Shown here: in pieces, positions 1 to 36,729 of the stretch
Layout: the number at the start of each line of letters is the position of its first letter
Position numbering within the stretch: the stretch's first letter is position 1
From: Eubacteriales bacterium
GTDB lineage: Bacteria > Bacillota > Clostridia > Oscillospirales > CAG-272
DNA length: 36,729 nt
Reading direction: 5' to 3'
Assembly (NCBI GenBank): GCA_045530875.1
Contig: JAZSCY010000265.1
Coordinates: 1-36,729 of the forward strand
Notes under the pieces: generated by a model
What the model saw: only the letters and a program-made list of their open reading frames with translations
Database searches by the model: none
What the model was told of the DNA's origin: nothing
Made by a program: the position numbers and the translations under genes

Positions 1-312
1 AGCCGTCACCCCAGCCGTAACCCGAGCCGTAACCCGAGCCGGAACCCGAGCCGGAACCCGAGCCGGAACCCGAGCCGGAACCCGAGCCGGAACCCCGGCC
101 GTCACCCGAGCCGTCACCCCGGCCGTCACCCGAGCCGTCACCCGAGCCGTAACCCGAGCCGTCACCCCAGCCGTAACCCGAGCCGTAACCCGAGCCGGAA
201 CCCGAGCCGGAACCCGAGCCGGAACCCGAGCCGGAACCCGAGCCGGAACCCCGGCCGTCACCCGAGCCGTCACCCCGGCCGTCACCCGAGCCGTAACCCC
301 GGCCGTCACCGA
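1..312. repeat. Nested tandem repeat: 12-nt basic unit (ccgagccggaac and variants) arranged as two 156-nt higher-order copies (1-156, 157-312)
   Basis: Read directly. The string agccgtcaccccagccgtaacccgagccgtaacccgagccggaac at 1-46 recurs at 157-202, and each copy continues with a run of ccgagccggaac units. Confidence 0.95.
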
Positions 313-316
313 TCAT
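1..316 (-). CDS. 5' part of a (Gly-X)n dipeptide-repeat protein, ATG at 316-314, running off the window start (partial; probably continues at 36729)
   Basis: Minus-strand translation gives MIGDGRGYGSGDGRGDGSGDGR(GS)10GYGSGYGWGDGSGYGSGDGSGDGRGDGSGDGR(GS)10GYGSGYGWGDG with no stop. Gly codons alternate ggc/ggt and are invariant, and all unit-to-unit differences fall in the X codons. The start lies 23 nt after the stop of the upstream gene. The RBS is weak. Confidence 0.5.
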   Translation of the reverse strand, partial: MIGDGRGYGSGDGRGDGSGDGRGSGSGSGSGSGSGSGSGSGSGYGSGYGWGDGSGYGSGDGSGDGRGDGSGDGRGSGSGSGSGSGSGSGSGSGSGYGSGYGWGDG

Positions 317-339
317 CAAAAACGCCCTGATTTTCTCGC

Positions 340-630
340 TCAGTTTCGCTTCCACTCTTTTACCTCCCTGATGCTTTCGACAGCCTTGTCCGTACACGGA
401 ATAATCTGGATCGGCTCCATCACAGACATTTCCGGCACAGTAACGGTAAACTGACATCCGCTTGGTTCGGTCGTCCCGTCCATTGCGAGCTGTTCCACAG
501 CGCAGGCGCCAGCCCAGTGCCACAGCTTCCGCACATCCTCCATGACAACTTCCTTGTCGCTTCTTTCCCGGATCCGTCCAAAGAACACGCCGGCATTTGC
601 ACATCTTACGATATAGTATTTGTTATCCAT
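340..630 (-). CDS. Hypothetical early protein (96 aa)
   Basis: ATG at 630 preceded by AAAGGAG. Packed within the early operon. No family recognised. Confidence 0.7.
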   Translation of the reverse strand: MDNKYYIVRCANAGVFFGRIRERSDKEVVMEDVRKLWHWAGACAVEQLAMDGTTEPSGCQFTVTVPEMSVMEPIQIIPCTDKAVESIREVKEWKRN

Positions 631-650
631 GATTTTTATCTCCTTTGATT

Positions 651-1154
651 TTATCTAAAATTTGCACTGACCGGTATTTCTCTGGCGGTGACTTTACCAC
701 CAGTTTTTGGCTCATCATCGCCGGAAGCTTCCGCAGCATCCGCCTCCTGGGCCGCGTCGATGCCGTACTCCTCCGCCAGCTCGGCCAGAATCTCATCATC
801 CTCATCCGGCTCATCCATGGCCATCTGCTCAACCCCTGCCGGCCGCAGCTCATACCCTTCCATCAGCTTGTGAATCTCCAGATTCCCCGTGTCCACCACA
901 TCAGCGGAATTGGAGGCCAGCTTGACCACGTTGGAAATCTTGTAGTCCATCACCGGCACCTTGGCAGGCCGGAGCGTGTTGTCGGCGGATACCACCTCGC
1001 GTGTGTCCAGAGACACGTTGATCTTCACCGTGATCGTGGCTTTCTCCGCCCCGGTCTCCCGAAGCATATCCACGGCTTCCGCCAGCCGCTGATCCATGTC
1101 GGCACGCATCCCGGCAAACACCGGCGCGTGGATTGAAAAGTTCTGTTTTTTCAT
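651..1154 (-). CDS. Hypothetical early protein with a strongly acidic C-terminal tail (167 aa)
   Basis: Start moved to the internal ATG at 1154 (MKKQNF...), which is preceded by GGAGGG. The longer ORF to 1244 overlaps the upstream gene. The C-terminus is Asp/Glu-rich (DEPDEDDEILAELAEEYGID...). Confidence 0.65.
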   Translation of the reverse strand: MKKQNFSIHAPVFAGMRADMDQRLAEAVDMLRETGAEKATITVKINVSLDTREVVSADNTLRPAKVPVMDYKISNVVKLASNSADVVDTGNLEIHKLMEGYELRPAGVEQMAMDEPDEDDEILAELAEEYGIDAAQEADAAEASGDDEPKTGGKVTAREIPVSANFR

Positions 1155-1168
1155 GGCAATTCCCTCCG

Positions 1169-1576
1169 TTATACATCCGCCCGGCCGTTCCAGCCGTCGG
1201 CAGCCGCGTCTTTGTCGTCGTACCAACCGGAAGCGGAACCGCATCCGCCATCATCCGGATCACAGATCACTCTGTAAGCCCGTTCCTCGCACAGATCACA
1301 TTCCGCATCCGGGCAGGGATCAAAGGTGCATTCCTCCACATGGACCGGCGCGAATTTCCCGCAGAAGGGGCACGCCCGGAGAAGAACCCCGTCCACCGGA
1401 TCGTGAAAGAACAGCTTGGATGCATCCAGTGTGCTTTTCTGTACCGCCGGCACCGCCATCAGCGCCCGGTTGATGTCGGCAAAGTGCCGTTCCTCAGTTT
1501 CGGTTCCTGCATGAGCATCGGGAAGTTCGTCGTGCAGCTCCACCGTCATGGTGAGCATGGTAATCAGCTTAGGCAT
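1169..1576 (-). CDS. Lar-family-like restriction alleviation protein (zinc-ribbon type)
   Basis: The C-terminal half has CPFCG ... C..C.. GWYDDKDAAADGWNGRA, which resembles the Lar family pattern (CPFCG ... WNrR). GGAGGG RBS. Confidence 0.5.
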   Translation of the reverse strand: MPKLITMLTMTVELHDELPDAHAGTETEERHFADINRALMAVPAVQKSTLDASKLFFHDPVDGVLLRACPFCGKFAPVHVEECTFDPCPDAECDLCEERAYRVICDPDDGGCGSASGWYDDKDAAADGWNGRADV

Positions 1577-1577
1577 T

Positions 1578-1910
1578 TTATTTTCCCTCCGTTTTTCTCA
1601 AAAGTTCGACCCACTTTTCGCGGGTTTTGTCGTCAAACAGAACCGCATCAAAGAGCTGCCAGAACCCGGACCCGTTCGCCCGGATCTGCCGCAGTACGTT
1701 GTTGGTTCTCTGCACATAGTGGCCATCCTCAAACACGGGCGAATAATCCCGCGCCCAGGAAGCTATAGCCGCCGTGACCTGCTGGTTCCCGTCCGCCTCC
1801 AGTACGCACAAGAACAGCTCCGCAATCCGCCCGGCGTTGACAAGTGCCAGCAGCGACTGCTTCGCCGGATCCCGTTCTACCGGCCCACCGCCGGTCTGGT
1901 TGTTATCCAT
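1578..1910 (-). CDS. Hypothetical early protein (110 aa)
   Basis: ATG with a GGAGGA RBS. Tightly packed between neighbours. Confidence 0.65.
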   Translation of the reverse strand: MDNNQTGGGPVERDPAKQSLLALVNAGRIAELFLCVLEADGNQQVTAAIASWARDYSPVFEDGHYVQRTNNVLRQIRANGSGFWQLFDAVLFDDKTREKWVELLRKTEGK

Positions 1911-1915
1911 TTTTA

Positions 1916-2701
1916 CTATCCTCCGTTTATATCCCAGTCAGCAATATCCGCGTATGACCTTCTAAGTGCCGCCTCAAAGAACTCATCCGTGTCAAAGCTG
2001 CCGCCGTTGTATTGTTCTGCCGGTTTCCCCGGCTTCTTGTCGTCCCGGCCGTTGGTCTCCCAGAGCCGGATGATCGCCTGCCATTGTTCCGGTTCGGCAA
2101 TCGAACCCTCCCGTCCCTGCCATTTCCGCAGTGAATAGAAGTCGTGGAACCGCTGCGGATCGATCTTATTCCCTCTTTCCCGGCAATAATCCGCTATCTC
2201 TTCCACCGTTGGCGGCGTCGGTGGTTCTACAGGTGTATCTATATTTACACTACTACTATCAATATATAAAGGATTATCAATAGTATTATATATAGGAAGA
2301 AGTCCATTTTCTGGACATCCCATGTCCATTTTTTGGACATTCCCATGTCCATTTTCTGGACATCCCATGTCCATTTTTTGGACATTGTGTTCAGATTTTG
2401 CACATTTCAGCACCCGAACAGCCTGCAGAAGCTTTTGCCCCGTAGGTGTGGTCACTTCCCGGAGAAGTCCCTTTGTTTTGAGCTCCTTTATGTAGTTGTA
2501 CAACACCGACCGTGAGCAGTCCAGCCATTCCAGAAGGTAGTCCTGCTTTCCGGAATACCCGCTTTTTCCATCCTGGGAAAAGCCGTATATCAGAGCATAC
2601 AGCAGAAGACGGTTGTTCCGAAGTCCCAGCTCCGTCACCATCCAACCCTGAATGGTGATATAATTCTCCGCCTTAATCCGGGATTCCGCCACAGGATCCA
2701 C
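1916..2701 (-). CDS. Replisome organiser / replication initiator-like protein (N-terminal winged HTH, internal 15-aa duplication)
   Basis: The N-terminus NYITIQGWMVTELGLRNNRLLLYALIYGFSQ...VLYNYIKELKTKGLL is typical of phage HTH replication proteins. The repeated NVQKMDMGCPENG is encoded by the iterons. The annotated start is a GTG directly abutting GGAG, so the exact start is uncertain. Confidence 0.65.
   Translation of the reverse strand: MDPVAESRIKAENYITIQGWMVTELGLRNNRLLLYALIYGFSQDGKSGYSGKQDYLLEWLDCSRSVLYNYIKELKTKGLLREVTTPTGQKLLQAVRVLKCAKSEHNVQKMDMGCPENGHGNVQKMDMGCPENGLLPIYNTIDNPLYIDSSSVNIDTPVEPPTPPTVEEIADYCRERGNKIDPQRFHDFYSLRKWQGREGSIAEPEQWQAIIRLWETNGRDDKKPGKPAEQYNGGSFDTDEFFEAALRRSYADIADWDINGG
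2236..2390. promoter_or_regulatory. Candidate origin of replication: AT-rich tract (2236-2297) plus four 22-23-nt iterons (2302-2323, 2324-2346, 2347-2368, 2369-2390)
   Basis: Each iteron contains the inverted repeat GTCCA-N5-TGGAC. The iterons lie inside the replisome-organiser gene, next to a conspicuously AT-rich stretch (atatttacactactactatcaatatataaaggattatcaatagtattatatata). Confidence 0.5.
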
Positions 2702-2731
2702 CTCCTTTCATGTTTTGTTTCCGCCACCGGA

Positions 2732-3067
2732 TCACCGCACATAGGGCCGAAGCAGCTCCATCGCCTGATCCGTGCTGTACACGATCCCGGCAATGCACCC
2801 CTGCTCCTTTTTCTTCTGGATAAAGCGCACCTGCTCCGGTGTCGGCTGACCGTCTCCCACCTTGCACTCGATGTACACGGCGATGGCAAACCCGGACCGG
2901 GAGCGGTTTGAGCGCAGATTCCCGGAAATGTCGCTGTATCCTTTGGGCGTTCCGGTGGAAAAGCTATATCCGGCCGCCGTCTTCACGGTACCGGTGTTGA
3001 CCCGGGTGAGGTCCGCAAACGGATACAGCACCCGGATCACCTGATTCACCAGCATGGACTCAGTCAT
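2732..3067 (-). CDS. VRR-NUC domain nuclease (PD-(D/E)xK fold)
   Basis: GYSDISG ... AVYIECK ... PEQVRFIQKKKEQG matches the D...E.K pattern followed by the conserved Q/helix of VRR-NUC proteins. GAGGAG RBS. Confidence 0.75.
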   Translation of the reverse strand: MTESMLVNQVIRVLYPFADLTRVNTGTVKTAAGYSFSTGTPKGYSDISGNLRSNRSRSGFAIAVYIECKVGDGQPTPEQVRFIQKKKEQGCIAGIVYSTDQAMELLRPYVR

Positions 3068-3815
3068 TGTTGGTTATCTCCTCAAAGTCTGCCTCGAAAA
3101 TCTCGGGCTTGAAAAACTGCTGGATCAGCTCGATCTTCTGAACGGCTTCCGGCTCCAGCTTGCCCAGCATCCGCAGCTTGATTTTGCTGTACCTGATCTT
3201 CTGCGCATTCACCGCCGCTTCCAACGTGAATTCTGTCAGCACTTCGTGGGGTTCCAGAAAACCGAAATGCCGCAGGGAAGATCTGTACTTCTTCCAGGCC
3301 ATCAGGGAAGCCGGAGGAACGTCAATCGCCATGGGAACCGGTGTGCCGGATGTCAGCACATACAGCCGTACCTTATTCCGGCATTCCCGCCGTCCGCCGT
3401 TTTTGGGCTTGTTTCTGGGGCAGCTCGCACAGTCGCAGGTTTCCTCGGTGTTTCTGTCAAATCCGGTGATGCCGTCTTTGGACACGCAGACCGGCGGTTC
3501 CCCCGGCGTGGCTTCATCGAAAAACACGTTCATGTTGTGGGCGTAAAATACCACGCCGCAGATGCTGGGGGAAGATTTGTCCAGATCCTCGATCCCTGTG
3601 GTGATGTTGAAATCCCGGGATCCGCCCAGACCAACCGTCGCCCGGAAAATCGGCACATCGTCCTCATCCGCTCCCAGTTCGCTGTAGTACCGGCCCAGCT
3701 TGTCCCCGCCCTGGGTGTACACATCGAACGGCACAACAGGCATCGCTTCCGGTTCCACCACCTTCAGATTTCTGTTTTCCAGTGCGTTCTGCACCAATGC
3801 TGTCATATCAGCCAT
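3060..3815 (-). CDS. Recombination-module protein of unassigned family (possible ssDNA-annealing/-binding partner of the exonuclease)
   Basis: Sits directly downstream of the YqaJ exonuclease gene. ATG at 3815 follows GAGGTGG. Contains a Cys cluster, CDCASCP...EC. The function is inferred from position only. Confidence 0.45.
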   Translation of the reverse strand: MADMTALVQNALENRNLKVVEPEAMPVVPFDVYTQGGDKLGRYYSELGADEDDVPIFRATVGLGGSRDFNITTGIEDLDKSSPSICGVVFYAHNMNVFFDEATPGEPPVCVSKDGITGFDRNTEETCDCASCPRNKPKNGGRRECRNKVRLYVLTSGTPVPMAIDVPPASLMAWKKYRSSLRHFGFLEPHEVLTEFTLEAAVNAQKIRYSKIKLRMLGKLEPEAVQKIELIQQFFKPEIFEADFEEITNND

Positions 3816-3833
3816 ATTTCCCACCTCTTTCGA

Positions 3834-4760
3834 TTATTTCACGGAAAATGCTCTGTATTCCGTGGTATTTGTGAATGGTTTCATGTCGATTTCCGGGTGT
3901 TGTCTCATCAGTTCCTTGATGTTGTAGGTCGTGCGCTTCCGCTTTTTCCATGTCACCCGGTAGGAATCACTGACCCCGCTTTCGCTGTCCTGCATCACAA
4001 GCATGATTTCCTGCTTTGCTGCTTCCATCTGCTGCTGAAGATGTTCCGCTTGCTTCCGGAATTCCTCATAACGGGAGATTGGTTCGTCATCCAGTTCCGT
4101 GTCGAACCCGGTGTCGTCCGGGAACATGGCTTTCAGAGCCTCCGTGGTTGCGTTTGTGCCGTCCGGATCCGGCGGAATATCTTCCAGCACATGATCTTCC
4201 CAGAATTCCCGTTCCGCCTGCATGATCCCATCAATCGTTTTGCTGACCTCGTCGGTACGTTCGATGGTGAATACATACAGCCCGTGCCCAAACAGCAGGA
4301 TTGCCAGATACCACCGATCCGCACCGGTGACTGCCATGTAATGCAGACATTGTGCGTGATAGGACGCCGGATAATTCCCGTTTTCCAGATCGTTTTCTGC
4401 AAACGGCGCAGACATGGTCTTGCATTCCAGCCCGGCATTTTCCCCGATCACTTCCCGGTCAATGTCTGCGTGGGAATACGGATACTGCGGATTGTACAGC
4501 ATTTTGTTGCACCGTCTCACACGCTTCCCGGTCTTTTCGCAGAACCTGTCCGCCACATACTGTTCCAGATCCCGCCCTTCCCGCATGGCTTCGTTGTCCT
4601 CCTGCGGCGGAATCCGACCGGTTTTCTCTCCCCAGACGGCCATCGCCGAACTGTACTTGGAAAGTCCCAGGATAGCACCTGCGTCAGATCCACCGATAGA
4701 GTGTTTGCGGCGCTCCAGCCACTGCTCCCGGCTCATGTTTTTAGTTGAAACATATGTCAT
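3834..4760 (-). CDS. YqaJ-type viral recombinase exonuclease
   Basis: REQWLERRKHSIGGSDAGAILGLSKYSSAMAVWGEKTG is the YqaJ N-terminal signature. Start set at ATG 4760, which forms an ATGA overlap with the upstream stop and follows GAGGTG. Confidence 0.8.
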   Translation of the reverse strand: MTYVSTKNMSREQWLERRKHSIGGSDAGAILGLSKYSSAMAVWGEKTGRIPPQEDNEAMREGRDLEQYVADRFCEKTGKRVRRCNKMLYNPQYPYSHADIDREVIGENAGLECKTMSAPFAENDLENGNYPASYHAQCLHYMAVTGADRWYLAILLFGHGLYVFTIERTDEVSKTIDGIMQAEREFWEDHVLEDIPPDPDGTNATTEALKAMFPDDTGFDTELDDEPISRYEEFRKQAEHLQQQMEAAKQEIMLVMQDSESGVSDSYRVTWKKRKRTTYNIKELMRQHPEIDMKPFTNTTEYRAFSVK

Positions 4761-5023
4761 CGCCTGCACCTCGCCATGATATCCCGGTACCACGCACGGA
4801 TCTGTTCTATCGGTTCCAACCGGTGCACCTCTCTTGCTTCGTCGATCACCTCGGGATCCTCGCATCTTGCGCAGATAAAGCATATGCACTTCCCGTCGTC
4901 CAGATATTCGTCGACATCATCCTCGATGTAGTCCTTCCCACATACTGCGCATTCGTACTCCTCCGGCCCGATGGCCGACGGGCAGGCGGAGGGACAGGTA
5001 AACTGTCCGCAGATCTCACACAT
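4757..5023 (-). CDS. Small Cys-rich (zinc-ribbon-like) protein, 88 aa
   Basis: Several CxxC pairs (CEIC, CAVC, CICFICARC). AGGAGGG RBS. Confidence 0.6.
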   Translation of the reverse strand: MCEICGQFTCPSACPSAIGPEEYECAVCGKDYIEDDVDEYLDDGKCICFICARCEDPEVIDEAREVHRLEPIEQIRAWYRDIMARCRR

Positions 5024-5357
5024 GATAATCCCTCCTGACCACGCCCCGCAGATACTTGATGGTATCTTTGGCGCCGAACTTGGAAAATCCCCGGAGTCTG
5101 GCCGCCGGTCCGCAGGCCACCACCGCCGCGCCGGTCACATATTCCTGTGCCAGCACAGAGCCGTCCGGGTTGTGCGTCCCTTCGTGACCGTAGAGCACCA
5201 CGAACCGCTTGTCGATGTAGGGCACCGTAGTCACACCGCCGCCGCAGAGCACCTGCGCCGCAGCCAGCACAGAATCCCCCGCATCGTGGGTGTACATTTC
5301 GCCGGTCTCCGTGACCACTATCACAAACCGGCGCGCGTCCTTGGTTTTGTTGTCCAT
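5016..5357 (-). CDS. Hypothetical early protein (113 aa), possibly DUF3846-like
   Basis: AAGGAGG RBS. The pattern ...AAAQVLCGGGVTTVPYIDKRFVVLYGHEG... loosely recalls DUF3846. Confidence 0.55.
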   Translation of the reverse strand: MDNKTKDARRFVIVVTETGEMYTHDAGDSVLAAAQVLCGGGVTTVPYIDKRFVVLYGHEGTHNPDGSVLAQEYVTGAAVVACGPAARLRGFSKFGAKDTIKYLRGVVRRDYHV

Positions 5358-5367
5358 ATATACCTCC

Positions 5368-5396
5368 TTGACATATCAGAGGATCTGTGTTAAAAT
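5368..5396 (+). promoter_or_regulatory. Sigma-70/SigA-type promoter on the plus strand: TTGACA (5368-5373), 17-nt spacer, TAAAAT (5391-5396)
   Basis: Read directly. It points against the flow of the surrounding minus-strand operon. The -35 overlaps the RBS of the minus-strand gene 5016-5357. Confidence 0.45.
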
Positions 5397-5402
5397 TTAG
5401 GT

Positions 5403-5466
5403 AGGCCCCATACAGATCCCCCGTTTAACAGGTGACGTGTTCCCGCACGCCGCCTGTTATTTTTTT
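5403..5466 (+). ncRNA. Candidate ~60-nt antisense small RNA, defined by the promoter at 5368-5396 and the terminator at 5427-5466
   Basis: No ORF is present. The predicted transcript overlaps the stop codon region of the minus-strand gene 5457-5729 and the intergenic leader of 5016-5357. Confidence 0.3.
5427..5466 (+). terminator. Intrinsic terminator oriented for the plus strand
   Basis: AACAGG (5427-5432) pairs with CCTGTT (5453-5458). Additional inner pairs form (ACGTG/CACG). The hairpin is followed by ATTTTTTTG. The minus-strand version has no T tail. Confidence 0.5.
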
Positions 5467-5729
5467 GTGTAATAATAGTTGCCGTCCCGGTCGATCCGGA
5501 TAATGCCCAGGCGTCTGGATTCCCTGCGCCGGTAGCATCTGCGATACAGCGAAACACCGAGACAGATCAGACCGGCAATGCAGTATCCGATAACCAGCAG
5601 ACCGCCCAGAATCCCGGCAGCTCTCGGGAAGGGCGCGCTGTTTTCCACGGCCGCAGCCACACACCAGATCACCCAGAATTCCCCGACCCCCGCCGCACCC
5701 AGGAGTGCATACAGAATGGATTTAATCAT
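5457..5729 (-). CDS. Small membrane protein (90 aa, about 3 hydrophobic segments, basic C-terminal tail)
   Basis: The segments ILYALLGAAGVGEFWVIWCVAAAV and ILGGLLVIGYCIAGLICLGVSLY are hydrophobic. The start overlaps the upstream stop by 8 nt. Confidence 0.6.
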   Translation of the reverse strand: MIKSILYALLGAAGVGEFWVIWCVAAAVENSAPFPRAAGILGGLLVIGYCIAGLICLGVSLYRRCYRRRESRRLGIIRIDRDGNYYYTKK

Positions 5730-5931
5730 CTTCCGATACCCCGATTGTCACAGTTTTGTCGAAACACTTCTTTGTATCTGTGCAGTGCGCTTTTGTGCAG
5801 TTCAGGCAGATTTGTGCACGTTCCGCCTTGATGTCCGTCCGTGCATCCGGCTTTGCGGGACGATGGCTGTCCACCGCTGTGGATCCCCAGAACCGCCCGG
5901 CCTGTCCGGCCCCTGTACGAATGTATCTCAT
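5722..5931 (-). CDS. Small Cys-containing protein (69 aa)
   Basis: ATG 5931 forms an ATGA overlap with the stop of 5928-6332 and follows GGAGGA. Contains a CLNC...C...C motif. Confidence 0.5.
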   Translation of the reverse strand: MRYIRTGAGQAGRFWGSTAVDSHRPAKPDARTDIKAERAQICLNCTKAHCTDTKKCFDKTVTIGVSEDD

Positions 5932-6332
5932 GATGCGTCCTCCACTTTCCGGCCGACATACTCCTCGAAGTCGGTCTGATTGATGTAATAGTTGTACTGC
6001 CCCGATCCCTCGTTTTTTACGGCGAAACCGAACGGGAATCGCCCCTGCTGCAGCATGACCCGCAGCCACTGCGCCGGCTTTCCCATGATCCGCGCCGCCG
6101 TTTCCACGGGGACGTTGGTACCCCGCTGCCGGACGGCCTTCGGCCTGTCAAGATCGCCGGGCGTACAACCAAGAGCCGCCGCCAGCCGCTCCAGAACCTC
6201 CCGGCCCGGTTTGATGTGGCCTTTAAGGTAAACGGTCAGCGACCCCTTGGAAACGCCGGAACGCTCCGAAAGCTGCGCCGTGGAAAGGTCGTGCGCTATC
6301 ATCAGAGACTTAAGATTTGTCGCTATGCTCAT
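5928..6332 (-). CDS. Two-HTH DNA-binding protein (XRE-type N-terminus plus excisionase/MerR-like HTH C-terminus)
   Basis: The N-terminus is LKSLMIAHDLSTAQLSERSGVSKGSLTVYLKG. The C-terminus, VETAARIMGKPAQWLRVMLQQGRFPFG...YYI, resembles the Xis-type HTH_17. ATG 6332 follows AGGAGG. Confidence 0.7.
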   Translation of the reverse strand: MSIATNLKSLMIAHDLSTAQLSERSGVSKGSLTVYLKGHIKPGREVLERLAAALGCTPGDLDRPKAVRQRGTNVPVETAARIMGKPAQWLRVMLQQGRFPFGFAVKNEGSGQYNYYINQTDFEEYVGRKVEDAS

Positions 6333-6540
6333 GTGGTACCTCCTTGAGAAGATCTTCAATAGAGCATCCGAACAGCTCGGCCAGCTTGGCGGCATTCAGC
6401 AGAGAAAGCTGCTTGGTGCCCCGTTCGATCTGCAGAACCATGGTCTGATTAACGCCGAGGATTTTTGCAACCTCATCCTGCGTGTATCCAGCATCCTTCC
6501 GGCGTTCCCGCAGGGTGTTACCAATCGTAGCGTGAGACAT
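6310..6540 (-). CDS. Cro-like XRE-family repressor (76 aa)
   Basis: LRERRKDAGYTQDEVAKILGVNQTMVLQIERG is a classic XRE HTH. It is the first gene of the leftward operon and diverges from the CI-like gene. Confidence 0.8.
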   Translation of the reverse strand: MSHATIGNTLRERRKDAGYTQDEVAKILGVNQTMVLQIERGTKQLSLLNAAKLAELFGCSIEDLLKEVPHEHSDKS

Positions 6541-6592
6541 TGTTTTATCACCCTTTCATCTCATTTCAAAAGTATGAAAATCTCATTTTATA

Positions 6593-6622
6593 TTGACAAA
6601 TCGTGTAAACCTGTGTTATACT
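6593..6622 (+). promoter_or_regulatory. Rightward promoter for the CI-like gene: TTGACA (6593-6598), 18-nt spacer, TGtTATACT extended -10 (6614-6622)
   Basis: Read directly. The predicted start is near 6629, giving a leader of about 134 nt. Confidence 0.55.
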
Positions 6623-6658
6623 AATATCACGGTTATACAGCGGTTATCCTGTGGTTAT

Positions 6659-6687
6659 ATTATACCTCATTCTTAATGAGATGTCAA
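6659..6687 (-). promoter_or_regulatory. Leftward (lytic) promoter with perfect consensus: TTGACA (6687-6682), 17-nt spacer, TATAAT (6664-6659)
   Basis: The reverse complement reads TTGACAtctcattaagaatgaggTATAAT. The spacer is filled by a palindromic operator. Confidence 0.65.
6666..6680. promoter_or_regulatory. Operator O1: perfect 6-3-6 palindrome CTCATT-ctt-AATGAG inside the spacer of the leftward promoter
   Basis: Read directly. This is the classic position for a repressor operator. Confidence 0.55.
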
Positions 6688-6695
6688 TAAGAAAT

Positions 6696-6710
6696 CTCAT
6701 TTAAAATCAG
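6696..6710. promoter_or_regulatory. Operator-like site O2: CTCATT-taa-AATCAG (11/12 match to O1 half-sites)
   Basis: Same 6-3-6 architecture, centred 30 bp from O1. Confidence 0.4.
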
Positions 6711-6723
6711 ACAAATATTATAG

Positions 6724-6738
6724 CTCATTTTTAGTGAG
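6724..6738. promoter_or_regulatory. Operator-like site O3: CTCATT-ttt-AGTGAG (11/12 match)
   Basis: Same 6-3-6 architecture, centred 28 bp from O2, just upstream of the CI-like RBS. Confidence 0.4.
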
Positions 6739-6762
6739 ATTAAACAGAACAGGAGAAACGCT

Positions 6763-7119
6763 ATGTTTTGGAATAATTATGTAAAACTGTGTGAGCAAAA
6801 AGGAAAGACCCCAAACGCTGTTGCCGCCGAACTCGGTCTTTCGTCTGGATCAGTAACAGCATGGAAACAAGGAAGACTGCCCCGGGGTGGTACTATTGAA
6901 ATGATAGCAAGGTACTTTGAGGTAGAGCCTGCCTATCTTTTGAACGACAATGAGATAAGACACACTACCCCCACCACAGAAGACCCGCTGACCGCCCGGA
7001 TTATCACCTTATCCGAACTTCTCTCCAAAACCGACTCCGGCATTGCCAGACTGAAGATCATCGTGGAAGACATGGAGCGAGCTGCCGAACGGGAACAATC
7101 GGGGACAGAACCAAAATAA
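6763..7119 (+). CDS. CI-like XRE-family repressor (118 aa, no peptidase domain)
   Basis: KGKTPNAVAAELGLSSGSVTAWKQGRLP is an XRE HTH. AGGAG RBS. Diverges from the Cro-like gene. Confidence 0.8.
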   Translation: MFWNNYVKLCEQKGKTPNAVAAELGLSSGSVTAWKQGRLPRGGTIEMIARYFEVEPAYLLNDNEIRHTTPTTEDPLTARIITLSELLSKTDSGIARLKIIVEDMERAAEREQSGTEPK

Positions 7120-7147
7120 AAAAAGCTACCGGGGGTCATCCGGCAGC
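7111..7147 (-). terminator. Intrinsic terminator for the small minus-strand gene (also closes the CI-like gene region)
   Basis: On the minus strand it reads GCTGCCGG-atgaccc-CCGGTAGC followed by TTTTTTTATTTT. There is one mismatch in the 8-bp stem. The hairpin overlaps the stop of 7136-7303. Confidence 0.5.
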
Positions 7148-7303
7148 TTCCTCTTTGGCCAGAGCTTCAAGCCGCTCCAAAAAGGCTTCTTTACGCTCTC
7201 GTGTAAGATAAGGTAGCGCAGCCTTGATTCGTTCCACAATCTGCATACGGTATTCCTCCGTGAAGTCGCTGGTGCAATCATCTTTCATCTGAGCAGTTTT
7301 CAT
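7136..7303 (-). CDS. Small hypothetical protein (55 aa) antisense-oriented within the lysogeny module
   Basis: ATG 7303 (MKTAQMKDD...) follows AAAGGAA. A possible promoter is TTGCGG-17-TGgTATACT at 7363-7391. No family recognised. Confidence 0.4.
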   Translation of the reverse strand: MKTAQMKDDCTSDFTEEYRMQIVERIKAALPYLTRERKEAFLERLEALAKEEAAG

Positions 7304-7502
7304 GTGTATAAATTCCTTTCTGTGCGGCAGGATCATCCGGTGGATCCTTGCTCTGTACCCAGAGTATACCAGAAGCCAACAACCGCCGCAATACCCAAAC
7401 AAGGCGAATCCGACACCAAAAAATGCTCCCGCAGACGGAGCCGTAAACGATTTTTAAGAGCCGAAGCCGGTTTTTTGGCCGAAAACGGCGGAAAGAGGCC
7501 AC

Positions 7503-7985
7503 ATGGAGAATATAATAGACCGCCTGAAGGACAAAAAAAGAGAGCTGGACGTGACAAACGCCTGGATCGCAGAAAAGTCCGGTGTCCCTGAATCCACCGT
7601 GACAAAGGTGTTCAACGGCACCAACAAATCTCCGACCATTGCCACCCTCGGCCCTATCGCCGCCGCCATGGGTGTATCCATAGACGCCGGTGTGATCGTG
7701 TCCACCGACGAAACCAAACCCGGCCAGCCCATCGTGCCGGAGGATATTTATCTGAAAATGTTAATCGCCAGCTATGATAGACAGCTCGAAAACGCCGAAG
7801 CCCGGATACGCCGGAAAAACAAATGGATCCTGGCTTTTGCCATCGCATTCGCCTTGATGTTTGTCCTGCTCCTGCTGGTGATGCTGTACGACGCTACCCG
7901 CCCTGACATAGGATGGTTCCAGTATCAGGAGATGATGCGGGGGGTGTCCGTAATGGATGTACTAAGAAGAATGTTTACTGTGTGA
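7503..7985 (+). CDS. Membrane-anchored XRE-type HTH protein (160 aa)
   Basis: The N-terminal HTH is NAWIAEKSGVPESTVTKVFNG. There is one clear TM segment, WILAFAIAFALMFVLLLLVML, near the C-terminus. Confidence 0.75.
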   Translation: MENIIDRLKDKKRELDVTNAWIAEKSGVPESTVTKVFNGTNKSPTIATLGPIAAAMGVSIDAGVIVSTDETKPGQPIVPEDIYLKMLIASYDRQLENAEARIRRKNKWILAFAIAFALMFVLLLLVMLYDATRPDIGWFQYQEMMRGVSVMDVLRRMFTV

Positions 7986-7994
7986 GGTGATAGG

Positions 7995-9374
7995 ATGATA
8001 AAAACATGGCTTGTTGTAGTTGCATATCTCCTTTTTTGGCCGTTTATTCTACCTTATCATTTTGGATACAAAAAAGCAAAAAAAGAAAGCAACGCATCTG
8101 ATCATTCCGAAGAAATAAGATCGTATAAAGAAAAAATCCGGGAGCTGGAAGCAAAAAATAAAGCCCTCAAATCCTCCGCTCCTGCAGTATCTAAAAAAGA
8201 AGTTACCGATACGGATCTGGAAAAGAAAATTGCCGCACTGCAAAAAAAACTGCATAATATGCAGGAACTATACAAAGCAGTGGAATATGCGCTTCAGAAC
8301 AGCGAGTTTCTTTCTCCGGAATTATCCAAACAATATGAAGAACTCTGTCCTACGGTAATCCTTCATCTGCATTCCATGGATTCCAAAAGCCTGCAGCAGG
8401 AATTCCGTTTGAATGATAAACAGATACAAGAAACCGTTGCACAATTTGAATCCAGATACAGCACAAAAACAATAGCTGCTATCTACAAATTGATGGCTAT
8501 AGCAATGCGAGCGGAATTGCAGAATATCCTGTATGCCCTGAAGTACGAAAAACTGGACAATGCAATCTCATCTGTCCGTGAGATGACGGCCAAGTATTAC
8601 GCCATCGCCATTGAAGGGAACCAGACCATCGCCGGGACACTCAAAGAGTACATATCCAAGATAGAATATCTATTTATAAACGCAGTAAAGATCGAATACA
8701 ACTACTACGTGAAGCGGGAACAGGCCAAAGCTGAACAGGCAGCTCTCCGGGAACAGATGCGCATCGAAGCCGCTGAGCGGAAAAAGCTGGAAGAAGAACA
8801 GAAGAAAATCGAAAAGGAAGAATCCAAGTATAAGGCCGAAATTGATAAGATCAGAGAATCACTCCAGACTGCCGCAGATGCCGAACGTAAAAAGATGGAA
8901 GCACGGATCGCAGAACTGCAAAACCAGCTTGCCGAAGTTGCTGTCAAGAAGGAAGAGATCATCCATCTGCAGAACGGAAAAGCCGGAACCGTGTACATCA
9001 TCAGCAATCTGGGTGCTTTCGGCGAAAACGTATTCAAGATCGGCATGACCCGCCGTCAGGAGCCTCAGGATCGTGTGGACGAGCTGGGCGACGCCAGTGT
9101 GCCGTTCCGATTTGACGTACACAGCTTTATTTTCTCCGAAGACGCTGTAGGTTTGGAAACTGAACTGCATCACATACTGAATGAAAAGCGTGTAAACAAG
9201 GTGAATCTCCGGAAGGAGTTCTTCAATGTCACCATAGAGGAGTTGCAGGAACTTGTGTATAAACTGGATCCCACTGCATCCTTCACCACCACTATGGCAG
9301 CAGAAGAATACCGACAGTCTATGTCCGGTCAGATCTATACAAGTGATTTTGTGAGCATAACAGAAGATGAATAA
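7995..9374 (+). CDS. Membrane-anchored coiled-coil protein with DUF4041-like middle region and a C-terminal T5orf172/GIY-YIG-like nuclease domain; candidate anti-phage defence or superinfection exclusion
   Basis: The N-terminal TM is WLVVVAYLLFWPFILPY. Long Lys/Glu coiled coils follow. The C-terminus GTVYIISNLGAFGENVFKIGMTRRQEPQDRVDELGDASVPFRFDVHSFIFSEDAVGLETELHHIL...RKEFFNV is the T5orf172 signature. The gene is visibly more AT-rich than the phage backbone. Confidence 0.75.
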   Translation: MIKTWLVVVAYLLFWPFILPYHFGYKKAKKESNASDHSEEIRSYKEKIRELEAKNKALKSSAPAVSKKEVTDTDLEKKIAALQKKLHNMQELYKAVEYALQNSEFLSPELSKQYEELCPTVILHLHSMDSKSLQQEFRLNDKQIQETVAQFESRYSTKTIAAIYKLMAIAMRAELQNILYALKYEKLDNAISSVREMTAKYYAIAIEGNQTIAGTLKEYISKIEYLFINAVKIEYNYYVKREQAKAEQAALREQMRIEAAERKKLEEEQKKIEKEESKYKAEIDKIRESLQTAADAERKKMEARIAELQNQLAEVAVKKEEIIHLQNGKAGTVYIISNLGAFGENVFKIGMTRRQEPQDRVDELGDASVPFRFDVHSFIFSEDAVGLETELHHILNEKRVNKVNLRKEFFNVTIEELQELVYKLDPTASFTTTMAAEEYRQSMSGQIYTSDFVSITEDE

Positions 9375-9379
9375 CAAAC

Positions 9380-9407
9380 AAGGCAGGATCCCGCAAGACC
9401 CTGCCTT
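9380..9407 (+). terminator. Hairpin after 7995-9374 (weak terminator or attenuator before the integrase gene)
   Basis: AAGGCAGG (9380-9387) pairs with CCTGCCTT (9400-9407), followed by a short T tract. Confidence 0.35.
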
Positions 9408-9426
9408 TCCTTATAGGAGGTGCCCA

Positions 9427-10473
9427 ATGAGAAACCCAAACGGATGGGGATCCGTCCACAAACTCCCCGGAAACAGGCGCCGGCCATGGCGTGCCCGAAT
9501 CACCTCCGGATGGACTGCGGACGAAAGCGGAAAGGTCCGGCAGCAGTATAAAACTATCGGATGGTATGCCACCCGCGAGGAAGCGATGACCGCCCTTGCG
9601 GAATACAATGCCAACCCTTATGAGCTGGACGACGCAATCACCTTTGCAGAGCTGTACGACAAGTGGTCGGGCGAGAAATTCCCCACCATCAGCAAATCAA
9701 ACGTCAGCGGATACAAAGCCAGCTATAAGGTCTGCGGCGCGCTGTACAACATGAAATTTGCCGAAATCCGCCGTTCGCACCTGCAGGGTGTCATCGACAG
9801 CTGCGGAAAAGAATACCCAACCATGCGGAAGATAAAGGTATTCTTCCGCCAGATCTTCGACTACGCCATCCAGAATGATTTGTGCACCACCAACTACGGC
9901 CAGTACGTCAACATCGCCCAGTACAAACCAAAGCCCGGAGAAAAAGAAGAAAAACACAAGCCTTTCTCCGACGCAGAAATCGAAACGCTGTGGGATAATA
10001 TCGCCCGGAATGAATACATCGGTATCATCCTCATCATGATATACAGCGGCATCCGGATCGGAGAGCTGTGCCAGATCCAAAAGGAGCACGTGCATCTGGA
10101 TGAACGGTATTTTGATATTCCCAGATTTAAAACCGACGCCGGTGCCCGGAAGGTCCCGATCGCAGAGAAGGTGGTTCCGCTGTGGACGCACTGGATGAGC
10201 CTGCCGGGAGAATATTTTCTGCAGAAGCCAACCGGAGGCGGCATGGAAACGAGCACATACCGCGATACCTATTTCACGGATATACTGGAGCAGATCGAAA
10301 TGGATCATCTCCCCCACGATACCCGGCACACGTGCATCACCCTGATGCAGAGAGCAGAGGTGCCCAAAACAATAATCCGCCGCATCGTAGGCCACGCCGA
10401 CCGAGACGTGACGGATCAGGTGTATACCCATTATGAGATAAATCAGCTCATAGATGCAATCAATAAAATATAG
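9427..10473 (+). CDS. int: Tyrosine integrase (phage integrase family)
   Basis: The N-terminal SAM-like part is followed by a catalytic region with IRIGEL (Arg), HDTRHTCITLM (H-x-x-R) and GHADRDVTDQVYTHY (His...Tyr). Start set at ATG 9427, after AGGAGG. Confidence 0.9.
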   Translation: MRNPNGWGSVHKLPGNRRRPWRARITSGWTADESGKVRQQYKTIGWYATREEAMTALAEYNANPYELDDAITFAELYDKWSGEKFPTISKSNVSGYKASYKVCGALYNMKFAEIRRSHLQGVIDSCGKEYPTMRKIKVFFRQIFDYAIQNDLCTTNYGQYVNIAQYKPKPGEKEEKHKPFSDAEIETLWDNIARNEYIGIILIMIYSGIRIGELCQIQKEHVHLDERYFDIPRFKTDAGARKVPIAEKVVPLWTHWMSLPGEYFLQKPTGGGMETSTYRDTYFTDILEQIEMDHLPHDTRHTCITLMQRAEVPKTIIRRIVGHADRDVTDQVYTHYEINQLIDAINKI

Positions 10474-10577
10474 GTTTGCGTATTGTAAGAGTATTATTTG
10501 CGTATTATGCAGGATTTTCTGCAATTATTCATCGAAATTCACACCAACATTTTCACCAAAAACCGCCATAAAACAAG

Positions 10578-10615
10578 AAAAACCACCCCATATGAGGTGG
10601 TTTTGTTCTTTTCTT
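10578..10615 (+). terminator. Strong intrinsic terminator after the integrase gene
   Basis: AAAACCACC-ccatatga-GGTGGTTTT followed by GTTCTTTTCTT. Confidence 0.7.
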
Positions 10616-10706
10616 CCGGTGTTTGTTTATCTCTTTGAGAAGTTTTCAACGGAAAATAACAGTGATTTCTCTATATCAAAGAAGATTTTGAGTATTACGT
10701 GAGTTT

Positions 10707-10736
10707 AAAAAAGAAGCCCCACTCTGGAGCTTCTTT
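10707..10736 (-). terminator. Intrinsic terminator ending the minus-strand cargo operon
   Basis: On the minus strand AAGAAGC...GCTTCTT (10711-10717 with 10729-10735) is followed by a T run (plus-strand A run 10707-10710), immediately after the stop at 10739. Confidence 0.5.
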
Positions 10737-10738
10737 CG

Positions 10739-11053
10739 CTACATCTCCCGCAGCCTGCGAAGTACCGCATCATACATCCTCGGAAGCAGTACCGCCGTAG
10801 CGTCCATCATCTCATCCATCAGCATCCACACCGCTGCCGGATCCTTTGCGAGCGCCAGCGTCAGAAACTCACTGTCTGCCGGTATGTCCGGCGGTGCGGC
10901 GTTGGATACTGCGGATATATCCGATGCAGAGCCACCCGGCAGGAGTGCACGAAGCTGCAGGAGGGTTGCTGTCTTGTGGGCCGTCTCAAAATTCTTCGGC
11001 GCCCCTTCCAGTTCCTCCAGCGCCTCGTCAATATCCTGCCGGGTTATCATCAT
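10739..11053 (-). CDS. Cargo operon gene 7: hypothetical protein (104 aa)
   Basis: ATGATG at 11053-11048 overlaps the upstream TGA. AAGGGGG RBS. No family recognised. Confidence 0.6.
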   Translation of the reverse strand: MMITRQDIDEALEELEGAPKNFETAHKTATLLQLRALLPGGSASDISAVSNAAPPDIPADSEFLTLALAKDPAAVWMLMDEMMDATAVLLPRMYDAVLRRLREM

Positions 11054-11460
11054 GCGGCCCCCTTGATCCGGTGTACGATGTCCTCGATCATGTCCCACTC
11101 GTCGTCATTAAACAGATTCCGCATCTGCTCAAGTTCTTTTACGATGCGCATCTTTTCTCCGTCGTCCCGGGAATACCGGCCACGGCTGTCTCTGCGCTGG
11201 CTGTATCCGCCATCGTTGTAGGAACGTCCATCATTGTAGGATCTGCCGCCCTGGTTGTAGTGAGGCATCATGCGGCCGTCACGGTCCACAGCTTGGCTGT
11301 AGCCTCCTTCTTCCTCCAGCATACAGATTTTGTCGATGTTCTTGATGGTGTCGGTCAGCATATGGATGGTGGTTACATCACCCATAGACAAATCGTCCTT
11401 TTTGTCAAATTCCTTCAGCTCCTTTTGGAGCTTTTCTTTCATTCGCTTAAGATGTTCCAT
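11050..11460 (-). CDS. Cargo operon gene 6: helical protein with a central Gly/Tyr/Ser/Arg/Asp low-complexity segment (136 aa)
   Basis: AAGGAGGA RBS. The central segment GGYSQAVDRDGRMMPHYNQGGRSYNDGRSYNDGGYSQRRDSRGRYSRDDG is flanked by charged helical ends. Confidence 0.65.
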   Translation of the reverse strand: MEHLKRMKEKLQKELKEFDKKDDLSMGDVTTIHMLTDTIKNIDKICMLEEEGGYSQAVDRDGRMMPHYNQGGRSYNDGRSYNDGGYSQRRDSRGRYSRDDGEKMRIVKELEQMRNLFNDDEWDMIEDIVHRIKGAA

Positions 11461-11470
11461 AGGTTCCTCC

Positions 11471-11881
11471 TTAAACTGTGAGAATAGCGTTCTGCATCTC
11501 GATGGGCGTGCCGGAATCGTTGCGAATGCCGATGGTCACCGAATCACCGAAGCACACGTCAACCAGATCGTTGATCGACACGTGCCAGAACTCCCCGGCC
11601 GCCGCAGGTGTCACAATGGCGGAGGACGCCGGCAGCGGAACACCGTCCAGCAGAAGGGAGATGGTGATCGGCCCAACCGTACCGCCGTCCGGAATGGCAA
11701 CATTGGCACCGAACATGATGTGATACTGGGTTTTGCGATTCCCGCAGACACCGGATAGGCGAATCACGCCCGTCTCTGTCTGGCTCACCGCACCGCAAAT
11801 ACAGCCGTACCGTGTGGGGTTCAGCAGTGCATTCCCGCCGTCCGCAATGGTCTGCAGGGCAGGATATGTGTATTTATCCAT
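11471..11881 (-). CDS. Cargo operon gene 5: small all-beta-looking protein (136 aa), possibly a jelly-roll/C1q-TNF-like fold
   Basis: AGGAGG RBS. It has alternating hydrophobic beta-strand patterns (YHIMFGANVAI, ITISLLLDG, FWHVSINDLVDV, VTIGIRN, MQNAILTV) and N-terminal cysteines (YGCICGAV, GVCGN). Confidence 0.65.
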   Translation of the reverse strand: MDKYTYPALQTIADGGNALLNPTRYGCICGAVSQTETGVIRLSGVCGNRKTQYHIMFGANVAIPDGGTVGPITISLLLDGVPLPASSAIVTPAAAGEFWHVSINDLVDVCFGDSVTIGIRNDSGTPIEMQNAILTV

Positions 11882-11955
11882 AGATTACCTCCTGTAATAA
11901 TGTGCGGCGAGACTGTTGCCCCGCCGCTTTTTGTTACCCCGTGGGGCTGATTGGT

Positions 11956-12852
11956 TTATGCAGATGCTCTGCAGTTGCAGTTGTTGCCCCAACCGCCGCC
12001 CCAGCCGCCGAACTGAGCCTGACCGCAGCAGTTAGTGGGAAAGCTTACCGTGGTGGGCGGCTGCACGATATAGGCAGCCTGCGGGCACTCAGCACCCAGA
12101 CGCCTCAGGAGAATGGCCTGAGATGCTTCGATGGTGGCCGCGATATACGCATTCTGCTTGAGGTTCTGGTTCTCGTTTTCGACGGCGCGGTACTTTTCGG
12201 CGAGCTGGTTGTACTCGATCTGGCCGAGCTTTTCCAGGATGGCACGAGTACCAGCGTTCTGGGAATCTACGATGTCCCGGGTGTTGTCGGATGCCTGGTG
12301 TCTGGTCTCACATGCCTGTACAGCCATATCATACCGGACACCGTCGATTGCCCTGCCGGTGCTGCAGCAACAGTCGCCGATCTGACGGGCGATTTCGTTG
12401 AAGCCCTGCTGGTTCTGATACCCTTGGGAGCAGATAGCATTTTCGATGCCGTTTACGCCGGTCAAAACAGCGGTGTTGACACCATTGAAGCCCTGGCAGA
12501 GCGTCTGCTGTACCCCGGCCTGTCCCAGCTTCAGATCGTTGATCCCGCCGAGAATGGCAGAATTGTTGAATCCGGCTGCCAGATCCGCCTGAGTAGCACA
12601 GCCACAGCCGCAGTCACGGCCGCCCCATCCGCCGAAACCGTTCATCATCATCCAGGGCCACATCATGCCCATACCTCCCATCATGCCGCCGAAGCCTCCC
12701 ATGCCCATGCCGCCCCAGCCGAACATGGAAGCCAGCAAGAACACAAGGATCCATTCGCCGAAGTTTCCACCCCAGCTTCCGCCGTTGCAGTTGCCGTTCC
12801 CGGTTACAGCGGCGATGTCAGCAGGGGTCATTTCGCTTGCAGTAAGAGACAT
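11956..12852 (-). CDS. Cargo operon gene 4: membrane-associated Gly/Met/Trp-rich, Cys-rich protein with a coiled-coil segment (298 aa)
   Basis: AGGAGGAA RBS. Hydrophobic WILVFLLASMFGW is followed by GGMGMGGFGGMMGGMGMMWPWMMMNGFGGWGG. It has about 15 Cys, including CGCGC, CCC, CC and CNC clusters. A heptad-like segment is ILEKLGQIEYNQLAEKYRAVENENQNLKQN. Confidence 0.7.
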   Translation of the reverse strand: MSLTASEMTPADIAAVTGNGNCNGGSWGGNFGEWILVFLLASMFGWGGMGMGGFGGMMGGMGMMWPWMMMNGFGGWGGRDCGCGCATQADLAAGFNNSAILGGINDLKLGQAGVQQTLCQGFNGVNTAVLTGVNGIENAICSQGYQNQQGFNEIARQIGDCCCSTGRAIDGVRYDMAVQACETRHQASDNTRDIVDSQNAGTRAILEKLGQIEYNQLAEKYRAVENENQNLKQNAYIAATIEASQAILLRRLGAECPQAAYIVQPPTTVSFPTNCCGQAQFGGWGGGWGNNCNCRASA

Positions 12853-12914
12853 ATAATATTCCTCCTATGGTTAGTTAAAAGTTTTATATCACAAACCGCG
12901 GCCGCAGTGTTGTG

Positions 12915-13142
12915 TCAGAAGTGGAACATATTCCGCAGGCCGGAAAACTGCGCCTCAAAACGCTTCGCCATTGCCTGCGCCATGTTGAGATGCTCCTGCG
13001 AAATCTGGCCGGAGCCAAGCATTTCCTGCAGAATCTGGTTGGGGTCTTTTCCCTGGTTTTTTTGCATAAACTGGATAAATCCATTCTGCATACCGCTGTT
13101 CACTTCCGCAGCGGTATAATTGGTTTTAGTGGAATTAGGCAT
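12915..13142 (-). CDS. Cargo operon gene 3: small Gln/Met-rich helical protein (75 aa)
   Basis: GGAGG RBS. 8-nt overlap with the upstream gene. Confidence 0.6.
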   Translation of the reverse strand: MPNSTKTNYTAAEVNSGMQNGFIQFMQKNQGKDPNQILQEMLGSGQISQEHLNMAQAMAKRFEAQFSGLRNMFHF

Positions 13143-13575
13143 TATTTACAACCTCCGTTTCTGCCGGAACTGCCGGTGCGGGAGTCTGTGCCGGCTGTGT
13201 AGGTGCCAGAAGTGCATTTATTGCCTGCAAAAACTCCTGCCTGGTCACATATTCCGGCTTCTGGTTCTGGTCCCGGACGGTGAAATCAAGAATCATCATC
13301 GGGAGCGGTCTGCCGGACACATCTGTCCGCTTGAAATAAATGGTATCCCTGCCGGAATCCCAGAGCACAGCCGAACTGTTCGCCGCAACAAGGAATGATC
13401 TGGCGGCTTCCTCTCCTTCAACCCATATACGGTCATCCCGCATGGGCGCCGCAGGCATCTGCCCGTATCCCTGCGCCGGCTGCTGACCAAAGTTCTGCGG
13501 AGCCTGCGCATACTGTTGCGGGTACCCGAATCCTCCGTTCGGCTGATATCCGCCGTAGTAGTTGTTCCAAGACAT
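13135..13575 (-). CDS. Cargo operon gene 2: protein with a Gln/Gly/Tyr/Pro-rich N-terminus, a globular core and a Pro/Ala/Thr/Gln tail (146 aa)
   Basis: AGGAGG RBS. The N-terminus is MSWNNYYGGYQPNGGFGYPQQYAQAPQNFGQQPAQGYGQMP. Confidence 0.7.
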   Translation of the reverse strand: MSWNNYYGGYQPNGGFGYPQQYAQAPQNFGQQPAQGYGQMPAAPMRDDRIWVEGEEAARSFLVAANSSAVLWDSGRDTIYFKRTDVSGRPLPMMILDFTVRDQNQKPEYVTRQEFLQAINALLAPTQPAQTPAPAVPAETEVVNNA

Positions 13576-13578
13576 AAC

Positions 13579-13962
13579 TCATTCCTCCTGTTTCGTCCAG
13601 TAGTAAATCACAACCGTGTCGCCGCTGTCCCACGTATCGAGCCAGGACCCATTTTCCACACAAACAACATGCTGGTGGGGACAAAGGACATACACCCCGG
13701 TGGGATGGTCCCGGCAGAAATCCCGCACCGTGTACCCGTCCCAGTCCTCGGGCACAATGTACCGGTGCCAGCCGTGCCGCCGGAGCACAGCCCCCCAGAC
13801 ATCGTCCGCGTCTGTTTCGTCGCACCGAATGGCCGCTTCCGCCACTTTGGCCGCAAAGGCTGTGTGCCAGTCATCGCCGCCGATGGCTTTGGCCAGCGCA
13901 CGGGTGGAGCAGTCCCCGACCCGCTTACCTCTGGGATTGGGGTTGTAGTATTTCCAGCCCAC
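13579..13962 (-). CDS. Cargo operon gene 1: putative papain-fold Cys-His protein (peptidase/amidase-like), about 127 aa
   Basis: The VGDCSTRALAKA motif (a candidate nucleophile Cys at the start of a helix) pairs with a later VLCPHQHVVCVENG...DTWD. Start chosen at GTG 13962, 8 nt after GGAGG. The ORF-track start at 13971 is itself part of that RBS. Confidence 0.5.
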   Translation of the reverse strand: MGWKYYNPNPRGKRVGDCSTRALAKAIGGDDWHTAFAAKVAEAAIRCDETDADDVWGAVLRRHGWHRYIVPEDWDGYTVRDFCRDHPTGVYVLCPHQHVVCVENGSWLDTWDSGDTVVIYYWTKQEE

Positions 13963-13988
13963 GGGAATCACCTCCGATTTCTGCCAAT

Positions 13989-14017
13989 ATTGTATAAAAA
14001 AAAGAGCCCTGCCTCAA
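13989..14017 (-). promoter_or_regulatory. Candidate promoter of the cargo operon: TTGAGG (14017-14012), 17-nt spacer, TACAAT (13994-13989)
   Basis: Read on the minus strand. The -35 lies in the loop and 3' arm of the upstream terminator hairpin. Confidence 0.3.
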
Positions 14018-14031
14018 TGAAGAGACAGGGC
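13994..14031 (-). terminator. Intrinsic terminator ending the late/lysis operon
   Basis: On the minus strand it reads GCCCTG-tctcttcattgagg-CAGGGC followed by TC and eight T. Confidence 0.65.
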
Positions 14032-14102
14032 AACTTTCGTGCAATATTCAATTATACTTGTATTAAAAGTTGTATTTAATGTAAGTATACGCCGCTTTTT
14101 TG

Positions 14103-14309
14103 TTATTTGGAGGCCGAAACAACACCAAAAAGTGTCTTTTGTGCGTTGTATACAATGTACTTGATGCCACGTACAGACATATCAAATTCTTCGGCCAAAG
14201 GTTCAAAACAAACACCGTCCACCAAACGTCGGATCAGTATCTTCCGATCCCGCTCCCGGTGGATTCGCTCGTTTATAAGATGTGTGATTTCAGAGTTGGT
14301 ATACTCCAT
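14103..14309 (-). CDS. Small HTH protein resembling sigma-70 region 4 / LuxR-type HTH (68 aa)
   Basis: ATG 14309 follows GGGAGAA. ...ILIRRLVDGVCFEPLAEEFDMSVRGIKYIVYNAQKTL is a region-4-like HTH. Confidence 0.55.
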   Translation of the reverse strand: MEYTNSEITHLINERIHRERDRKILIRRLVDGVCFEPLAEEFDMSVRGIKYIVYNAQKTLFGVVSASK

Positions 14310-14357
14310 ACAGTTCTCCCAAAGGAAGGACGTGACCGGATACACATCCGCTTCCGG

Positions 14358-14582
14358 TTATCCCTCTGTTTGCGCTTCTGTGACTTCCGCTTCTGTCGTC
14401 TCTGTCTGGTGGTCATGCATGGCCCAGCTTAGATTGGATAAAACAAGAGCAGTGAGCAGCAGCAGGCAGGCAGCCAGCAGACGACAGTTGACCCGCTCCA
14501 TGCGGAACATCTCTGCTTCGTGTACATAAAACGGGACGTTCGCCGGAGTGCGGTTGTCATGGCAGCTTTGACAGTCGGGCAT
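14358..14582 (-). CDS. Single-pass membrane protein of the lysis cassette (74 aa)
   Basis: GGAGG RBS. The TM segment is LLAACLLLLTALVLSNL. The N-terminus has CQSC. Confidence 0.6.
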   Translation of the reverse strand: MPDCQSCHDNRTPANVPFYVHEAEMFRMERVNCRLLAACLLLLTALVLSNLSWAMHDHQTETTEAEVTEAQTEG

Positions 14583-14586
14583 ATTG

Positions 14587-14811
14587 TCAACCTCCGAACA
14601 GTGATTTCAGGATATCTGCAATCAGGGTTCCGCAAACGCCAGTCAAAAGCCAGTTTGTCACCTTTAGGCGCTGGTCGATGATGGCAAAATGGGTGTTCCC
14701 CTCATTCAGGCGCTTTGTGTAAGCGTCTGTTTGTTCATCGCAGCTTTTACGGGTCACAAAGATAAGCTCCATGTGCTCCCTGATCTGCTGCATATCTTCA
14801 TTACTGATCAT
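14587..14811 (-). CDS. Small protein with a C-terminal membrane segment (74 aa)
   Basis: GAGGAGGA RBS. The C-terminus WLLTGVCGTLIADILKSLFGG is hydrophobic. Confidence 0.6.
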   Translation of the reverse strand: MISNEDMQQIREHMELIFVTRKSCDEQTDAYTKRLNEGNTHFAIIDQRLKVTNWLLTGVCGTLIADILKSLFGG

Positions 14812-15094
14812 TTCCGTCCTCCTCGGTCGGCTTCATCATATCCGCCTCCAGTTCCGCCGTGATCCTCTCCACCATCTGGCGTGCCACATCGACTGCGGAC
14901 TCGCCGAAAATATAGGCGATCAGCACCCCGATGCCGCTGCGGATGATCCCCACCATTTCCGGCGTGAGACCCTCCCCGAACAGCACCGTAAGCGCCATGA
15001 CGACGCCGGCCGCAATGGCGCACCACAGCTTACGGCTCGTCAATTTTTCCGCCCAGTTTGTTTTCGTCTTCGCATTCACAGCATTTTTGTCCAT
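14801..15094 (-). CDS. Putative holin (97 aa, 2 TM)
   Basis: ATG 15094 follows AAGGAG. KLTSRKLWCAIAAGVVMALTVLFG and IGVLIAYIFGESAV are TM segments resembling Firmicutes phage holins. Confidence 0.6.
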   Translation of the reverse strand: MDKNAVNAKTKTNWAEKLTSRKLWCAIAAGVVMALTVLFGEGLTPEMVGIIRSGIGVLIAYIFGESAVDVARQMVERITAELEADMMKPTEEDGNDQ

Positions 15095-15308
15095 GATCCT
15101 GCATCTCCTTTTCGTGTTCGTGATGTTGTTTGGTTTCAAATACACGGATAGCCCCGGCGGCCACAGATTCCACACCCACAGCCGCAGAGATACCCATGAC
15201 AAGGGAGGACGGTTCGTTTCCGGTGATGATCCAGACGACCAGACAGACCGCGAAGAACGCGCCCATATAAAGATAGATCGACAGCAAAAGCCGCTTCATC
15301 CATCTCAT
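15030..15308 (-). CDS. Putative holin/antiholin-like membrane protein (92 aa, 2 TM)
   Basis: ATG 15308 forms an ATGA overlap with the endolysin stop. LLLSIYLYMGAFFAVCLVVWII and LVMGISAAVGVESVAAGAI are hydrophobic. The His/Cys/Glu-rich tail overlaps the next gene by 65 nt. Confidence 0.55.
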   Translation of the reverse strand: MRWMKRLLLSIYLYMGAFFAVCLVVWIITGNEPSSLVMGISAAVGVESVAAGAIRVFETKQHHEHEKEMQDHGQKCCECEDENKLGGKIDEP

Positions 15309-15850
15309 CGCATTGCCTCCCAGAGTTTCCGCCACAGATCCGGCGCATATTTGTACTTGTCCAGATACGCCTTCGTCTGCGCTTCCAGCCCGGCTTTTCG
15401 GCAGACCTTCTCCGCATCCGTCAGCACCTCATGGGAGCCGATCCGGTTGGGGATGCCCAGCGCCATGGTGGGATCAACGGCCCCCCCGTCCGGCCTCCGT
15501 ACCTCAAAATGCAGGTGAGAGCCGGTGGATTTGCCTGTTTTACCCTCAATCCCGATGGTGTCACCGATTTTCACACGATCGCCGGCGCGAACAGAACGCG
15601 CTGCGAGATGGCAGTAGTACGACAATGTACCGTCGTCCGACTGAACGCAGACATAATTGCCCCATTCCCACGTCCGGTTATTGGTGTCCGTTATGATCCG
15701 CGAGAATAAAACACGACCCGGCAGCACCGCCACAACGGTTTTGTCCGACCCCACGAGGTCAATGCCTTTGTGATATTCGGTTATCCCCTTCATCGTGCGC
15801 GTGCCGAAAGCCGAAGTCACCCGGACGGTACCGGTTTTATACGGCAGCAT
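15305..15850 (-). CDS. M23-family peptidoglycan endopeptidase (endolysin)
   Basis: HKGIDL ... GNYVCVQSDDGTLSYYCHL ... GKTGKSTGSHLHFEV are the M23 (LytM) zinc-binding motifs. ATG 15850 follows GGGAGGTGA. Confidence 0.85.
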   Translation of the reverse strand: MLPYKTGTVRVTSAFGTRTMKGITEYHKGIDLVGSDKTVVAVLPGRVLFSRIITDTNNRTWEWGNYVCVQSDDGTLSYYCHLAARSVRAGDRVKIGDTIGIEGKTGKSTGSHLHFEVRRPDGGAVDPTMALGIPNRIGSHEVLTDAEKVCRKAGLEAQTKAYLDKYKYAPDLWRKLWEAMR

Positions 15851-16097
15851 TCCGATCACCTCCCGCCGGCACAAAACAGCCGCAGCCGTCATCATACCTA
15901 TATCCGTCCGGTGTCCCGGGCCGGATAAACCGCTCATCTCCGTCTACGGTTTCATCGTATCCCCATCCGGGATGCACAAAATCCGGTGCCTCCGCAAAAA
16001 CACAGTACGGATATTCCCGCTCTGCCGCTGCCGCTGAGGCAAACCGCTCCGACACATCTTCATGGCAGAACCTGCCCTTAATCAAAAACACCTTCAC
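15837..16097 (-). CDS. Small protein between fibre and endolysin (86 aa)
   Basis: GTG 16097 forms a GTGA overlap with the fibre stop and follows GGGAGGTGG. Confidence 0.5.
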   Translation of the reverse strand: MKVFLIKGRFCHEDVSERFASAAAAEREYPYCVFAEAPDFVHPGWGYDETVDGDERFIRPGTPDGYRYDDGCGCFVPAGGDRNAAV

Positions 16098-17422
16098 GCG
16101 ACCACCTCCCAGGTATAATACTGCAGGATGATCAGACCATGCCCGCCGGATGAAGCGTTGGATCCGCCGCATCCGCCGGCAGCGAGACCGCCGTCACGAC
16201 CAGTAGACCCACCAGCACCGCCGGGACCATAGCCGCCGCCTCCGCCTGCGTTGGATTCGTCCGCATCCCCGCCGGGACCGCCATAGCCGCCGCCTCCTCC
16301 TCCGTTGGATTCGGCACCGTTTCCTCCGTCTCCACCGAGACCGCCGCCGCCTCCGCCCCCGTTGCCGTTGCCGGAACCGATAGAACGTCCGCCGTCTCCG
16401 CCGTCGCCGCCATAGCCGCCGCCTCCGCCTCCGCCGGAACCAGTATTATAACCGGCACCCGGCGAACCGTGGCCCACAAAATCATTGTCCGTGGCAGTTG
16501 TGTCAACACCAGGGCCACCGGAACCGGAACCGGTCGAAGAAACCTTTCCGTTTCCCGCCACCCCGGCACCGCCGCCCGCAGCAGATGAGGCAACGCCGCC
16601 GGAGAAAGCGCCGGCCTTCCCGGAGCCGCCGGATTTTTCTGTTCCGCCTCCGCCTCCGCCTCCATTGGGGCCGCCATTGCCGCCAACAGCCTTGTTTCCG
16701 CCTCCGCCTCCGCCGCCGTCGTCCCCGTTGCCGCCTTTTTTGTAGCTGCAGCCCCCTCCACCGGCTGCACCATCTCCGCCTGCAGTGTTCCCGGCAGATC
16801 CGCCGGATGCCGTCGCCACATCGCCGAATGACGTTGTCCCGCCGTCCATGCCCGGTTTTCCGCCGCAACCAACCACGCAGTCGTAGTGGTCCCTGTCCAG
16901 ATTTGCAACAGTCACAGTCCGCCTGCCGGAACCGCCGCCGCCACCGGAACCGCCGCCGGCACCACCGCCGAACAGCATCAGACGGACATCGCCATGCAGA
17001 CCGGCAGGCTTAAACCATCGGATAGATTCGGTTATGATTTCAGTTTTGAGTACCTCTTTGATGCCGGACATACGCATCCATGTTCTGGTGCTGCCGGATA
17101 CTGCCGTGCAATGATACATGGCACCGCCGGCAATGTATACATCACCGACTTTTGCCTCCAGAGACGATGACGGCGCGCCGGTCCCCACAAAAACCTGACA
17201 AAATCCATTTTTGATGGCCCTGAACGCTCCGTTCGGTGTTTTGTCAGATTCAGCAGTCAGTCCGAACAGTGCCGCCGTGGCATCGGAGAAAAGAGTTGCT
17301 TTGTTGAGTGGAGTACCAACCTGCGTAGGTTCGTCCGCCCACTCCAATTTATAGACATTGGTCTGCCCGGTAACAGGCGTCAGCCTGACCCTGCCCGGGT
17401 ATTTTGATGCTCTGTCAAGCAT
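16094..17422 (-). CDS. Glycine-rich tail fibre / receptor-binding protein (442 aa)
   Basis: The N-terminus TQVGTPLNKATLFSD and the motif GDVYIAGGAMYHCTAVSGSTRTWMRM are typical of Firmicutes phage fibres. About 300 aa of GG(x)GG-type glycine-rich domain follow. ATG 17422 follows AGGTG. Confidence 0.75.
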   Translation of the reverse strand: MLDRASKYPGRVRLTPVTGQTNVYKLEWADEPTQVGTPLNKATLFSDATAALFGLTAESDKTPNGAFRAIKNGFCQVFVGTGAPSSSLEAKVGDVYIAGGAMYHCTAVSGSTRTWMRMSGIKEVLKTEIITESIRWFKPAGLHGDVRLMLFGGGAGGGSGGGGGSGRRTVTVANLDRDHYDCVVGCGGKPGMDGGTTSFGDVATASGGSAGNTAGGDGAAGGGGCSYKKGGNGDDGGGGGGGNKAVGGNGGPNGGGGGGGTEKSGGSGKAGAFSGGVASSAAGGGAGVAGNGKVSSTGSGSGGPGVDTTATDNDFVGHGSPGAGYNTGSGGGGGGGYGGDGGDGGRSIGSGNGNGGGGGGGLGGDGGNGAESNGGGGGGYGGPGGDADESNAGGGGGYGPGGAGGSTGRDGGLAAGGCGGSNASSGGHGLIILQYYTWEVVA

Positions 17423-17831
17423 ACGCCACACCTGCCTCAATCTGGCCGCTGTCAAACCATGTATCCGGTATGGATTCCGCCACCGGTCCCAGCATAGACA
17501 GCATAGCCTCAATTTGATTTGCCATAATAAACGTAAATCGATCCATTGTACCGGGAAGCGGTGGAACCGTGTCAGCAAACCGCAGCGAGTCCCGGAGAGC
17601 CGTCAAAACCCGGATATACTGCGCCATGTCAGACTGCCGGGGTATGTCGTCCGCTGTCCAGTCCTCCCGCAGTGCATCCGGCACGATATAGCCGTAGTCA
17701 GACAGCATCGACCGTATGACATTCGCCGCAGCTCCGACCCGGTTCAGGTCAGAAGCACCATAGGACCCGCGAGCGGATCCGGAGTCCACATCAACCTGTG
17801 TTCTGTCCGTGATCAGATCCGAAAAGCTCAC
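17415..17831 (-). CDS. Tail fibre-associated protein (138 aa)
   Basis: GTG 17831 forms a GTGA overlap and follows GGGAGGTG. ...SYGASDLNRVGAAANVIRSMLSDYGY...EDWTADDIP recalls the N-terminal parts of prophage fibre proteins. Confidence 0.6.
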   Translation of the reverse strand: MSFSDLITDRTQVDVDSGSARGSYGASDLNRVGAAANVIRSMLSDYGYIVPDALREDWTADDIPRQSDMAQYIRVLTALRDSLRFADTVPPLPGTMDRFTFIMANQIEAMLSMLGPVAESIPDTWFDSGQIEAGVAYA

Positions 17832-19543
17832 TGCCCAACACCTCCCGTCACAGCAGACAGACCGCCGGTATAGTCCACCTCAATGGATGTGACCACCGCC
17901 GTCCCTCGTCCGCCATAGATATCATGGATCCGTATAGTGTCCCCCAGCTCAACAGCCGGATCGCACCGGTTTTTCACCGCATACCGTTTCCGTCGGTTGG
18001 ACCATGCCAGCACCCACGCCGCCACAGAGTCCCCCATGGAGGGAGCCACGCAGGGGTTGTTGATGCTCCGAACGTTTTTGCCGCTTCCGGCAGTGTATAC
18101 AGCCTCGCTGTCAACGAACGGATTGCGCACAACGATCTCGACCATGTCCACCGGATCCGCAATGGATACGCCGGAATAATCGTATAGCTCGTTGGCGGTA
18201 ATCTCCTGCAGGGGCTCTCCCAGCTCCAGAGATTCCATCCGGATCACGCCCCGCCGGTCACACCATATGGAACACATGGCAGCCTGCGCCAGAAGCCGAA
18301 GCGCCTCCCGTTTGGATACAGACTGCAGAGCCGGTACCACCATGCGGGAACCTGCATCCCCGCCGAACTGCACGGATACATCCAGTCCGTACATCACAAG
18401 AGCAACAGCATCCGCCAGCGTCATTTCCGCCCCGGAGCCGCCGTTAAACACAGGAGCATCCAGGGACAGAACATAGTCGCTCCCGCGGATCGTAGGCATA
18501 ATGATGTTGCCGGAAACCTCCGCAGTACGGAAATAATAGGATCCCATGTGGATGGATTCTCCATCAATGGAAACAGATGCGTCAATGTGCTGCCCCTCCT
18601 GAAGGTACTCATACAAACCTTCGGGAGAAAGCAGATTGTATTTTTTGTCAGAGTTGTCGAAAGTAAATTCAATCTCCGCCGACGGGAACTCTGCAGCAAT
18701 CGGATCCAGAGAATACCGCAGAATACACCCGCCCACGGAATTGGCGTCAAATGCCTCGGAGTGCCCGAAGACTACCTCAAGCAGCCGTACCCGGCGCAGC
18801 GGTTCGGAGGTTGCCAGAAACGTGAACTGCACGCCTGTGTAATCCTCCGCCGCCAGCTCCAAAAACTGCACAGCACCGGATGTGGAAAATGTGTGCTCCA
18901 CCACATCGCCGTTTGCATAGTATACCGTCACCAGAACCGCCGTGGGATACTGCCCGGTTTTACCATCAAAAAACAGATCCCATCCGATGGTGGACACCGG
19001 ATCGGGGAAATCGTACCGGACCCAGGGAGCGGAACCGCTTCCGGTACCGCCGCCGGGTATGGTTACATACAGACGGTCACCGGAATCCGTGATCTGCATC
19101 ACATCATCCGGCGCCGTGGTTGTCACAGTGTCGGCATCGTCTGTAATGGTCACCCCGTCCGGAAATGTAACGATAACGGTATCCCCCGATACTGTGATAC
19201 CGGGAGATACCGATTCCGCAGCCACTGCAGCCTCTGTCAGAAACACGCCGTCAGCACCGGACATGGACGCAGACCACCACCCTGTCTCCACAGAGGAGAG
19301 AGTGTCCGGAAGTACGGAAAATGACCCGTCCAGCCGCCAAAGCCCCGGCTCAAGCGTGGCATATTTTGCCGATGCCGACCTGGTGTCGTTGATGGTCTGC
19401 CGTGGCCTGTCGATGGCTCCGGCCTCGGATGTGGTCACAGATGCAGACGGTTTCGCCGACAGAGAGAAAACGCCGAACGTAACACCAAGACCAACGTGCC
19501 GCACAGGCGGAAACGGAGCATAAGAATCAGAAACCGGAATCAT
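17828..19543 (-). CDS. Tail tip / baseplate protein (Tal-like, 571 aa)
   Basis: Called from its position after the distal tail protein and tape measure, and from its size. ATGA overlap with the upstream gene. Confidence 0.65.
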   Translation of the reverse strand: MIPVSDSYAPFPPVRHVGLGVTFGVFSLSAKPSASVTTSEAGAIDRPRQTINDTRSASAKYATLEPGLWRLDGSFSVLPDTLSSVETGWWSASMSGADGVFLTEAAVAAESVSPGITVSGDTVIVTFPDGVTITDDADTVTTTAPDDVMQITDSGDRLYVTIPGGGTGSGSAPWVRYDFPDPVSTIGWDLFFDGKTGQYPTAVLVTVYYANGDVVEHTFSTSGAVQFLELAAEDYTGVQFTFLATSEPLRRVRLLEVVFGHSEAFDANSVGGCILRYSLDPIAAEFPSAEIEFTFDNSDKKYNLLSPEGLYEYLQEGQHIDASVSIDGESIHMGSYYFRTAEVSGNIIMPTIRGSDYVLSLDAPVFNGGSGAEMTLADAVALVMYGLDVSVQFGGDAGSRMVVPALQSVSKREALRLLAQAAMCSIWCDRRGVIRMESLELGEPLQEITANELYDYSGVSIADPVDMVEIVVRNPFVDSEAVYTAGSGKNVRSINNPCVAPSMGDSVAAWVLAWSNRRKRYAVKNRCDPAVELGDTIRIHDIYGGRGTAVVTSIEVDYTGGLSAVTGGVGQ

Positions 19544-19917
19544 ACCGTCACCACCTCATACTCTGTTGCCGTCAGTGTGACACCGCACCACTGCTCCACA
19601 CCGGATGCGCCATATTTAAAGGATTTAAGTTCCGGCTGATCCACAAGAAAAGCGGCTGTCCGCTCCCCCTCTGGTTCGTCGTAGGTGATATCCAGCACAT
19701 GATACCGCCGGATCATAGCCCTGAGACGCGCCAGGTCGGAAGCGGAAAGCCACCCGGTGGGGATGGTCAACACGTTTTTTTCTCCGACAAAGTCCATGAC
19801 CGTCCGGCCGGAGGCCATAGTGGCAGTTGTACCGATGGCAACAGGTGTTATGGTGTACCGGAGCCCCGGCAGAAGCTCAACAACCTCACTGCCGTGACTG
19901 ATTCGGATACGCCGCAT
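19540..19917 (-). CDS. Distal tail protein-like (125 aa)
   Basis: Sits immediately downstream of the tape measure gene. Confidence 0.55.
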   Translation of the reverse strand: MRRIRISHGSEVVELLPGLRYTITPVAIGTTATMASGRTVMDFVGEKNVLTIPTGWLSASDLARLRAMIRRYHVLDITYDEPEGERTAAFLVDQPELKSFKYGASGVEQWCGVTLTATEYEVVTV

Positions 19918-22042
19918 GATCGTCCCCCCTTTGTCTGCTGATATCCTTCAAGTTGTCGTATGTCGCCTGTGCGATTTTCTGACCATTCAGGTAGAGCGGC
20001 ACCTCGATTACTGTAGGCATTCCGCTGCCCTGCATGGCAAACATACTGTTGATGGTAGCCGCAGAGGATTTACCGAGCGCAGAGGACGCAAAGTCCACCG
20101 TGGCCGTTGGGATCTGAATAGCATCCCCGATCCGCCGCATGACAGAGTCCACCTTGGAATCGACGCCCACCCACAGCCCTTCCATCAGGTTTTCTCCGAT
20201 ACCGGCGAAGACCCGGGAGGGAGAATGCACATCAAAAATGCCCTTGACAAAGTCAGTCACGGCTGAAAAGGTGTTGGAAACACTGGATTTGATAGCATTC
20301 CATCCTTCTGTGATCCCGGCACCCAGGCCAGAGAGCAAATCCTTACCTGCCTGTTTGATATCTTCCCACCGCTCTGTGATGGCGCCTATGATGCCGTTAA
20401 CGATTTGCGGTACCGCCTTAAGGATTTCGGTGATGATATCCGGCAGGGCACCGACCAGAGCAACAAACAGATCAAACCCAGCGTCGATCATGAGCGGAAG
20501 CAGTTCCACGAGTGCACTTATAATTCCATCGATCAGTATCGGTAGATTGCTGGTTATAATTTCGATGATCAGAGGGAGATTGTCGATCAGTGCCGTGAAA
20601 ATCTGTATCCCGGCGTCCACGATTTTAGGGATCAAAAGCACAAGGGCAGAAATAATCCCATTGATCAGTGTCGGCATTGCCGCAGTCAGATTTGATAAAA
20701 CCAGCGGGAGATTGTCGATCAGTGCAGACAGCAGTTCCACCCCTGTTTCCACCAGGAGAGGAAGCAGACCGAGAAGCCCCGTCACCAGAGCATTGATCAG
20801 ATCTCCGGCAGACGCCGCCAGCTCCGGCAGAGCCGAAATCACGCCGTCCAGCAGAGAGCCGATGATCTTGATACCGGCTTCAAGGAGCTGCACCCCGTTT
20901 GTGACAATCGCTTTCGCCATCGTCACAACCAGATTTACAGCCCGTTCGACCAGTACATTGTTGTACTCCTCGACCCACATCACCAGTGATTCCAGCAGAA
21001 CGCCGAATCCCTCGGAGAATCCGCCGATACCCTCGATCAGCTTGTCCGCGATCATCAGCCCGGCATCAAACGCCGACTGGATCGAATAGTCCGCATTTTC
21101 CAGAATCACGCCGCCAAGCGATCCCATGATAGACGCAATGGCATCCACCGCCACCGGCAGAATGGTGTCGAAAATGGCGGGAATCTGCGGTGCCAGAGCT
21201 TCCACAGCCGCCGCACCGGTTTCCGCCAGTCTGGGCAGAATCTCCACCACATTACTTTGGATCACCTGCGCCGCATTGGAGAAGGAGGAAACAAGAGCAT
21301 CCACGGAACCGGCACCGGAAAGAAAGTCATCCAAAGCCGCCTTTGCCGTACTGAGAGACCCGGCCAGCGTGGCATTTTCCTCGGCGTACTTCCCCGCAGT
21401 GTAAGCTGTCCGCTCCATGAAAAGCTTCATGGCAAGGCCGACCTTCTCCTGCGTGGTCATCTGCTGCACGGTTTTTTCAATGCCCTTTTCCAGCGCATAC
21501 TGCTGCAGAGTGGTGTCGTTAATGGCAACGCCAAGGTTGTCCATCATGGTAAAGTTGCCTTTTGCCGCACCGGCTACGGATTCCATAGCCGCCGAAACAT
21601 CAAGCCCCATAATAGACGCAACATCCGCCGCCCGCTGCATGGAGTCAGCCGCCAGTGATGCCGCCTCGCCGATATCAAACCCGGCACCCTTGAAAAGCGC
21701 ACCCATTTTGTTGGCGGTGGCAAGGAAGCCGGAGGCGGACAGACCCATGTTTTCATAGGCCGTCTCCGCCGTCTTCTGCATCCCTTCGGCGTACTCCTTG
21801 AACACAGCCTCAGAGCCGCCCATGTTCTGCTCCAGCTCACCGCCGGCAGTCAGCGCCTTGCCGGTCAGAGCCGCCACGCCTGCAGAGACAGTGCCCACAG
21901 CGGCAAGACCAACTTTGGCCGCCGTAGCAAGCCCGTCCCCGACCGCACCGGCTACGTTTTTCGCCTTATCAGCAATCCCGGAAATCCCGTCTGTGGCCTG
22001 GTCGTCAATCGCCACCTTGATAAACAAATCCAGCAGATTCAA
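19886..22042 (-). CDS. Tape measure protein (718 aa)
   Basis: Long, Ala/Gly/Leu/Ile-rich and helical, with repeated LIDNLPL...INGIISAL segments. It follows the chaperone pair. TTG start in a TTGA overlap, after GGAGGTGA. Confidence 0.85.
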   Translation of the reverse strand: MNLLDLFIKVAIDDQATDGISGIADKAKNVAGAVGDGLATAAKVGLAAVGTVSAGVAALTGKALTAGGELEQNMGGSEAVFKEYAEGMQKTAETAYENMGLSASGFLATANKMGALFKGAGFDIGEAASLAADSMQRAADVASIMGLDVSAAMESVAGAAKGNFTMMDNLGVAINDTTLQQYALEKGIEKTVQQMTTQEKVGLAMKLFMERTAYTAGKYAEENATLAGSLSTAKAALDDFLSGAGSVDALVSSFSNAAQVIQSNVVEILPRLAETGAAAVEALAPQIPAIFDTILPVAVDAIASIMGSLGGVILENADYSIQSAFDAGLMIADKLIEGIGGFSEGFGVLLESLVMWVEEYNNVLVERAVNLVVTMAKAIVTNGVQLLEAGIKIIGSLLDGVISALPELAASAGDLINALVTGLLGLLPLLVETGVELLSALIDNLPLVLSNLTAAMPTLINGIISALVLLIPKIVDAGIQIFTALIDNLPLIIEIITSNLPILIDGIISALVELLPLMIDAGFDLFVALVGALPDIITEILKAVPQIVNGIIGAITERWEDIKQAGKDLLSGLGAGITEGWNAIKSSVSNTFSAVTDFVKGIFDVHSPSRVFAGIGENLMEGLWVGVDSKVDSVMRRIGDAIQIPTATVDFASSALGKSSAATINSMFAMQGSGMPTVIEVPLYLNGQKIAQATYDNLKDISRQRGDDHAAYPNQSRQ

Positions 22043-22368
22043 GACCAGATCACCTCCAGTCCTGCCATTTTGGCCACATCAGCCACGACCTCCTCCGCCG
22101 TCCGGTTGTCCACCGGCCTTGGCTTTATCAGATCAGCAAACCGGGCAGAGACATACGCCCCGCCCGACTGCTTGGCTGTGTTTTCAGAAATGTTCTGCAG
22201 ACAGTCCGTCACATAACTCCGGTACAGATCCTCCCGCTGCTGCTCTTTCACAAGCACCGCCGCATACCGGAGCAGAGGTTTTATGCCTGCTTCACGGTAC
22301 CGGCAGAGACAGCCCCAGAGGATGTCCGAGCCACACTCTGAAGCTGCACAGTAAAAAGCTGTACGACC
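22039..22368 (-). CDS. Tail assembly chaperone -1 frame extension (gpT-like part of a G/GT pair)
   Basis: This frame is open from 22368 and overlaps the gpG-like ORF by 88 nt in the -1 frame. It has no ATG or RBS of its own (the ORF-track start at 22257 is a GTG). Confidence 0.5.
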   Translation of the reverse strand, partial: GRTAFYCAASECGSDILWGCLCRYREAGIKPLLRYAAVLVKEQQREDLYRSYVTDCLQNISENTAKQSGGAYVSARFADLIKPRPVDNRTAEEVVADVAKMAGLEVIWS

Positions 22369-22631
22369 TCAGGATCATTGAGCACACCGACCACCTTGAC
22401 GATCAGCATCAGGGGCTTGAAGCGGTATTTCTCAGGCTTCACACCATCCAGCACCGCCAGAATGGTCACGACCTCCTGCTGATGTTCCCGCAGCAGCTTC
22501 TTGGCCGCACCCTTAATGTCCTTGTTCGACAGCATGGTCAGCAGTTCCTTGGAGCAGATCGCACACACGGGATCAATCAGATCCGCCACGGCATTCATGG
22601 CCTGCTCGTTGGTCATTTCGGTAAGTTTCAT
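22281..22631 (-). CDS. Tail assembly chaperone (gpG-like, 116 aa)
   Basis: Lies between the major tail and tape measure genes. GGAGGAA RBS. Confidence 0.7.
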   Translation of the reverse strand: MKLTEMTNEQAMNAVADLIDPVCAICSKELLTMLSNKDIKGAAKKLLREHQQEVVTILAVLDGVKPEKYRFKPLMLIVKVVGVLNDPEVVQLFTVQLQSVARTSSGAVSAGTVKQA

Positions 22632-22634
22632 GGT

Positions 22635-23246
22635 TTATTCCTCCGTTTCCGATACAGCCGCAGCAGCCGCAGCAGCCGTACCTTCCTTCACATACACTTC
22701 AAAGGGGACCTTGTCCTGCTCAGCAAGAGACGGATGGCAGGAGTAGGAGAACGAATATTTCCCCTTGCCGTTGTCCTCCGTCTGCAGTTTGAACCCGCCG
22801 GAATTGATGGCGTTGATCATGTGGATCGCCACAAATCCGTCACCGGTGCCCATCGGCCCGACCCACCAGATGGAATTGAAGTCCTCGCTCTGCAGCTTGC
22901 CTCTCGGTGTGATCTTCTTCAGCCCTTCCCCGGCGTCGGAAATGTCAGCCACCGCAACCATATCCTTTACGCCGGATGCGTCCAGGGACACATAGGTACC
23001 GGACGCGGTCACATCCCACGTGTCAACATCCATCAGCTCCACCATCCCCTTGGGGCAGTTGTCGATGTCCTCGCCCATGTCCATCATGGCCGGGACAGCT
23101 GAGAACTGGTAGCCGCCGGTGGTTGCGCCGATAATCTTGCTGTTGTCGATGGTCGGATTTGTGGGATCAAACTCCCGCGTGAGAATCCCGGCCTTTTTCT
23201 GGATAAACGAAAATGTATTGGTCGGGATCTGCGCAAAATCGCTCAT
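22635..23246 (-). CDS. Major tail protein (203 aa)
   Basis: Called from position and size. GAGGAG RBS. Has an Ala-run/acidic C-terminus. Confidence 0.75.
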   Translation of the reverse strand: MSDFAQIPTNTFSFIQKKAGILTREFDPTNPTIDNSKIIGATTGGYQFSAVPAMMDMGEDIDNCPKGMVELMDVDTWDVTASGTYVSLDASGVKDMVAVADISDAGEGLKKITPRGKLQSEDFNSIWWVGPMGTGDGFVAIHMINAINSGGFKLQTEDNGKGKYSFSYSCHPSLAEQDKVPFEVYVKEGTAAAAAAAVSETEE

Positions 23247-23263
23247 GTGTATATCTCCTCTCG

Positions 23264-23641
23264 TCAGTCATTGGTGATGTACTCAACCGTCAGATTGATG
23301 TACACCCGTTTAATCATGTCGTCCGCCGGGTCTCCCATAGTCTGTGCAAAAGGCACACCCCGCCGGATCCAGATGCCGCCGCCGTCACAGGGCAGTATCA
23401 CACCGCTCCGACTGATACGCCGGCTGATTTCGTCCGCCTTGGCAAGGGCTTCCGCCCAGGAATAGGACCGGTACCACAGGGACAGCGTCATGGACAGCTC
23501 ATCCCCGAAGGAACCGATCGGCAGGCTGTAGGTGGTGTACGGAAACGCCGGTGCATCCGATCCGGTAGGCACAGCGGAAGCCTCAAAGGCTTCAAACCCA
23601 AATCCGGATACAAACCCGTAAATGCAGGCCTCTTTCGTCAT
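23264..23641 (-). CDS. Tail completion / head-tail joining protein (125 aa)
   Basis: ATG 23641 in an ATGA overlap. Sits within the connector gene block. Confidence 0.55.
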   Translation of the reverse strand: MTKEACIYGFVSGFGFEAFEASAVPTGSDAPAFPYTTYSLPIGSFGDELSMTLSLWYRSYSWAEALAKADEISRRISRSGVILPCDGGGIWIRRGVPFAQTMGDPADDMIKRVYINLTVEYITND

Positions 23642-23988
23642 GTCGGCAGCTCCCATTCCTCAGCACCCGCCGCAGAGACGTCCAGAGACGCCGTGGCAGG
23701 CGTTTTTTTGTCGGACGGGTCAGAGGTAACCCGGAACACCTTTCCGTCCCAGACCCGGCGGAAAACGTCGTGGAAGTCCAGCGAAACGCCCCGCCGCACA
23801 TAGATTTTGTACAGCCGGTGCGCTCCTTCCGCCTCCGCAACCCGGGCAATGGTGGAGGTGTCCAGCACAATGGCTGCCTCAAAGGTTTCCCCCTCCCGCC
23901 ACTGCACAACAGTCCCGCCCACCCCGTCCGGCACCCTGGTTTTCTCCAGATAGACGCAGGCTTCCATGTTATCCGTTAAAAGGCTCAT
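23638..23988 (-). CDS. Head closure / head-tail adaptor protein (116 aa)
   Basis: ATGA overlap. The pattern ...VQWREGETFEAAIV...YKIYVRR...FRV resembles the SPP1 gp16-like head closure family. Confidence 0.55.
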   Translation of the reverse strand: MSLLTDNMEACVYLEKTRVPDGVGGTVVQWREGETFEAAIVLDTSTIARVAEAEGAHRLYKIYVRRGVSLDFHDVFRRVWDGKVFRVTSDPSDKKTPATASLDVSAAGAEEWELPT

Positions 23989-24428
23989 ACTTTCCGGTAC
24001 CTCCGTTTCCCGGCCAGAATCCGGGCGGCCATTTCCCGCATTTCCATAGGCGCATCCGACGGCAGGGAGTAGGAGTACCCCTCAAAACTCTCCGACTGGT
24101 ACCCCGTCCACTTCCCGGCGGCGGCCAGCTCGTCCCATTTTGCTCGGTATTCCCCGATCTGGGACGCCAGAGCCACAAACCCCGGCGGCAGTGCCAGAAA
24201 CCAGATTTCGCCGTCAAACGTCTCGTCTGTCAGCTCCTCCTCCGGCCACCGGTGCACCCCATCATTGAATACGGACCCGGAAATGCAGTAATACTGTCCG
24301 AACTGCAACCCATCCGGCGGCAGGAGTGCCCCGCCGTCGATGGTAAACGAACCGCTGTGCACCGAGCGAACGAAATAATTCCGCAGCTCATGGCACAGCT
24401 CATCAATAATCGCAGTCACTCCCGCCAC
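23985..24428 (-). CDS. Head-tail connector protein (about 144-147 aa)
   Basis: Sits directly after the capsid gene. The start is uncertain: GTG 24428 abuts GGAGG, and GTG 24419 has better spacing. Confidence 0.55.
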   Translation of the reverse strand: MAGVTAIIDELCHELRNYFVRSVHSGSFTIDGGALLPPDGLQFGQYYCISGSVFNDGVHRWPEEELTDETFDGEIWFLALPPGFVALASQIGEYRAKWDELAAAGKWTGYQSESFEGYSYSLPSDAPMEMREMAARILAGKRRYRKV

Positions 24429-24438
24429 CTCCTATGGA

Positions 24439-25293
24439 TTACGCGCCCTTGATGGTTGCGGCAAGGTTTTCGTCCAGAGTAGCCACGCCGCAGAGCATAT
24501 CAATGGAGATGGTGTCACTCTTGGTGTTGATGTCGTAATCGTACACCACACGAAGACCGAAACCGTCGTAGTTCACGATAGCGGCCTTGGCGGCACCGTT
24601 GGGCAGAGCCAGGGAGCGGGTAACCAGCGCAAACGCATTGCGGTGGAATGCAACCGCTTCAATGGCAGTGTTGTCGGCGTTCTGGTCTGCATAGACTGCC
24701 ATGCCGAACTTACGGCCAAGAGATGCCTCCCGCAGTGCGGTACCTTCGTCCCCCACCTTTTCGGCAGATACAAACAGGTCAGTCTTCAGCATTTCCGCTT
24801 CGTAATCGGAGGAGGCCACAAAGAACCGGTCGGTCAGAGGTGCCTTGCCCTTGGTCATGAAAGTACGGGCTTCAACCATGTCGGCCTGTACATCACCGGT
24901 AGCGGATACGGAGTTGGGAAGAGCCGCCGCCAGTTCCAGAAGGTAGGAATCCACCTTGTCCTGTACCGCCTGCATAGCCGGAACCAGCAGTTCGCGGGAG
25001 AAATCGGCGATATCCAGCGTCATCTGACGGGAGGTCACAGCAAAGGAAACGTCGATGTGCTTGTTCAGAGTCACCTCAACGCCGGTTTCGTTGGCATCCT
25101 GCACATCGATTGCGGTAGTGTACTCCTTAGCTTCAAAGGAAGCCGGCTTGCGGATGGTGATGGTGTCGCCCACAGCACCGGCAAAGTCGGCAGAATAGTC
25201 GCGATGTACCAGACGGGCCATCACGGCGTTGTTGCGCAGCACCATCAGTGCCTCGCGTGCAATAATATCGGGAGTCAGAAAAGTGTTAGGCAT
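24439..25293 (-). CDS. Major capsid protein (284 aa)
   Basis: Called from its position after the scaffold gene. The N-terminus FLTPDIIAREALMVLRNNAVMARLVHRDY...GDTITIRKP is typical of a capsid family I recall as P22-coat-like (HK97 fold). Confidence 0.8.
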   Translation of the reverse strand: MPNTFLTPDIIAREALMVLRNNAVMARLVHRDYSADFAGAVGDTITIRKPASFEAKEYTTAIDVQDANETGVEVTLNKHIDVSFAVTSRQMTLDIADFSRELLVPAMQAVQDKVDSYLLELAAALPNSVSATGDVQADMVEARTFMTKGKAPLTDRFFVASSDYEAEMLKTDLFVSAEKVGDEGTALREASLGRKFGMAVYADQNADNTAIEAVAFHRNAFALVTRSLALPNGAAKAAIVNYDGFGLRVVYDYDINTKSDTISIDMLCGVATLDENLAATIKGA

Positions 25294-25310
25294 AATTCAA
25301 AATTCCTTTC

Positions 25311-25871
25311 TTATTTACCGGAACGAGCCTTGATATAGTCCGCCATGGACAGCTCGCCCAGGTTGGTTTCACCTGTGCCGCCACCCGCCGGCGGATTCGT
25401 CATACCCGCCCCGGCCTGGTTCTTTTCATCGATATACTCAGCCCAATACTCTTTGATCCAATCAACCACAGAATCGGCATTTTTTGCATTGCCGGATTCA
25501 TCAAGCTCGATTTTATCAAAATCCGTAAGACGGAGTATATCTCCGATGCGCTTTTCCCGCACACCTGCTTTCTTGAGCAGCGGAATGTATGCGCTTTCCT
25601 TGGCGGCCTTGGTATCCTTGGCAGTCTGAGCAGCCTTGTAGTCGTCAAATTCCTTCTTGACGGCATCGTGCTTCTCTTTCCACCCGTCCTTGTTCCGGTC
25701 GGCCAGATCCTTCTTCGCCTGGTCAAGCTCCGCCTGGACGCCGGGGAGCTTTTCCGCGTCGGCCTTGTATGCTTTCAGACCGTCTACGGTTTCGGTATGC
25801 ATCTCAATGATGGAGTCAACCTGTTCGTCGGTCAGACCCATAGCCTTGAGAGATTTACGTGTAAGTGCCAT
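25311..25871 (-). CDS. Scaffolding protein (186 aa)
   Basis: ATG 25871 (MALTRKSLKAMGLTDEQVDSIIEMH...). Charged and helical. Lies upstream of the capsid gene. Confidence 0.7.
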   Translation of the reverse strand: MALTRKSLKAMGLTDEQVDSIIEMHTETVDGLKAYKADAEKLPGVQAELDQAKKDLADRNKDGWKEKHDAVKKEFDDYKAAQTAKDTKAAKESAYIPLLKKAGVREKRIGDILRLTDFDKIELDESGNAKNADSVVDWIKEYWAEYIDEKNQAGAGMTNPPAGGGTGETNLGELSMADYIKARSGK

Positions 25872-25935
25872 AATAGCACCGCCTTTCTGCCCGTTTCCTC
25901 GGGCGATATATAAAAACCGCAATTCTCTGCGGGTT

Positions 25936-26295
25936 TTACCAAATCAAAAAGCCGGACGACTTTCCGCCCAGCTCATCCTTAACAATATTAGCGTATGTCC
26001 CCCGGTGATCCGTGGCCGCAGGCTTGAGATACGGCTGTGCCGCCATAAATCGGGTTCCGAGTTCCACGTTTGGACCATACTCCACATTTGTTCCAACGAT
26101 CACCGCCAATATTTCGAGTAATGGTATGTTTGTAATGGAGTCCCGCAGATTCCCGGTATCCACCGGGCAAAGGTCCTGCGCATACCCCTCCGCCTGCATC
26201 CCGATCCGCTCCAGCGAACGGGCATAAGCCGCCCGGATTTCCGCTTTCGCCAGATCCACGTTGTCCTCCCGGACTTCAAGCGTCATTTTAGGCAC
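25936..26295 (-). CDS. HK97 gp10-like protein (119 aa)
   Basis: ...AQDLCPVDTGNLRDSI...VGTNVEYGPNVELGT...QPYLKPA matches the HK97 gp10 family pattern. Confidence 0.6.
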   Translation of the reverse strand: MPKMTLEVREDNVDLAKAEIRAAYARSLERIGMQAEGYAQDLCPVDTGNLRDSITNIPLLEILAVIVGTNVEYGPNVELGTRFMAAQPYLKPAATDHRGTYANIVKDELGGKSSGFLIW

Positions 26296-27286
26296 GGCTT
26301 TTCACCCACCTTTCCCACTGGCGGTATGTCATCTCCGACACAACTACGTTTTTCCCGGTTTTCTGGTCACGTACCCGCATCATCCGCGGTTCTGCCTCAA
26401 TCCCGGGCTTTTCCACAGTCCGCATGGTGCACCGGCAGTTATAGTAGTCCCCCGGTTTGGCGTTCCGGTCGCCCGGATGCATGATCACCGAGCCAAGAAT
26501 CGTGTGAAACGGCTCATTCCACGGCACCACAGTCCCGTCAAGGTCGCGGTGGGAATCACGTGTCCGGCTGTCCTTCGTGGCAACCCAGCGTTTCCGGACA
26601 TCAATCCCCATCTCCGCCGCGTGGGCAAAGCAAGACTGCCGCCCGGCGTTCTGCGCCCCGGTCATGGCAGAGCGTGCATTGCGCACCGCAGAGGATTTGT
26701 TCATGCCGACAACGATTTCCAGCTCCTGGGCAATCTTAGGCACACTTTTCCCCTGCAGGATGGCCGAAGCCATCACATCCACAATCTTGTCCCGGTTCCA
26801 TCTCTGGTCAACCGGAATGTCGATGTTCACCGGATCGGGCAGCAGGTCGGGATTGTCCACGATCAGCCGCCGAACCGCCTCTGCATTGTAGATCGTAAAG
26901 GACAGACTTCCGTATGTGGTTTCAAGATCCCACGCCGAATAGTTGTGGTTTATGGCAAACACATCTAGCCGGGAATCATTGATAAACGCCGCCGCCAGAC
27001 GGTTGGTGTCGGTGATCTGCGCCGCCAGATTATCCCGCAGGTCCTCGTTGATCTGCCCCACAAGCATCTGTCCGGACAGCCAGTCCCGGTAGTCCTGCTC
27101 GGTGATCTCTCCCCGCTCAAGCCGCTTCCGCATGGCAGCGTCTTTGCGTTCCAGATCCCGGTAGTGCGCTGCCGCCTTTTCGCCTATTTCCGCCGCCGCC
27201 TTACCGTAGATCCGAGCGATCCGCGCCTCTACGTGGGCCAGAGCCTCCTCTGACAGCCGATCCGCCTCATCCATCGGGATCATCAT
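26288..27286 (-). CDS. Head morphogenesis protein (SPP1 gp7 / Mu F-like)
   Basis: The conserved C-terminal region has ...TKDSRTRDSHRDLDG...HPGDRNAKPGDYYNCRCTM. The ATGATG start follows GGAGGTGG. Confidence 0.8.
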   Translation of the reverse strand: MMIPMDEADRLSEEALAHVEARIARIYGKAAAEIGEKAAAHYRDLERKDAAMRKRLERGEITEQDYRDWLSGQMLVGQINEDLRDNLAAQITDTNRLAAAFINDSRLDVFAINHNYSAWDLETTYGSLSFTIYNAEAVRRLIVDNPDLLPDPVNIDIPVDQRWNRDKIVDVMASAILQGKSVPKIAQELEIVVGMNKSSAVRNARSAMTGAQNAGRQSCFAHAAEMGIDVRKRWVATKDSRTRDSHRDLDGTVVPWNEPFHTILGSVIMHPGDRNAKPGDYYNCRCTMRTVEKPGIEAEPRMMRVRDQKTGKNVVVSEMTYRQWERWVKSRA

Positions 27287-27374
27287 AACCACCTCCAACC
27301 CGCAGCACACACATCACAGCCACCCCGATGATCCCGCCGGCCATGGCCGCCAGCAGATGCGTTATGATTGCCAT
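27267..27374 (-). CDS. Unannotated 35-aa hydrophobic micro-ORF (MAIITHLLAAMAGGIIGVAVMCVLRVGGGYDDPDG)
   Basis: ATG 27374 lies 9 nt after a perfect AGGAGG. There is one TM-like segment. The stop overlaps the start of the head morphogenesis gene. It is below the ORF-track size cut-off. Confidence 0.4.
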   Translation of the reverse strand: MAIITHLLAAMAGGIIGVAVMCVLRVGGGYDDPDG

Positions 27375-27418
27375 ATCAAATTACCTCCTGTTCTCCGCAA
27401 TCGGGTTCTATTGGTGAT

Positions 27419-29245
27419 TTACTCAACATAATCCACAGCAAGAATATGTCTTGCCACGGTTTCGGCAATCCGCTGTTTTCCCGCGGCGTTAGGATGTGTG
27501 CCGTCATAGAGGAATGTTCCGCGGTTCCCCTCGTTGATGCCGTATCCGTCCACAAATTCCGCTCCCATGTAATCAGCGGCAGATTTCAGAGCTTTATTAC
27601 ATTCCAAAATCGTTTTCAATGGAACACTGTCGGCTCCGCGATTAAGCACGGCGAGAACCATAAACCGAATATTGGGATATTTTGCACTGATTGTTTTGAT
27701 ACCATACCGCAATGCACCGCAGATTGTAGCCGTATCATACAGATTGTCCGCATTGTCGATAGTGCCACCGAACGCAATATCATTTGTACCGTAGGCAATC
27801 GTTATATAGTCAACGGCAGACCAGTCCACGTTGTCGATGTTTGCAAAATTGGAAGTCAGTTCGGCGGCGGCGGCTTTTGCATCGGTATAATCCCCCGCCA
27901 CAATAGCGTCTGCAAGTTTCCAGAAATCCAGCGCATCATATGTTCCGGCATAATCGCCCGGTCTTGTCGCCATTGTAGTTCCGCCTGTTGCGATATTATG
28001 CCAAGTACCACCACACAGGGATTTCATGTAATCGGTGATTGTACCGATACCGCCAGTATCAGCGCCGAATGTCCAGATGCTATCTCCCATATTTACCCAT
28101 ACTGCATTATTGGTACAGGTATTCATGTTCCCGTCGGTGGTTTCCTGCCCGTTAAGGCTTGTAATAGCAATCGGCGATTCATAAAACACACCATTACCCA
28201 CGATGTTTTGCTTTAACACGTTGGTTAAATACAACGCCTGTCCCGCTGTAACGGTGTAAGTTTCGGATGCCCCTCCATAAGGCAACGGGGCTTCACCCTC
28301 GCATAACGTGACATTTGTTAAATCTGCGGGCAGAGAGGACGGAGCAAAACGAACTGCTTGATAATCTGCTTCCGCCGTAAATGTGACAGACTGTAAATCC
28401 GTTGTAGAATCTGTCGTAATCAGGACCGAATTGCTCGGGTTCTCTGCATCATAAACAAGATAAACATAAATCTTCACTGACTGTTGGAAACTCAGTGTAT
28501 AGGTTTTGCCTGCCACGATATTGGCTCTCAGATAAAAACGTGAGTTCGCAAAATGCGTTGATGCTGTGTAGTTTGGATTTGATTCAAAATGATAACCTTT
28601 GTCAATCGCTGTAACAATATGCAACGGTTCTGTAATTGTCGTATTCGGTGGATAATTGTTAATGGTGTAATCAATAAGGTTGTCCGAACCAACATTTACA
28701 ACACCGTCCGCATTCGCCACAAATAACACGCTGTCTTTCTGCGGGATGTAGTTATTCGTCCCCACCTGTTTCAGCGATTTTACAGCGGCGGCATAGATTT
28801 TTTCAGTAGTCACTGTTTCAGAACCACCACCCGCAGGAGCGTCCTTCTCAACCAGATTACCTTTCGCATCTGTACCGATATACTTATCGGGAGTCCATCC
28901 AGCTTTATTAGCTTTGTTCGTAATCGCTTTCGAAAGCTCACTTACCTCATCTTCATCAGCAGGAGTATACCCGAGCGCATTCTTGATGGATTCCGCTGTC
29001 ACCTCTGCTGACCCGCCTCCGGACACCTCCCGTTTAACCCACGTGTATGTACTCCCGGATACAGCCGTGCATACATATTCCGCCGTGATCGTCCCTCCGG
29101 ATACCACATACGCCTGCATCCCTTCACGTGCCTCCGTGGATGTGGTCGGCGCAGCGGCCAGAATCAGTGCATTCCGCAGATCGATGCTGACGACCTGCCC
29201 GGATTCCGTCTGCAGCGTGAGTGTTTTTTTAAATGCTGCCATCAT
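27419..29245 (-). CDS. Fibre-like protein with a C-terminal SGNH/GDSL hydrolase (esterase) domain (608 aa)
   Basis: The N-terminal fibre motif AYVVSGGTITAEYVCTAVSGSTYTWVKR is shared with the Gly-rich fibre. The C-terminal SGNH blocks are NMGDSIW, ATGGTT, AYGTNDIA and DGTHPN. TAATG overlap with the upstream gene. Confidence 0.8.
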   Translation of the reverse strand: MMAAFKKTLTLQTESGQVVSIDLRNALILAAAPTTSTEAREGMQAYVVSGGTITAEYVCTAVSGSTYTWVKREVSGGGSAEVTAESIKNALGYTPADEDEVSELSKAITNKANKAGWTPDKYIGTDAKGNLVEKDAPAGGGSETVTTEKIYAAAVKSLKQVGTNNYIPQKDSVLFVANADGVVNVGSDNLIDYTINNYPPNTTITEPLHIVTAIDKGYHFESNPNYTASTHFANSRFYLRANIVAGKTYTLSFQQSVKIYVYLVYDAENPSNSVLITTDSTTDLQSVTFTAEADYQAVRFAPSSLPADLTNVTLCEGEAPLPYGGASETYTVTAGQALYLTNVLKQNIVGNGVFYESPIAITSLNGQETTDGNMNTCTNNAVWVNMGDSIWTFGADTGGIGTITDYMKSLCGGTWHNIATGGTTMATRPGDYAGTYDALDFWKLADAIVAGDYTDAKAAAAELTSNFANIDNVDWSAVDYITIAYGTNDIAFGGTIDNADNLYDTATICGALRYGIKTISAKYPNIRFMVLAVLNRGADSVPLKTILECNKALKSAADYMGAEFVDGYGINEGNRGTFLYDGTHPNAAGKQRIAETVARHILAVDYVE

Positions 29246-30078
29246 TAACCTCCAAACTTGATTGTAATATCATCACCTGATTCGGCAACTGTTGTTTTTG
29301 ACACAACCGCCGTTGATATCGCGGTTGTAAATTTGTTCAAATGAATGTCGTCCCCTTCCGCAATCACCGTGTATTCTCTCAGGACAGAGCCAAACCGCGC
29401 GATAAACTCAAACGTGATACTGTCGTCACCGGAGCCAAAATTGAAATACTGTCCGGACGGGTCAAAATGATATTCCACAATTTTGTCTCCGGATGTCATA
29501 GAGTGTCGGATGACTGTGTTTGGTATTCCCCCCGCAAGCACTTTTTCCTTGACATCCAGAAGGCTTCCTTTTTCTACATAAAACGTGCTCGGTTTGATTG
29601 TATTCAGCAGCACATCCCCCCGGTTGAATCCGATTATTACATCTGGATCCACTCCGCCCCCGCCCTGCTCAAATTTCTTCTCCAAATCGTCCTGGCGGGC
29701 TTCCAGCCGTTCTGCATCCGTGGCAGGCATCGCCGGCAGCACATCACCATCCACCGCACCGCAGGGAACCACCGTCAGATGATCCGGCACCGTGGTGATC
29801 CGCTGTACAAGCCCCCCGTCCGCATACGCCGACCCGACCAGATGGACCGACCAAATACCGGCGGACAGGTTCAGGTGATCCTCCTGCCGGATGTATCCGT
29901 CCGTCAGCGGAATCGCATGGGCTTCCTCGCCCTGTTCAAACACCGCCTTGATGACGGACAGCCCGTCCCAGTCCCGCTGCCGGAATATAAACTGCGCCTC
30001 CAGATAGTCCACCGTGGATGCCGCCACCGTGGGAGCCGACAGCCGGAGAGACTGCCCGTGTACATATCCTGTTATCAT
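29245..30078 (-). CDS. Structural protein of unknown family, possibly a fibre-anchoring (BppU-N-like) protein (277 aa)
   Basis: ATGA overlap with the portal stop. The BppU-like call is a weak pattern impression only. Confidence 0.5.
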   Translation of the reverse strand: MITGYVHGQSLRLSAPTVAASTVDYLEAQFIFRQRDWDGLSVIKAVFEQGEEAHAIPLTDGYIRQEDHLNLSAGIWSVHLVGSAYADGGLVQRITTVPDHLTVVPCGAVDGDVLPAMPATDAERLEARQDDLEKKFEQGGGGVDPDVIIGFNRGDVLLNTIKPSTFYVEKGSLLDVKEKVLAGGIPNTVIRHSMTSGDKIVEYHFDPSGQYFNFGSGDDSITFEFIARFGSVLREYTVIAEGDDIHLNKFTTAISTAVVSKTTVAESGDDITIKFGG

Positions 30079-31478
30079 ACTTCACCCTCCCCAGAGCCGC
30101 CAGAACCGCCCTCAGAGCCGTCTTCTTCCCCGGCGGTGTTTGTACCCGCACCGGATACCCAACGAGCCATCTCGCCTGCATTCCTGCGCTCCAGATACGC
30201 CTCTTTGTCGTCCTGCGTCACAAAAGGCAGCTTGTCCAGAATCAGTTCGTCGTCCAGATGGGCCGCCGCCGTCATCACCATCTGCGTCTCCTCAAGCTGA
30301 TTTACGATCTTCGACCGGCTGTAGGACGGTTCATCATCCACCCCGGCCAGCGCCAGAAGCCCCTTGATGCACCGGGTCACTTCCTTTTCAAATTCGTCGC
30401 AAAGCCCTGTCAGCGGTTCGTAGGCCGCCGTGATCTGCGTCGCCGTCACCTGTCCGGCCTGCATCTGCCGCACATCCAGCGCCATGGCGTCCCGGTACAG
30501 ACCGGTTTCCAGCCGGGCAAGAGCCGCCTCTCTGGCCTCATGCTTCGGCTCCACCGCATGGGACTCCAGTTTTACATCTTCGTCAATGGTGGTGGCGTGC
30601 AGCGTCTTCATCCGCTCCACAAACCGCACAAGATCATCGTCACCCATCCCGCCGGCATTGGTCAGTGTCCAGTACAGGATCGACGCCTCGTCCACATCGT
30701 TTGCAAAGCCGGATTCGATAAAATCATAACAGTCCAGCTTCTCCCGCAGTCCCACAAGACGGCTCTGCCCGTACCGGTTCGCCCGGAGCGGGGCCACCGG
30801 AAAACCGGGGTAATTCTCCCCGTCCACGATCTCCAACCCGTCCGCCTCAGAGCTGCGGAAGTTGATCTTATACGCCCGTTTCGGCACGAAAATTTCCGTC
30901 TTCTTGTCCTTCCGGCGTATGTACTCGGTAAACCCGTCCAGCTCCATCAGCGTGTACCGCAAAGGTTTCTCCGCATCGATCTGCCACCAGCGCACCCCCG
31001 CCATGATCGCCCCGGTGCTCTCCGACAGCAGGGGAACAAAGGCCAGCGGCGTGAATGTCTGAACGTGATCCCGGTCATAAAATAGATACGCCTCACCACA
31101 CACCAGCGCATCATGCGCCGCGTCCAGAATGTCCCCGTCAAAGTTCGCTCCCAGCCGTGCCTTGGTGCCCTCCTCCCGGAACGTGACCCCGTTGCCCAGC
31201 AGGTGGGTGGATTCCTGGATGATGAAATAGGGGAAAAGCCCGTTCTTCGTCTTCCAGTTGGCCGAAATAAAGTCCGGTACTTTCTGCCCGGACACCGTCC
31301 ACAGGAATTTCTGGTATTTCTCAATGGTCGGATTCCGGTGCCTGTCATACAGCACAGCATCCGCCGCCGTCCGGTACAGATCAGACCCGGCGTGTTCCCG
31401 AACCGCCGCCTCGATCAGCTCGATCACTGCCGCCTCACCGGAAGCCCGTGCCGAAAGCAGATCCTCATAGGTTATCAT
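30075..31478 (-). CDS. Portal protein (467 aa)
   Basis: Lies immediately downstream of the terminase large subunit, with portal-like size. ATG 31478 follows GAGGAGGG. Gly/Ser/Glu-rich C-terminal tail. Confidence 0.8.
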   Translation of the reverse strand: MITYEDLLSARASGEAAVIELIEAAVREHAGSDLYRTAADAVLYDRHRNPTIEKYQKFLWTVSGQKVPDFISANWKTKNGLFPYFIIQESTHLLGNGVTFREEGTKARLGANFDGDILDAAHDALVCGEAYLFYDRDHVQTFTPLAFVPLLSESTGAIMAGVRWWQIDAEKPLRYTLMELDGFTEYIRRKDKKTEIFVPKRAYKINFRSSEADGLEIVDGENYPGFPVAPLRANRYGQSRLVGLREKLDCYDFIESGFANDVDEASILYWTLTNAGGMGDDDLVRFVERMKTLHATTIDEDVKLESHAVEPKHEAREAALARLETGLYRDAMALDVRQMQAGQVTATQITAAYEPLTGLCDEFEKEVTRCIKGLLALAGVDDEPSYSRSKIVNQLEETQMVMTAAAHLDDELILDKLPFVTQDDKEAYLERRNAGEMARWVSGAGTNTAGEEDGSEGGSGGSGEGEV

Positions 31479-31491
31479 GTTGCCGCCCTCC

Positions 31492-32766
31492 TCAGTTCCA
31501 CACAGGGATGTAAGTTTGTTTTTCCTCGTTTTTATTCCAAAGCACACGGATCAGGCAGGCCAGAGAGTCCGGCGCATCATCGTGCTCCGCCTCCTCTGTG
31601 TAGTCCGCAATCTGGTCAATGTATGCCTTGTCAGTCCCGGCCACAAACCGCACCTTCGGCCAGTCAAATTTCAGGTAGGATGTGATTTTCAGGTACTTGT
31701 TCATGGATTCGTCGTAGGCTACCACCCGCTCACCGCGCCTCCGGAGATCCTTCGCAAGATATCCCTTGTCGGAGTTTGTTTCGCAGTAAATCTTCCCGGC
31801 GTTCAGCGCCTTCCGGCACTCTATAACCTGATCTATGCAGTCGTCGATATGCTTCCGCCACATCCTGCCGTAGACGTAAAAAAAGCCGTCCTTTTTGCAG
31901 ACGACAGTGAAAGCCGTGAAGTCCTCGCCATGGTAGGCCGCGTCCACGTGGCAGATTCCCTGTTGGGCAAGAGCGACATCAAAACCGGTCTGCGGGTCAG
32001 GGAAAATGACCTGATCGGATACAATGTGCCGCATCTCATAGTTGGCCGCAAACAGGGACGCCGTCATGCGCCGCTTGATATCCTCCAGCTTTTCATCCGA
32101 TATCAGTCCGGTGCTGTAGCAGTCATACACATCCGGCGGCGGCATAAGCTGAAAAGCATCATCCTTATGCCACGGCGTACCGGTGTTGAAAAAGCGCCCC
32201 TCCCGGTTCAGGATGTTCTGAAGTTCCTGGTATACCAGTTTTGTCCGCTCCCGTTCCGCCTGGGAAGTGCGGTCCTCCACGTTTACAATGTCATCGGTGA
32301 AGATCACATCATAGTGCTTACCGGTGATAGACCCTTCCGTCCCGCGTCCGGTGAGCTGCGCCGTGCCCTTGATATCCTCCACAAGATTGGTAGACAGCTC
32401 CACGGCAGTTGCCTTGGTCAGCTTCAGATCCGTACCCCAGATCGAACGGGAAATGTACCGCATCTGCGGAGATTCCAGAATCTTCCGGCACTGCGCAATG
32501 ATTTCCTTGACGTCCGTGTTGGTTTTGCGCATGAACAGGATACGCAACTCCGGCCACAGAATCATGATGATGCACAGAGCCACGGATACGCAGGTGGTTT
32601 TGTACGATCCACGGTGCGCCTGCAGTGTCCGGTCGGATTTCGCAGAAACCATGTCGCAAATCCACTCGTTATGCAGCGGCGTCAGCTTGTCAAACCCCAG
32701 CATATGCCCGAGCTTATACGGACACAGCAGAAGGAACTCCACCGCCTCCTTACGTGTCAGAGCCAT
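31492..32766 (-). CDS. terL: Terminase large subunit (424 aa)
   Basis: Walker A-like HRGSYKTT, Walker B-like YDVIFTDDIV, and a C-terminal nuclease-like half. Lies between the small subunit and portal genes. Confidence 0.8.
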   Translation of the reverse strand: MALTRKEAVEFLLLCPYKLGHMLGFDKLTPLHNEWICDMVSAKSDRTLQAHRGSYKTTCVSVALCIIMILWPELRILFMRKTNTDVKEIIAQCRKILESPQMRYISRSIWGTDLKLTKATAVELSTNLVEDIKGTAQLTGRGTEGSITGKHYDVIFTDDIVNVEDRTSQAERERTKLVYQELQNILNREGRFFNTGTPWHKDDAFQLMPPPDVYDCYSTGLISDEKLEDIKRRMTASLFAANYEMRHIVSDQVIFPDPQTGFDVALAQQGICHVDAAYHGEDFTAFTVVCKKDGFFYVYGRMWRKHIDDCIDQVIECRKALNAGKIYCETNSDKGYLAKDLRRRGERVVAYDESMNKYLKITSYLKFDWPKVRFVAGTDKAYIDQIADYTEEAEHDDAPDSLACLIRVLWNKNEEKQTYIPVWN

Positions 32767-33118
32767 CCTCCAGCGCCTCCGAAATCAGCCGGTCAACGTC
32801 ATCCTTCACAGACTGGTCGATGGCGGAAACCTCCACCTTGTCTATCGGCTTCTGTCCAACGGTGTCCCGGATGATCTCAAACGCCCGAAGATCGCCCTTC
32901 AGCGCAAGCTGGAATACCTTCATAGCAAGAGCCTCCGTACCGGACAACTTCTTCCCGTCCGATCCTATTATTTCTTTGCCGTCCAGCAGAGCCTGAAAAA
33001 CATCCCGGAACTCTTTTTTACGGCGTCTGGCAGCACCGCTGGCAACGCCGCCTTTCCGACCTTTTTCTCTAGCTTCGTTCTCGCTTCGTACCGGTATCAG
33101 ATTGTCCTCCACGGCCAT
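32750..33118 (-). CDS. terS: Terminase small subunit-like protein (122 aa)
   Basis: The N-terminal basic segment REKGRKGGVASGAARRRKK is typical of small terminase/DNA-binding proteins. Overlaps terL by 17 nt. Confidence 0.6.
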   Translation of the reverse strand: MAVEDNLIPVRSENEAREKGRKGGVASGAARRRKKEFRDVFQALLDGKEIIGSDGKKLSGTEALAMKVFQLALKGDLRAFEIIRDTVGQKPIDKVEVSAIDQSVKDDVDRLISEALEDGSDT

Positions 33119-33136
33119 CCGTTACACCTCCATTCC

Positions 33137-34336
33137 TCAGTTCAGCTTAACAGCCTTCCCGCCCGTGAAATTCTCCCACCGACGGATGATTACATCACAG
33201 TATTTCGGATCAAGCTCCATCATATAACAGGTGCGGTCTAATTGTTCGCAAGCAATCAATGTTGTACCTGTGCCACCAAACAAATCAAGCACACAATCGT
33301 TTTTGTTTGAAAAATTGTTGATATAATTAGAAACAAATTCAACTGAAAATGTAGCTGCGTGAATGTTTGAAAATTCGTTTTTTCTTTGCGGTGAACAATC
33401 AAAAACATTTGAAACCGTTCCCCTAAAATTATTTGTGCCAACAGCGCGAGAATTGTTTTCTTGACTAAAAAATAAAACAAATTCAAATTGCGAGTTCATC
33501 ACTCTTTCGGCCATCGCTGGTGCCGTTGTTGTTTTTCTCCAAATTGCAATGTCGCAAAGTTGTTCTTTGAATTTATGCAAATAATCGCAAAACACCAATT
33601 TGTTTCCCGCCAACATTTGAATATTTATTATCGCATATTTTGAAAACAAAATTCCGTTTTCTGTTGACTTAAATAACAGTTCATCATAATTGTCTAAATC
33701 ATCGTTGTTTGACAGATATTTACTATCCGTTGTATGCGTGTTACCCGACAATTTTTCACTCGCCCCTGCGTTATAAGGCGGAGAAGTAAATTCTATATCC
33801 GCTTTCTTGCCATCCATCAGCATTTCCACGGTTGCCTTATCGGTGCTGTCACCACACATCAGCTTATGTCTGCCCAACCGCCAAATATCGCCCGACTTAG
33901 CAATCGGCTCTGCATCTTCATCCGCCTCTGGTGTCTCATCTTCCACAACCTCGCCGGGAGACGCCAAAAAACTGACCGATTTTGGGAGATCAAACTCAAA
34001 CCCCGACAGATCCAGCTCCGGCAGCTCCTCCGCCAGAAGCCCCAGATCCCACGGTGATTCGTTCGCTTTGTTGTCCTCGATCCGCAGCGCATTCACCTGC
34101 TCCGGCGTCAGATCCTCCACCGATACGCACGGCACCTCCGCCATACCCAGCTTTTTTGCCGCCAAAACCCGGCAGTGCCCGATCACAATAACCCCGTCCC
34201 GGTCAACCACCACCGGCTGGACAAAGCCGTACTGCCGGATAGACTCTGCCACATTGGCAATCTGCCGCCGGTCGTGCTTCTTGGCGTTCTTCTCATAAGG
34301 GATAAGCTCCCCGACGGGTCTGTTCACAACGTCCAT
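33137..34336 (-). CDS. ParB-like nuclease domain fused to a DNA methyltransferase (N6-A/N4-C type, SPPY motif)
   Basis: The N-terminus IPYEKNAKKHDRRQIANVAESIRQYGFVQPVVVD...IGHCRVLAAKKLG is a ParB/Srx fold. The MTase part has LMCGDS, TSPPYN and a C-terminal FGGTGTT SAM-binding loop. Confidence 0.85.
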   Translation of the reverse strand: MDVVNRPVGELIPYEKNAKKHDRRQIANVAESIRQYGFVQPVVVDRDGVIVIGHCRVLAAKKLGMAEVPCVSVEDLTPEQVNALRIEDNKANESPWDLGLLAEELPELDLSGFEFDLPKSVSFLASPGEVVEDETPEADEDAEPIAKSGDIWRLGRHKLMCGDSTDKATVEMLMDGKKADIEFTSPPYNAGASEKLSGNTHTTDSKYLSNNDDLDNYDELLFKSTENGILFSKYAIINIQMLAGNKLVFCDYLHKFKEQLCDIAIWRKTTTAPAMAERVMNSQFEFVLFFSQENNSRAVGTNNFRGTVSNVFDCSPQRKNEFSNIHAATFSVEFVSNYINNFSNKNDCVLDLFGGTGTTLIACEQLDRTCYMMELDPKYCDVIIRRWENFTGGKAVKLN

Positions 34337-34405
34337 ACAATCCTCCCAAAACAGAAACAGGCCACCGTATCAGGCAGCCTGCTTTGTAGTATTCTCGATG
34401 GTAGC

Positions 34406-34434
34406 ATTATATCACTATATATGGGGTAAGTCAA
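34406..34434 (-). promoter_or_regulatory. Near-consensus promoter upstream of the ParB-methyltransferase gene: TTGACT (34434-34429), 17-nt spacer, TATAAT (34411-34406)
   Basis: The reverse complement reads TTGACTtaccccatatatagtgaTATAAT, about 70 nt upstream of ATG 34336. Confidence 0.5.
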
Positions 34435-34477
34435 GCCAATTTCGGGTAAGTTTGGCTATATGTGGACAAATTTGCGG

Positions 34478-34786
34478 TTATTTCTCCGGCGCATACGGCA
34501 GCGGCATCCAGTGTGTGACAGGTGCATGAATTCCGGCAACCCCAATATACCACTGCTCATTCAATGCACTGTACCACCCCTGATTTACTGCCGTTCTTCC
34601 ATCCTTGTAGTGCATTACCGCAAGCACGTCCACTTTAGCCTCCGGAAGTCTCTCCGTCACCGGAATCCACCGCATCCCCGGATCAAACGCATCACAGGCC
34701 GGTGAGGCCAGCGTGTGCGTCCCCCGGTCGATGTGCTTGCATATATCAGCAAGGCGGCATTGGTAGCAGTAGTTTTGTTCGCTCAT
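34478..34786 (-). CDS. DUF551-like protein (102 aa)
   Basis: WIPVTERLPE ... THWMPLP is the DUF551 signature. Confidence 0.7.
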   Translation of the reverse strand: MSEQNYCYQCRLADICKHIDRGTHTLASPACDAFDPGMRWIPVTERLPEAKVDVLAVMHYKDGRTAVNQGWYSALNEQWYIGVAGIHAPVTHWMPLPYAPEK

Positions 34787-34790
34787 ATCT

Positions 34791-35513
34791 TCACCCCCAC
34801 TGTTCTGCCATGGCTCTGGCTATGCCGGGAAAGGTTTTGCTTGCCTCTTTTCCGCGCTCTGAATGCGGAAGACATCTTGTTTGATAGTACCAGATCGTCT
34901 GTCGTTTATTTCTTCCTTTGGAATCAATCCACTCGTGATACTTCAATTCCGGTTTTTCTTTGATCTTCGGGACAAGCGGAGGAAGACCCTTCAACCACAA
35001 ACAAGTTGCCTTCTCGGTTTTTTCTTCTTCTGTTGTCGAAATCATCCACGGATGTATGATCTGATCAGGTTTACGGTATAATGTAGACATTACACCAATC
35101 GGATTTTCGATAGCGACTTTTTCACATATTGCATTCACAAAATTCATAAAAAAGTCAGCGGCAGATTCCCGTTTTTCATAACGCTCCAAAGCCTTGTCAC
35201 CGTATTTTTCGATGTTGAACCAACGGTTGGCGGCAAGAGTCAGATATGTACACGGCGGATGAGCTATGATAAGATCCCACTTTCCCATTATTTGATGTTC
35301 TTCCCCATTTGCTGTTATAAACCGTATTCCATATCTGGAAACACCTTTACGGTAAGCATCCGGATTCAGAACCCACAGAACATTCCCTTGTATATGCCAC
35401 TCCGGATGTCCGCCGGAACACGGCTGTATATCACACGAAAACGCATTATGTCCACGTTCCCGGAACGCCGTGCATACTCTCTGCGATTCCTCGCAGGCTA
35501 CCAGTACATTCAT
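34791..35513 (-). CDS. Short C5-cytosine-methyltransferase-like protein (240 aa)
   Basis: AHPPCT (PC motif), ENP (ENV-like) and a C-terminal FPGIARAMAEQW are present. There is no classic FxGxG motif I, so the catalytic status is uncertain. ATG 35513 lies in an ATGA overlap. Confidence 0.55.
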   Translation of the reverse strand: MNVLVACEESQRVCTAFRERGHNAFSCDIQPCSGGHPEWHIQGNVLWVLNPDAYRKGVSRYGIRFITANGEEHQIMGKWDLIIAHPPCTYLTLAANRWFNIEKYGDKALERYEKRESAADFFMNFVNAICEKVAIENPIGVMSTLYRKPDQIIHPWMISTTEEEKTEKATCLWLKGLPPLVPKIKEKPELKYHEWIDSKGRNKRQTIWYYQTRCLPHSERGKEASKTFPGIARAMAEQWG

Positions 35514-35701
35514 TTCTTCCCACCCCGATAAAACGTCTGCCATACCCGCCCGAACCACAGCCGCCAGCGGTAGCAGGTGCAGGCGTCGCCGTTTCCCTCG
35601 ATCATGGTCTTGCACCGGACACAGGGATAATCCGGCCATATGTCCGCCACGGAGTCCCCGCCATGGGAACCACGCAGCAGATCAATCATTTGCTGATCCA
35701 T
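35510..35701 (-). CDS. Small Cys-containing protein (63 aa)
   Basis: ATG 35701 follows GGAGGG. Contains CVRC...C.C. Confidence 0.5.
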   Translation of the reverse strand: MDQQMIDLLRGSHGGDSVADIWPDYPCVRCKTMIEGNGDACTCYRWRLWFGRVWQTFYRGGKK

Positions 35702-36113
35702 ACAGTCCCTCCAGCCTCTCAAAGGCTCGTTTTTTATAGTTTTTGATAGACGAAACGGACAGATCCAGCATATCCGCCGCATCCTCCAGCCGTTTTTTGT
35801 CGAAGAACAGCACCCGGAGCACCGCCTTTTCGTCCGCCGCCAGAACCGTCATCATCTTCTCCAGCGCCGCCCGTTCCGTTTTTTCCGACTCGATCATCCG
35901 GGACACATCCGACTGCAGTTCATCTATTATAGCCGAGGACCGCCCCACCGGATCCCCTGGAACGCCCTTTCCCGTGGGCATACCGTCCAGAGAAGGTGCA
36001 GATGGAGACTTTGCAGAAGCATCCAACTCAACAAGCCGGTCAATCTGCCGGTCAATGTCCCGCGACAGATCCATATACGCATCAAACCGCCGCCTGATCC
36101 TGCCTGTCTCCAT
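35682..36113 (-). CDS. Sigma-70 region-4-like phage transcriptional regulator (candidate late activator, 143 aa)
   Basis: The C-terminus EKAVLRVLFFDKKRLEDAADMLDLSVSSIKNYKKRAFERL is a region-4-type HTH. AAGGAGGAG RBS. Lies upstream of the packaging genes. Confidence 0.6.
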   Translation of the reverse strand: METGRIRRRFDAYMDLSRDIDRQIDRLVELDASAKSPSAPSLDGMPTGKGVPGDPVGRSSAIIDELQSDVSRMIESEKTERAALEKMMTVLAADEKAVLRVLFFDKKRLEDAADMLDLSVSSIKNYKKRAFERLEGLYGSAND

Positions 36114-36131
36114 ACGCTCCTCCTTGTGTTG

Positions 36132-36729
36132 TTATTCCAAAAGCCTCATGATTACGCGTCCGCCGTAGCTTCCGCCGCAGATTTTCACAAATTCTTCCAC
36201 GGTATACGTGTCGTTTTCCAGGTCAATACCGTGATCCGCTGCAAAGGTTTTTCGACCCATCTCACAGCTCCCGGTAAGTCGGTGGTGCCAGGCGAAGAAA
36301 TCAGCCGCCGGATACTTCACGCCCCGTTCATGGCATCTCCAGAACGATGCAATCCGCTCATCCTCCGGCATATCGTCAAACAGCTTATCCTCTGCCGCCT
36401 GTACAGCCTCTGCCAGTGTCTTCCCGTGAGCAAACACATCCCCGCGCTTGACGATGTAGCACGACTGCAGCGTCAGATCCTTGTTGAGTATATAGCCTTT
36501 TGCCGTGTTGCCAAACACAGCCCGTATAATAGTTTGTATCTCATCAACCATATATACAGTATCCCCGCAAAAGCTGGTGATTCCCCAGCCGGAACCCCAG
36601 CCGTAACCCCAGCCGTCACCCCAGCCGTAACCCGAGCCGTAACCCGAGCCGGAACCCGGGCCGGAACCCGAGCCGGGACCCGAGCCGGAACCCGGGCCGG
36701 AACCCCGGCCGGCACCCGGGCCGTCACCC
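36132..36729 (-). CDS. 3' part of the (Gly-X)n repeat protein: repeat tail plus a 139-aa globular C-terminal domain (5'-partial at the window end)
   Basis: The frame of the ORF-track ORF 36132-36551 stays open upstream to the window end. It reads ...GDGPGAGRGSGPGSGSGPGSGSGPGSGSGYGSGYGWGDGWGYGWGSGWGITSFCGDTVY-MVDEIQ... There is no good RBS before ATG 36551. Confidence 0.55.
   Translation of the reverse strand, partial: GDGPGAGRGSGPGSGSGPGSGSGPGSGSGYGSGYGWGDGWGYGWGSGWGITSFCGDTVYMVDEIQTIIRAVFGNTAKGYILNKDLTLQSCYIVKRGDVFAHGKTLAEAVQAAEDKLFDDMPEDERIASFWRCHERGVKYPAADFFAWHHRLTGSCEMGRKTFAADHGIDLENDTYTVEEFVKICGGSYGGRVIMRLLE
36582..36729. repeat. Third, diverged partial copy of the 156-nt higher-order repeat seen at 1-312
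   Basis: 36611-36729 aligns with 1-119 apart from a few a-to-g or t-to-g changes (cccgag to cccggg, ccggaac to ccgggac, ccgtcac to ccggcac). Confidence 0.9.

Follow-up and report, generated by a model that had tools for sequence, protein, structure and literature searches.

Both ends of the window, the whole 36,729-nt stretch of DNA analyzed here, carry a tandem repeat that encodes glycine at every second residue on the minus strand. Do the two repeats belong to one gene, and what would a strictly alternating (Gly-X)n polymer do in a phage? A sequence-only reading of this DNA had proposed a long Gly-X tract joined to a small globular domain. The protein-coding tract and its junction with such a domain are upheld. 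The sequence-level part of the repeat observation holds, and the observation as a whole is partly confirmed.

The (Gly-X)n array and its gene

The array is composed of two parts. The 5' part (1..310, minus strand), identified by TRF, translation, and repeat comparison, contains 51 dipeptides and a broken codon. TRF counts 25.8 copies of a 12-nt unit over 1-310 (score 396); the frame from the ATG at 316 runs through 51 consecutive Gly-X dipeptides down to base 1. The 3' part (36582..36729, minus strand), identified by TRF and translation, contains 24 dipeptides and a GGA and is reported as a second 12-nt array at 36583-36723 (11.8 copies). It is a diverged copy with Pro, Ala, and Trp at X, is in frame with the C-terminal domain, and passes without a stop into a 139-aa ORF (36132-36551).

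The sense-strand template is ggt-NNc-ggc-NNg. The Gly codons alternate between GGT and GGC without exception (38 and 37), the last one being GGA. The third positions of the X codons alternate between C and G, also without exception, and all variation falls in X-codon positions 1-2. This codon-by-codon count agrees with the sequence-only reading, which had described alternating ggc/ggt at every second codon and differences in X only. The higher-order unit of 156 nt, or 52 codons, is also found: window 1-138 is identical to 157-294, and a third copy, with Pro, Ala, and Trp substitutions, sits at the window end. Within the array are two 65-nt runs of perfect 12-nt periodicity and (GS)10 blocks. 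The tract was correctly set apart from collagen. Its period is 2 residues (6 nt) in 51 + 24 consecutive units, and the Gly at every third residue of collagen-like (Gly-X-Y)n is not observed.

The gene probably starts at GTG 355-353, judging from the sequence and its relatives. The ATG at 316, originally taken as the start, is probably an internal Met. A Shine-Dalgarno-like GGGAGG (363..368, minus strand) can be read in the sequence 7 nt before the in-frame GTG, within the end of the upstream DUF6948 gene. P0001, a 97%-identical relative, starts at the homologous GTG (METKLSEKIREFL...), as does the gene of L001, a related locus. From GTG 355, the window protein begins with MEAKLSEKIRAFL and continues into the in-register Gly-X tract, the N-terminal arrangement of the family. 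The probable start and an N-terminal amphipathic helix, MEAKLSEKIRAFLMI, occupy 311..355 (minus strand; sequence, relatives, and AF2). Across 156 N-termini, the residues of the helix motif [IV]-x-x-[WF]-[LI] are present at 87%, 93%, and 86%. In the AF2 model of full-length P0001, residues 2-13 are helical, with a pLDDT of ~72 for the helix, a value that says nothing about its binding partner; the helix may serve for docking. The conserved helix had been overlooked.

By sequence comparison, the repeats at the two window ends belong to a single gene that the contig boundaries cut in two: L001 (92-94% nucleotide identity) is colinear across the junction. Window 1915 to 201 corresponds to L001 8442-10154, and, on the other side, window 36692 to 35517 corresponds to L001 10046-11221. 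Both halves of the array are in the Gly-X frame; one carries the start, and the other carries the C-domain. The continuous frame claimed from ATG 316 to ATG 36551 requires the window to be circular, and joining its ends directly shifts the frame by -1 nt (GGC T|GG GTG ACG), with translation stopping early. The sequence-only reading had staked its case on an uninterrupted frame between these two codons. A frameshift is formally present there, though via an unverified assembly junction and not in verified sequence.

The first 119 nt and the last 119 nt of the window match with 5 mismatches. Merging them restores the frame and gives a protein of 277 aa with 57 dipeptides. Depending on the junction model, the tract is 114-154 aa, or 57 to at least 77 dipeptides, and the proposed length of roughly 160 residues is therefore assembly-dependent. 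A plain join that misses the frame by 1 nt and a perfect 156-nt duplicate that reaches window base 1 make the copy number unreliable. The exact tract length is likewise not dependable, as the assembly broke within the repeat. Whether the tract is unusually long would depend on which junction model holds. For independent assemblies of the phage, IMG/VR held no close relative and the JGI metagenomes no exact word match; a phage collection search returned two distant unannotated records only, and exact-protein look-ups returned no record.

The great length and the perfect 156-nt repeat could themselves be assembly artefacts, with a true array that is shorter (37 aa as in L001, or at most ~57 dipeptides). 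The chance of this is a little short of even. It could arise through a de Bruijn loop, imperfectly overlapping ends left untrimmed, or both. The perfect duplicate stops precisely where the contig does, which may reflect an assembly loop; the 65-nt runs, the frameshifted plain join, and the frame-restoring merge of the ends point the same way. The near-perfect higher-order repeat is found in the window and in none of the other loci compared. Moreover, 11/83 related contigs end inside the tract, and one contig has an N gap there. However, a period-156 graph cycle at large k requires at least about two real tandem copies, and the most conservative merge still leaves at least 57 dipeptides, which makes it 3-fold longer than in L001. 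Elsewhere, tracts of 95-103 aa are known intact, and BFVD includes a 352-aa family member. An artefact of this kind would touch the length alone and leave the gene and its Gly-X tract unaffected.

The tract breaks short-read assemblies, in these 11/83 related contigs and in the window, and can yield false circular junctions; gene calls in the family are therefore often truncated. Family members without a tract are present in databases, and many of them may be truncated gene calls from contigs broken in the array.

Composition and length variation of the tract

Across 72 loci, the X residues are 39% Ser, 28% Tyr, and 20% Asp, with less than 1% Ala. The median aliphatic and basic fractions of X are both 0. 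Aromatic residues occur in 71/72 tracts at a median of 33% of X, and the net charge is about -19 per 100 X residues. Some tracts differ, such as the charge-neutral L083 (GDGRGDGR) and the Asn/His-rich L081. RTX beta-rolls (GGxGxDxUx), which have a nonapeptide period and a conserved hydrophobic position, were considered and rejected, the tract having a period of 2 and a median aliphatic fraction of 0.

The codons are homogeneous, with a single codon for each residue within a tract. Over 70 loci, the median dominant-codon fraction for G, S, Y, and D is 1.0 in the tract versus 0.43-0.67 in the C-domain of the same genes. Entropies along the hexamer are 0, 0, 0.13, 0.92, 1.11, and 0.17 bits (72 loci). 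The templates differ by lineage (ggt-NNc-ggc-NNg, ggc-NNg, or ggt-NNc), and all encode Gly-X. If this reading holds, the tract is a clear case of concerted repeat evolution, with variation confined to two informative codon positions. Linker plus slippage does not fully account for the contrast between scarce synonymous and abundant X variation.

Tract lengths in the family range from 5 to ~103 aa, with ~99 aa in L013, and in short-read assemblies they appear to have a ceiling of ~300 nt. Lengths were compared in 602 pairs whose C-domains are at least 93% identical. The tract differs in length in 571 of these, by up to 56 aa, which supports the earlier suggestion of a copy-number hotspot. The difference is an even number of residues in 540/571 (95%), in agreement with the predicted steps of 6 nt. 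For example, the tracts of L087 and L088 are 35 and 11 aa, and that of L001 is 37 aa versus at least 114 in the window. Homologues keep the Gly register, e.g., 40 in register and 0 out.

The protein family, its DUF6948 partner, and the C-terminal domain

The Gly-X protein is not an orphan. Sequence searches place it in a large unnamed family, with at least 600 clusters, whose members occur in temperate phages of gut Clostridia. They found 603 homologues (lowest E-value 3.6e-95), and the family has 628 representatives at the 50% identity level. Of the best 150 representatives, 102 have a tract of 9 aa or more. If the assignment holds, the family is widespread in phages of the dominant human and animal gut Clostridia, and is named in no curated library.

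The DUF6948 gene (PF22253; 340..630, minus strand) encodes 96 aa and was identified by Pfam (E = 2.7e-22) and by the neighbor census. Its stop codon (342-340) overlaps the start of the Gly-X gene by 16 nt. A DUF6948 homologue is located directly upstream in 65/65 related loci, with a 13-nt overlap in 53. This neighbor is obligate and translationally coupled, and it had been overlooked. The partner matches just Pfam DUF6948, and no paper mentioning DUF6948 was found in the literature; nor was one found on phage Gly-X or Gly-Tyr repeat proteins.

Downstream of the gene is a sigma-70 region-4/phrog_36 regulator (35682..36113, minus strand; profile matches, given for context only). It has the same order in L001 and is not conserved family-wide. 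Downstream neighbors are heterogeneous (148 in the census), and ordinary replication and recombination genes dominate. Genes of the DNA methyltransferase, Mom, Lar, or PAPS-reductase type are frequent among the neighbors. A Gly/Ser/Cys-rich RiPP/TOMM precursor was rejected: no YcaO/cyclodehydratase-type families occur among the 148 downstream neighbors or in the locus contexts inspected, and the tract is internal and followed by a folded domain.

The conserved C-terminal domain (ITSFCGD...RLLE) and the stop codon occupy 36132..36581 (minus strand; profile and structure searches, alignment). The domain is ~140 aa and is predicted to be a beta-meander with a helical bundle, modeled in P0001 with pLDDT > 88. 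Its invariant residues are H, K, W-H, T, S-C, and R (FAHG...WHHRLTGSCEMGR). The window protein contains these residues and the family motifs FAHGxTL...WHHRLTGSCxxGR. The sequence-only reading had begun a 139-aa domain at ATG 36551; a globular domain is indeed there, but its fold begins ~10 residues upstream.

The same reading could not place the domain in a phage family, and Pfam, PHROGs, NCBIfam, and PADLOC searches with the C-domain and full-length homologues likewise gave nothing usable. When 40 diverse C-domains were scanned permissively against Pfam, only scattered sub-threshold matches came up (LAP1_C, DUF5678, and UPF0150-like). Sequence-profile searches of the PDB returned engineered GS linkers in fusion constructs, or nothing. 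An alignment of the FAHGxTLxEA segment with uS5m/DRBM was weak (E = 0.08) and was set aside, and hhalign shows DUF6948 and the C-domain to be unrelated. With Foldseek, the confident C-domain model reached no better than E = 0.26 and TM < 0.25 in the PDB. Its BFVD matches were limited to members of the family and to remote relatives without names, one of which is auto-named 'Lamprin'. The modeled fold thus appears to be absent among solved structures. A Tyr/Asp/Ser-rich periodic tract, a C-domain with no detectable relative among solved structures, and an obligate DUF6948 partner would be an unusual trio.

Some representatives depart from this architecture. P0217 joins an ArdC ssDNA-binding N-domain to the C-domain (E = 1.2e-17), is known from a single 3-kb Logan contig, and is the only informative representative of odd architecture. 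P0150 is an apparent chimera whose parts meet at a shared 'PCY'.

The tract as a proposed disordered tether, and the alternatives

The tract is probably intrinsically disordered and would act as a floppy linker. In the AF2 model of full-length P0001, tract residues 17-48 have pLDDT < 50 and are without secondary structure. The call relies on AF2 confidence together with composition, and AF2 is weak evidence for repeats. Of the roles first suggested, a disordered module, a spacer, or a length-variable element is the right class of idea because the tract is predicted to be disordered; phase separation, also raised there, is speculative.

The account that we favor, and hold to be fairly probable as a whole, is a slippage-driven, disordered acidic/aromatic tether in one split gene that is made with DUF6948. 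The window would be a complete temperate siphovirus-type genome from a gut Clostridia host, with an assembly that broke in, or circularized through, the repeat of this gene. From GTG 355, the protein would be composed of an amphipathic helix of 13-15 aa, a strict (Gly-X)n tract, and the C-domain of ~140 aa. The tract would be a Tyr-rich, acidic spacer joining helix and domain. Its DNA would behave as a microsatellite with a 6- or 12-nt unit, gaining and losing whole dipeptides through slippage or unequal recombination. Selection would keep Gly at every second residue and limit X to Ser/Tyr/Asp-type residues, excluding aliphatic and basic ones. The protein would be made together with, and presumably work with, the DUF6948 protein from the overlapping upstream gene, perhaps in physical contact with it.

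Several known systems share parts of this design. The R/SD regions of the staphylococcal Clf/Sdr proteins are strict dipeptide repeats of tens to hundreds of residues that act as spacers; they are encoded by a short DNA repeat of hypervariable copy number. As here, their length varies between strains, but they belong to secreted, LPXTG-anchored, glycosylated surface proteins. The Gly-X gene, in contrast, lies in a phage early region and encodes Gly-X with Tyr. By inspection, its protein has no signal peptide or LPXTG, only the N-terminal 13-aa helix and a C-terminus ending in ...IMRLLE. The disordered linker of SSB tethers an acidic tip, and the tract would similarly tie a short terminal motif, a putative interaction site, to a folded domain. 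Natural linkers are seldom strictly periodic or so long, however, and 28% Tyr with 20% Asp is unusual. The (GS)10 blocks of the window are identical to engineered (Gly-Ser)n laboratory linkers, the sole PDB matches of the family profile. If the reading holds, the tracts of the family, from 5 to > 100 residues, amount to a natural length series of a 'GS-linker with stickers' and could show how selection acts on the length and composition of disordered linkers.

The EBNA1 GAr of Epstein-Barr virus is a long, strain-variable, Gly-based low-complexity viral repeat that lies between an N-terminal part and a folded C-domain, and it has highly biased, repetitive codons (PMC5504353, PMC3820569). Unlike the tract, GAr mixes Gly and Ala irregularly and lacks aromatic and acidic residues. 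Its known roles in proteasome evasion, G4 translational throttling, and immune evasion have no obvious bacterial equivalent. Here, unlike in GAr, aromatics adjoin the domain and RNA folding is unremarkable.

Strict period 2 and 28% Tyr exceed what a generic linker needs, and the tract could instead adopt beta-rich or self-associating states. As a 'stickers and spacers' domain (Tyr/Trp/Phe in Gly/Ser/Asp), it would form a condensate, hydrogel, or silk-like beta assembly, e.g., a scaffold for a replication/recombination focus, tuned by repeat number. This is an unlikely reading. The near-universal aromatics, the exclusion of aliphatics, and the location of the cassette among replication and recombination genes are consistent with it. 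The FUS low-complexity (LC) region is Gln-rich, nearly uncharged, and not strictly periodic. FUS-type [G/S]Y[G/S] LC regions share with the tract Gly/Ser richness, spaced Tyr, recurrent GYG/SYG-type triplets, absence of aliphatics, and predicted disorder; the tract differs in lacking Gln, in being ~19-20% acidic, and in its exact period of 2. The fibroin heavy chain of Bombyx mori is a long strict (Gly-X)n in which X is mostly Ala, then Ser, giving beta-sheet stacking. It shares the strict alternation and an X that includes Ser and Tyr. Here, in contrast, Ala is < 1% and Asp is 20%, so that X is not dominated by the small Ala/Ser residues of beta-stacking, and AF2 predicts no strands. Tract length is also free to vary between 5 and > 100 aa, in a protein that is no secreted structural fiber. 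Aromatic-rich low-complexity regions (LCRs) are unusual in prokaryotes and phages, the largest phage LCR in one survey being 115 aa, with aromatics depleted (PMC6821194). Against self-association, ~20% Asp and the net negative charge disfavor homotypic contacts without a counter-ion or partner. Some family members make do with tracts of only 5-11 aa, and AF2 predicts no tract structure.

A bolder extension is that the DUF6948/Gly-X cassette is a phage early-function module not recognized before. The naturally evolved acidic/aromatic tract, tunable by slippage, could be a multivalent scaffold (condensate or gel) or a nucleic-acid mimic, with repeat number as a fast-evolving 'dial', a contingency locus that acts on the material properties of the protein rather than as an ON/OFF switch. 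The C-domain could be a new-fold His/Cys enzyme or metal-binding domain that the tract brings to, or concentrates at, replication or defense targets in gut Clostridia. This reading is speculative and unlikely.

The DUF6948 and Gly-X proteins could also be a toxin-antitoxin-like or anti-defense pair, with the acidic, aromatic tract as a nucleic-acid mimic or decoy. Two small overlapping genes in prophage early regions, neighbors such as DNA methyltransferases and Mom, and the ArdC N-domain of P0217 are in keeping with this. With its invariant His, His, Cys, Lys, and Arg, the C-domain may contain a catalytic or metal site. Yet PADLOC, Pfam, and NCBIfam gave no significant match, the ArdC-N fusion is one contig, ordinary replication and recombination genes dominate the census, and tracts such as those of L083 and L081 are charge-neutral or Asn/His-rich. 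Such a pair is improbable.

Slippery Gly-rich signals of AAA+ proteases are known from EBNA1 Gly-Ala repeats, NF-kB p105, and Caulobacter DnaX. By analogy, degradation from the N-helix would stall at the tract, and the C-domain would be released or protected. The layout fits, with a Gly-rich tract between an N-terminal peptide and a stable folded domain, and Gly-rich sequence beside a folded domain causes failed unfolding by ClpXP and the proteasome (PMC6677533). However, such a stop calls for ~7 residues free of large side chains next to the domain, one Tyr 3-5 residues from the domain restores the grip of ClpX (PMC6677533), and Tyr, Phe, or Trp is present in the last 7 tract residues at 146/214 tract ends, with a large hydrophobic or aromatic residue at positions 2-6 at 151/214. 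Furthermore, ~10-20 residues suffice for such a signal, not 50-150, and neither Tyr nor Asp is necessary. A protease signal is thus very improbable.

Least probable of all is that the repeat works as nucleic acid, i.e., as a G-quadruplex/hairpin translation throttle, a recombination/packaging signal, or an ON/OFF frameshift switch: codon homogeneity and invariant third positions beyond the demands of protein-level selection, sense-strand G-runs every 6 nt, and the precedent of the EBNA1 GAr mRNA (PMC5504353) favor it, but dinucleotide shuffles of the array RNA fold just as well (z = 0.17), the lineage-specific templates all encode Gly-X, 95% of length differences keep frame and dipeptide register, the opposite of a frameshift switch, and the tract invariably lies between the same two protein parts.

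The Gly-X gene across the window ends

The Gly-X gene is a minus-strand gene split over the two ends of the window. Its product is composed of an N-terminal helix, a tract in which Gly alternates with a second residue (X), and a C-terminal domain (C-domain). Tandem Repeats Finder identifies a 12-nt array at 1-310 (25.8 copies, 88% matches, score 396) and, near the other end of the window (36583-36723), another with 11.8 copies and a score of 170. On the minus strand, the first encodes 51 uninterrupted Gly-X dipeptides in frame with ATG 316, and the second encodes 24 more, from which a 139-aa minus-strand ORF (36132-36551) is reached stop-free via ...GWGITSFCGDTVYMVDEIQ.... The Gly codons strictly alternate between GGT and GGC (38 + 37, plus a single terminal GGA), the third position of the X codons alternates between C and G with zero exceptions, and all unit-to-unit differences fall at X-codon positions 1 and 2. 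The sequence-only reading described this pattern accurately, and the pattern is far beyond chance. The 156-nt higher-order repeat it proposed is real, with a lag-156 identity of 97.4% and an exact duplicate of 1-138 at 157-294. Because the period is 2, the tract is not collagen-like, as that reading also held. The window's own tract is atypical in composition (Arg 8%, Trp 8%, and Pro in the end copy).

Originally read as a single continuous ORF, the locus holds up as one gene but not as the sequence stands. The long ORF is present only when the window is treated as a circle, and a plain circular join is 1 nt out of frame (...GGC T/GG GTG ACG..., where GGC TGG GGT GAC is needed) and leads to a premature stop. 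A relative, the ENA contig L001 (92-94% nucleotide identity), is colinear over the junction: window 1915 to 201 corresponds to L001 8442-10154, and window 36692 to 35517 to L001 10046-11221. In both, DUF6948 is followed by the Gly-X gene and then by a sigma-like regulator. This colinearity indicates that the two window ends are truly adjacent and are halves of one gene. Apart from the junction, the window is complete as the genome of a temperate siphovirus-type phage: genes for terminase, portal, head morphogenesis protein, tape measure, and integrase are all present.

The perfect 156-nt duplicate stops exactly at window base 1. The first and last 119 nt of the window differ by 5 mismatches, and merging them regains the frame, as does an 11-nt end overlap with 1 mismatch. 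The assembly thus broke inside the array or was circularised through it. The 119-nt overlap gives a protein of 277 aa with 57 Gly-X dipeptides, the 11-nt overlap 313 aa with 75, and the plain join, once 1 nt is added, 317 aa with 77. Because the implied protein varies with the junction model, the copy number is unreliable, and the "two perfect copies" may partly be an assembly loop. Inflation by assembly is likely at least in part, and it concerns length alone. The polymer of roughly 160 residues first proposed for this phage rests on the unreliable junction. Among 83 related genome-collection contigs, 11 terminate within the tract, and one more has an N gap there, so assembly fragility is general in the family and not specific to the window.

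ATG 316, initially taken as the start, is probably an internal Met codon. A GTG at 355 is in frame and is preceded 7 nt upstream by GGGAGG. The 97%-identical gene of L001 (protein P0001) starts at the homologous GTG with the N-terminus METKLSEKIREFL..., and a similar opening segment of 12-16 aa is found in nearly all relatives. From GTG 355, the window protein begins MEAKLSEKIRAFLMIGDG....

The DUF6948 partner and the C-domain family

The gene directly upstream encodes DUF6948 (340-630; PF22253, E = 2.7e-22). The Gly-X start codon lies inside its 3' end, with an overlap of 16 nt in the window (340-355, GTG). In most relatives, the Gly-X ATG is formed within the conserved DUF6948 ...E-W-K(R)-stop codons (GA[A TG]G AA...), and the overlap is 13 nt in 53 of 65 loci. 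This deeply conserved geometry implies probable translational coupling of the two genes. A DUF6948 homologue is the immediate upstream overlapping gene in 65/65 assessable related loci, and the arrangement is also seen in three independently examined contexts. Genes downstream are heterogeneous, i.e., DnaB, RecT, SSB, YqaJ, Lar, HTH regulators, and occasionally sigma-like regulators. With a constant upstream partner and varying downstream neighbours, the unit is a two-gene cassette set within early replication/recombination regions. DUF6948 has 433 homologues, which are single-domain, ~96 aa, and unnamed. It has no relative in the PDB by sequence and no relationship to the C-domain, and no paper mentioning it was found. 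In the window, the cassette and regulator are closely followed by two minus-strand DNA methyltransferase genes (33137-34336 and 34791-35639), of which one encodes a ParB-N + N6_N4 methylase fusion (phrog_498) and the second matches phrog_757.

The C-domain has 603 homologues in a 90%-clustered database and, at 50% identity, 628 representatives, of which 373 reach an E-value ≤1e-10. All of them are unnamed and without a Pfam domain. The sequence-only reading could place the protein in no phage family, and the C-domain indeed goes unrecognised by Pfam, PHROGs, NCBIfam, and PADLOC. The usual architecture is N-terminal helix, tract, and C-domain, and the tract reaches 9 aa or more in 102 of the 150 best representatives. 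Many tract-less entries begin precisely at internal Met positions and may be truncated calls on contigs broken in the array. According to record titles, hosts are mainly gut Oscillospiraceae, Acutalibacteraceae, Faecousia, Ruminococcus, and Lachnospiraceae MAGs. Cassette contigs are also found in MAGs far from Clostridia, namely Paceibacterota (L014, L042), Methanobacteriaceae (L080), Bacteroidales (L026, L028, L045, L057), and Bifidobacteriaceae (L072), most likely through mis-binning of phage contigs and not true host range.

AlphaFold2, using a 30-sequence alignment, models the C-domain as a five-strand beta-meander followed by six helices (mean pLDDT 93.3). The globular domain proposed from ATG 36551 is thus predicted to be folded, but its first strands are built from residues upstream of that codon, and initiation there would truncate the fold. 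Foldseek finds no match among solved structures (best E = 0.26, TM < 0.25); its matches in BFVD are a family member of 352 aa that carries the automatic name "Lamprin" (56% identity) and a few remote relatives without names. In a diverse alignment, H51, K65, W97, H98, T102, S104, C105, and R109 are invariant, and C40 is almost so. This pattern fits a putative catalytic or metal site.

Three family members depart from the usual architecture. P0191 (331 aa) has two Gly-X tracts flanking a hydrophobic Trp/Met-rich segment, ...SLVQYGNGAVWMAMGASGGSKAWLWMGSILASMARSG..., that may be a membrane-active insertion. P0150 (190 aa) has a methyltransferase-like N-terminus (...LLIAHPPC) joined to the C-domain exactly at the common "PCY" motif, a junction that probably arose as an artefact at microhomology, during assembly or by recombination. 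In P0217, from a 2999-nt Logan contig, an ArdC N-domain replaces the helix and tract and is fused straight to the C-domain.

Turnover and proposed role of the tract

In a full-length model of P0001, the helix spans residues 2-13 (pLDDT ~72) and the C-domain is confident, whereas tract residues 17-48 have pLDDT < 50 and lack secondary structure. The full-length profile matches only engineered (GS)n linkers of fusion constructs among PDB sequences. Intact tracts range from 5 to ~103 aa (~99 aa in L013), and the Gly register is strictly kept in the family, e.g., 40 in-register Gly and 0 out. Among 602 protein pairs with C-domains at least 93% identical, the N-terminal part is unequal in length in 571, by up to 56 aa, and 540 of these differences are even. 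L087 and L088 have common flanks and tracts of 35 vs. 11 aa. Length polymorphism in relatives thus proceeds in multiples of 6 nt, and the suggested disordered, length-variable spacer agrees with both the model and the relatives.

The median dominant-codon fraction in the tracts of 70 loci is 1.0 for Gly, Ser, Tyr, and Asp, and 0.43-0.67 in the C-domains of the same genes. Codon templates differ by lineage: ggt-NNc-ggc-NNg (window, L001), ggc-NNg (L002), and ggt-NNc (L003). Mean entropy over the hexamer positions is 0, 0, 0.13, 0.92, 1.11, and 0.17 bits (72 loci). Since codons are near-uniform and entropy is low outside X-codon positions 1 and 2, the DNA of the arrays is renewed more quickly than synonymous changes build up, most likely by slippage or unequal exchange. 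The two informative X-codon positions keep differences despite this turnover. X is Ser (39%), Tyr (28%), or Asp (20%), with median aliphatic and basic fractions of 0, aromatic residues in 71/72 tracts, and a median net charge of about -19 per 100 X residues. Such a composition points to selection on X identity beyond mere tolerance. It is also unusual, given that a survey found prokaryotic low-complexity regions (LCRs) to be strongly depleted of aromatic residues and the longest LCR in 102 phage proteomes to be 115 aa (PMC6821194). Some lineages have replaced X sets: charge-balanced Asp/Arg instead of Ser/Tyr/Asp in the L083 3001-3435 upstream tract (GDGRGDGRGYGR), Asn/Tyr/His in L081, and, for L010 and L058, Trp/Glu or Trp/Ala. 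All of them retain an aromatic residue.

On the best-supported reading, the tract is an acidic/aromatic tether or spacer that is predicted to be disordered and is free to vary in length. It would join the conserved amphipathic N-terminal helix (motif [IV]-x-x-[WF]-[LI], presence 87%, 93%, and 86%) to the new-fold C-domain, in a protein that would be co-translated with DUF6948 and might interact with it. Self-association, by "stickers and spacers" or silk-like assembly, fits the periodic Tyr but is unlikely, given 20% Asp, the existence of functional homologues whose tracts are 5-11 aa long, and no predicted structure. It is doubtful that the two genes form a toxin-antitoxin or anti-defence pair with the tract as nucleic-acid mimic. 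The ArdC fusion in P0217 (PF08401, E = 1.2e-17, the ssDNA-binding N-domain of an anti-restriction factor) is a hint, though a single occurrence, and DNA-modification neighbours are frequent; however, there are zero matches to defence or anti-defence models, and ordinary replication genes dominate the neighbour census. Somewhat less probable still is that the tract serves AAA+ proteases as a slippery stop signal. ClpXP does stall on Gly-rich tails beside folded domains, but a single Tyr at positions 3-5 is enough to restore its grip (PMC6677533), and in 146 of 214 tract ends the last 7 residues before the domain include an aromatic one. A nucleic-acid-level function is the least probable, as array RNA folds like its shuffles (z = 0.17), codon templates differ among lineages, and 95% of indels keep the frame.

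The tract is of a known kind, a hypervariable low-complexity repeat linker, and sits in a widespread, uncharacterised phage protein family whose C-domain has a new fold and whose DUF partner is obligate. What is striking is the tract pattern and its evolutionary signature, and that the family is large. Likeness to silk fibroin is limited to Gly-X alternation. FUS-type LC domains share Gly/Ser with spaced Tyr, but the tract is acidic and without Gln. Staphylococcal Ser-Asp repeats are also hypervariable dipeptide spacers, though the Gly-X protein is not a surface protein. The EBNA1 Gly-Ala repeat is likewise long, variable, Gly-based, and within a viral protein.

Other features of the phage genome

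Four 22-nt direct repeats (GTCCATTTTYTGGACATYCCAT), each with a GTCCA...TGGAC palindrome, are located at 2240-2385. They adjoin an AT-rich stretch (2240-2300) and lie inside or next to a minus-strand ORF (1916-2701). This arrangement is like that of an operator array or of a lambda-type iteron origin situated in a replication gene.

A 494-aa minus-strand ORF (16094-17578) has no match in PHROGs. Its C-terminal half has irregular poly-Gly (GGGGGG and GGDGGNG runs), unlike the strict Gly-X style. Being downstream of the tape-measure gene, it may encode a tail fibre or receptor-binding protein.

What the first reader, a model, noticed from the sequence alone, without database searches (positions are those of the whole stretch)
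7503..9374. Lysogeny-module cassette: membrane HTH protein plus membrane-anchored DUF4041/T5orf172 nuclease-like protein (candidate defence)
Two plus-strand genes 9 nt apart sit between the repressor and the integrase, the classic slot for prophage-expressed exclusion genes. The 459-aa protein has an N-terminal TM helix, long coiled coils, and a C-terminal T5orf172 (GIY-YIG-related) signature (FKIGMT...RVDELG...PF...E...H). As far as I recall, this domain order (TM, DUF4041, T5orf172-type nuclease) matches a recently described membrane-bound nuclease defence protein that attacks injected phage DNA (named SNIPE); that recollection needs checking. The partner, an XRE HTH tethered by a C-terminal TM helix, is not something I associate with that system and could be a sensor or regulator. 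The cassette is visibly more AT-rich than the backbone, which suggests horizontal acquisition.
Basis: partly seen in the sequence, partly recalled or inferred. Interest (0 to 1): 0.65.

Follow-up and report, generated by a model that had tools for sequence, protein, structure and literature searches.

The report
SNIPE-like prophage nuclease, unlinked HTH neighbour
A gut-bacterial prophage carries, between its repressor and integrase, a swappable gene for a membrane-anchored nuclease related to the recently described SNIPE anti-phage defence. The neighbouring membrane-tethered DNA-binding protein is a fixed part of the phage backbone and not the nuclease's partner.

Summary
Both ORFs exist as described: 7503-7985 (160 aa, XRE HTH with a C-terminal TM helix) and 7995-9374 (459 aa), 9 nt apart, between a cI-like gene and the integrase.

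The 459-aa protein matches the PADLOC PD-Lambda-1 (= SNIPE) profile at 5e-83 over most of its length. It has an N-terminal hydrophobic anchor, a long helix and a T5orf172/GIY-YIG domain, and the catalytic Glu is conserved (E388 = SNIPE E414).

The Pfam DUF4041 signature is absent. The central region alone scores no better than shuffles against DUF4041-type homologues. I therefore call it a divergent SNIPE-like variant.

The partnership idea fails:
- DNA homology with sister phages stops at 7990 and resumes at 9427, so SNIPE sits in a swappable slot.
- HTH-TM homologues are followed by at least six other unrelated envelope proteins.
- 80%-identical SNIPE genes sit directly after a LexA-like repressor.
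- 0 of 80 viral SNIPE loci have an HTH-TM gene.
- Only the SNIPE gene is AT-rich (43.8% GC against 52.4% for HTH-TM).

Verdict: mostly ordinary single-gene defence cargo. The HTH-TM family and its envelope-cargo slot are the less-charted part.

The parts
6763..7119 (+). cI-like XRE repressor gene (118 aa). Context: left end of the lysogeny module.
   Evidence: HTH_26 1e-06, HTH_3 2e-06, phrog_8 2e-11. Face-to-face promoter-like sites at 6593-6622 (+) and 6687-6659 (-) lie between it and the cro-like gene 6310-6540.
7136..7304 (-). Small convergent ORF (about 56 aa from the ATG at 7304) with a strong terminator-like hairpin at 7118-7154. It separates the cI-like gene from the HTH-TM operon.
   Evidence: ORF list; terminator scan, 15-bp stem plus T-run; start codon and ribosome-binding site conserved in the alignment. 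A 33-71 aa minus-strand ORF sits at the same place in most related loci.
7503..7985 (+). HTH-TM gene (160 aa). XRE HTH at residues 1-62 (nt 7503-7688), linker, TM helix at about residues 105-130 (nt 7815-7892), and a 30-residue external tail with the conserved YDxTxxDxGW motif. This is a backbone gene of the phage lineage.
   Evidence: Pfam HTH_3 6e-07; KD 3.1; AF2; family alignment. GC and GC3 equal to the integrase. DNA homology with six sister contigs runs through it and stops at 7989/7990.
7991..9426 (+). Swappable cargo slot, here filled by the SNIPE-like gene plus a hairpin.
   Evidence: blastn: homology of L004-L009 to the window ends at 7989-7990. L007 resumes at 9427 at 93% identity. 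Other phages hold unrelated genes in the slot.
7995..9374 (+). SNIPE-like membrane-anchored nuclease gene (459 aa).
   Evidence: PADLOC PD-Lambda-1 5e-83, residues 30-444 against profile positions 72-471 of 491; phrog_1847 3e-96; more than 7,900 homologues; 30% identity to the E. coli SNIPE proxy.
7995..8270 (+). Variable N-terminal region: TM anchor at residues 1-24 (nt 7995-8066) plus a short coiled segment.
   Evidence: KD 1.94 followed by KKAKK; AF2 helix 2-32. In L020 DNA homology is lost over 7991-8270 although both flanks match. Close homologues have different but still hydrophobic N-termini.
8208..8612 (+). Central all-helical domain (residues 72-206), standing where SNIPE has DUF4041. 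Residues 76-165 are conserved in the subfamily but have no detectable counterpart in canonical SNIPE.
   Evidence: AF2 helices 72-102, 108-117, 130-153, 158-182, 187-206. No Pfam DUF4041 hit. hhalign of this region alone gives E=0.19. The isolated region scores no better than shuffles. Collinear extension is seen only in full-length alignments.
8622..8972 (+). Long charged helix or coiled coil (residues 210-326) linking the central domain to the nuclease.
   Evidence: AF2 helices 210-290 and 295-326. Aligns with the E. coli SNIPE helix at high posterior probability.
8979..9326 (+). T5orf172 / GIY-YIG-type nuclease domain (residues 329-444). The catalytic Glu E388 is encoded at nt 9156-9158.
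   Evidence: MUG113 4e-18, T5orf172 1e-13. Invariant Y334, K348, G350, R353, R354, E388, H392, N401, N404, E408. E388 aligns with E414 of the SNIPE proxy. Foldseek hits to T5orf172 proteins.
9380..9407 (.). 12-bp stem hairpin just after the nuclease stop codon, with no T-run on the + strand. It lies inside the cargo slot.
   Evidence: Terminator scan; sequence.
9427..10473 (+). Tyrosine integrase with a revised start, followed by a bidirectional terminator-like hairpin at 10579-10604. attP lies at roughly 10641-10707.
   Evidence: Phage_integrase 3e-19; ribosome-binding site TAGGAGGTG; homology with L007 and L010 starts at 9427, and homology with L007 and L011 ends at 10641-10646; hairpin.

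Best explanation
The window is a temperate tailed phage of gut Clostridia. Its lysogeny operon reads HTH-TM, then a cargo slot, then the integrase.

The cargo here is a single-gene, SNIPE-like defence. An N-terminal helix anchors the protein in the cytoplasmic membrane. A helical central domain and a long helix hold a GIY-YIG/T5orf172 nuclease under the membrane. By analogy with E. coli SNIPE (inferred, not shown here), the nuclease cuts DNA of superinfecting tailed phages as it is injected. The chromosome and the resident prophage are spared because the enzyme is confined to the membrane.

The gene was acquired horizontally and exchanges by recombination in the conserved flanking genes. Its N-terminal anchor region is exchanged separately.

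The HTH-TM protein is not part of this system. It is a conserved backbone protein of the phage lineage, a membrane-tethered XRE DNA-binding protein. Its most likely role (inferred) is a membrane-bound one-component regulator of the lysogeny operon. It always precedes whatever envelope-acting cargo occupies the slot.
For: SNIPE relationship:
- Full-length PD-Lambda-1 profile hits.
- An HMM built from 10 DUF4041-type phage homologues gives 5e-86 over residues 31-444.
- Full-length hhalign gives 100% probability over window 165-445 against E. coli 197-473.
- The catalytic Glu and the GIY-YIG core are invariant.
- TM followed by positive-inside charges; AF2 architecture.
- The mechanism and single-gene sufficiency of SNIPE are published, including that SNIPE does not harm an induced resident prophage (PMC13190303).

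Cargo status:
- Mosaic boundaries at 7990 and 9427.
- GC 43.8% against 52-54% for its neighbours and the window.
- The same slot holds SNIPE homologues in EJ-1, phiS10, PMBT9 and 813R9 without any HTH-TM gene.

Independence of the HTH-TM gene:
- A 91%-identical HTH-TM is followed by a 234-aa protein, while a 41%-identical HTH-TM is followed by a 75%-identical SNIPE.
- 80%-identical SNIPE genes lie directly after an HTH-S24 repressor.
- 0 of 80 IMG/VR SNIPE loci have an HTH-TM family member, or any HTH plus C-terminal-TM ORF, upstream.

The slot holds seven unrelated cargo types (SNIPE and six others), all with an N-terminal TM helix or a lipoprotein signal.
Against: - No experiment or expression data. 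Only DNA runs from animal gut or faeces were found.
- DUF4041, which is essential in E. coli SNIPE for DNA and tape-measure binding, is not detectable here. Target recognition could therefore differ.
- The N-terminal hydrophobic stretch is only moderately hydrophobic (KD 1.94) and contains two prolines.
- The host is a monoderm with no ManYZ evidence.
- The 9-nt spacing and the ribosome-binding site overlapping the stop codon imply co-translation with HTH-TM, so a regulatory influence of HTH-TM on the cargo is not excluded.
- None of the alternative cargo proteins hits a known defence family.
Confidence: 0.75

Rival explanations
1. The two genes form a dedicated two-component defence. The membrane HTH protein senses infection or regulates the nuclease, and the nuclease needs it.
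For: Same strand, 9-nt gap, ribosome-binding site overlapping the stop codon. The pair recurs in L020 and L011-L013. Both proteins are membrane-anchored with cytoplasmic DNA-binding or DNA-cutting parts.
Against: - The genes assort independently in both directions.
- The recombination breakpoint lies exactly between them.
- There is no co-divergence: HTH-TM at 41% identity goes with SNIPE at 75%, and HTH-TM at 91% goes with different cargo.
- Their base composition differs.
- 0 of 80 viral SNIPE loci have such a neighbour.
- E. coli SNIPE works alone.
Confidence: 0.06
2. HTH-TM is a generic membrane-bound regulator, or itself an exclusion factor, that works with whichever envelope protein is in the slot. 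For example it could sense envelope perturbation and control transcription of the cargo and the integrase, or tether DNA at the membrane.
For: - The order cI-like / HTH-TM / cargo / integrase is the same in all loci seen, usually with a small minus-strand ORF between the cI-like and HTH-TM genes. The cargo often starts 3-25 nt after the HTH-TM stop.
- All seven cargo types are envelope proteins.
- The external motif YDxTHPxxGW is conserved.
- There are 521 representative clusters at E<=1e-10, and 139 of 141 top representatives have the TM helix.
- Sequence elements upstream of the gene are conserved.
- From my own knowledge: BcrR of Enterococcus is a membrane-bound XRE-type one-component regulator.
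Against: No binding site, expression or phenotype data exist. Some cargo genes lie 200-300 nt downstream and may have their own promoters. Related phages with a LexA-like repressor carry SNIPE with no HTH-TM gene at all.
Confidence: 0.25
3. The 459-aa protein is not a defence protein. It serves the phage's own DNA metabolism (a homing-type or replication-associated T5orf172 nuclease) or chromosome segregation, as many database records name its homologues.
For: T5orf172 domains occur in lytic phages and giant viruses in other contexts. Homologues are annotated 'chromosome segregation ATPase', 'helicase' or 'replication'.
Against: - No ATPase or helicase family is hit.
- The gene lies in the lysogeny operon on the prophage-expressed strand, not among the replication genes.
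- It is dispensable cargo, replaced by unrelated envelope proteins in sister phages.
- The full-length match is to an experimentally validated defence protein.
Confidence: 0.04

Closest known systems
SNIPE (formerly PD-lambda-1) of E. coli. Saxton et al., Nature 2026 (PMC13190303); first found by Vassallo et al. 2022.
   Same: - Single gene.
- N-terminal single-pass anchor with only 4-5 residues outside and a basic stretch inside.
- A helical middle part and a long helix.
- A C-terminal GIY-YIG/T5orf172 nuclease about 50% identical to SNIPE's, with the catalytic Glu conserved (E388 = E414).
- Full-length profile match at 5e-83.
- Often carried in prophage lysogeny modules.
- Variable N-terminal region.

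   Different: - Only 30% identity overall.
- The Pfam DUF4041 signature is absent, and the central region alone is not recognisably homologous.
- A subfamily-specific conserved segment at residues 76-165 has no counterpart.
- The host is a monoderm Clostridium-type bacterium, so ManYZ association cannot be assumed.
- No function has been tested.
DUF4041 proteins in the repressor-integrase slot of Firmicutes and enterobacterial temperate phages: EJ-1 ORF3, phiS10_003, PMBT9, vB_EcoM-813R9.
   Same: Same genomic slot (repressor, nuclease, integrase), same strand logic and same nuclease domain.
   Different: The one tested here, EJ-1 ORF3, keeps the Pfam DUF4041 signature, and all four loci lack an HTH-TM neighbour.
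Superinfection-exclusion genes of lysogeny modules: Ltp lipoprotein of S. thermophilus TP-J34, Sie2009 of lactococcal P335 phages, gp15 of HK97 (from my own knowledge).
   Same: These are envelope-located, prophage-expressed proteins encoded between repressor and integrase that block DNA entry. The alternative occupants of this slot (136-139 aa lipoproteins, N-terminally anchored proteins) fit that picture.
   Different: No sequence relationship was shown. The cargo proteins hit no Pfam or PADLOC family.
Membrane-bound one-component regulators with an N-terminal XRE HTH, such as BcrR of Enterococcus faecalis, and RodZ (from my own knowledge).
   Same: The HTH-TM protein has a cytoplasmic XRE-type HTH tethered by a TM helix.
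   Different: It has one TM helix and only a 30-residue external tail, and no RodZ or BcrR family hit. The nearest solved HTH domains are SinR and prophage Lp1 protein 11.

Membership tests
SNIPE / PD-lambda-1 | Significant near-full-length match to the PD-Lambda-1 profile used by defence finders | tested here: met
   PDLC03976 5e-83 (residues 30-444 against profile positions 72-471 of 491) and PDLC03977 1e-78. The positive control, E. coli PhiR26_1 PD-lambda-1, gives 2e-198.
SNIPE / PD-lambda-1 | N-terminal membrane anchor, with the bulk of the protein cytoplasmic | tested here: met
   Prediction only. KD 1.94 over residues 1-24, followed by KKAKK (positive-inside rule), and AF2 helix 2-32. 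Close homologues have other hydrophobic N-termini. Topology was not tested experimentally.
SNIPE / PD-lambda-1 | Central DUF4041 domain (Pfam PF13250), which binds DNA and the tape measure protein | tested here: not met
   - No PF13250 hit at E<=10, while E. coli SNIPE (1e-19) and EJ-1 (1e-15) do hit.
- None of the 120 best homologues carries PF13250.
- hhalign of the central region alone gives E=0.19.
- Isolated residues 1-240 score no better than 200 shuffles.
- A helical domain stands at the same position and aligns collinearly only in full-length alignments.
SNIPE / PD-lambda-1 | C-terminal GIY-YIG/T5orf172 nuclease with the catalytic Glu (E414 in SNIPE) | tested here: met
   T5orf172 1e-13, MUG113 4e-18. 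E388 aligns with E414 and is invariant. Fold matches to T5orf172 proteins.
SNIPE / PD-lambda-1 | Acts as a single gene, with no obligatory partner | tested here: met
   Shown by genomic context only. Homologues 80% identical to it lack the HTH-TM gene, and 0 of 80 viral loci have one.
SNIPE / PD-lambda-1 | Protects by cutting phage DNA during injection and associates with the tape measure protein | not testable with these tools
   Needs phage challenge, labelled-DNA injection and crosslinking assays as in PMC13190303.
XRE-family HTH (HTH_3) | Cro/C1-type helix-turn-helix domain | tested here: met
   The 160-aa protein hits HTH_3 at 6e-07, above the gathering score. The family profile hits SinR and Lp1 protein 11 in the PDB. 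AF2 shows a four-helix HTH at residues 2-55.
Two-gene defence system (HTH-TM plus SNIPE) | Conserved linkage and co-divergence of the two genes | tested here: not met
   Linkage is seen in 3 of about 14 HTH-TM contexts and in 0 of 80 viral SNIPE loci, with a breakpoint between the genes.

The most novel reading that the evidence does not exclude
The small HTH-TM protein family (HTH, linker, TM helix, then YDxTHPxxGW outside) is an uncharacterised membrane-bound regulator or exclusion factor of Clostridial temperate phages. It marks a dedicated landing pad for envelope-acting anti-phage cargo, including SNIPE-like nucleases, lipoproteins and anchored proteins of unknown function. The SNIPE-like subfamily found there has replaced or remodelled the DUF4041 recognition domain, which implies a different way of recognising incoming phages in monoderm hosts.
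Probability: 0.2. Interest if true: 0.55.

Novelty: new variant of a known kind. Interest (0 to 1): 0.33.

Why it matters
- It extends the newly described SNIPE strategy, a membrane-confined nuclease that cuts DNA during injection, to prophages of gut Clostridia.
- A very large subfamily (thousands of metagenomic proteins) lacks the recognisable DUF4041 module that E. coli SNIPE uses to bind DNA and tape measure proteins.
- A precisely bounded cargo slot in these phages is always filled with an envelope protein. The six other cargo families are therefore cheap candidates for new entry-blocking defences.
- It removes a tempting but wrong two-gene system from consideration.

Tried and rejected
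- DNA search of the region against GenBank phages: no near match.
- NCBIfam: only weak coiled-coil noise.
- PDB sequence and fold searches for the nuclease protein: nothing useful. The whole-chain fold query was dominated by helices.
- The BFVD fold search confirmed only the T5orf172 fold and could not judge the central domain.
- RNA-seq evidence for prophage expression: only DNA metagenome runs hold the sequence.
- Rfam: no family in the window.
- Repeats flanking the cargo slot as signs of site-specific insertion: none convincing.
- A sigma-70 promoter for the HTH-TM operon: none found between 7403 and 7502.
- A genome-contig scan for HTH-TM relatives returned only HTH-Uma2 fusions that share the HTH alone.
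- PADLOC and Pfam on the alternative cargo proteins: no informative hits.
- Cluster names for wider HTH-TM relatives: none carry a name.
Full report
OBSERVATION

A GAGGTG ribosome-binding site overlaps the TGA of the first gene.

Upstream lie a cI-like HTH gene (6763-7119), a small convergent ORF (7136-7304 from its conserved ATG) and a strong terminator-like hairpin at 7118-7154. Downstream is a tyrosine integrase (Phage_integrase 3e-19). Its real start is most likely 9427, because a TAGGAGGTG ribosome-binding site precedes it and homology to sister phages begins exactly there.

The rest of the window encodes a tape measure protein, a portal, a large terminase, a RecE/YqaJ-like exonuclease and a ParB-methyltransferase fusion. 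The window is therefore a temperate tailed phage. Runs and contigs holding it, or close relatives of it, come from animal gut and faecal metagenomes. Homologues of the nuclease are named from Ruminococcus.

THE 459-AA PROTEIN

Profile matches:
- Pfam gives MUG113 (4e-18) and T5orf172 (1e-13) at residues 331-421.
- PADLOC gives PD-Lambda-1 at 5e-83 and 1e-78, covering residues 30-444 against profile positions 72-471 of 491.
- PHROGs gives phrog_1847 at 3e-96.

PD-lambda-1 was renamed SNIPE in Saxton et al., Nature 2026 (PMC13190303). It is a single protein with an N-terminal TM helix, a central DUF4041 and a C-terminal GIY-YIG nuclease. It sits in the inner membrane and cuts phage DNA during injection. 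It associates with ManYZ and the tape measure protein. The E414A substitution and deletion of DUF4041 each abolish defence. Removing the TM helix makes it cut the chromosome. It does not affect a resident prophage that is induced.

As a stand-in for SNIPE I used the 'PD-lambda-1' protein of Escherichia phage PhiR26_1. It carries E223, N250, W257, I308 and E414, all five residues named in the paper.

Against this proxy the window protein is 30% identical overall and about 50% identical in the nuclease domain. E388 aligns with E414, and the GIY-YIG core is invariant: Y334, K348, G350, R353, R354, E388, H392, N401, N404, E408.

Predicted architecture:
- The N-terminus (MIKTWLVVVAYLLFWPFILPYHFG, then KKAKK) reaches KD 1.94 and obeys the positive-inside rule.
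- AF2 (pLDDT 74) gives helix 2-32, a bundle of helices at 72-206, one 81-residue helix at 210-290 plus helix 295-326, and then an alpha/beta domain.
- That alpha/beta domain matches T5orf172 proteins in BFVD.

THE DUF4041 QUESTION

The Pfam DUF4041 model hits the SNIPE proxy (1e-19, residues 198-252) and EJ-1 ORF3 (1e-15). It does not hit the window protein even at E<=10. None of the 120 best homologues carries PF13250.

Full-length profile comparisons extend collinearly from the nuclease back to window residue 165, which aligns with E. coli residue 197, the start of DUF4041. That is an extension from strong C-terminal homology, not independent evidence:
- The central region alone gives hhalign E=0.19.
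- Isolated residues 1-240, 60-240 and 150-240 score no better than 200 shuffles against an HMM built from ten Pfam-DUF4041-type phage homologues.
- Residues 76-165 are strongly conserved within the subfamily but have no counterpart in those homologues.

A helical domain therefore stands where DUF4041 should be, but it is not recognisable as DUF4041. I call the protein a SNIPE-like variant and not a canonical member.

THE 160-AA PROTEIN

- It has HTH_3 (6e-07), a disordered linker, one long helix containing a very hydrophobic segment at about residues 105-130 (KD 3.1), and a 30-residue external tail.
- A word-indexed search found 36 relatives.
- An exhaustive profile search found 521 representative clusters at E<=1e-10 and 16 at E<=1e-30.
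- Of the top 141 representatives no longer than 250 aa, 139 have a TM helix in the C-terminal half, often followed by YDxTHPxxGW.
- None carries a name.
- The nearest solved HTH domains are SinR and prophage Lp1 protein 11.

ARE THE TWO GENES A PAIR?

No. Four lines of evidence agree.

(1) Contexts of HTH-TM homologues. All follow the same order: cI-like gene (+), usually a small ORF (-), HTH-TM (+), cargo (+), integrase (+). The cargo differs from phage to phage:
- SNIPE-like in the window, L020 and L011-L013.
- A 234-aa anchored protein in L005, L006 and L120.
- Proline/glutamate-rich anchored proteins of 293-299 aa in L007 and L008.
- Multi-TM proteins of 263-290 aa in L010 and L121-L123.
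- Lipoproteins of 136-139 aa in L014-L018 and L024.
- A 182-aa anchored protein in L117-L119.
- A 294-aa anchored protein in L124.

(2) Contexts of SNIPE homologues. Proteins 80% identical to it lie directly after an HTH-S24 repressor in related phages. None of 80 IMG/VR SNIPE loci has an HTH-TM family member upstream. The only upstream ORF there with a C-terminal TM helix has no HTH. EJ-1, phiS10, PMBT9 and 813R9 have the nuclease between repressor and integrase with no HTH-TM gene.

(3) No co-divergence. A 91%-identical HTH-TM goes with different cargo, while a 41%-identical HTH-TM goes with a 75%-identical SNIPE.

(4) Mosaic boundaries. DNA homology with six sister contigs stops at 7989-7990. 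L007 resumes at 9427 at 93% identity. In L020 the flanks and the gene body match, but nt 7991-8270 (the N-terminal 92 codons) do not. In L021-L023 only 8206-9348 matches.

Composition agrees. The nuclease gene is 43.8% GC (GC3 48%). HTH-TM and the integrase are both 52.4% (GC3 about 66.5%).

MECHANISM

Shown:
- Homology to SNIPE across the long helix and the nuclease, with an intact catalytic core.
- A predicted membrane anchor.
- Cargo status in a lysogeny operon.

Inferred:
- The protein is made in the lysogen. It sits under the membrane and cuts incoming DNA of superinfecting tailed phages. The chromosome and the resident prophage are out of reach, as was shown for E. coli SNIPE.
- The separately exchanged N-terminal region matches the paper's idea of an adapter region.

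How this variant recognises injection sites is open, because the DUF4041 module is not recognisable.

The HTH-TM protein is most likely a membrane-bound XRE-type regulator of the lysogeny operon, or an exclusion factor in its own right. That every one of the seven unrelated cargo types next to it is an envelope protein suggests the slot is reserved for functions acting at the cell surface. By chance this would be roughly 0.3^7, taking about 30% of proteins to be membrane proteins (my own estimate).

VERDICT

The SNIPE assignment is right in kind, with a real caveat on DUF4041. The partner and cassette reading is wrong. This is a divergent member of a just-described, widespread defence family in its usual prophage slot, so the interest is modest. 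The more open items are the HTH-TM family and the envelope-cargo slot.

Noticed in passing
window 7991-9426, and the same slot in L005, L007, L008, L010, L014-L018, L024, L117-L124: Every first gene in the slot after an HTH-TM gene encodes an envelope protein. There are seven unrelated types: SNIPE-like, 136-139 aa lipoproteins, and single- or multi-TM proteins of 182-299 aa. None of the six other types hits Pfam or PADLOC. They are candidate entry-blocking or exclusion genes.
   Followed up: partly
window 7364-7441: Upstream of the HTH-TM gene, GTATAC (7364-7369) and CAAYACCCAAACAAG (7389-7403) are nearly invariant even in distant sister phages. A hairpin at 7419-7441 keeps its stem through different sequences in L011 and L120. 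On the minus strand it is followed by a T-run. The elements could be an operator, a promoter or a terminator.
   Followed up: partly
window 7136-7304 (-) and 7118-7154: A small convergent ORF (about 56 aa, MKTAQMKDD...) with a 15-bp terminator hairpin sits between the cI-like gene and the HTH-TM gene. A 33-71 aa minus-strand ORF holds the same place in most related loci. It has no family hit.
   Followed up: partly
window 7995-8270 compared with L020 5001-5204: The N-terminal 92 codons of the nuclease gene (anchor and first coil) are replaced in a phage whose flanks and gene body are otherwise 81-89% identical. This is separate shuffling of the anchor/adapter region.
   Followed up: partly
window 9367-9427: The listed integrase ORF starts at 9367, overlapping the nuclease stop codon. 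The ATG at 9427, with a TAGGAGGTG ribosome-binding site, is where homology to sister integrases begins. A 12-bp hairpin at 9380-9407 lies in between.
   Followed up: yes
window 6565-6690: A perfect-consensus minus-strand promoter (TTGACA-17-TATAAT, 6687-6659) faces an 11/12 plus-strand promoter (6593-6622) between the cro-like and cI-like genes. This is the probable genetic switch.
   Followed up: no
window 10579-10707: A bidirectional terminator-like hairpin at 10579-10604 follows the integrase. Homology with sister phages breaks between about 10641 and 10707, the probable attP region.
   Followed up: no
window 33137-34336 (-): A ParB-like domain fused to a DNA methyltransferase (phrog_498 7e-97, phrog_620 2e-42). 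It may be an anti-restriction or self-protection function of the phage.
   Followed up: no
window 5928-6395 (-) and 6310-6540 (-): A 155-aa HTH ORF overlaps the 76-aa cro-like ORF in another frame. Related phages call a 133-135 aa protein here, so the true start is probably an internal Met. Its C-terminus resembles HTH_17/Cox-type excisionase regulators.
   Followed up: no
L027-L030 (Clostridia MAGs): Proteins that share only the HTH with the HTH-TM family are fused to a Uma2-type putative restriction endonuclease domain (about 1e-28).
   Followed up: partly

What the first reader, a model, noticed from the sequence alone, without database searches (positions are those of the whole stretch)
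10707..14031. Terminator-insulated seven-gene cargo operon of unassignable low-complexity proteins between the lysis genes and attP/integrase
After a strong terminator (13994-14031) and before another (10707-10736), seven minus-strand genes are packed with strong GGAGG RBSs and stop-start overlaps. In order they are:
- a Cys-His papain-like protein
- a Gln/Gly/Tyr-rich protein
- a 75-aa Gln/Met-rich helix protein
- a 298-aa Gly/Met/Trp/Cys-rich membrane protein
- a small all-beta protein
- a protein with a GGYSQ/RSYNDG repeat core
- a 104-aa protein

This is the position of lysogenic-conversion (moron) genes, with a candidate promoter of its own. I recognise no defence, toxin, virulence or metabolic family here. 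The compositions (Tyr/Gly/Gln-rich, Cys-rich, jelly-roll-like) recall spore coat, exosporium or cell-surface matrix proteins of Firmicutes. Met/Cys richness could instead indicate metal binding. All of these readings are hypotheses.
Basis: partly seen in the sequence, partly recalled or inferred. Interest (0 to 1): 0.8.

Follow-up and report, generated by a model that had tools for sequence, protein, structure and literature searches.

The report
Conserved unknown seven-gene phage module
The seven genes are real and form a separately transcribed block that recurs in the same order in many gut-bacterial phages, built around a cysteine-rich membrane protein found in tailed viruses of very different hosts, but no database says what it does.

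Summary
Seven co-directional minus-strand genes (10739-13971) lie between two strong intrinsic terminators, downstream of an M23-peptidase lysis cassette and facing the integrase. None matches Pfam, NCBIfam or PADLOC; five match PHROGs of unknown function.

It is a conserved module, not a chance set of cargo genes. In 92 sequences carrying the 298-aa protein g4, the neighbours recur in fixed order: g2 in 85, g1 in 68, g6 in 63, g3 in 61, and g5 or an alternative Cys-rich beta protein in 88. A small sigma-70-region-4-like protein (up80, 14103-14345) travels with the block.

The upstream terminator hairpin covaries across 17 loci and carries the -35 box of a conserved promoter, preceded by 11-bp phased repeats.

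Structure prediction gives g5 a BclA/BxpB (TNF/C1q-like) jelly roll and g1 a minimal papain-like Cys-His-Asp fold.

A spore-coat or purely lysogenic-conversion reading is unlikely as the general function. The module occurs in phages reported as virulent, including one on Butyrivibrio fibrisolvens. g4 relatives occur in T1-like, T5-like and crAss-like phages and in viruses assigned to archaea.

My best guess, at low confidence, is a self-regulated complex on the cytoplasmic membrane that acts on the host envelope. Function remains unproven.

The parts
14358..14582 (-). up74a: 74-aa single-pass membrane protein (N-terminal CxxC, motif VP(Y/F)xVHE..M.R.ER, transmembrane segment, acidic tail). It sits immediately upstream of up80 in 27 of 92 sources and is a possible membrane-bound partner of up80.
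14103..14345 (-). up80: 80-aa helix-turn-helix protein resembling sigma-70 region 4. It travels with the module in 58 of 92 sources and is always followed by the terminator/promoter element. Probable dedicated regulator.
   Evidence: weak sigma-70 matches, E 0.006-0.05; a homologue hits phrog_36, transcriptional regulator, 2.9e-9
14028..14080 (-). Phased direct repeats and A-tracts just upstream of the -35 box (AATACAA twice; TTGCAC at 14044-14039 and TTGCCC at 14033-14028, 11 bp apart). The last copy forms the 5' arm of the hairpin. Candidate binding sites for up80.
13996..14031 (-). Intrinsic terminator closing the upstream lysis/regulator transcript: 10-bp stem 14031-14006, conserved loop TTCATT, then TCTTTTTTTT.
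   Evidence: -23.3 kcal/mol, z -6.9; 17 loci: 94% of cells paired, 10 of 12 pairs with compensatory changes, covariation 0.846 against 0.27 shuffled, 0 of 500 shuffles as high
13989..14017 (-). Module promoter embedded in the terminator: -35 TTGAGG (14017-14012, loop plus 3' arm), 17-nt spacer (3' arm plus T run), -10 TACAAT (13994-13989).
   Evidence: same geometry in at least 17 loci; T27, G29, T50, A51 and T55 invariant, T28 nearly invariant
13579..13971 (-). g1: 130-aa minimal papain-like protein; invariant D20-C21, H101 and D112.
   Evidence: phrog_3754, 2e-26; pLDDT 94; best fold matches Josephin-2, BpJOS, Tae4, SpeB; all weak
13135..13575 (-). g2: 146 aa. Gln/Gly/Tyr/Pro-rich low-complexity N-terminus, then a roughly 60-aa beta-rich domain, then a coiled-coil helix. 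The most constant partner of g4 (85 of 92 sources).
   Evidence: (phrog_21718)
12915..13142 (-). g3: 75-aa Gln/Met/Asn-rich helical protein (conserved GxDPxxxxxxxLxSGxxSQxQxN motif).
   Evidence: (phrog_22984, 2e-14)
11956..12852 (-). g4: 298-aa core protein. Acidic N-terminal tail, a short hydrophobic segment flanked by Gly-rich runs, a polar helical region with an invariant CCC (161-163) and conserved C141 and C181, a Pro-rich linker and a Cys-rich C-terminus.
   Evidence: phrog_16490, 7e-50; 961 clusters at 50% identity
11904..11927 (-). Stable hairpin without a T run in the g4-g5 spacer. Possibly an mRNA processing or stability element.
   Evidence: whole 61-nt segment -25.8 kcal/mol, z -4.8
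11471..11881 (-). g5: 136-aa stand-alone TNF/C1q-like jelly roll, closest to BclA C-terminal domain and BxpB/ExsFA. In 28 other loci this slot holds an alternative Cys-rich beta-rich protein of about 130 aa.
   Evidence: phrog_20016; pLDDT 88
11050..11460 (-). g6: 136 aa. N- and C-terminal helices flank a Gly/Arg/Asp/Tyr/Ser-rich low-complexity core (GGYSQ, RSYNDG, RRDSRGRYSRDDG).
10739..11053 (-). g7: 104-aa helical protein (conserved SEFL...DELM......PR.YD.V motif). Detected in 31 of 92 sources.
10703..10737 (-). Intrinsic terminator closing the module.
   Evidence: -17.6 kcal/mol, z -3.7

Best explanation
Shown: this is an autonomous accessory module of tailed phages, not a structural or lysis operon of any known family. 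It has two parts.

1. Regulatory part. A sigma-70-region-4-like DNA-binding protein (up80), often paired with a small membrane protein (up74a), is followed by a composite element. A covarying terminator hairpin ends upstream transcription, and its loop and 3' arm supply the -35 box of the module's own promoter. 11-bp phased repeats lie just upstream.

2. Effector part (g2-g7, with g1 attached in varying positions). It is built around g4, a single-pass membrane protein.

Inferred:
- g4 inserts with its short acidic tail outside and its Cys-rich helical domain in the cytoplasm.
- None of the seven proteins shows an N-terminal secretion signal on inspection, so the others would assemble on g4 at the inner face of the membrane. 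They are g2 (low-complexity region, beta domain, coiled coil), g3, the g5 jelly roll (TNF-fold proteins are usually trimers), g6 and g7.
- g1 would process or modify a component.
- up80 binds the repeats and switches the promoter, possibly released from up74a by a membrane signal.

Most likely role, at low confidence: to change the infected or lysogenic cell's membrane or envelope in the phage's favour. Examples are blocking DNA entry by superinfecting or progeny phage, or otherwise controlling membrane events late in infection.
For: Fixed gene order across 92 g4-containing sequences at only 25-55% identity, and across different phage backbones and genome positions.

The terminator/promoter element is conserved with strong covariation.

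The repeat sequence tracks the first residues of the up80 recognition helix: SVR with TTGCAC, SVQ with ATACAG, SVPH with ATACGA, EPRQVGR with TGACCT.

In Dulem virus 35, up74a and up80 move with the module although no lysis cassette precedes them.

g4 has a conserved hydrophobic segment, an acidic N-flank (mean 3.5 Asp/Glu against 1.0 Lys/Arg) and about 12 Cys per protein.

None of the seven sequences has a recognisable signal peptide (by eye).

Across unrelated phage families, g4 genes sit after tail-fibre, receptor-binding or lysis genes. In the T1-like and T5-like examples examined, a terminator hairpin and a promoter-like spacer precede the gene. Known exclusion genes (cor, llp, HK97 gp15) and conversion genes (lambda bor) occupy such positions; the gene names are from my own knowledge.

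There is no match to virion, lysis or defence families. The g4-like gene of a crAss-like phage and its two downstream neighbours have no counterpart among solved structures by sequence.
Against: No homology to any known exclusion or envelope-modifying protein.

Seven proteins with low-complexity regions, a jelly roll and a peptidase-like enzyme are far more than known exclusion systems need.

Known exclusion proteins are usually lineage-specific, whereas g4 spans viruses of monoderm, diderm and archaeal hosts.

If up80 is an activator made from the late lysis transcript, expression would come very late. That fits lysis or egress better than exclusion.

Topology, assembly, up80 binding and timing are all inferred. 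The repeat-to-helix correlation rests on about ten loci.
Confidence: 0.3

Rival explanations
1. Lysis or egress accessory. up80, made at the end of the lysis transcript, activates the module very late. g4, with a Gly-rich hydrophobic segment, two polar helical regions and a Cys-rich loop between them, then destabilises or remodels the cytoplasmic membrane at or after holin triggering. The other proteins assist.
For: The block follows the lysis cassette in the window, in Ceridwen, in most Clostridia prophages and in crAss-like cr116_1. The repeats lie upstream of a -35 box that departs from consensus, which is where activators usually bind. A crAss-like g4 relative shows weak similarity to coronavirus spike HR1 helices, and GenBank annotators called such genes 'spike protein/glycoprotein'.
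Against: A terminator separates the block from the lysis genes. In T1-like and T5-like phages g4 is not near the lysis genes. In Dulem virus 35 the block sits among head genes, and in L018/L019 it is convergent with the lysis cassette. The HR1 similarity is not significant (E 0.09-0.3).
Confidence: 0.2
2. Virion-associated accessory. The proteins form fibres, decoration or ejection components: the g5 trimer as a binding head, g4 and g2 coiled coils as stalks, and the g4 hydrophobic segment as a membrane-inserting element.
For: TNF/C1q-like jelly rolls are common heads of phage fibres. The block lies directly after tail-fibre genes in L044, T1-like and T5-like phages and just upstream of capsid genes in Dulem virus 35 and cr116_1. 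It occurs in virulent phages. The ribosome-binding sites are strong.
Against: The block has its own insulated promoter instead of belonging to the structural operon. There is no PHROG structural annotation and no sequence match to any solved virion protein. Low-complexity regions and a membrane segment are unusual for virion proteins.
Confidence: 0.15
3. First reader's reading. Lysogenic-conversion cargo encodes self-assembling, cross-linkable matrix proteins like those of spore coat or exosporium. In a broader form, the coat-like matrix would be laid down in the infected cell.
For: g5 is closest in fold to BclA-CTD, F-BclA and BxpB/ExsFA. Compositions are rich in Cys, Gly, Tyr and Gln. g1 has a Cys-His-Asp papain-like fold of the kind also used by transglutaminases (from my own knowledge). 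No protein has a signal peptide (by eye), as is also true of coat proteins. The block is an insulated unit next to the integrase.
Against: The module is present in a virulent Butyrivibrio phage and in phages or prophages assigned to Bacteroidota; g4 occurs in enterobacterial phages and in viruses assigned to archaea. There are no Pfam hits to coat, exosporium or BclA_C families. In 28 loci g5 is replaced by a protein with no detectable homology to it. GC content is not foreign.
Confidence: 0.12
4. No joint function. The genes are independent small accessory genes (for example anti-defence genes) that stay together only through shared descent.
For: g1 homologues occur alone in the early regions of Geobacillus phage GBK2 and Bacillus Tsamsa-like phages, in Tsamsa three genes from an ocr-like anti-restriction gene. 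g4 occurs alone in enterobacterial phages. The position of g1 varies.
Against: The order g2-g3-g4-(g5 or alternative)-g6 persists at 25-50% identity. It persists across different lysis and tail modules and different genome positions, together with a dedicated regulator and promoter.
Confidence: 0.08

Closest known systems
Phage morons: autonomous promoter-gene-terminator units such as lambda bor and lom or HK97 gp15 (named from my own knowledge)
   Same: The block is bounded by terminators and has its own sigma-A/sigma-70-type promoter. It sits at the end of the late region next to the integrase and appears at different places in different phages.
   Different: It has seven to nine genes with a dedicated regulator instead of one gene. 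Its GC content is not foreign. It is also present in virulent phages. Expression from the prophage is untested.
Bacillus exosporium proteins BclA C-terminal domain and BxpB/ExsFA (PDB 1wck, 8d02, 7r5i, 9h38)
   Same: g5 is predicted to adopt the same TNF/C1q-like jelly roll (Foldseek E 4e-6 to 3e-5, TM 0.57-0.69). Like BxpB it is a stand-alone protein of about 140 aa without a signal peptide.
   Different: Sequence identity is 13-20% with no Pfam or PDB sequence match. g5 has no collagen-like region. It is encoded by phages, including one whose host does not sporulate (to my knowledge). In 28 loci it is replaced by another protein.
Superinfection-exclusion membrane proteins encoded next to tail or receptor-binding genes (T1/phi80 Cor, T5 Llp, HK97 gp15, lactococcal Sie2009; from my own knowledge)
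   Same: Similar genomic position, separate transcription and a membrane-anchored product.
   Different: No homology and no lipobox. g4 is larger, rich in Cys and predicted helix, and comes with six partner proteins. No exclusion phenotype has been tested.
Papain-like (clan CA) enzymes: Josephin deubiquitinases, Tae4 amidase, SpeB, C39 leader peptidases
   Same: g1 has the Cys (at the start of a helix), His, Asp order and spacing. The invariant Asp-Cys dipeptide and the 80-residue Cys-to-His distance resemble C39 domains (the C39 comparison is from my own knowledge).
   Different: The best fold match is weak (E 0.17, TM 0.42). There is no Pfam match, and no C39 structure appears among the top 50 fold hits listed. 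Substrate and reaction are unknown.
ECF sigma / anti-sigma pairs, and stand-alone region-4-type phage regulators (phrog_36)
   Same: A small region-4-like helix-turn-helix protein is encoded next to a single-pass membrane protein. Promoter-proximal repeats vary together with the recognition helix.
   Different: up80 lacks region 2, so it cannot be a sigma factor. up74a has no recognised anti-sigma domain. Binding has not been tested.

Membership tests
Moron (autonomous transcription unit in a phage genome) | Own promoter and own terminator flanking the genes | tested here: met
   Terminators. Promoter geometry and hairpin conserved and covarying in 17 loci.
Moron (autonomous transcription unit in a phage genome) | Variable presence or position between otherwise adjacent phage genes | tested here: met
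   The block lies after lysis genes, after tail fibres, between head genes or in an early region, depending on the phage.
Moron (autonomous transcription unit in a phage genome) | Nucleotide composition different from the surrounding phage | tested here: not met
   GC is 0.55-0.57 in 11-14 kb, within the range of the rest of the window.
Moron (autonomous transcription unit in a phage genome) | Expressed from the repressed prophage | not testable with these tools
   Needs RNA-seq of lysogens.
BclA-CTD / BxpB (ExsFA) exosporium proteins | TNF/C1q-like jelly-roll fold | tested here: met
   AlphaFold2 pLDDT 87.9. The top 15 PDB fold matches are BclA, F-BclA, ExsF and BxpB.
BclA-CTD / BxpB (ExsFA) exosporium proteins | Detectable sequence membership (Pfam or PDB sequence profile) | tested here: not met
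   No Pfam family at E <= 1. The profile finds no relevant PDB chain.
BclA-CTD / BxpB (ExsFA) exosporium proteins | Restricted to spore formers and located on spores | tested here: not met
   A g5 homologue is in Butyrivibrio phage Ceridwen; the host is non-sporulating to my knowledge. Localisation is not testable here.
Papain-like cysteine peptidases (clan CA, including C39) | Ordered Cys...His...Asp/Asn, with the Cys at the N-terminus of a helix packed against a beta sheet | tested here: met
   C21, H101 and D112 are invariant in 55 sequences. The model has helix 21-29 and strands 93-126.
Papain-like cysteine peptidases (clan CA, including C39) | Significant sequence or fold match to a family member | tested here: inconclusive
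   Best Foldseek match is Josephin-2, E 0.17, TM 0.42. No Pfam or PDB sequence hit. One public record names a homologue 'putative papain-like endopeptidase'.
Known anti-phage defence systems (PADLOC) | Match to any component model | tested here: not met
   No hits for ten proteins at E <= 1.
Virion structural or lysis proteins | Match to a PHROG, Pfam or solved structure of that category | tested here: not met
   The PHROGs matched are all 'unknown function'. There are no significant PDB sequence matches.
Superinfection-exclusion membrane proteins or lipoproteins | Membrane anchor or lipobox | tested here: inconclusive
   g4 has a conserved but short hydrophobic core (about 9-13 residues) flanked by Gly, and no lipobox.
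Superinfection-exclusion membrane proteins or lipoproteins | Blocks infection by the same or related phages | not testable with these tools
   Needs plating assays on cells expressing the module.

The most novel reading that the evidence does not exclude
g4 and its partners are a previously unrecognised, ancient machine of tailed viruses that works on the cytoplasmic membrane. g4 has a layout like a class-I fusion protein: a Gly-rich hydrophobic segment, a polar helical region, a Cys-rich loop and a second helical region. It would nucleate a cysteine-cross-linkable, low-complexity-rich assembly late in infection. That assembly could be a coat-like or condensate-like matrix, or a device that remodels the membrane. 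A dedicated region-4-like factor controls it. The core would be shared by phages of Firmicutes, Bacteroidota and Proteobacteria and by viruses assigned to archaea.
Probability: 0.15. Interest if true: 0.9.

Novelty: categorically new. Interest (0 to 1): 0.68.

Why it matters
The block takes about 9% of a 37-kb genome. Its core protein defines a family of about 960 clusters at 50% identity, with more than 6,800 clusters at 90% identity among the candidates scored. The family has no Pfam or NCBIfam model, its only PHROGs are labelled 'unknown function', and I found no literature on it. It occurs in phages of the dominant human and animal gut Clostridia. The core gene also reaches crAss-like, T1-like and T5-like phages and viruses assigned to archaea.

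A function this widespread and this conserved in gene order is probably a general step of phage biology that has been missed. The T1-like and T5-like coliphage homologues, some of them in the BASEL collection, make the core gene directly testable in E. coli.

The composite terminator/promoter with phased repeats and a region-4-only regulator is a compact regulatory design of interest in its own right.

Tried and rejected
- Family searches for all seven proteins and their neighbours in Pfam, NCBIfam and PADLOC gave nothing. PHROGs gave only 'unknown function' families.
- Sequence and profile searches of the PDB for g1, g2, g4, g5, the alternative g5 and three proteins of a crAss-like locus gave nothing significant.
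- Rfam has no family for the hairpin.
- The alternative protein in the g5 slot is not detectably homologous to g5 by profile-profile comparison (probability 0.7%).
- I suspected that the crAss-like locus holds g2-, g3-, g5- and g6-like genes, and that g3 is fused to g4 there. Profile searches support only g4 (E 4e-32), so I dropped that claim.
- I considered g1 as a C39 leader peptidase acting on a double-glycine-like N-terminus of g4, or as a transglutaminase cross-linking Gln-rich g2 and g3. The motifs are suggestive, but there is no family or fold support, and the Lys-rich tail of g2 is absent in the window. I kept these only as ideas.
- I considered the Met-rich stretch of g4 as a metal site. 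It is not conserved outside close relatives.
- Literature searches for the module, DUF7841, prophage exosporium genes, prion-like phage domains and the BASEL label 'putative sugar-binding protein' gave no functional information.
- No tRNA or attP was found.

Full report
**1. What is there**

The minus strand between 14031 and 10707 carries seven ORFs: g1 13579-13971, g2 13135-13575, g3 12915-13142, g4 11956-12852, g5 11471-11881, g6 11050-11460 and g7 10739-11053. Six have GGAGG ribosome-binding sites. g2/g3 and g6/g7 overlap stop to start.

The block is bounded by two intrinsic terminators. The upstream stem is 14031-14006 plus a T run (-23.3 kcal/mol, z -6.9). The downstream stem is about 10737-10709 plus a T run (-17.6 kcal/mol, z -3.7).

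Upstream lie an M23 peptidase (15305-15937) and small membrane ORFs that look like holins (by eye). Downstream, facing the block, lies a tyrosine integrase (9367-10473).

**2. No known family**

None of the seven proteins matches Pfam, NCBIfam or PADLOC at permissive thresholds. g1 to g5 match PHROGs 3754, 21718, 22984, 16490 and 20016, all labelled 'unknown function'. Sequence and profile searches of the PDB find nothing significant.

**3. Two folds**

With a 21-sequence alignment, g5 is predicted (pLDDT 87.9) as an all-beta jelly roll. Its best solved-structure matches are:
- BclA C-terminal domain (TM 0.57-0.64 across five entries)
- the F-BclA tip fibrillum
- ExsF
- BxpB/ExsFA (TM up to 0.69)

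The TNF/C1q family follows. Among predicted viral structures, g5 matches many stand-alone proteins of about 135 aa from gut phages (TM up to 0.83) and the heads of collagen-like fibres.

g1 (pLDDT 94.2) has a nucleophile-helix-plus-sheet arrangement with invariant D20-C21, H101 and D112. Its fold matches are all papain-like (Josephin-2, BpJOS, Tae4, SpeB) but weak, the best at E 0.17 and TM 0.42. One public record calls a homologue 'putative papain-like endopeptidase'.

**4. A conserved module**

g4 has more than 6,800 relatives among the 90%-identity clusters scored, none with a functional name, many on contigs of 35-47 kb. It has 961 relatives among 50%-identity cluster representatives, nearly all 200-310 aa.

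I collected 91 loci with a g4 relative from annotated phages, metagenome contigs and genomes. I then searched their ORFs iteratively. Counting the window, that gives 92 sources:

| Component | Sources with it (of 92) |
|---|---|
| g2 | 85 |
| g1 | 68 |
| g6 | 63 |
| g3 | 61 |
| g5 | 60 |
| up80 | 58 |
| g7 | 31 |
| up74a | 27 |

Genes are always on the same strand as g4, except in two loci where the regulator genes are inverted. The recurrent orders are:
- up74a-up80 | g1-g2-g3-g4-g5-g6-(g7)
- g1-up74a-up80 | g2-...-g6
- (up80)-g2-g4-g5-(g6)-g1

In 28 loci that lack g5, the slot after g4 holds a different Cys-rich, beta-rich protein of about 130 aa. The slot is therefore filled in 88 of 92 sources. 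The two proteins are not detectably homologous.

Many loci are cut by contig ends, so these counts are lower bounds. Identities to the window are typically 25-55%.

The block occurs behind different endolysins (M23, CHAP, M23+GH25, glucosaminidase) and in different places:
- between lysis genes and the integrase or prophage end
- after a tail-fibre gene
- between minor and major capsid genes in Dulem virus 35
- in the early region of Clostridium phage CPD1

That behaviour indicates a mobile functional unit.

**5. Its own regulation**

A terminator-like hairpin plus T run follows up80 in about 45 of 55 loci, whichever gene comes next. Seventeen hairpins align without gaps.

| Measure | Value |
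|---|---|
| Cells paired | 94% |
| Pairs with compensatory changes | 10 of 12 |
| Covariation score | 0.846 |
| Same score after shuffling | 0.27 (0 of 500 shuffles as high) |
| Same score with partners slid | 0.11-0.14 |

The loop is conserved. Together with the 3' arm it supplies a TTGnnn -35 box. The 3' arm plus the T run form a 17-nt spacer, and a TAnnnT -10 box follows. In the window this reads TTGAGG, 17 nt, TACAAT at 14017-13989.

Upstream transcripts are therefore stopped, and the module starts from its own host-type promoter. This explains the conserved loop.

Immediately upstream are direct repeats with an 11-bp period and A-tracts, the last copy forming the 5' arm. The repeat sequence differs between loci and appears to track the first residues of the up80 recognition helix. 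This rests on about ten loci and is suggestive only.

up80 resembles sigma-70 region 4 (weak NCBIfam matches). A homologue matches phrog_36, a transcriptional regulator. up74a is a single-pass membrane protein.

In Dulem virus 35, up74a and up80 accompany the module with no lysis cassette upstream. They therefore belong to the module. Whether up80 activates or represses is unknown. The position of the repeats, upstream of a non-consensus -35 box, favours activation.

**6. The spore and lysogen readings fail as the general function**

Butyrivibrio phage Ceridwen carries up74a, up80 and g1 to g7. It was seen only in the lytic cycle, and its authors judged it virulent and reported no integrase (PMC7372960). 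Its host does not sporulate, to my knowledge. C. perfringens phage CPD1 carries a variant.

g4 relatives (phrog_9288) occur in 175 phage records, nearly all of enterobacterial hosts. In the T1-like phages examined, the gene follows the tail-fibre gene (in KarlJaspers, the lateral tail fibre and its chaperone). In the T5-like Epseptimavirus it follows the tail genes and a 661-aa gene that I take to be the receptor-binding protein (from my own knowledge of T5). Each time the gene lies behind a terminator and a promoter-like spacer.

Relatives also occur in many crAss-like phages, in a cultured Bacteroides uniformis phage, and in viruses assigned to Methanomassiliicoccales. The block has the same GC content as the rest of the phage.

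**7. Anatomy of the core**

g4 has these parts in order:
- an acidic N-terminal tail of about 30 aa
- a short, conserved hydrophobic core (WWIIILLLF-like) flanked by Gly-rich runs
- a polar, Asn/Gln-rich region of about 190 residues, presumably helical (no structure was predicted), with an invariant CCC and conserved flanking cysteines
- a Pro-rich linker
- a Cys-rich end

The charge distribution suggests the tail is outside and the large domain inside the cell. This is inference. None of the other proteins shows a signal peptide on inspection.

g2 combines a Gln/Gly/Tyr/Pro-rich low-complexity region, a beta-rich domain of about 60 aa and a coiled-coil helix. g6 has a Gly/Arg/Asp/Tyr/Ser-rich core between helices. 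g3 and g7 are small helical proteins.

**8. Interpretation**

Firmly shown: this is a conserved, self-contained, separately transcribed accessory module with a dedicated regulator. Its core is a membrane protein family spread across tailed viruses.

Inferred: the products assemble at the inner face of the membrane.

My preferred function, at confidence 0.3, is modification of the host membrane or envelope for the phage's benefit, such as exclusion of incoming phage DNA. The reasons are the gene position shared with known exclusion and conversion genes, the membrane anchor, the autonomous promoter and a possible membrane-coupled regulator.

Close rivals are:
- a very-late lysis or egress role
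- a virion accessory
- no joint function

**9. Novelty**

Nothing in the family libraries, solved structures or searchable literature describes this module or g4. The only links to known biology are two generic folds. I rate it as lying outside known kinds of system. The caveat is that its function may turn out to be a known one (exclusion or lysis) carried out by new proteins.

Noticed in passing
window 1-630 and 36132-36729 (minus strand): Both contig ends carry the same Gly/Ser/Tyr/Asp/Trp-rich 9-nt-periodic repeat (GSGSGSGYGSGYGWGDG...) in one reading frame. The contig is probably a circular phage genome that the assembler broke inside a repetitive gene. That gene would link an N-terminal part (start near 630) to a 139-aa C-terminal domain (36132-36551), which has no Pfam or PHROG match.
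   Followed up: partly
window 7995-9374 (+): A 459-aa protein with a T5orf172/MUG113 (GIY-YIG-like) domain (phrog_1847) is encoded just upstream of, and overlapping, the integrase. It is possibly another accessory or defence gene.
   Followed up: no
window 35682-36113 (-): A second, longer sigma-like protein (143 aa; Pfam Sigma70_r4, 8e-7), distantly related to up80. It is probably the phage's late-gene activator.
   Followed up: no
window 10579-10604: A symmetric hairpin flanked by A and T runs, called as a terminator on both strands, lies between the integrase stop and the module terminator. The integrase and the module therefore each have their own stop signal. No attP or tRNA was identified.
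   Followed up: partly
window 11904-11927 (-): A very stable GC-rich hairpin without a T run lies in the g4-g5 spacer. It might set different levels for the genes before and after it.
   Followed up: no
L014, L016, L032, L034, L002 and others, between the promoter and g1: In many related loci a short ORF of about 35-45 codons (for example MNITKFIKSHKELNELPFLVVFRTIQILREKGMIKGF) sits between the conserved promoter and g1. The window lacks it: the -10 box is 17 nt from the g1 start.
   Followed up: no
L003 5098-5748 (Clostridium phage CPD1); L006 5073-5624 (Dulem virus 33): Endonuclease genes are inserted between g3 and g4 of the module in two phages. The Dulem virus 33 gene is annotated 'endonuclease' and lies on the opposite strand. 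The CPD1 ORF looks like a homing endonuclease by eye.
   Followed up: no
L094 3303-3899 (Salmonella phage polluks): The g4-like gene of this T5-like phage is interrupted by an in-frame stop and annotated only in part. It may be a pseudogene or a sequencing error.
   Followed up: no
L096 4141-4488 and 6721-7116 (crAss-like cr116_1): Two small proteins flanking the g4-like gene carry HExxH motifs (HECLH, HEKNH). This could mean that metallopeptidase-like proteins take the place of the papain-like g1 there. I saw this by eye only; homology of the neighbours to the module was not supported.
   Followed up: partly
L044 (scaffold labelled Prevotella sp., 557 kb): A complete module variant lies in a very AT-rich region of a scaffold assigned to Prevotella. 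Either the module occurs in a Bacteroidota prophage or the scaffold or bin is chimeric.
   Followed up: no

Follow-up and report, generated by a model that had tools for sequence, protein, structure and literature searches.

What kind of protein is specified by a 298-aa, Cys-rich open reading frame in the genome of a gut Clostridia phage, and is that frame a gene at all? The window analyzed here (the whole stretch of 36,729 nucleotides) is a complete temperate siphovirus of gut Clostridia. The original prediction, made from the letters of the window, had described a 298-aa ORF at 11956-12852, and this frame is indeed present, on the minus strand. A plus-strand ORF that overlaps it and is longer (11902-13119, 405 aa) was rejected as a shadow. 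The minus-strand frame starts with ATG behind a strong ribosome-binding site and has a GC3 of 0.71. Because it shows 54, 34 and 129 differences at the first, second and third codon positions against a homologue of 79% identity, the frame is, by sequence comparison, under purifying selection. That the ORF might not be translated had been left open in the original prediction; the coding bias, the ribosome-binding site and thousands of homologues argue otherwise, and the target is a real gene rather than a chance ORF. The gene and the segments of its product are as follows.

11956..12852, minus strand: target gene, 298 aa, a PHROG 16490 member (profile search and coding signals)
12861..12866, minus strand: Shine-Dalgarno sequence AGGAGG, 8 nt 5′ of the target ATG
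12754..12852, minus strand: acidic N-tail, residues 1-33, with no K/R and three D/E; conserved MSLTxSEMTPADIAAV motif and a Gly/Asn segment
12715..12753, minus strand: Trp-flanked short hydrophobic helix, residues 34-46, WILVFLLASMFGW, a putative membrane tether (helix 31-43 in AF2)
12619..12714, minus strand: Gly/aromatic low-complexity linker, residues 47-78, Met-substituted in this clade only (alignment and composition)
12598..12612, minus strand: CGCGC cluster at the stalk base, residues 81-85; C85 of CATQAD is conserved within the close subfamily
12097..12597, minus strand: N/Q-rich alpha-helical stalk, residues 86-252, with hendecad repeats at 86-200 (periodicity and AF2)
12364..12372, minus strand: CCC triplet, residues 161-163, found also in coliphage, crAss-like and archaeal-virus homologues
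12022..12087, minus strand: Pro-rich tail CPxPAYxVxPPxxVxFPxNCCG, residues 256-277, a proposed docking peptide (conservation)
11959..12021, minus strand: Gly/Trp stretch and terminal C-x-C cluster, residues 278-298; C292 and C294 near-invariant

The unusual composition that had first drawn attention to this protein, namely some 15 clustered cysteines and a Gly/Met/Trp block, was borne out. The target contains 15 Cys residues (22, 81, 83, 85, 119, 141, 161-163, 181, 256, 275, 276, 292 and 294), and its 32-residue block at 47-78 consists of G15, M10, W3, F2, P1 and N1 with nothing else, so that 10 of the 14 Met residues of the protein lie within this block. The CGCGC, CCC, NCC...NCNC and G(F/I)N motifs were all found, as were the terminal motifs GNGNCNGG and GGWGNNCNC.

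With respect to membrane attachment, the target carries a single hydrophobic core of 13 residues, which is the sole hydrophobic anchor in the group of genes described below, and on sequence grounds the protein is probably tethered to the membrane. Insertion itself is treated as putative because the core measures just 11-16 residues across the family (median 12) and hydropathy in a 19-residue window over the segment is borderline (median 1.68). The N-tail preceding it is net negative in 96% of 362 family members. The N-terminus was also considered as a double-glycine bacteriocin leader and rejected as such, given that the G-G position is not conserved and that the protein is a 298-aa fiber.

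The helical region departs from the heptad-like segment of the original prediction. Hydrophobic periodicity across residues 86-200 peaks at 3.65, that is 11/3, whereas power at the 3.5 period of a classical heptad coiled coil was 7-10 as compared with 48-52 at 3.67 (residues 86-160 and 86-252; for residues 86-160 the values are 10 and 48). C119, C141 and C163 occupy an identical position of the hydrophobic stripe in the 11-residue repeats, and cysteines recur along the stalk roughly once every 22 residues. Trimeric autotransporter adhesins and tetrabrachion have stalks of hendecad or other non-heptad coiled coil, with polar layers in the core. The target shares the 11-residue periodicity of these proteins, and the Asn/Cys residues at 141 and 181, core-stripe positions at which the two residues alternate between subfamilies, are reminiscent of such polar layers; it differs in having no sequence relationship to them and no beta-barrel anchor, and its Cys layers and CCC triplet are its own feature. 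AF2 modeling of the target from a 129-sequence diverse alignment gave a pLDDT of 51.5 and a pTM of 0.19 with a long predicted helix at 139-251, and a fold search with this low-confidence model found nothing. Cys pairs swap between subfamilies, and an antiparallel-hairpin disulfide model built on these pairs was rejected because they imply two different symmetry centers, 161 and 190; judging from the alignment, the swaps could reflect two clades only rather than a structural constraint.

A search for homologues and their genomic neighbors, as the original prediction had suggested, returned thousands of the former and a recurrent set of small examples of the latter. The target matches PHROG 16490 (function unknown) with an E value of 6.8e-50, residues 6-294 aligning to profile positions 8-281 of 286. 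This family has 6,854 matches and 2,022 clusters at 50% identity, and its members belong to phages of Firmicutes, Enterobacteria and Bacteroidota (crAss-like) and to archaeal viruses, whose homologues bear the PHROG 16490 label as well. Homologues are known from phages of E. coli, Salmonella, Yersinia and Bacteroides-type hosts, and the hosts of the close relatives are gut Clostridia, which are monoderm. The architecture of the target is maintained in Butyrivibrio, C. perfringens, E. coli, crAss-like and archaeal-virus members, in the order acidic N-tail, Trp-flanked helix, Gly/aromatic linker, hendecad helix of ~170 residues whose hydrophobic stripe contains Cys or Asn, CCC, Pro-rich tail and Cys-Gly cluster. 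Among 129 diverse members, the CCC residues are retained in 128-129 of 129, C256 in 128 of 128, C292 in 124 of 124 and C294 in 116 of 116. Met richness and Cys22, by comparison, are restricted to the small clade of the target. Pfam contained no family matching the target at E <= 0.1, NCBIfam likewise gave no match, and PDB sequence-profile searches returned nothing significant for the target or for three partner proteins introduced below (+1, alternative +1 and -3).

Neighborhood analysis covered 34 lineages, with ORFs ranked by cross-locus protein conservation, and placed the target gene in a mobile cassette of four to seven genes. Partners are numbered from the target, positive numbers being 3′ of it. 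The +1 partner occurs in about 31 of the lineages, -2 in 28 and -1 in 22; nearly all 34 carry the tail motif CPxPAYxVxPP. The cassette and its borders in the window are as follows.

10579..10604, both strands: bidirectional terminator-like hairpin at the cassette end, before the integrase gene (window scan)
10739..11098, minus strand: +3 partner, about 104-119 aa, helical (cluster 42)
11050..11460, minus strand: +2 partner, 136 aa, helical ends and a Y/S/R/D/G low-complexity center (cluster 4; the alternative is cluster 55 with DUF7841)
11471..11881, minus strand: +1 partner, 136 aa, PHROG 20016, a predicted stand-alone TNF/C1q-fold jelly roll (predicted structure and fold search)
12915..13142, minus strand: -1 partner, 75 aa, helical, Q/M-rich (cluster 5)
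13135..13575, minus strand: -2 partner, 146 aa, PHROG 21718, with a Q/G/Y/P-rich N-terminus and a small beta domain
13579..13971, minus strand: -3 partner, 130 aa, PHROG 3754, with invariant Cys21/His101/Asp112
13989..14031, minus strand: terminator-like hairpin (14031-14006, 10-bp stem and T-run) and overlapping promoter-like site (14017-13989), directly upstream of the cassette
14103..14345, minus strand: 80-aa gene upstream of the cassette, weakly similar to sigma-70 region 4

Cassette partners are collinear in four independent loci, and a Yersinia myophage has a four-gene version with a strand to itself. Type-B cassettes are preceded by cluster 6, a clearer equivalent of the 80-aa sigma-70 region-4-like gene. 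The true start of the +3 partner is probably the internal MM near 11053, and the invariant residues of the -3 partner make a thiol enzyme possible. No signal peptide, lipobox or TM segment was detected in any of the 13 partner clusters. Profile-profile comparison of alternative partners was solid only for clusters 2/13 and for cluster 55/DUF7841. Retrieval based on the endolysin yielded three loci, and both of the informative ones contain the target.

The structure of the +1 partner was predicted with a pLDDT of 88.4, and a Foldseek search gave an E value of 1.2e-6, a probability of 1.00 and TM scores of 0.65-0.70 to BclA-CTD, ExsF and BxpB; the top 17 PDB matches are BclA-CTD, ExsF, BxpB, ExsFA and F-BclA, at TM 0.55-0.70. 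We are confident on the basis of this model that +1 adopts the ten-strand TNF/C1q/BclA_C jelly-roll fold, although no sequence-profile membership was found in Pfam (BclA_C/C1q), PDB sequences or NCBIfam. Matches in BFVD include tail-fiber and whisker tips. The predicted fold is established only for the cluster-1 type of +1, present in 18 of 34 lineages, and a universal TNF-like partner is not claimed because profile-profile links from cluster 1 to the alternative +1 (cluster 30) and to the beta-rich partners coliphage p2 and crAss p1 failed.

The reading that we favor, tentatively and at somewhat under an even chance, is that the target is the stalk or anchor subunit of a phage accessory cassette that is mobile and self-contained, and that it forms a thiol-stapled, membrane-tethered oligomer that docks a TNF-like trimer. 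The stalk would assemble as a parallel homo-oligomer through its hendecad repeats, most likely a trimer because the fold of the +1 partner is trimeric. Its Cys layers (the CGCGC base, the mid-stalk Cys with CCC, and the C-terminal cluster) may staple the bundle through metal-thiolate sites or disulfides, and the N-terminal helix would anchor the protein in the cytoplasmic membrane, the stalk pointing into the cell and the short acidic tail lying outside. Three Pro-rich tails could then dock onto the +1 trimer by analogy with exosporium leader peptides, likewise Pro-rich, three of which bind in clefts between subunits of the ExsF trimer (PMC12357932). The low-complexity partners and the putative Cys-His-Asp enzyme might mature or glue the assembly, and the product would be a fibrous structure that is put together in the cytoplasm, is attached to the membrane and is made either by the prophage or late in infection. 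Given the poor AF2 model, we infer the oligomeric state, Cys layers and docking rather than model them. A bolder form of this proposal, which we regard as rather improbable, is a new kind of intracellular assembly, made by a mobile cassette widespread among bacterial and archaeal viruses, in which Cys/metal-stapled hendecad fibers are fixed to the cytoplasmic face of the membrane and have BclA/ExsF-like trimers as cap or anchor. Low-complexity proteins (FG-like Gly/Phe, Q/G/Y/P-rich and R/S/Y/D-rich) would embed the fibers as glue, and a dedicated thiol/zinc enzyme and a small sigma-region-4 regulator would go with them. If true, this would amount to a phage-made exosporium-like or condensate-like layer with a function new to phage biology, for example as a virion assembly platform or in protection or release.

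A stalk beside a separately encoded TNF-like knob also recalls a virion attachment fiber, as in reovirus sigma-1, PRD1 P5 or adenovirus, the hydrophobic/Gly-rich N-terminus being buried in the particle or engaging the host membrane at infection. Genes of the target family occur in late/structural regions: directly 3′ of the gene for the lateral tail fiber (Drexlerviridae, Seuratvirus), close to tail proteins (archaeal viruses) and between head genes (Dulem virus 35); in this window the target follows the tail and lysis genes. Many phage fibers are capped by TNF/C1q knobs, virion parts need no export signals, and crAss-like homologues are annotated as viral fiber or spike. The likeness to viral fibers, phage collagen-like/C1q proteins included, thus lies in a presumed elongated oligomeric stalk and a TNF/C1q-type knob, but here the two are on separate polypeptides without a tie to one virion type, and the target adds an N-terminal hydrophobic tether, a Gly/aromatic linker and Cys layers. 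Since the cassette spans sipho-, myo- and crAss-like podoviruses as well as archaeal viruses, whose virion modules are unrelated, these are unlikely to share one docking site. Moreover, a fully hydrophobic WIIILLLF-type segment is atypical of a soluble fiber, solved virion structures contain no sequence relative of the target, no PHROG or Pfam tail or tail-fiber family matches it, and the cassette is flanked by its own terminator- and promoter-like signals; we consider a fiber unlikely. The same signals, which make the cassette resemble an independent transcription unit, would suit a prophage moron at the host membrane, acting in superinfection exclusion, as an undescribed abortive-infection or defense effector, or in lysis timing, with the long cytoplasmic coiled coil as sensor or scaffold. 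A slot between lysis cassette and integrase is typical for conversion and defense genes, an integrase on the opposite strand lies at +4/+5 in 9 of 34 lineages, the crAss-like homologue comes after holin and LysB-like genes, and the target is the only putatively membrane-tethered component. A PD-Lambda-1 defense homologue (7995-9374) also lies just past the integrase; this gene, the only PADLOC match, is unrelated to the cassette, and PADLOC models matched neither the target nor five neighbors. The original prediction had named homology to holin, spanin or tail-associated families as evidence against it, and none was found in Pfam, PHROG or NCBIfam, nor was any exclusion family. The 298-aa length and single 13-residue core likewise do not point to a holin, and holin-like genes are present separately at 14801-15335. 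Similarity to the lambda i-spanin Rz is limited to a putative N-terminal anchor followed by long helices with conserved Cys, in a gene often near the lysis cassette. An o-spanin or lipoprotein partner is lacking, no partner cluster has a lipobox, the hosts of close relatives are monoderm Clostridia, and coliphages with PHROG 16490 members possess their own spanins. The family is present just as well in strictly virulent coliphages and crAss-like phages, its position in coliphages and Dulem virus 35 is unrelated to lysis genes, and seven co-evolving, structural-looking proteins are unlike known single-gene exclusion factors, all of which leaves a moron quite unlikely.

The original prediction had also raised a link to Cys-cross-linked spore layers. 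Support for this is indirect and was unexpected: the product of the adjacent +1 gene is predicted to fold like BclA-CTD and ExsFA/BxpB; the target itself matches no spore model. As a prophage-supplied exosporium- or coat-like component of sporulating Clostridia, the target would fit gut Clostridia hosts, best structural matches of +1 that are all exosporium or endospore-appendage proteins, partners with coat-like low-complexity regions (Q/G/Y/P-rich; R/S/Y/D-rich) that lack export signals as mother-cell-made coat proteins do, and a possible Cys-His-Asp enzyme. Among the closest known systems are the exosporium nap that the Bacillus cereus group builds with BclA/ExsFA (BxpB), and the F-ENA anchor complex (PDB 1WCK, 8D02, 7R5I, 9H3D). 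They share with the cassette a TNF/C1q-fold protein adjoining a fibrous partner with a conserved Pro-rich peptide, assembly without export signals and Cys-rich components nearby. They differ in that the target stalk is an alpha-helical hendecad coiled coil rather than collagen-like GXX, that its Pro-rich peptide is C-terminal rather than N-terminal, and that the cassette is phage-borne and has no sequence similarity to them. The exosporium leader model TIGR03720 did not match three C-terminal and two N-terminal target segments at E <= 10, and neither BclA_C, CotZ/ExsY (Spore_coat_CotZ-type; no Pfam family at E <= 0.1) nor GerQ models matched. With ExsY/CotY/CotZ and CdeC the target has in common many Cys in C-x-C/CC motifs and an assembly made in the cytoplasm that is likely stapled, covalently or by metal. 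It differs in being fibrous and helical rather than a compact lattice subunit and has no Pfam or NCBIfam match. With homologues in phages of non-sporulating E. coli, Salmonella, Yersinia and Bacteroides-type hosts and in archaeal viruses, and with a TNF fold that is generic among phage fibers, a spore role is very unlikely. Copper fares no better. The Met-rich, Gly-spaced block had been likened to Cu(I) ligands of CopA, PcoA and CueO, and a storage or binding protein might be seen in the 14 Met (10 in 32 residues), the 15 Cys in C-x-C/CC/CCC motifs resembling metallothionein, and a small His-rich protein in coliphage cassettes. This idea fails because the Met-rich block is clade-specific: the positions within residues 49-64 that are Met in the target are Met in at most 9 of 129 diverse members, and the family pattern there is G-F/Y-G-G (GFGG/GYGG in remote members). 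Copper-resistance and multicopper-oxidase families gave no match, and a fibrous stalk with ~1 Cys in every 22 residues fits the stapling of a structure, not storage. We regard a metal-binding function as extremely unlikely, and a tempting copper-binding annotation is thereby removed.

PHROG 16490 is among the larger blocks of phage dark matter, with about 2,000 clusters at 50% identity and an invariant CCC, and is common to gut Clostridia prophages, crAss-like phages, Drexlerviridae, Seuratvirus, T5-like coliphages and viruses of methanogenic archaea. If a stalk does dock a TNF trimer as in our favored reading, an attachment principle of the Bacillus spore surface would extend to viruses of many hosts. 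We found no literature on PHROG 16490 or DUF7841, nor on any phage protein resembling BclA whose partner is a Cys-rich coiled coil, and in the BASEL paper the gene is labeled "putative sugar-binding protein" without discussion there. The system is experimentally tractable, the target being the hub of a portable cassette whose commonest partner has a predicted BclA/ExsF fold, and the four-gene version is carried by isolated, genetically workable coliphages (BASEL phage DanielBernoulli, bas08_0030; CAjan, gp21).

The reading frame at 11956-12852 on the minus strand encodes 298 amino acids, as in the original prediction, from an ATG start, with AGGAGG placed 8 nt before the ATG. Relative to a 79%-identical homologue, codon positions 1, 2 and 3 show 54, 34 and 129 differences; this frame has a GC3 of 0.71, the shadow frame one of 0.57. 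The plus-strand translation of the interval is a shadow, as is, by codon-position statistics, the 405-aa plus-strand ORF at 11902-13119, which covers the whole gene and exceeds it in length; a longest-ORF gene caller selects it over the real minus-strand gene. The features previously read from the translation are all present: the hydrophobic WILVFLLASMFGW, a 32-residue block composed solely of G, M, W, F, P and N, the G(F/I)N motifs, the Gly/Asn/Cys/Trp termini, and 15 cysteines (residues 22, 81, 83, 85, 119, 141, 161-163, 181, 256, 275, 276, 292 and 294).

The protein matches PHROG 16490, labelled unknown function, end to end (E 6.8e-50), and returned no match in Pfam, NCBIfam, PADLOC or PDB. 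A collection of 5.8 billion proteins yielded 6,854 significant hits, none of them named, and the family comprises 2,022 clusters in a 50%-identity library. Homologues occur in Butyrivibrio virus Ceridwen, C. perfringens phages CPD1 and XP41-N3, lemur and rodent gut viruses, crAss-like phages, viruses assigned to Methanomassiliicoccales, and 173 Enterobacteria phage records (Drexlerviridae, Seuratvirus, T5-like Demerecviridae and a Yersinia myophage). This size, the reach across virus and host domains, and the presence in tractable coliphages are what make the family matter. Literature searches returned nothing about the family, DUF7841 or a comparable pairing of stalk and TNF fold; it is known just as a PHROG of unknown function, and its architecture and cassette appear undescribed. 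Several crAss-like homologues (cr109_1, locus L007:3740-4723, and entries P0271, P0272 and P0357) contain in-frame stop codons, reflecting a recoded genetic code.

Alignments of close and remote members show the same order of parts throughout. An N-terminal tail of ~31 residues, which carries a net negative charge in 96% of 362 members, precedes a hydrophobic core of just 11-16 residues (median 12), mostly Trp-flanked, and a nearly uncharged segment of ~30 residues that is 35% Gly, 11% Asn and 8% Phe. An N/Q-rich helical region, an invariant CCC (128-129 of 129 members) and a further helix follow. The near-invariant tail C-P-x-P-A-Y-x-V-x-P-P, found in nearly all of 34 lineages (C256 in 128/128), leads to a Gly/aromatic stretch closing with C-x-C (C292 in 124/124, C294 in 116/116). 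The methionines that had suggested a Cu(I) ligand of the CopA/PcoA/CueO kind are not conserved: at the target's Met positions within residues 49-64 the family has F or Y, with Met in at most 9 of 129 members. That reading thus loses its basis, and a role in binding copper or another metal is scarcely to be expected.

With respect to the stalk, the AF2 model from a 129-sequence alignment is of low confidence (pLDDT 51.5), its chief feature being one helix at 139-251, an outcome characteristic of proteins that need oligomerisation or a surface in order to fold. The strongest hydropathy periodicity of the family-averaged profile over residues 86-200 is 3.65 residues (11/3), and within residues 86-160 the period of 3.67 has a power of 48, that of 3.5 a power of 10. 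The repeats are hendecads, so the segment first described as heptad-like has an 11-residue periodicity instead. C119, C141 and C163 share one hendecad position inside the hydrophobic stripe, and the other major subfamily has Asn at 141 and 181 and Cys at 170 and 210 instead. We infer a parallel bundle whose core contains Cys (or Asn) layers; the pair-swapping, seen between two major clades only, is weak evidence for this.

Building outward from the gene, all six window neighbours (upstream 130, 146 and 75 aa; downstream 136, 136 and 119 aa) have collinear homologues at another locus, L005, and five of six are present in each of L004 (an NCBI prophage), Ceridwen and Dulem virus 35. Counted over 87 loci in the 34 lineages (grouping at 80% identity), the +1 gene encodes a ~140-aa protein in ~31, which is of one of two types, belonging to cluster 1 in 18 and to cluster 30 in 13. 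At -2, 28 lineages have a ~150-aa protein whose N-terminus is Q/P/G/Y-rich (its clusters 2 and 13 form one family by hhalign, 98.7% probability); at -1, 22 have a helical ~75-aa protein, and at +2, ~27 have a ~136-230-aa protein with a Y/R/S/D/G-rich centre; an integrase occupies the opposite strand at +4/+5 in nine. One +2 type bears DUF7841, the protein that precedes crAss-like homologues or, in some gene calls, is fused upstream to them; the crAss-like DUF7841 protein is homologous to +2 cluster 55 of Firmicutes cassettes. Cluster 30 (e.g. L008:1220-1624) is a ~134-aa protein with 6% Cys and invariant C3/C7/C10/C42; it has no match in Pfam, PHROGs, NCBIfam or PDB, and no link to the TNF-like cluster 1 was obtained. 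In the window, the +2 protein (11050-11460, minus) contains a low-complexity GGYSQ...GRSYNDGRSYNDGGYSQRRDSRGRYSRDDG and the -2 protein (13135-13575, minus) a Q/G/Y/P-rich FUS-like N-terminal segment, making three low-complexity proteins in one operon with the target's own Gly/Phe linker.

The partners form two co-varying sets. The window has these genes at, or just before, the start of its block:
13579-13971, minus strand: first cassette gene, PHROG 3754, 130 aa, invariant Cys21, His101 and Asp112
14103-14345, minus strand: sigma-70-region-4-like HTH gene, weak match (E 0.087), a weaker equivalent of cluster 6

The first set includes the Cys21/His101/Asp112 protein, which has no sequence match in Pfam or PDB; this residue order is typical of papain-like, NlpC/P60 and transglutaminase-like enzymes. 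The second (type B) includes an HExxH protein that matches Zn-proteases weakly (cluster 25 at +3, e.g. L053:11938-12279; motif SHELVHC, DUF2268/SprT-like) and a small sigma-70-region-4 protein at its head (cluster 6, e.g. L069:8947-9153; PHROG "RNA polymerase sigma factor", 6.6e-7). Each type thus seems to carry one putative hydrolase, and the small sigma-like gene may be a dedicated regulator.

The block follows a holin and CHAP endolysin in L004 and an endolysin in Ceridwen, and lies between minor- and major-capsid genes in Dulem virus 35. Enterobacteria phages have a four-gene version (the homologue, a His-rich ~115-aa, a beta-rich ~170-aa and an ~85-aa protein). In two siphophage groups that are unrelated to each other this version comes after the lateral tail-fibre gene; in the Yersinia myophage it sits by itself on a strand of its own. 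In the window, consensus matches place a strong terminator-like hairpin, which overlaps a promoter-like site, ahead of the block and a bidirectional terminator-like hairpin at its end. Taken together, the shared neighbours, varied positions and bracketing signals describe a self-contained, mobile cassette tied to no single virion type, lysis system or host envelope. In Seuratvirus the coliphage cassette closes with a 67-aa Cys-rich protein, MCGNTNRCCLGSP...CNC... (phage CAjan gp25, L089:6767-6970).

The +1 protein of the window (11471-11881) was modelled with confidence as an all-beta protein (pLDDT 88.4, pTM 0.83). The 17 PDB entries that match it best all come from the Bacillus exosporium or endospore appendages, namely the BclA C-terminal domain (TM 0.65), ExsF in the F-ENA anchoring complex (0.68-0.70), BxpB (0.67), ExsFA and F-BclA; generic TNF and C1q domains come next. 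Pfam, NCBIfam and PDB sequence searches gave no sequence-level match. ExsFA/BxpB resemble it in architecture as stand-alone domains, and in a viral library the fold appears both as stand-alone ~135-aa phage proteins (TM 0.82-0.86) and at the tips of collagen-like or tail-fibre proteins. In ExsF trimers, three Pro-rich exosporium-leader peptides are bound in the inter-subunit clefts (PMC12357932), and by analogy the target's conserved Pro-rich tail could play the leader's part. This tail has no match to the exosporium-leader model, so the parallel is one of analogy and not of membership; a spore-surface component supplied by the prophage, in line with the spore or exosporium link raised originally, is improbable.

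The principle of a fibrous stalk with a TNF-fold trimer is already known from BclA/ExsF and from viral fibres, and crAss-like homologues are annotated "outer capsid protein/viral fiber" or "spike protein/glycoprotein". That the target is a virion fibre whose knob is encoded separately is unlikely in our estimate. Membership of the target in holin, spanin, tail or defence families, the first three of which had been named as what would refute the original reading, was not found in Pfam, PHROG, NCBIfam, PADLOC or a lipobox scan. As the sole hydrophobic component of the cassette, it might also be a membrane-acting moron concerned with exclusion, defence or lysis timing, which we consider quite doubtful. 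With the short core and a borderline 19-residue hydropathy window (median 1.68), membrane insertion is no more than likely.

We tentatively favour, at somewhat less than even confidence, a membrane-tethered hendecad stalk, probably trimeric and stapled via thiols, whose Pro-rich tail would dock the adjacent TNF-like +1 trimer and which would act as the hub of an accessory cassette put together in the cytoplasm. All 13 partner clusters lack a signal-peptide-like N-terminus, a lipobox and a TM-like segment; if the cassette proteins cooperate, the stalk and its cysteines are therefore cytoplasmic, or undergo assembly there in the manner of virion and exosporium parts. The acidic, Lys/Arg-poor N-tail fits a cytoplasmic stalk, as does a CCC that must function in aerobes, anaerobes, diderms, monoderms and archaea; disulfide stapling fits it no better than metal-thiolate stapling does.

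The window is a complete temperate siphovirus-type genome with these features:
1-310: 12-nt tandem array, AGCCGTAACCCG x25.8, contig end
2302-2385: 22-nt tandem repeat, GTCCATTTTCTGGACATCCCAT x3.8, palindrome-like internal core, early region
7995-9374, plus strand: PD-Lambda-1 match (anti-phage defence model), 459 aa, E 5e-83
9367-10473, plus strand: integrase gene, its start overlapped by the PD-Lambda-1 homologue
16094-17578, minus strand: Gly-rich protein with long GGGxG runs, 494 aa, local 66% GC
33137-34336, minus strand: ParB-like nuclease/partition domain fused to a DNA methyltransferase, PHROG 498, E 7e-97
36583-36723: 12-nt tandem array, CCCGAGCCGGAA x11.8, contig end

In descending coordinates the minus strand carries the ParB-methyltransferase, large terminase, portal, MuF-like head protein, major head protein, tape measure, tail proteins, Gly-rich fibre-like protein, M23 endolysin, holin-like genes and the target block, past which lies the plus-strand integrase with the PD-Lambda-1 homologue before it; the overlap indicates that the prophage carries a defence gene at its integration end. 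The relatives reside as prophages in gut Clostridia (Acutalibacteraceae, Oscillospiraceae, Lachnospiraceae, Christensenellales), among them the cultured Anaerotruncus colihominis DSM 17241. The 494-aa GGGxG protein, without a match among PHROGs, is presumably a Gly-rich tail fibre, and its gene gives rise to several long shadow ORFs. Read on the minus strand, the contig-end arrays give a repeat protein, (G-S/D/Y-G)n ...GYGSGYGWGDGW, whose C-terminal domain is globular; it is the phage's second low-complexity protein of the Gly/aromatic kind. Probably the genome is circular and the contig break falls within this repeat gene. The 22-nt repeats are possibly iterons or operator sites.
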